The translations under genes and the position numbers were made by a program. Shown here one piece after another: positions 1-15,056 of a DNA stretch of 15,056 nucleotides. Numbering within the stretch: position 1 is the first letter of the stretch; each line of letters begins with the position of its first letter. The notes beneath the pieces were generated by a model. The model did not search any database, was not told where the DNA came from, and saw only the letters and a program-made list of their open reading frames with translations. Origin of the DNA: Armatimonadia bacterium. Its GTDB lineage: Bacteria; Armatimonadota; Zipacnadia; Zipacnadales; UBA11051. The DNA lies in the NCBI GenBank assembly GCA_039683575.1, contig JBDKRC010000200.1, forward strand, positions 1 to 15,056, given 5' to 3'.

Positions 1-1
1 C

Positions 2-142
2 CAGACCCTGCACGCGCACTTAAAGAAGCTGAAGATCAAGCACGACTACCACGAGTTCCCCGGCACTCACAGTTGGGCGTATTGGGACGAGCACGTCCAG
101 CAGGCGATCAAGTTCCACTGCCAGACACTCGGGATCGGCTAA
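2..142 (+). CDS. C-terminal fragment of a putative esterase / alpha-beta hydrolase (5' truncated by the window edge)
   Basis: Manual translation of frame 2 gives QTLHAHLKKLKIKHDYHEFPGTHSWAYWDEHVQQAIKFHCQTLGIG*. The 'Y.EFPG.H.W.YW' motif is typical of the catalytic-His region of Esterase-family (PF00756-like) hydrolases. TAA at 140-142. Confidence 0.75.
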   Translation, partial: QTLHAHLKKLKIKHDYHEFPGTHSWAYWDEHVQQAIKFHCQTLGIG

Positions 143-258
143 CAGCGCCAGCCTCGGGCTCAATCTCGCGGAGGTATTACCCCCGCGACTGGCGAAACAC
201 TTCCAGCCCCTGCCCCCGCGCAGGGCGCAACTGGTACACAGACCAAGGAGAGTCTCCG

Positions 259-1167
259 ATGATTAAGTTGGGCATTGTTGATTGCGATACTTCCCACACG
301 CAGCAGTTCACCATGCGGCACAACCATATCCCCAAAGACAAGAACGGCATTGAGGAAGACCAGTGGGTAGACGGCTGCCAGGTCGTCGCCGCCTACCGCG
401 GCACCTCCGCAGTCGTGGACGACGAGCGGATTGACGGCTACGTCAAGCAACTCCGCGAGTGGGGCGTCGAGATCGTCGAAGACGAGCGCGACCTCATCGG
501 CAAGGTGGACGGCGTCCTCATCGAGTCCAATCAGGGCAGCCAGCACCTCAAGCACGCCAAGATCTTCATGGAAGCCGGCCTGCCGTGCTACATTGACAAG
601 CCCTTCGCCAACTCCGCCGATGACGCTCTGGCCATCCGCGACCTCGCCGCCAAGTACAACGTCCCCTTCTTCTCCTCCTCCTCGCTCCGCTACGCCCCCG
701 AGTGCGTCGCGGCCAAGGCGGAGCTCGGCACGATCTTCGGCGTGGACGCCTGGAGCCCGGCCTCGCTGCACGAAGCCAGCCCCGGCCTGGCCCACTACGG
801 CATCCACGGCGTCGAGATCCTCTTCACCCTCATGGGCGCTGGCTGTGAAGCAGTAAGCTGCGCGTTCAACGAGGAAATCGGCGAGGTCAACACGGCCAAG
901 TGGTCGGACGGCCGCATCGGCGTAATGCGCGGCACCCGCAAGGGCTCCCACGCCTACGGCTTCGTAGCCTGGGGCGAGTCCGAGGTCCGCACCAGCGGCA
1001 TCAACACCGCCTACATCTACCGCGAGCTCTGCAAGCAGCAGTCCCAGTTCTTCGAGACCGGCAAGTCCCCGATCGACCCGAACGAGACGATCGAGCTAGT
1101 CTGCTTCATGGACGCAGCCCTCGAAAGCAGCAAAAAGGGCGGCGCGTGGGTACAGTTGAAGAAGTAA
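259..1167 (+). CDS. Gfo/Idh/MocA-family NAD(P)-dependent oxidoreductase
   Basis: N-terminus MIKLGIVDCDTSH, then 'VDGVLIES...H...A..FMEAGLPCYIDKPFA' (EKP/DKP motif), 'FSSSSLRY' and 'HYGIHGVE'. ATG at 259 has an AAGGAG RBS at 245-250; the ORF-track start at 73 overlaps the upstream gene. Confidence 0.9.
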   Translation: MIKLGIVDCDTSHTQQFTMRHNHIPKDKNGIEEDQWVDGCQVVAAYRGTSAVVDDERIDGYVKQLREWGVEIVEDERDLIGKVDGVLIESNQGSQHLKHAKIFMEAGLPCYIDKPFANSADDALAIRDLAAKYNVPFFSSSSLRYAPECVAAKAELGTIFGVDAWSPASLHEASPGLAHYGIHGVEILFTLMGAGCEAVSCAFNEEIGEVNTAKWSDGRIGVMRGTRKGSHAYGFVAWGESEVRTSGINTAYIYRELCKQQSQFFETGKSPIDPNETIELVCFMDAALESSKKGGAWVQLKK

Positions 1168-1172
1168 AGCCA

Positions 1173-1197
1173 GTGGGAGGGCTCTCCAGAGCCCGAC
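1173..1197 (+). repeat. REP-like palindrome, GTGGGAGGG family (family C variant)
   Basis: GTGGGAGGGCTCTCCAGAGCCCGAC begins 5 nt after the stop codon. Related copies at 7737, 8770 and 14024. Confidence 0.65.
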
Positions 1198-1212
1198 CTC
1201 CACGAAACACAC

Positions 1213-1248
1213 AAAAATGCCCGGCACCATCTGATGCCGGGCGTTTCT
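1213..1248. terminator. Intrinsic terminator, likely bidirectional
   Basis: AAAAAT-GCCCGGCA-ccatctga-TGCCGGGC-GTTTCT: an 8-bp GC stem with an A-tract on the left and a T-rich stretch on the right, between convergent genes. Confidence 0.75.
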
Positions 1249-1442
1249 ACTTGTTCGCCAGCAAATCCCCCATCGTCACGCTCCCCGTCGTAGCGTCTCC
1301 CCGTCGTACGAGCGCGCTTCCAGCCGCGAGCTAGCGCCGGCAAAGCCCGGCTTCCAGCCGGGCGGGGCAACGTGGGCCACCACTGTTTGTGAGTCGACAG
1401 CAGGAATACAGGCGACTCCCCGACCGGCCTTCGTCCGCTATC

Positions 1443-1526
1443 AGGCCCGAAGGGCCGTCCGGCCTCTAGCCAGGGCCGCAAGGCCCTGGTCTGCCTCCGC
1501 CCAACCCCCAGAGCCCCGAAGGGGCG
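1443..1526. repeat. ~84-bp triple-hairpin extragenic repeat, copy 1
   Basis: Three hairpins: GGCCC-GAA-GGGCC, CCAGGGCC-GCAA-GGCCCTGG and GCCCC-GAA-GGGGC. A closely related copy lies at 12976-13058. Confidence 0.85.
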
Positions 1527-2405
1527 CTAGCCTCCGCCCCGCATCATCAACCCAGCCCCCACCAAAAGCCCCGTCACCGCCGCCACCACCACCACCATCG
1601 CCACCTTCTCCTGCCGGCTCAGCTTGAACGTCCCCGCGTTGGCGATCAGGAACCCCAGCACGATGAACGGCAGCAGCGGCAGCGCCGGCACCGCCGGGAG
1701 CAGCAGCACTGCCCCCATCCCCAGCAGCATCGCCACGAAGATCACCCAGAACGTCCGCCGCTCCCGCAGCCCGAATCTGTACATCCCCGCAAAGAAGAAC
1801 GCCAGGAAGATGAAGTCCCCCAGCCCCGCGGTCGCAATCGTCGCCAGCCCTGCGCCCCCGGCCGCCCCTGTCGCCGACCCCACCTGCGGAATCCCCACCG
1901 ACAGCTTCTCCACCAGCTTCGGCGCGTGCTTGAGCGCCTCACCCGTCGGCCCCATGAACACCGTGAAGATATCCGCCAGCCCGGCCATGATCGCCACGGG
2001 CAGCATCATGTTCCTCTCCCGCACGATCAGCGACAGCAGCCGCCCGAAGAACACGCACGCCACCATGAACAGCAGCCCCGCCAGCGCCGCCAACAGCGGC
2101 TTGAGCGAGGGATAGGCCTCCGCGTAGGGCCCCGACCCAAACCACAGCGACAGCGACACCAGCGCCCCCATGAAGTCCCACAGCGGTGCCAGCGGGAACC
2201 GCGCCATCTCCCGGATGATCAGCAGCGACAGCAGCAGGAAGACCACCGTCGCCACGGCGGTCCCCACCAGTGGCGGCACGCCCCGCACATAGGGCAGCCC
2301 CGAAAGCAGCCCCAGTGCCAACAGCGCATACAACAACACCCGCCAAACAGGCGGGCGCGAGCTTTGCGAACTATCCAGTTGAGGTGCGACAGTATGCTCA
2401 GTCAC
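1527..2405 (-). CDS. Polytopic membrane protein; putative GxGD-type (presenilin/signal-peptide-peptidase-like, A22) intramembrane aspartyl protease
   Basis: About 9 hydrophobic segments. Intramembrane Asp145 in 'GLADIFTVF.GP', GLGD197 in 'AGLGDFIF', and PALP at residues 240-243. GTG start with AGGA 5 nt upstream. Confidence 0.7.
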   Translation of the reverse strand: MTEHTVAPQLDSSQSSRPPVWRVLLYALLALGLLSGLPYVRGVPPLVGTAVATVVFLLLSLLIIREMARFPLAPLWDFMGALVSLSLWFGSGPYAEAYPSLKPLLAALAGLLFMVACVFFGRLLSLIVRERNMMLPVAIMAGLADIFTVFMGPTGEALKHAPKLVEKLSVGIPQVGSATGAAGGAGLATIATAGLGDFIFLAFFFAGMYRFGLRERRTFWVIFVAMLLGMGAVLLLPAVPALPLLPFIVLGFLIANAGTFKLSRQEKVAMVVVVAAVTGLLVGAGLMMRGGG

Positions 2406-2532
2406 AGTATCCTAAACAATATCGGCCGTTATCTTGCTCCCAGCCCCGCCTCTCCGCGTAGTGCGGGAGTCTCGCCGGCCTCCGATTAACCACCAAAGCG
2501 CCGTCTCGGAACACCAGCCGCCCCTTCGGGCG

Positions 2533-2898
2533 TTACTCACAATCGATGACATCCGCAAACTCGCCACCCTCGATGGTCCTTGAGATGACCATCCGGTGGC
2601 TGTCCAGGCGCATCGTCAGGCGGATGAGGTTCTGGCACTTCGCGCCCACAAGCTCCTTGTGGAGGGTGTAGCCGCTCGGCCGGGGCTCCTCGCCCTCCTC
2701 ATAGTGCCCGTTTCCGTTCCCGTTGCCGTTTTCATACTCGGCTTCGAGATCGGTAGCCTTATCTATGCGTGACCTGATCAGCTCGCCACACCGGGCGCAT
2801 CTGACCATTATTTGCATCGCCGGGGAGGACGGATCGCATAGAGCAACGCCGTCGCTGCCCCAGAGCGCCTTACCCAGCCGTTCCAGCAATGTCGCCAC
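2533..2898 (-). CDS. Small hypothetical protein with CxxC (possible metal binding)
   Basis: 121-aa ORF with 'VRCARCGELIRSRID' and a later 'LHKELVGAKC'. Protein-like composition and co-oriented with the downstream protease. GTG start uncertain. Confidence 0.7.
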   Translation of the reverse strand: MATLLERLGKALWGSDGVALCDPSSPAMQIMVRCARCGELIRSRIDKATDLEAEYENGNGNGNGHYEEGEEPRPSGYTLHKELVGAKCQNLIRLTMRLDSHRMVISRTIEGGEFADVIDCE

Positions 2899-2945
2899 TT
2901 CAGTATCACCAACCGAAAAACCCGGGCATTCACGCAGGTCTGCCT

Positions 2946-3052
2946 AACGCGTAGGTCGGCTCGTCCCGAACCGGCAAAACTCCGCCCAACGCGTAGGTCG
3001 GTTCGTCTCGAACCGACGAACTCAACGCGTGGTCGGTTCCTTACAAACCAAC
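2946..3052 (+). repeat. Cluster of three GTAG-type REP palindromes (family A, GTAGGTCGGTTCGTCTCGAACCGAC)
   Basis: Copies at 2951-2975, 2993-3017 and a degenerate one at 3029-3052, each preceded by AACGC. Further copies at 11536 and 13955. Confidence 0.85.
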
Positions 3053-3086
3053 GCAACCCGGCTCTATTCGCAATAATGGTGGGTTC

Positions 3087-3206
3087 AAAAAGGCGGCCGC
3101 TGTCCGGAGGTTAACACGCGCCCGTGCGCGCGGCAGGGGATCGGCGCCGCTGGCGTGCAATCTTGTGACCAAGCACAGAAGCGGGACCACAGAAGTGCCC
3201 CGCTCC
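3087..3206 (-). ncRNA. Candidate ~120-nt structured sRNA or 5' leader (unassigned family)
   Basis: Starts just downstream of a strong minus-strand promoter. Folds by eye into a 12-bp hairpin, a small hairpin and a long imperfect GC hairpin followed by UUUUU (plus-strand AAAAA at 3087-3091). No credible ORF. Confidence 0.35.
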
Positions 3207-3212
3207 AGTGAA

Positions 3213-3240
3213 AGTATAGCACCCGCCAAACCCGTGTCAA
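3213..3240 (-). promoter_or_regulatory. Sigma70-type promoter, leftward
   Basis: Minus strand reads TTGACA (3240-3235), a 16-bp spacer ending in TGc, then TATACT (3218-3213): perfect -35 and extended -10. Confidence 0.75.
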
Positions 3241-3280
3241 GCGGCATGCGCCTCCATCCCGGTTTCCGCCGCCAAACCAT

Positions 3281-3309
3281 TTGACTTAGCGCCCCCACTT
3301 GACTATACT
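3281..3309 (+). promoter_or_regulatory. Sigma70-type promoter for rpoZ
   Basis: TTGACT (3281-3286), 17-bp spacer, TATACT (3304-3309), about 90 nt upstream of the rpoZ start. Confidence 0.8.
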
Positions 3310-3401
3310 ATATCTTCCGCTTCTCTTGAGCGCAGGAATCACCCCGCGGTCTTAGAGACGGAACCGTCGTTCTGGAGACGGGCCCACCTAGGAGGAGTTT
3401 A

Positions 3402-3860
3402 GTGCAACCCTTCCCCATTGAGGAACTAGTTGATCGCGTCGGTAGCAGGTTCAGCGTTGTCGTAGCCGCCGCCAAGCGTGCCAAACAGATCAAAGAGGGC
3501 GCTCTGCCCCTCGTCAACCTGCCCACGCGTAACCCCCTGACCATTGCCCTCCACGAGATCGCCGCCGGTCTCGTGGTGATAAACGAAGAGGTCATCATCC
3601 AGGATGACCGCGGCCCCATCGACGATGGCATCGGCGAGCTCGCCGCTCCTGAAGTCGTCGAGTCGCTGATCGGCAAGGCTGACCTCGCCGATGACGACAT
3701 CGCCGAAGACGCCGAAGATGATTACGACGCCGACCTCGACGAAGAGGTAACTGCGGTGCTCGACGAGGAACCCGAGGAAGAGGACGAAGAGGAAGAAGAA
3801 GACCTCGAACTCGATGAGGACGAAGAGGAATGGGAAGAAGAGGAAGCCACCGAGGAGTAG
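3402..3860 (+). CDS. rpoZ: RNA polymerase omega subunit with long acidic C-terminal extension
   Basis: 'IEELVDRVGSRFSVVVAAAKRAKQIKEG..PLV......PLTIALHEIAAG' matches the omega family. GTG start with AGGAGG at 3390-3395. Residues ~95-152 are mostly D/E. Confidence 0.93.
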   Translation: MQPFPIEELVDRVGSRFSVVVAAAKRAKQIKEGALPLVNLPTRNPLTIALHEIAAGLVVINEEVIIQDDRGPIDDGIGELAAPEVVESLIGKADLADDDIAEDAEDDYDADLDEEVTAVLDEEPEEEDEEEEEDLELDEDEEEWEEEEATEE

Positions 3861-3889
3861 CCAACTCTCTACCACGCCCGCCGCAGCCG

Positions 3890-3918
3890 GAGCGCCATCA
3901 CGATGGCGCTCAGTTTTT
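3890..3918 (+). terminator. Intrinsic terminator after rpoZ
   Basis: GAGCGCCAT-cacg-ATGGCGCTC followed by AGTTTTT. Confidence 0.75.
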
Positions 3919-3955
3919 GTCAGGTCAACAGCCCCCGGCAACTCGTCCGGTAACA

Positions 3956-4061
3956 TGGTAGGAGCGCTCCCCGTGCGGACGTTTTGTCCGCCGCGCGACC
4001 ACATGCCGAGCATTCTGGTAGGAGCGCTCCCCGTGCGGACGTTTCGTCCGCCGCGCGACCA
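3956..4061 (+). repeat. Tandem pair of GTAG-type REP elements (family B, long form)
   Basis: TGGTAGGAGCGCTCCCCGTGCGGACGTTT(T/C)GTCCGCCGCGCGACCA at 3956-4001 and 4016-4061 (60-bp period). A third copy lies at 11668. Confidence 0.88.
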
Positions 4062-4109
4062 TCTGCGACCTTTTCCGGTATGCCCGCAGCACCGCCAATC
4101 TGAGCACAA

Positions 4110-5192
4110 ATGCCTAAAGACTACTACGAAATCCTGGGACTTTCCCGCGACGCCTCCGCCGAGGAGATCAAGCGCGCCTACCGCAAGCTCGCCCGCCAGC
4201 ACCACCCCGACGTCAATGGTAACGGCGCCGAGGCCGAAGAGAAGTTCAAGGACCTCGGCGAGGCCTACGCCGTCCTGAGCGACCCCGAGAAGCGCCAGCG
4301 CTACGACACCTACGGCTCCGAGGGCCCCGCTGACTTCGGTTTCTCCGGCGGCGTGGACATCTTCGACATCTTCAACCAGGCCTTTGGCTTCAGCGGCGGC
4401 CGCCGCGCCACGCCCGGTCGCGACCTGCAGCACGAGCTCACCATCGAGCTTGAGGAAGTCCTCACCGGCGCCACCCGCGAGATTGAGCTCACCCGCCAGG
4501 TCCCCTGCGAGACCTGCCAGGGCTCCGGCGCCAAGCCGGGCGTCCCGCCCGTCACCTGCCAGACCTGCCAGGGCCAGGGCCGCGTCCGCCAGGTCCAAAA
4601 CAGCTTTTTCGGCAGCATGATGACCGTCGTCGCCTGCCCCCACTGCCGTGGCCGCGGCACCGTCACCCGCGAATTCTGCGACGACTGCGATGGCTCCGGT
4701 CTCATTGAGAAGACCGAGCCCTTCACCGTCGAGATCCCGCCCGGCATCGAGAGCGGCCAGCACCTTGAGTATCAGGGCTACGGTGACATGGGCGAAAGCG
4801 GTTACGCTGGCAGCCTCTACGTCCGCGTACTGGTCGCCTCGCACGCCAAATTCACTCGCGAGGGCCCGGATCTGCACTACACGCTGCCCCTTGAGATCTG
4901 GCAAGTCGCCCTCGGCGACAAGGTCACGGTCCCGCTGCTCGACGGCGAGACCCACGTCCAGATCGAGCCCGGCACCCAGTCCGGCACCGAGATCACGCTT
5001 ACCGGCAAAGGCCTGCCCCAACTGCGCCGTCGCGGCCGGGGCCGCCAGATCATCCATCTCCAGGTAATCACGCCCAGGAACCTGTCTCCGCAACAGAAAG
5101 AGGCGTTCGAGAACTTGGCCCGAGCCTCAGGCGCCGACCTCCCAGCCGGCGACGCCAAAGGCTTCTTCTCGAAGTTCCGAACGCGAGACTGA
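4110..5192 (+). CDS. dnaJ: Molecular chaperone DnaJ (class A)
   Basis: J domain (KDYYEILG...HPD), G/F region with DIF repeats, four CxxCxGxG zinc repeats ([32 protein letters not shown]) and a C-terminal DnaJ_C domain. Confidence 0.96.
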
Positions 5193-5213
5193 ATGCGGCA
5201 CAGGGGGAGCTCC

Positions 5214-6821
5214 ATGGCTGTAGATTCGTTTCCATCCGTTCGTCCTCAACCGGCAGCGAACCCTCAGCCAGCCTCCGTGGTGCCCTGGCTTGGCGAGCTG
5301 GGCTTGGCCGGGGTCTGTCTGGGCTGGATTGCGATGATCCTCCTGTGGGACCACGCCTATCTGCTCCTGGCAATTGATGATGCCTTCTACTATTTGAAGA
5401 CCGCTGTCAACATCGCTCACGGTTATGGCAGCACCTTCGATCAGATCAACCAGACCAACGGCTACCACCCGCTCTGGATGGGGCTGATGGTCCTGCTCGC
5501 AAAGCTGACCTCCTCTGCCGCGCCCCTGATGCGCCTCGCGCTCATCACCGAGGTCCTCTGCGCCTACGCAGGACTGCGGGTACTCATGCGCTTCAGGTCA
5601 CTCCGCGCGTCTGCGCTGCCGGCATTCGCCGCTCTGGCCTTTGGCCACTTCTACGGGGCGAAGGTGCTGGTCAATGGCCTGGAAGCATCCCTGCAGTGGC
5701 TGCTGCTCTGCGTGACCCTCGTATATCTGTGGCGGCTGCAGAGCCGGGAGACGCTGCCCGCGCCTCGACAGGTCGCCCTGCTCGGAATCTTGTCGGGGCT
5801 GACGGTGTTGGCGCGCCTGGATGCCGTCTTCTTCGCCGTTCCGGCCTTGCTGACACCGCTCTGGCTGCCTGGCCCGCGTTGGCCTTCGGCTGCTCCAGCG
5901 GCCCGGCTCAAGCTTGCTCTCGTCGGGCTGGCGGCCTGCGGTTTGGTCCTGGCGCCCTATCTGGCCTGGAATGCTCTCGAGTTTGGCCACCTGATGCCAG
6001 TCAGTGGCGCTGTCAAAGCTGGGTGGGGCGGTTCTCGGGTCCCCCTGCTCATCCGCGCCGCGGGCGTGGCCTTTTTCCTGGCCATCGCGCTCTGGCTCAC
6101 GGTCGGTGCCCGCCGCCGTGTCCGGGTTGGTGCCGAACCCGGTGCCCTGTTCTGGTTAGCCCCGCTGGCGCTCTCCATCTGCTTCGTCAGCGCCTACAAC
6201 ATATGCTTCATTGGCCGGTGGCTACCGTATATCTGGTACGCCGTGCCGCACCTGCTGCTGCTTCTGCTCGCGCTGACTCTATGGTACCAGCATGGCAGCG
6301 CCTCGCCGACGCGGGCCCGGAACGCCTGCCTGGCTCTGGCGGTCTGGGTCCTGTTCTCGGTGTTGACGTGGCGCCAATGGTTGGACCCCGCCTGCTACGC
6401 CTTCGCCACCGAGAGTGTGCAAGCAGCCCGGTGGCTGGAAGACAACTCTGCCCCCGACGCGGTGGTGGGCAGTTGGGACTGCGGAATTCTCGGCGCCTAT
6501 ACCAGCCGCCGGCTGATGAACCTCGACGGCCTGATCAACTCCTGGGAGTACAAGGCCTACCTCGATAGCGACAAAACCGAGGAGTTCATCAGTAAGGTGC
6601 ACCCGGCTGACTACCTGGTCGAGCCCTTCTATCCCGAGCGGCTGAAGCGCTCCAACATGCTGTTCCGCGGAGTGCAGTTGGGGCAGTGGCACGTGCAGTA
6701 CTCGCAACCTCTGAGAAGGCGCTCCGTCATCAGGTCCTGGATAACCGAGGACCTGGTGTACCTTGTCCTGAGCCGTTCCGGCCCCGGCCCGCTGTTGCCG
6801 GAATATCTTGATAGCCTCTAG
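5214..6821 (+). CDS. Polytopic membrane protein, putative GT-C fold (ArnT/PMT-like) glycosyltransferase
   Basis: 'IDDAFYY...A.NIAHG.G..FD....TNGYHPLW' after TM1, then 'NGLE', 'LARLD', 'PYLAWN..EFG', about 11-12 TM helices and a soluble C-terminal 'D.G..G.......NLDGL.N' region. ATG at 5214 with a GGGGAG RBS; alternative ATG at 5193. Confidence 0.75.
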   Translation: MAVDSFPSVRPQPAANPQPASVVPWLGELGLAGVCLGWIAMILLWDHAYLLLAIDDAFYYLKTAVNIAHGYGSTFDQINQTNGYHPLWMGLMVLLAKLTSSAAPLMRLALITEVLCAYAGLRVLMRFRSLRASALPAFAALAFGHFYGAKVLVNGLEASLQWLLLCVTLVYLWRLQSRETLPAPRQVALLGILSGLTVLARLDAVFFAVPALLTPLWLPGPRWPSAAPAARLKLALVGLAACGLVLAPYLAWNALEFGHLMPVSGAVKAGWGGSRVPLLIRAAGVAFFLAIALWLTVGARRRVRVGAEPGALFWLAPLALSICFVSAYNICFIGRWLPYIWYAVPHLLLLLLALTLWYQHGSASPTRARNACLALAVWVLFSVLTWRQWLDPACYAFATESVQAARWLEDNSAPDAVVGSWDCGILGAYTSRRLMNLDGLINSWEYKAYLDSDKTEEFISKVHPADYLVEPFYPERLKRSNMLFRGVQLGQWHVQYSQPLRRRSVIRSWITEDLVYLVLSRSGPGPLLPEYLDSL

Positions 6822-6851
6822 CACACATCAAAACCACAATGGGGTGGCCTT

Positions 6852-7733
6852 TTGCGTTGGAATGAATTGACCATAAACACGTCGTACCTCGCCTCCGAAG
6901 CTGTCGCGACCATCCTCCACGAGTTCACGGACGGATTCACCATCAGCAACACCGGCCGCGGGCTCGTCTATCAGGCCTGGCTCCCCGAGGACAACCGCCT
7001 CGAATCCCGCGTGGAAGACCTCCGCCAGCGCTTCGCCAACCTCCCCGAGGAACTCCTCGCCGACGGCGAACCCACTATCGAGCGCGGCTGGATCAACGAA
7101 GAGGACTGGGCCGAGGCCTGGAAGGCCTACTGGCACCCGCTGCGCCTCGGCCGCCGCCTGGTGATCAAACCCACCTGGCAACCGTGGCCCCCCGCCGACC
7201 AGCCCGAACTGGCCCGCGAAGATGACATGATCATCGAACTCGATCCCGGCATGGCCTTTGGCACCGGCACCCACGCCACCACCGCCCAGTGCCTCGCCGC
7301 CCTTGAGGACTACCTGCAGCCCGGCGCTCGCGTGATAGACCTCGGCTCCGGCTCCGGCATCCTCACCGTCGCCTGCCTCAAGCTCGGCGCCAGCGAAGTC
7401 CTCGCCATCGACGCCGACCCGCTCTCCGTCCAGGCCACCACCGCCAACTGCAAGCTGAACCAGGTCACTGGCTGCCAGGCGGTAGAGCAGCGCGGCCTGA
7501 CCGGCGTCGAGGGCAAGTGGGACATAGTCGTCGCCAACATCTCCTACCAGATCATCAAGCAGGAAATCCCCCTGGTCAAAGAGCGCCTCAAGCCCGGCGG
7601 CCTTTTCATCTCCTCCGGCTATTTCGTAGGCTACGAGGAAGAGATCGTCAACCAACTACAGGACACCGGCTTCGAAATCCTCCGCAGTGTGGATATCGAG
7701 CAATGGTCCTGCGTAACCGCCCGCCTAATCTAG
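6852..7733 (+). CDS. prmA: 50S ribosomal protein L11 methyltransferase
   Basis: 'EEDWAEAWKAYWHP', 'IELDPGMAFGTGTHATT', SAM-binding 'VIDLGSGSGIL' and 'DIVVANI'. TTG start. Confidence 0.95.
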   Translation: MRWNELTINTSYLASEAVATILHEFTDGFTISNTGRGLVYQAWLPEDNRLESRVEDLRQRFANLPEELLADGEPTIERGWINEEDWAEAWKAYWHPLRLGRRLVIKPTWQPWPPADQPELAREDDMIIELDPGMAFGTGTHATTAQCLAALEDYLQPGARVIDLGSGSGILTVACLKLGASEVLAIDADPLSVQATTANCKLNQVTGCQAVEQRGLTGVEGKWDIVVANISYQIIKQEIPLVKERLKPGGLFISSGYFVGYEEEIVNQLQDTGFEILRSVDIEQWSCVTARLI

Positions 7734-7736
7734 AAT

Positions 7737-7760
7737 GTGGGAGGGGCCACTGGCCCCGAC
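7737..7760 (+). repeat. REP-like palindrome, family C
   Basis: GTGGGAGGGGCCACTGGCCCCGAC begins 3 nt after the prmA stop; identical copy at 8770-8793. Confidence 0.8.
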
Positions 7761-7780
7761 GTCGTCCGGCCGACCACCCA

Positions 7781-7863
7781 GGAACGGGGACTGACCCTGA
7801 TTTCGCAACCTTCCCCTCGCCTCCCAAAAACTGCCATGCGAAATTGGGGTCTGTCCCCGTTCC
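7781..7863. repeat. 83-bp MITE/REPIN-like element with 27-bp imperfect terminal inverted repeats (family F)
   Basis: GGAACGGGGACTGACCCTGATTTCGCA (7781-7807) matches the reverse complement of 7837-7863 at 24/27 positions. A partial second copy lies at 8031-8097, with related ends at 7901-7917 and 15041-15056. Confidence 0.75.
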
Positions 7864-7928
7864 GGCCTCTCTCCCGCCTCCAATAGAATGGCGTCTGCTC
7901 TGAAAAATGGGGTCTGCGGGGGTGACGG

Positions 7929-7978
7929 GCCGTTTGGAGCGCGAAGCGACGTCCGCGTCGCAGGGCATCCTTGCCCGC
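7929..7978 (+). repeat. TGGAG-type REP element (family E, long form)
   Basis: GCCGTTTGGAGCGCGAAGCGACGTCCGCGTCGCAGGGCATCCTTGCCCGC; related copies at 12767-12813 and 12840-12869. Confidence 0.8.
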
Positions 7979-8030
7979 TCGGACGTCTGCCACTTTTCAT
8001 CGTTCAGGGTGACGCAAAGGCGTCATGCGT

Positions 8031-8097
8031 GACTGTCCCCACCTTCCCCCTCGCCTCCCAAAAACTGTCATGCGAAATTGGGGTCTGTCCCCGTTCC
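8031..8097 (+). repeat. Second, partial copy of the family F element
   Basis: Shares ACCTTCCCC..TCGCCTCCCAAAAACTG(C/T)CATGCGAAATTGGGGTCTGTCCCCGTTCC with 7808-7863. Confidence 0.8.
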
Positions 8098-8198
8098 CAC
8101 CTTCCCCTCTCCCTCCCCCTGTTTTCCGTCCTTCTGTTTTCTGTTTTCGCCTTTTCCCCAAAGGCCTCTCCCCCTCCCCCGCCGAATTACTAACCATC

Positions 8199-8765
8199 AT
8201 GCAAAAGCAAATCCTCTACTGCGAACAGGCCGGTCCCGCCAATAGCGCCTCCGTCATCGCCGCCGCTGTCCAGCGTGCCGAGGAACTGGGCCTCCGTTAC
8301 CTCGTCGTGGCCTCGACCACCGGCGATACCGCCGAGCAGCTCCGCGCCGCTGTCGGCGATCGTCCCATGACGGTCGTTTGCGTCACTTACCACGCGGGCT
8401 TCAAGCAGGCCGACGACGCCATGCCACCCGAGCGCCGCGCCGCTCTCCGCGCCCAGGGCATCGAACTGGTCATCGCTTCCCACGCCCTGAGCGGGGTCGA
8501 GCGCTCGATCAATAATGCCTTTGGCACCATCGGCCCGGTAGAAATGATCGCCCACGCCTTCCGCCGCTTCGGCCAGGGCATCAAGGTTGCCATCGAGGTG
8601 GCGGTAATGGCCGCCGACGCCGCAGCCGCCCCCACCACCGAGGACATAGTAGCCCTCGGCGGCACCGGCAAAGGCTGCGACGCGGCCATAGTCCTCCGCG
8701 CGGCCCATCAGAACAACTTCTTCGACCTTCGGGTAAAAGAGATCATAGCCATGGTCAACGCCTGA
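8199..8765 (+). CDS. Pyruvate-kinase C-terminal alpha/beta (PK_C-like) domain protein, MTH1675/COG1751-like
   Basis: 'GPANS..VI.AA..RA.ELG...LVVASTTGDTA', 'VCVTYHAGF', 'HALSGVERSI', 'FGQGIKVAIEVAVMAADA' and 'IVALGGTGKGCDAAIVL'. Start placed at ATG 8199 because the upstream ORF extension runs through repeats. Confidence 0.8.
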   Translation: MQKQILYCEQAGPANSASVIAAAVQRAEELGLRYLVVASTTGDTAEQLRAAVGDRPMTVVCVTYHAGFKQADDAMPPERRAALRAQGIELVIASHALSGVERSINNAFGTIGPVEMIAHAFRRFGQGIKVAIEVAVMAADAAAAPTTEDIVALGGTGKGCDAAIVLRAAHQNNFFDLRVKEIIAMVNA

Positions 8766-8769
8766 CCAT

Positions 8770-8876
8770 GTGGGAGGGGCCACTGGCCCCGACGCCGTCA
8801 ATCCGCCGCTATCGCCGCCTGTAGGAGCGCTCACCAGAGCGCGATTTCTCTCGCCACCGCCGCCTGTAGGAGCCCT
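8770..8876 (+). repeat. REP cluster: family C (8770-8793) plus family B short/partial copies (8821-8844, 8866-8876)
   Basis: GTGGGAGGGGCCACTGGCCCCGAC, then the direct repeat CGCCGCCTGTAGGAGC at 8813-8828 and 8858-8873. Confidence 0.8.
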
Positions 8877-8880
8877 CTTC

Positions 8881-10110
8881 ATGCCCACCTCCTCCGACCT
8901 CCAGATCCTCCGCGACCTCGCCAAACAGGTCGCCGACATCGCCGCCGACCCCATCCAGGAAGAGCGCCGTAACCTCTGGACTGCCCACAACAGCTTCGAG
9001 CGCACCCGCCCGCTCATCATGTGCCCCTGGGAGGCTGCCTGGCCCGAGCATCCCGACGCCCCCAATCGCTGCGAGGACCCCTTCTTCCAGACCTACGAGA
9101 CCCAGCTCAAGCAGCGTATCTTCAAGCAGTCCCTCGGCGACGACACCGTGATTGACTCCTGGCTCATCGTCCCCGCCGTCAAGATCGGCCCCCCCAACGG
9201 CCTCTGGGGCGTCAGCCACACCTATACCACCAGCGGTGTCGCTGGCGGCGCCTGGAAACACCAGCCGGCCCTCAAGCAACTCTCCGATCTCGACAAGATG
9301 GTCGTCCCCAAACACGAAATCAACGAGGAAGCCACCGCCGCCAACTTCGCCAGGCTCGACGAAGCCCTCGGCGACCTCCTCACCATCACAGTCGACCGCG
9401 CCCCCACCTGGAGCGGCTGGCACGCCGACCTGTCCACCGACCTCTTCTACCTCCGCGGCCTCGACCAGCTCATGCTCGACATGACCGACAACGTCTCCTG
9501 GCTCCATGAACTGCTCAGCTTCATGCGCGACGGCATCCTCAAGTCCCACGACGAGGCCGAAGCCGCCGGCGACTGGAGCCTCATCAACCACAACGCCCAG
9601 GCCCAGTGCTACTGCCGCGAGCTGCCTCGCCCCGCCCCCAACGTCTACGGCGCCCCGCGCCACAACCTCTGGGCCTTCTTCGCCGCCCAGGAATACGCCC
9701 TCATCAGCCCGCGCATGCATGACGAGTTTCTGCTACAATACCAACTCCCGATCATGGAGAAGTTCGGGCTCATCTCCTACGGCTGCTGCGAGAACCTCAC
9801 CAACAAGGTGGACATGCTGCGCCAGGTCAAGAACCTCCGCCGCTTCTCGGTCACACCCATGGCCGACCCGGCCCGCTGCGCCGAAGAGATCGGCACCGAC
9901 TACATACTCTCCTGGCGCCCGAATCCCGCCGACATGATCTGCTGCGGCTTCTACCCCGACAAGATCCGGCGCATAGTAACCGAAGCCATGGAAGCCATGA
10001 AGGGCTGCCACGTAGACATCAATCTCAAAGACGTCCAGACCGTAGGCCACCAACCCAACCTCCTCCGAGACTGGGTAAAGCTCGTCCGCAGCATCACCGA
10101 CAACTACTAG
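8881..10110 (+). CDS. Uroporphyrinogen decarboxylase (URO-D)/CIMS-like superfamily protein of unknown function
   Basis: 'DLQILRDLAKQVADIAADP....RR.LW..HN', 'LRGLDQLMLDM.D....LHELL', 'ISPRMHDEFLLQYQ.P....FG...YGCCE.L' and 'SWRPNPA'. ATG at 8881 with AGGAG at 8868-8872. Confidence 0.75.
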   Translation: MPTSSDLQILRDLAKQVADIAADPIQEERRNLWTAHNSFERTRPLIMCPWEAAWPEHPDAPNRCEDPFFQTYETQLKQRIFKQSLGDDTVIDSWLIVPAVKIGPPNGLWGVSHTYTTSGVAGGAWKHQPALKQLSDLDKMVVPKHEINEEATAANFARLDEALGDLLTITVDRAPTWSGWHADLSTDLFYLRGLDQLMLDMTDNVSWLHELLSFMRDGILKSHDEAEAAGDWSLINHNAQAQCYCRELPRPAPNVYGAPRHNLWAFFAAQEYALISPRMHDEFLLQYQLPIMEKFGLISYGCCENLTNKVDMLRQVKNLRRFSVTPMADPARCAEEIGTDYILSWRPNPADMICCGFYPDKIRRIVTEAMEAMKGCHVDINLKDVQTVGHQPNLLRDWVKLVRSITDNY

Positions 10111-10171
10111 CCGTTCTCGCCGTTGCCTTTGCCTTTACTCTTCACTATTTCGCTATTCGGTATTCACTTCG

Positions 10172-10282
10172 GCTGTAGGGCGGGGGCTCCGTACCCCGCC
10201 TGCCGTTATCCACGATAACCTATCGCCACGCGCGGCGAAGCGGTGTCTGCACCGCAGGGGCACGGAGCCCCCGCCCTACAGC
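10172..10282. repeat. REPIN-like inverted doublet of GTAG REPs (family D)
   Basis: Perfect 21-bp inverted repeat: GCTGTAGGGCGGGGGCTCCGT (10172-10192) and ACGGAGCCCCCGCCCTACAGC (10262-10282). Confidence 0.85.
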
Positions 10283-10312
10283 ACGACTATTTGCTATTTG
10301 CCATTCGCTCCC

Positions 10313-11497
10313 ATGCCCAAACCCACTCGCCCCAAAAAATCCCGTCTCCTCCCCACCCTCGCCCACATCGTCCTCATCACCGGCGGGATCAGCATGCTGC
10401 TGCCCCTGCTCTGGATGATCTCCACCGCTCTCAAAGAGCCCGCCGACGTCATGAGCTACCCGCCCGAGTTCATCCCCCGCGTCCAGCAGACCTGGCGCGA
10501 TCCGCAGACCGGCGTGGACTACCCCATGTTCAGCCTGCTGCCAGCCGCCGCGCCTACCCTCACCGCCACCGAGCCCCTCCGCGTCGCCCGCCTCCGCACC
10601 GAGGCCGGTCGCGCCGAGGTGGTTACCCTCACCGGTCCCAACCCCGGCCAGAAGCTCCTGGTCCCCCTCAGCGTCCCGCAGGACGGCCGCATGATCCGCG
10701 CCCTCACGCCCGTCAAGCGCGTCCAGCTCCGCTGGCGGAACTTCCCCGAGGCCTGGAACGCACTCACTCTCCAGCGCAACTGGATGTCGTGGGAACTCCC
10801 GTACCAGCTCAACCTCGGCTTCATGAAGATCGGCCCCTTCCATTCGGGTGGCCTCCCGATCCGCAACGCCTTCGTGGCCTTCTACCTAAACTCCCTCATC
10901 GTCACGATCCTCGTCACCGCCGGTGCGGTCTTCACCTCCAGCCTCTCCGCCTTCGCCTTCGCCCGCCTGAACTTCCCCGGCCGTGACAAGCTCTTCCTGG
11001 GCTACCTCGGCACCATGATGGTCCCCCAGGTCGTCACGATGATCCCGGTCTTCGTCCTCCTCAAACTCTTCGGCTGGATAGACACCTACGCCGCCATGAT
11101 CCTCCCGCCGATGTTCACCGCCTACGGCACGTTCCTGCTCCGCCAGTTCTTCTCCACGATCCCGCGCGAGCTCGAAGACGCCGCCCGCATCGACGGCTGC
11201 GGCCTCTGGGGCATCTACCGTCACGTAATCATGCCTCTCTCCGGTCCGGCCATCGCCACCCTCACGACCTTCATCTTCCTCGGCACCTGGAACTCTTTCA
11301 TGTGGCCGCTGATTGTGATCAACTCCATGGAAAAGCGCCCCCTCATGCTCGGCCTCTACGCCTTCATGAGCCGCTACAATACCGAATGGACCCTACTCAT
11401 GGCCGCCAGCCTCATGGTAATGGCCCCGGTGGTAATAGTCTTCCTCCTCGGCCAGCGCTACTTCGTAAAGGGCATAGTAGTAAGCGGCATGAAGTAG
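10313..11497 (+). CDS. Carbohydrate ABC transporter permease (MalG/UgpE-like) with large extracytoplasmic insertion
   Basis: 'PLLWMISTALK', 'YLNSLIVT', 'AFAFARLNFPGRD', EAA loop 'IPRELEDAARIDGCG', 'WNSFMWPLI' and 'QRYFVKGI..SGMK'. Confidence 0.92.
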   Translation: MPKPTRPKKSRLLPTLAHIVLITGGISMLLPLLWMISTALKEPADVMSYPPEFIPRVQQTWRDPQTGVDYPMFSLLPAAAPTLTATEPLRVARLRTEAGRAEVVTLTGPNPGQKLLVPLSVPQDGRMIRALTPVKRVQLRWRNFPEAWNALTLQRNWMSWELPYQLNLGFMKIGPFHSGGLPIRNAFVAFYLNSLIVTILVTAGAVFTSSLSAFAFARLNFPGRDKLFLGYLGTMMVPQVVTMIPVFVLLKLFGWIDTYAAMILPPMFTAYGTFLLRQFFSTIPRELEDAARIDGCGLWGIYRHVIMPLSGPAIATLTTFIFLGTWNSFMWPLIVINSMEKRPLMLGLYAFMSRYNTEWTLLMAASLMVMAPVVIVFLLGQRYFVKGIVVSGMK

Positions 11498-11535
11498 ACG
11501 CGCACCAGGCCCCCAACGCCCCCCAACGCCCCCGC

Positions 11536-11753
11536 GTAGGTCGGTTCGTCACGAACCGACACCGCCATACCGCCAATCCGCCACCACGGCCGCCGGTAGG
11601 AGCGCTCCCCCGAGCGCGACCATCACCGACCAACCTTCATCCCCGCCTCCTCCTCCCGTCCCCGCCGGTAGGAGCGCTCCCCGTGCGGACGAAACGTCCG
11701 CCGCGCGATCCATCCCCGACCAACCTTCATCCCCGCCTCCTCCTCTCGTCCCC
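11536..11753 (+). repeat. Composite REP cluster: family A (11536-11560), family B short (11596-11621), family B long (11668-11710), with a duplicated ~38-bp linker
   Basis: The linker CCGACCAACCTTCATCCCCGCCTCCTCCTC(C/T)CGTCCCC occurs at 11626-11663 and 11716-11753. Confidence 0.85.
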
Positions 11754-11868
11754 CCCCGCTCCCAAAGCCCTACGATAACCTACTACACCAATGAACACTG
11801 CGGTCACTGCCCCTGTCACACAAACCGGGACACCAACGCGGGGAGGGGTGAAAGAGAGGTACCGGACA

Positions 11869-12672
11869 ATGCGTCGCTCCCCGGCGCACGAAGCAATGCT
11901 CACCTTCCTTGCCCTCTGCCTGATCGGCCCTGCTTTGGCGACAGAGTACGCCTCTACCGACCCGCCGCAGCCCATTCTCGACCATCAGACGACCACCTCG
12001 ACCATCACCATCACCTCAACCAGGGTCATCACGGACCTCAACGTTAAGCTCAACATCCGCCACGCCTACACGGGTGACCTCGTCATCACCCTCACCGGCC
12101 CCGGTGGTGCTCCCGAGTGTGTCCTGATCGACAGGAAATGGGAGCCGGTTAGCGTTACCTTTGACGATGAGGGCGGCTGGAAGCCGGAGACGCCGCTGTC
12201 GGTCTTCGACGGGATGAGTCTGGCGGGCACCTGGACTTTGCGGGTGACAGACGAGTTGACCTCCGACGAGGGAACCCTCAACGGTTGGTCCCTGCTCGTC
12301 ACCCAGGCCGACCCTGACCGGACCCCTCCGGTCGTGACGATCGACTCCGTGGCCCCGACCGTGCTCTGGCCGCTGACCAACCGCCTGGTCCCGGTCATCC
12401 TCTGCGGCACAGCCACAGATGCCGGCGGCCAGGTAGCCCGCGTCTGGTGCGAGGTGGATGACAGCAACGGCGAGCTGGACGGAACCCACGAACTGACCCT
12501 CGACGGCAACGGCGAGTTCTACAAACAGCTACTACTGAGGGCTGCGCGCTCCAGGACCAAGTGTGCAGACCGGACCTACGAACTGAGCGTATACGCCGCA
12601 GACACCTCCGGCAACGTGTCAGCCCCGGCCTGTTGTACCGTCATTGTCCCGCGCAACCAGCCGCGCCGGTGA
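11869..12672 (+). CDS. Secreted proprotein-convertase P-domain protein with a C-terminal Ig-like beta domain
   Basis: Signal-peptide-like 'MLTFLALCLIGPALA'. P-domain 'ITDLNVKLNIRHAYTGDLVITLTGPGG...LSVFDGMSLAGTWTLRVTD....DEGTLNGWSL'. C-terminal 'DRTPPVVTI...P.VLWP...LRA.R......RTY......AD.SGN'. ATG at 11869 follows GAGAGGT; alternative ATG at 11896. Confidence 0.8.
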   Translation: MRRSPAHEAMLTFLALCLIGPALATEYASTDPPQPILDHQTTTSTITITSTRVITDLNVKLNIRHAYTGDLVITLTGPGGAPECVLIDRKWEPVSVTFDDEGGWKPETPLSVFDGMSLAGTWTLRVTDELTSDEGTLNGWSLLVTQADPDRTPPVVTIDSVAPTVLWPLTNRLVPVILCGTATDAGGQVARVWCEVDDSNGELDGTHELTLDGNGEFYKQLLLRAARSRTKCADRTYELSVYAADTSGNVSAPACCTVIVPRNQPRR

Positions 12673-12705
12673 ATCCGGCACCACGGAACCTAGATCACCA
12701 GAACC

Positions 12706-12735
12706 AAAAGAGACCCGGCCAACCAGCCGGGTCTC
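12706..12735 (-). terminator. Intrinsic terminator (T-tract on the minus strand; possibly bidirectional)
   Basis: AAAA-GAGACCCGGC-caacca-GCCGGGTCTC: a perfect 10-bp stem between convergent genes. Confidence 0.7.
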
Positions 12736-12766
12736 GTCGTCTCTTGCCATCCGCCGTCCGCCGTTC

Positions 12767-12869
12767 GCCGTTTGGAGCGCGAAGCGACGTCCGCGCCGCA
12801 GGGAATCCCTGCCTCCGCATGCCGTCGCGTTCGCCGTTCGCCGTTTGGAGCGCGGGCATCCTTGCCCGC
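12767..12869 (+). repeat. Two family E TGGAG REP copies (long and short forms)
   Basis: GCCGTTTGGAGCGCGAAGCGACGTCCGCGCCGCAGGGAATCCCTGCC, then GCCGTTTGGAGCGCGGGCATCCTTGCCCGC. Confidence 0.8.
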
Positions 12870-12871
12870 AC

Positions 12872-12972
<101 letters not shown>

Positions 12973-12975
12973 CTA

Positions 12976-13058
12976 AGGCCCGAAGGGCCGTCCGGCATCT
13001 AGCCAGGGCCGCAAGGCCCTGGTACCCGACACCTCAATCCCCGAGCCCCGAAGGGGCG
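12976..13058. repeat. ~83-bp triple-hairpin extragenic repeat, copy 2
   Basis: Matches 1443-1526 at the three hairpins; the linker before the third hairpin diverges. Confidence 0.85.
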
Positions 13059-13110
13059 CCAGCAACTGTTTTCTGTTTTCCGTTTTCCGTTCCCGCCGTT
13101 CCTCCGCCCC

Positions 13111-13929
13111 CTACCCCATCCCGCCCCCGCGCCCCGCCATCATCACTATGACGGCGATGTTCGCCAAGACCCCCACACTCCCCAGAACTATCGCCCACAT
13201 CGCCTTCGACCGCGCGGACGTCGCCGTCAGCCTCCGGATATTGGCGTCCGCGAGGATCCTCGCCCCCATCACAATCGCCACCACCCCGGGCCCAGGCAGG
13301 CAACACACCAGTATTCCGAGAATCGCAATGATCAGCGCCGTGGTGCCCCGCCCATCCAACTCCGCCTCCTGCGGATTGAACCCCATCTCCCCAAGCACAT
13401 CCGCCACCGGCCGCTGCGGCGTCACGGGCCTCGTCGTCGGCAGCCCTCCCCCTCCGCCAAAGGTCGGCGCGGGCGTCGGCGCCACTCCCCGGCACCCATA
13501 GGTCGTACAGCCCTGATTCTCGGCCCAGCAATCCGCATGATGCGGCAGCTTGCAGGCCGGGCAGGTCATCACCTGTTCTCCCGGCTTCAAGGGAAACCGG
13601 CAGTACGGGCAGGTCTTCCCAATCTCCTCTTCGGTAGCAGGATGAACCCCCTGCACGACCGGCGCACTCGGCCCGGCAGTGGCAGACGGTTCCTGGCTCT
13701 CGATGACAATGCCATCATCAGCCAGGTCAGGTGGCGCGCCGAAGGGTCGATAAGGTGGGGGAGAGGGACGTGCTGGCTCCGGACGTGACGGAGCGGGCGC
13801 CTGAGGGGCTTCGGGAGCCGCAGCCCCCGGCGTCTCCCGGCGCACGGGCAGACCAAAGATCTGCTGACCGCACTTGGGACAAAAGCGGCCCTGTACTCGA
13901 ATGTTCTGCTGACAATAAGGGCAGCGCAT
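13111..13929 (-). CDS. Membrane-anchored RING-finger protein (N-terminal zinc ribbon, Pro-rich linker, Prok-RING_1-like domain, C-terminal 2-TM DUF4190-like region); putative E3 ligase
   Basis: N-terminal CPYC...CPKC. RING-like CPYC-x12-CPAC-x3-HH-x2-CW-x5-C-x4-C at about 13492-13611. Two hydrophobic segments at the C-terminus. Confidence 0.82.
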   Translation of the reverse strand: MRCPYCQQNIRVQGRFCPKCGQQIFGLPVRRETPGAAAPEAPQAPAPSRPEPARPSPPPYRPFGAPPDLADDGIVIESQEPSATAGPSAPVVQGVHPATEEEIGKTCPYCRFPLKPGEQVMTCPACKLPHHADCWAENQGCTTYGCRGVAPTPAPTFGGGGGLPTTRPVTPQRPVADVLGEMGFNPQEAELDGRGTTALIIAILGILVCCLPGPGVVAIVMGARILADANIRRLTATSARSKAMWAIVLGSVGVLANIAVIVMMAGRGGGMG

Positions 13930-13954
13930 GTATTAGGTGTACAACCTCAACCGC

Positions 13955-14131
13955 GTAGGTCGGTTCGTCTCGAACCGACATTCCAACCCATCTAGCCCCT
14001 CCCCGCCCAACTCCCAATCCCCTGTGGGAGGGGTCACTGCCCCCGTCGGCCCCCCCCAACCAGCGTGTCATCCTGACGAGCGTCCTCCCAGCGTGTCATC
14101 CTGAGGAGCGGCGTCAGCGACGAAGGATCTC
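13955..14131 (+). repeat. Intergenic REP cluster between E2 and RING genes: family A (13955-13979), family C (14024-14047), TGTCATCCTGA-type element (14060-14131)
   Basis: GTAGGTCGGTTCGTCTCGAACCGAC; GTGGGAGGGGTCACTGCCCCCGTC; and CCAGCGTGTCATCCTGA twice (14060, 14088), the second copy ending in GAAGGATCTC. Confidence 0.8.
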
Positions 14132-14199
14132 CGCCACCTTCCCCTCATCCCCCACCCCCGCCGTTGCCTTCCCTGATCCCTGACCCCTGACCCCTGCCT

Positions 14200-14745
14200 C
14201 TACCCCAACTCAATCCCCAAGTCATCCCCGTCCCCCTCTTCTTTCTCCTCCTCCAGGTCACCCAACTCAATATCCAACTCCACTTCCGGCTGATACAGGT
14301 CTTTGGTATCCACCGGCAGCAAATGGGCATTCTGCTCGGCCCAGTGCGCGGCGACGGCATTGAGCGGGCTCTTGGGGTTGTAGTCCTGGTACATGATCAT
14401 CTGACCGATCTTGATGATGATGTCCACGACGGTCTCCCCGGCGGCCCAGAAGTCTCCGATGCAGATATAGCTCCCGAAGTTCGGGTGGAAGATCGGCGTC
14501 TCGAGCACACACTTGGGCTTCTCGCGCGGGTAGTCCTTGTGCAGATAGATCCGCGCCCGGTGATAGTCACGGGTCTTGGGCCGGTTGGTGGTAGGATCGA
14601 GTTCGAGCCCGCGAACGCGGTACTCGATCACATACTCCTCCGTTGGATCGCCGGCTCCGGGTGTCACGGTAATATAAGTGTGCCCTGAAAACTCATTCAG
14701 GACGGCCTGGTAATCCGAATAGATGCGGCGCAATCGAGCATTCAT
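14200..14745 (-). CDS. Ubiquitin-conjugating enzyme E2 (UBC fold)-like protein with acidic C-terminal tail
   Basis: 181 aa: helix-1 'RLRRIYSDY', 'IYLHKDYPREKP...ETPIFHPN' (HPN at 87-89), candidate catalytic Cys95 in 'YICIGDFW', and 'YNPKSPLNAVAA'. ATG at 14745 with GGGGA upstream; the ORF-track start at 14928 is probably too long. Confidence 0.88.
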   Translation of the reverse strand: MNARLRRIYSDYQAVLNEFSGHTYITVTPGAGDPTEEYVIEYRVRGLELDPTTNRPKTRDYHRARIYLHKDYPREKPKCVLETPIFHPNFGSYICIGDFWAAGETVVDIIIKIGQMIMYQDYNPKSPLNAVAAHWAEQNAHLLPVDTKDLYQPEVELDIELGDLEEEKEEGDGDDLGIELG

Positions 14746-14785
14746 GCAAAGATCCCCTGAAGCGGGTAATACGCAAACCCAGCAA

Positions 14786-14815
14786 AGCATACTAGAACAG
14801 TAAGGGAAAACGCAA
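14786..14815 (-). promoter_or_regulatory. Possible sigma70-type promoter for the E2-RING pair
   Basis: Minus strand reads TTGCGT, 18-bp spacer, TATGCT, in an AT-richer patch about 40 nt upstream of the E2 start. Confidence 0.4.
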
Positions 14816-15056
14816 GGAGCCACCTCGCCGCCCGGCCGCCGGAGGGGCCGAGCTTCAGCCGGCCCGCCGTCATCCCCGATCCACCAATGTGCCCTCGGAG
14901 GGGCCGCATGCGCAGCCTCATCGCGCATCCGGCCCAGCCGTTATCCCCGACCAACCCTCCCCCTCACCTCGCCATCTCTAGAACCCCCCAACCCCCTCGC
15001 CAGGTTCCACCCCACACCTCCCCCCCTGCCAAGCCACGCCTGAAAATGGGGACTGA

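Follow-up and report, generated by a model that had tools for sequence, protein, structure and literature searches.

Two adjacent genes of an armatimonadotal genome probably encode the E2/E3 module of a chromosomal, membrane-associated conjugation system of Armatimonadota for a ubiquitin-like protein (Ubl). They lie in the window, the whole 15,056-nucleotide stretch of DNA that was analysed (contig JBDKRC010000200.1, hereafter C200, of assembly GCA_039683575.1), and specify a UBC-type E2, termed E2a, and a membrane-anchored RING protein. The domain identities of the two proteins, their catalytic residues, the gene content of the genome, a linkage conserved in relatives and an inheritance that tracks taxonomy all contribute to this reading. 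The features are listed in Table 1.

Table 1. Positions in the window of the E2a and RING genes, their domains and motifs, and the adjoining repeats.
Feature	Positions	Strand	Evidence
E2a, UBC-type ubiquitin-conjugating enzyme, 181 aa	14200..14745	-	Pfam UQ_con, AF2, Foldseek
HPN motif (H87-P88-N89) of E2a	14479..14487	-	invariant in 37/37
Cys95 codon of E2a, predicted thioester cysteine	14461..14463	-	invariant in 37/37
Disordered acidic tail of E2a, two motif copies (E154-L161 'EVELDIEL', D174-G181 'DDLGIELG')	14203..14286	-	pLDDT, conservation
E2a-RING spacer, 270 bp, dispersed short repeats	13930..14199	.	16-mer counts, TRF
Membrane-anchored RING protein, 272 aa	13111..13929	-	Pfam Prok-RING_1, NCBI name
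N-terminal zinc ribbon of RING protein, residues 2-23 (C3, C6, C17, C20)	13861..13926	-	Zn_ribbon_3, Cys conservation
Linker motif of RING protein, D71-S78 'DDGIVIES'	13696..13719	-	by-eye reading of alignment
RING domain, residues 103-146, C4HC3 ligand pattern	13492..13623	-	Pfam, alignment, AF2, Foldseek
C-terminal membrane anchor of RING protein (hydrophobic stretches 191-227, 242-267)	13129..13359	-	hydropathy scan
(GCCGTT)16.5 microsatellite 3' of RING gene, outside the system	12872..12972	.	TRF score 184

An earlier sequence-only reading of the window had described two co-oriented, adjacent genes parted by repeats and low-complexity DNA and set among housekeeping genes, one bearing the hallmarks of UBC enzymes, the other a zinc ribbon, an eight-ligand RING-like domain and two membrane segments. 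This description holds throughout, and those of its proposed checks that were run all turned out in its favour. Both genes are on the minus strand. The other genes of the window are bacterial and of the housekeeping type (DnaJ, PrmA, an ABC permease), none seen among them being a mobile-element gene, and the contig has a G+C content of about 64%. The spacer and the DNA downstream of the pair are made of repeat elements, whose 16-mers occur about 14-115 times genome-wide: those from 13951-13980 have 14-30 copies across the genome, a 7-bp repeat occupies 14171-14196 within the spacer, and the 16-mers of the microsatellite array have about 100 genomic copies. In relatives the spacer measures about 90-110 bp. 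The 270-bp distance in this genome, with repeats in it, is a point against the E2/E3-module reading. Three metatranscriptome runs from one study supplied small contigs only, of which three map to the RING gene (13735-13920 with 0 mismatches, 13545-13713 with 3, 13289-13526 with 10) and a single 40-nt piece to E2a. Such libraries may contain DNA, and I therefore make no claim that either gene is transcribed, or that the two are co-transcribed.

E2a matches the UQ_con profile (PF00179) with 34.1 bits, above its cut-off of 27 (34.0 bits in a genome-wide search), and its start, MNARL, is common to the homologues in the alignment. The motifs expected of the family are all present, namely Y72-P73-x3-P77, P84-I-F-H-P-N89, C95 and S126-P-L-N129-A-V-A-A, and H87, P88, N89, C95, D98 and W100 are invariant in all 37 aligned homologues. 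A phmmer search of PDB sequences returned 224 chains at E<=1, the best 60 of which are listed as eukaryotic E2-type enzymes for ubiquitin, SUMO or NEDD8, and Cys95 stands opposite a cysteine in both of the PDB E2 alignments shown. The AF2 model (pLDDT 86.6, pTM 0.79) has the UBC alpha/beta fold, which the sequence-only reading had left to be checked; with it, Foldseek finds 396 matches in the PDB at E<=0.001, the listed ones being E2-type enzymes. Profile and model thus confirm the gene as one for a UBC-type E2, with thioester formation predicted at Cys95. Its acidic tail has pLDDT values below 50 at residues 166-175 and 179-181. The C-terminal motif of this tail is nevertheless kept in 23 of 23 orthologues, and D175, I178 and L180 are conserved at >=90% in the 37-sequence alignment.

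For the RING protein, Prok-RING_1 (PF14446) covers residues 103-145 with 37.5 bits against a cut-off of 29.1 (41.4 bits genome-wide), and a 99%-identical protein carries the NCBI name 'RING finger protein'. Eight ligands can be assigned in the domain (C107, C110, C123, C126, H131, C134, C141 and C146, H130 being conserved too); across 33 aligned homologues seven are invariant and C110 is present in at least 90%, which describes a sequence pattern and not a cross-brace geometry. The N-terminus matches Zn_ribbon_3 at E=8e-5, under that profile's own cut-off, with its four cysteines invariant in 33/33 sequences. Between ribbon and RING, the alignment read by eye displays an acidic, alternating-hydrophobic stretch in 31/33 sequences. 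In the C-terminal anchor AF2 places helices at 186-207, 214-231 and 237-267, and some homologues match PF13828. The topology of the protein is uncertain: the loop joining both hydrophobic stretches carries positive charge, and a helical hairpin is conceivable for the first of them. A phmmer search with the RING protein gave 0 matches at E<=1 among PDB sequences. At the level of its sequence, the gene is confirmed to encode a Prok-RING_1 domain, with a zinc ribbon on its N-terminal side and a membrane anchor at the C-terminal end.

The sequence-only reading had proposed looking elsewhere in the genome for an E1, JAB peptidases and a beta-grasp Ubl, and all were found. A second contig, C309, carries E2b (43% identical to E2a), a trypsin/HtrA-like protease, a YukD-like Ubl ending in glycine, a ThiF-type E1 and two JAB genes, followed by a zinc-ribbon/TPR gene and then gidB. 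Profile searches thus place all five components (Ubl, E1, E2, RING, JAB) in the genome, split across C200 and C309 and not in one operon. The Ubl has 89 residues ending in ...LRLQPEITAG, and 40 of its 89 positions are invariant in 26 sequences, the C-terminal T-A-G included; 19 of these sequences end at Gly89, and seven extend by 1-15 residues. Its Pfam scores are 53 bits for YukD and 20 bits, under the cut-off, for ubiquitin, a point against the main reading. JAB1 and JAB2 retain the H-x-H...S...D motif, as read from their sequences. A hydropathy scan detects hydrophobic segments in the RING protein, the protease, JAB1 and the TPR protein, and none in E1, E2a, E2b, the Ubl or JAB2. A search for proteasome subunits with PF00227 gave one match in the genome; the family is also matched in E. 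coli and B. subtilis, and a lone gene of this kind is not a 20S alpha/beta pair.

Homologues of E2a occur in 32 of 41 related genomes, and the RING gene follows within 1.5 kb downstream in 24 of the 29 loci of relatives; both the number of genomes and this consistent 3' position place the pairing beyond chance. Of the five remaining loci, two are truncated at contig ends; the genomes of the other three hold 2, 1 and 6 Prok-RING_1 matches elsewhere. Each E2a-bearing genome checked has one or more Prok-RING_1 genes. In a tblastn search of the fetched loci, Ubl and E1 share contig and strand with E2a in 16 relatives' loci, and the RING gene follows E2a in 14 of these. The cluster is found in two halves solely in the window's genus and one sister genus (G000-G004, on separate contigs). 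The E2a-RING pair represents the 3' end of a larger operon, split off from the remainder, which lies on C309. Of the E2-E3 module that the sequence-only reading had suggested, the pair itself therefore stands, by domains and by linkage, but not its self-contained character. The set of proteins in this lineage comprises a single Ubl and a single E1, a pair of E2s, between one and six RINGs per genome, two to three JABs and a protease.

The inheritance of the system follows taxonomy. It is present in 31/31 sampled genomes of families f1, f2, f3, f4 and f5, and in the E1 tree the family labels need 6 changes, the minimum possible, a figure that none of 200 shuffles equals. Identity of E2a, counting full-length best matches only, is 80-82% in the genus, 65-79% in the family and 56-69% in the other families of the order. 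Across the phylum, on the other hand, an E2a-like gene was found in 40 of 301 genomes, and in none of the ten genomes of family f6, of the same order. Such patchiness would also be compatible with an accessory or defence role, and an anti-phage or conflict system like Bil or CBASS Cap2/Cap3, in which E2a and RING would tag phage proteins or trigger abortive infection, is accordingly the first alternative to weigh. According to PMC10557695, the characterised bacterial Ubl-conjugation systems are phage defences, a role also predicted for other E1/E2/RING/DUB operon families; Aravind and colleagues have proposed that such operons are mobile (PMC3417536). One relative's cluster also includes a HicB-like antitoxin gene (L043, 7992-8369), and the protease has weak domain-level matches to defence-system proteases in PADLOC. 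Yet in its 2023 version, which misses newer defence systems, PADLOC has no model matching E2a, E2b, RING, Ubl or the TPR protein, and the E1 reaches just 21.7 bits against BilD. Sorting of the E1 tree by family, presence throughout the five families and a housekeeping setting likewise speak against defence, as does the Ubl, which is 72-98% identical across the order, unlike fast-evolving defence genes. I consider this alternative unlikely.

It is also conceivable, if quite improbable, that the RING-like protein is not an E3 but a zinc-finger membrane substrate, an anchor or a Ubl receptor, E2a transferring the Ubl without an E3. Many active RING E3s have a 'linchpin' Arg or Lys directly after the last zinc ligand; here the residue next to C146 varies among homologues (R, Q, S, T, A or P), and no linchpin is conserved, which counts against the E3 reading. 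The C4HC3 pattern with a C-x4-C last pair is atypical, and three genomes retain E2a without an adjoining RING. The domain is modelled by AF2 with pLDDT 92-97 across residues 101-140, and its nearest structures in Foldseek have E-values of 0.085-0.3, none reaching E<=0.001, with TM-scores of 0.44-0.60 per target. Against this, the best 13 of these matches are all RING domains of eukaryotic E3 ligases, several of them of the RING-H2 type, at Foldseek probabilities of 0.93-1.00. W135 and P108, which I take to lie near the usual E2-contacting positions of RINGs, are invariant in the alignment, and an archaeal RING homologue depends on I30 and W58 (PMC5654768). The presence of a Prok-RING_1 gene alongside E2a in each genome checked is a further argument for an E3, and in other classes 2-5 RING genes lie within the cluster, in what looks like E3 diversification.

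A third possibility, that the two genes are eukaryotic contamination or encode effectors that mimic eukaryotic proteins to act on a host ubiquitin system, might be raised because the closest PDB sequence matches of E2a are eukaryotic E2s and because intracellular bacteria deploy RING/U-box effectors (PMC3417536), but it is very unlikely given the cognate Ubl, E1 and JABs co-encoded in the genome, the G+C content and bacterial neighbours of the contig, the orthologues in related genomes, and the N-terminus of the RING protein, which is a zinc ribbon and not a signal peptide.

If E2a and the RING protein are the E2/E3 module of a Ubl conjugation system, the pathway can be outlined as follows, its biochemical steps, topology and targets being what I infer from the observations above. 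The ThiF-type E1 would adenylate the C-terminal Gly89 of the Ubl and hand it to Cys95 of E2a as a thioester. The RING protein, anchored so that its zinc ribbon and RING domain lie on the cytoplasmic side of the inner membrane, would bind the E2a~Ubl conjugate and promote transfer onto lysines of proteins at the inner-membrane face; the binding of E2a to RING and the membrane-proximal substrates, both put forward by the sequence-only reading, thus belong to this conditional part. Several co-encoded membrane proteins have cytoplasmic tails that are candidate targets or partners, namely the HtrA/DegS-like protease, JAB1, the zinc-ribbon/TPR protein and a protein with an FHA domain. The two JAB peptidases may strip the Ubl, and may process it where it is made with a C-terminal extension.

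A DDLxIEL-like, acidic-hydrophobic motif recurs on a terminus or linker of nearly all components, the exceptions being the Ubl and E2b: it is found in the E2a tail, the RING linker, the N-termini of E1 and JAB, the putatively cytoplasmic C-terminus of the outward-facing HtrA-like protease, and two further membrane proteins, FHA and TPR. This peptide might tentatively be seen as a common docking handle, most likely binding the Ubl like a SIM, LIR or UFIM motif and assembling the whole machinery at the membrane, although I hold this to be rather doubtful. When the Ubl was modelled in complex with the tail of E2a (residues 141-181), two runs each reached an ipSAE of 0.19 where the mark is 0.32, a result that has no bearing either way on binding. 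Were the docking handle real, it would couple an envelope protease to cytoplasmic Ubl tagging, and the system would be a vertically inherited, bacterial transmembrane ubiquitin system for signalling or quality control, not a phage-defence device.

Ten other proteins of the genome with motif-like ends were scanned, and the FHA protein is the sole one tied to the system. The other nine are chance-like (beta-helix, CBM, metallo-beta-lactamase-fold, pilin-like, PurL-like, GNAT, AAA/DUF4143, ClpC and one without a family). Among them, the ClpC-like AAA+ unfoldase (G000 C181:9759-12218), whose C-terminus would have suggested a link to proteolysis, was rejected because 8/8 ClpC orthologues retrieved from families f6 and f7, in which E2a was not detected, have a similar C-terminal stretch. 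This stretch probably belongs to the folded D2-small domain.

RING-dependent ubiquitination has been reconstituted for an archaeon, and a literature search found no bacterial counterpart. In the present lineage the components form a compact set and are small, which suits them to reconstitution. Since the system tracks taxonomy, is built at the membrane and has no match to known defence systems, it could reveal what role a bacterial ubiquitin-like system plays outside defence. A further question to which it is relevant is whether E2/RING catalysis is older than eukaryotes.

The Prok-RING_1 family is defined on membrane-anchored RINGs encoded beside E2, E1, Ubl and JAB, with TM helices in the bacterial members. 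Its basis is reportedly the prediction of prokaryotic Ubl-E1-E2-RING-JAB operons by Burroughs, Iyer and Aravind, in Mol Biosyst in 2011. The RING protein has both the hydrophobic segments and the Ubl, E1, E2 and JAB gene neighbourhood, and the Armatimonadota system belongs to this operon class. It shares with it an HPN/Cys E2, a TM-bearing RING, a ThiF-type E1, a beta-grasp Ubl and JAB. It differs in that E2a and RING are separated from the other genes in this genus, in its two E2 paralogues and shared terminal motif, in a bitopic HtrA-like protease with a cytoplasmic tail and zinc-ribbon/TPR and FHA membrane partners, and in its host, Armatimonadota, a phylum that the 2011 survey may or may not have covered. 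Experiments on bacterial systems of this type were not found in a literature search.

Among eukaryotic proteins, the RING protein may be likened to membrane-anchored ligases such as the PA-TM-RING protein RNF13, whose cytoplasmic-side RING recruits a soluble UBC E2; Hrd1 and MARCH are also membrane-anchored RING ligases that use soluble E2s. RING structures of RNF13 rank 3, 10 and 21 in the Foldseek search. However, no sequence kinship is detectable past the RING fold, the anchor here is C-terminal and an N-terminal zinc ribbon is added, and the protein is not a member of the RNF13/Hrd1/MARCH-type families.

The Bil (BilABCD), Bub and CBASS Cap2/Cap3 systems also employ bacterial E1, E2, Ubl and JAB chemistry. 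As described in passages of PMC10557695 and PMC11601603, they act without a RING E3, have an E2 that is diverged (CEHH motif) or fused to E1, and serve in phage defence. Of their marks, the present system has no E1-E2 fusion, no DUF6527 among the Pfam results, and only the low-scoring match of its E1 to BilD given above.

The closest parallel with experiments behind it is archaeal. The Ub/E1/E2/srfp(RING)/Rpn11 cascade of Caldiarchaeum subterraneum has been reconstituted in vitro, and its E3 is needed for substrate modification (PMC5654768). It shares with the present system operon-encoded Ubl, E1, HPN-type E2, RING E3 and JAMM peptidase. Its RING is small and of the RING-H2 class, and the word 'transmembrane' does not occur in the text of that paper, whereas the RING here has the C4HC3 pattern and is joined to a zinc ribbon and a membrane anchor; the archaeal ubiquitin is made as a precursor with a di-Gly motif, in contrast to the Ubl here, which ends in A-G and is YukD-like by Pfam. 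With this requirement for its E3, the Caldiarchaeum subterraneum cascade is the best experimental model of the way E2a and RING are expected to work.

The E2-like gene (E2a) and the adjoining RING gene lie on the minus strand, where the sequence-only reading had placed them, and each product scores above its Pfam cut-off, for UQ_con and Prok-RING_1 respectively. Every UBC motif named in that reading is present in E2a, and residues H87-P88-N89, C95, D98 and W100 are invariant in all 37 aligned homologues. A phmmer search of PDB sequences returned 224 chains at E ≤ 1; the listing, of 60, shows eukaryotic E2-type enzymes throughout. Cys95 is opposite a cysteine in both alignments shown. The AF2 model adopts a UBC fold (pLDDT 86.6), with the tail disordered past about residue 160, and Foldseek gave 396 PDB matches at E ≤ 0.001, those listed being E2-type enzymes. 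The corresponding NCBI proteins are named 'ubiquitin-conjugating enzyme E2' and 'RING finger protein'.

Features mapped in the window and elsewhere in the same genome (G000; C, contigs; L, fetched loci); positions without a contig or locus are those of the window
Feature	Position	Strand	Description
E2a	14200-14745	-	181 aa; UQ_con 34.1 bits, cut-off 27
RING protein	13111-13929	-	272 aa; Prok-RING_1 37.5 bits, cut-off 29.1
Shared motif	14203-14286 (E2a tail), 13696-13719 (RING linker)	-	also protease C-terminus and E1, JAB and TPR protein N-termini in L011 (C309)
P-domain protein	11791-12672	+	proprotein-convertase P-domain, 49.7 bits; convergent with RING gene
Repeats	12872-12972, 13951-13980, 14094-14131, 14840-14875		(GCCGTT)16.5 microsatellite (12872-12972) and short dispersed elements
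Second RING protein	L012 2761-3891, on C63 at the contig end	-	Prok-RING_1 31.4 bits (above cut-off), then ankyrin repeats
Membrane FHA protein	L080, C204:28947-30149	-	C-terminal FHA domain, N-terminal motif

The zinc ribbon and eight-ligand domain proposed for the RING protein were both recovered. An N-terminal ribbon of four invariant cysteines (residues 3–20) is followed by a Pro-rich linker, a C4HC3 Prok-RING_1 domain and two hydrophobic stretches, 191–227 and 242–267. Across 33 aligned sequences seven of the ligands and W135 are invariant, and C110 is kept in at least 90%. No sequence match was found among PDB sequences. AF2 modelled the RING domain with confidence (pLDDT 92–97, residues 101–140), and each of the best 13 Foldseek matches of the model is the RING domain of a eukaryotic E3 ligase (RNF38, RNF12, RNF13, Ark2C/RNF165, RMR1), with probabilities of 0.93–1.00 and weak E-values (0.085–0.31). 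The genome encodes a second such protein, which looks like a soluble substrate-adaptor-type E3; the upstream neighbours of its gene are lost at the contig end.

The E2a-RING pair is part of a larger ubiquitin-like protein (Ubl) system. An E1, JAB proteins and a beta-grasp Ubl, which the sequence-only reading had suggested seeking in the genome, are all encoded on contig C309. Pfam searches of its ORFs gave the order E2b (a second UQ_con gene, 43% identical to E2a), protease, Ubl (a weak ubiquitin-family match), ThiF E1, JAB1, JAB2, zinc-ribbon/TPR protein and gidB. The protease is trypsin-like, and HtrA/DegS-like by NCBIfam. The JAMM motif is kept in both JABs. The Ubl, a YukD-like protein of 89 residues ending in LRLQPEITAG, belongs to a family named 'EsaB/YukD family protein' by NCBI and is strongly constrained, with 40 of 89 positions invariant in 26 sequences and 72–98% identity across the order. 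It ends exactly at Gly89 in 19 of these sequences; the other seven carry 1–15 residues past the conserved T-A-G, and would be precursors needing trimming by a peptidase.

Homologues of E2a were found in 32 of 41 related genomes, comprising all genomes sampled from five of the order's families and none from the families f6 (0/5) and f7 (0/4). A tblastn comparison put RING no more than 1.5 kb downstream of E2a in 24 of the 29 loci from relatives, a conserved adjacency. Of the five remaining loci two are cut by contig ends, and the genomes of the other three (G012, G040 and G019) have two, one and six Prok-RING_1 matches elsewhere. In wider stretches, 16 loci (L043-L047, L049, L056-L063, L065, L066) carry protease, Ubl, E1, one or two JABs and E2a on one strand; RING comes after E2a in 14, and some have a third JAB after that. 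One of them, L043, also has a HicB-like antitoxin gene between its E1 and JAB genes (7992-8369, plus strand; genome G008).

In the window's genus and one sister genus (G000-G004), the E2a/RING half and the remainder are on different contigs. Since C309 continues past the JABs, through the TPR gene and as far as gidB, this split reflects a rearrangement and is more than an assembly gap. In the order, only family f1 has E2b (13 loci), and a layout with an E2b-like gene 5′ and E2a 3′ recurs in G174 and G047, from other families of the phylum, where the fetched stretches contain five and two RING-domain matches, most of them upstream of E2a. The five in G174 are in or beside one cluster (L122 7114-9349 and 12287-12451), and G019 has five on contig C157, four above the cut-off, and one elsewhere; both look like E3 diversification.

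Most components share a short acidic, alternating-hydrophobic peptide (DDLxIEL-like) on termini or linkers. It forms the extreme C-terminus of E2a (DDLGIELG-like, 23/23 orthologues), with a second copy (LYQPEVELDIEL-like) directly past the UBC domain, and that of the protease ([DE]DLSDIDIEL-like, 22/22). By eye, it is also seen in the RING linker (31 of 33 sequences), immediately ahead of the EDRY conserved near the start of E1, at the N-termini of most JABs and twice at that of the TPR protein; it is absent from E2b (0/13) and from the Ubl. A strict regular expression, within 45 residues of a terminus, matched 56 of 4,353 ORFs (1.3%) of a crude greedy proteome and four of nine system proteins in G000, the remainder having looser variants or none. 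A genome-wide match in ClpC was rejected as spurious. Another genome-wide match, the membrane FHA protein, is 34% identical (E = 7e-37) to one whose gene lies next to the G024 cluster on its downstream side (L048 5391-6509), and probably makes up a third scattered part of the system.

One or two hydrophobic segments each occur in RING, the protease, JAB1 and the TPR protein, and none in E1, E2a, E2b, Ubl or JAB2. The protease begins with a hydrophobic leader, followed by a catalytic domain, one transmembrane helix (275–303) and a Pro-rich tail; given this order the catalytic domain should be on the outer side and the tail in the cytoplasm. The most economical reading is a canonical cascade on the inner side of the membrane, in which Gly89 of the Ubl would be activated by E1 and handed on to Cys95 of E2a, the anchored RING would promote transfer onto nearby lysines, and the JABs would undo the modification. 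Excerpts of a study of the archaeon Caldiarchaeum report that an operon-encoded E1/E2/RING set works in this way experimentally (PMC5654768).

A role in defence is improbable. Presence in the phylum is patchy (an E2a-like gene in 40 of 301 sampled genomes), and passages of two published accounts favour such a role for these operons (PMC10557695, PMC3417536). However, no PADLOC model matched E2a, E2b, RING, Ubl or the TPR protein, E1 and JAB matched at the domain level only, and E2a identity drops with taxonomic rank. On a tree of 27 E1 sequences the family labels need six changes, the lowest number possible, equalled by none of 200 shuffles, a result that indicates clustering and is no proof of vertical descent, since related genomes share labels. 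The neighbours in the window include DnaJ, PrmA and an ABC permease, the housekeeping surroundings described earlier. The other neighbour is the P-domain protein, for which no connection to the Ubl system was seen.

The assembly comprises 6.2 Mb in 352 contigs, at about 64% G+C, and the window is one entire contig of it, C200 (15,056 bp). Repeats inflate the E2a-RING spacer to 270 bp; in relatives it measures about 100 bp. One of the dispersed elements is a palindrome, most 16-mers of the repeats have roughly 14–115 copies in the genome, and the elements also occur in unrelated contigs of RNA libraries. Three long ORFs lack a Pfam match at E ≤ 0.01 (5193-6821, plus, 542 aa; 8770-10110, plus, 446 aa; 1527-2405, minus, 292 aa); in DNA this rich in G+C, a long ORF need not be a gene.

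The E2 and membrane-anchored RING pair was thus real and correctly read. The system belongs to the Prok-RING_1 class of bacterial Ubl-E1-E2-RING-JAB operons, reportedly predicted computationally in a 2011 study. Full-text searches of main articles, chiefly outside the subscription journals, found no experiments on any bacterial operon in the class, though such work may exist elsewhere. What is of interest within this known class is that the E2-RING pair is detached, that there are two E2s, that the architecture centres on the membrane and includes an HtrA-like protease, and that most components share a motif. The system differs from the bacterial systems studied so far, Bil, Bub and CBASS, which, in the portions of the accounts drawn on here, are without a RING, use E2s that are diverged or fused, and serve in defence (PMC10557695, PMC11601603).
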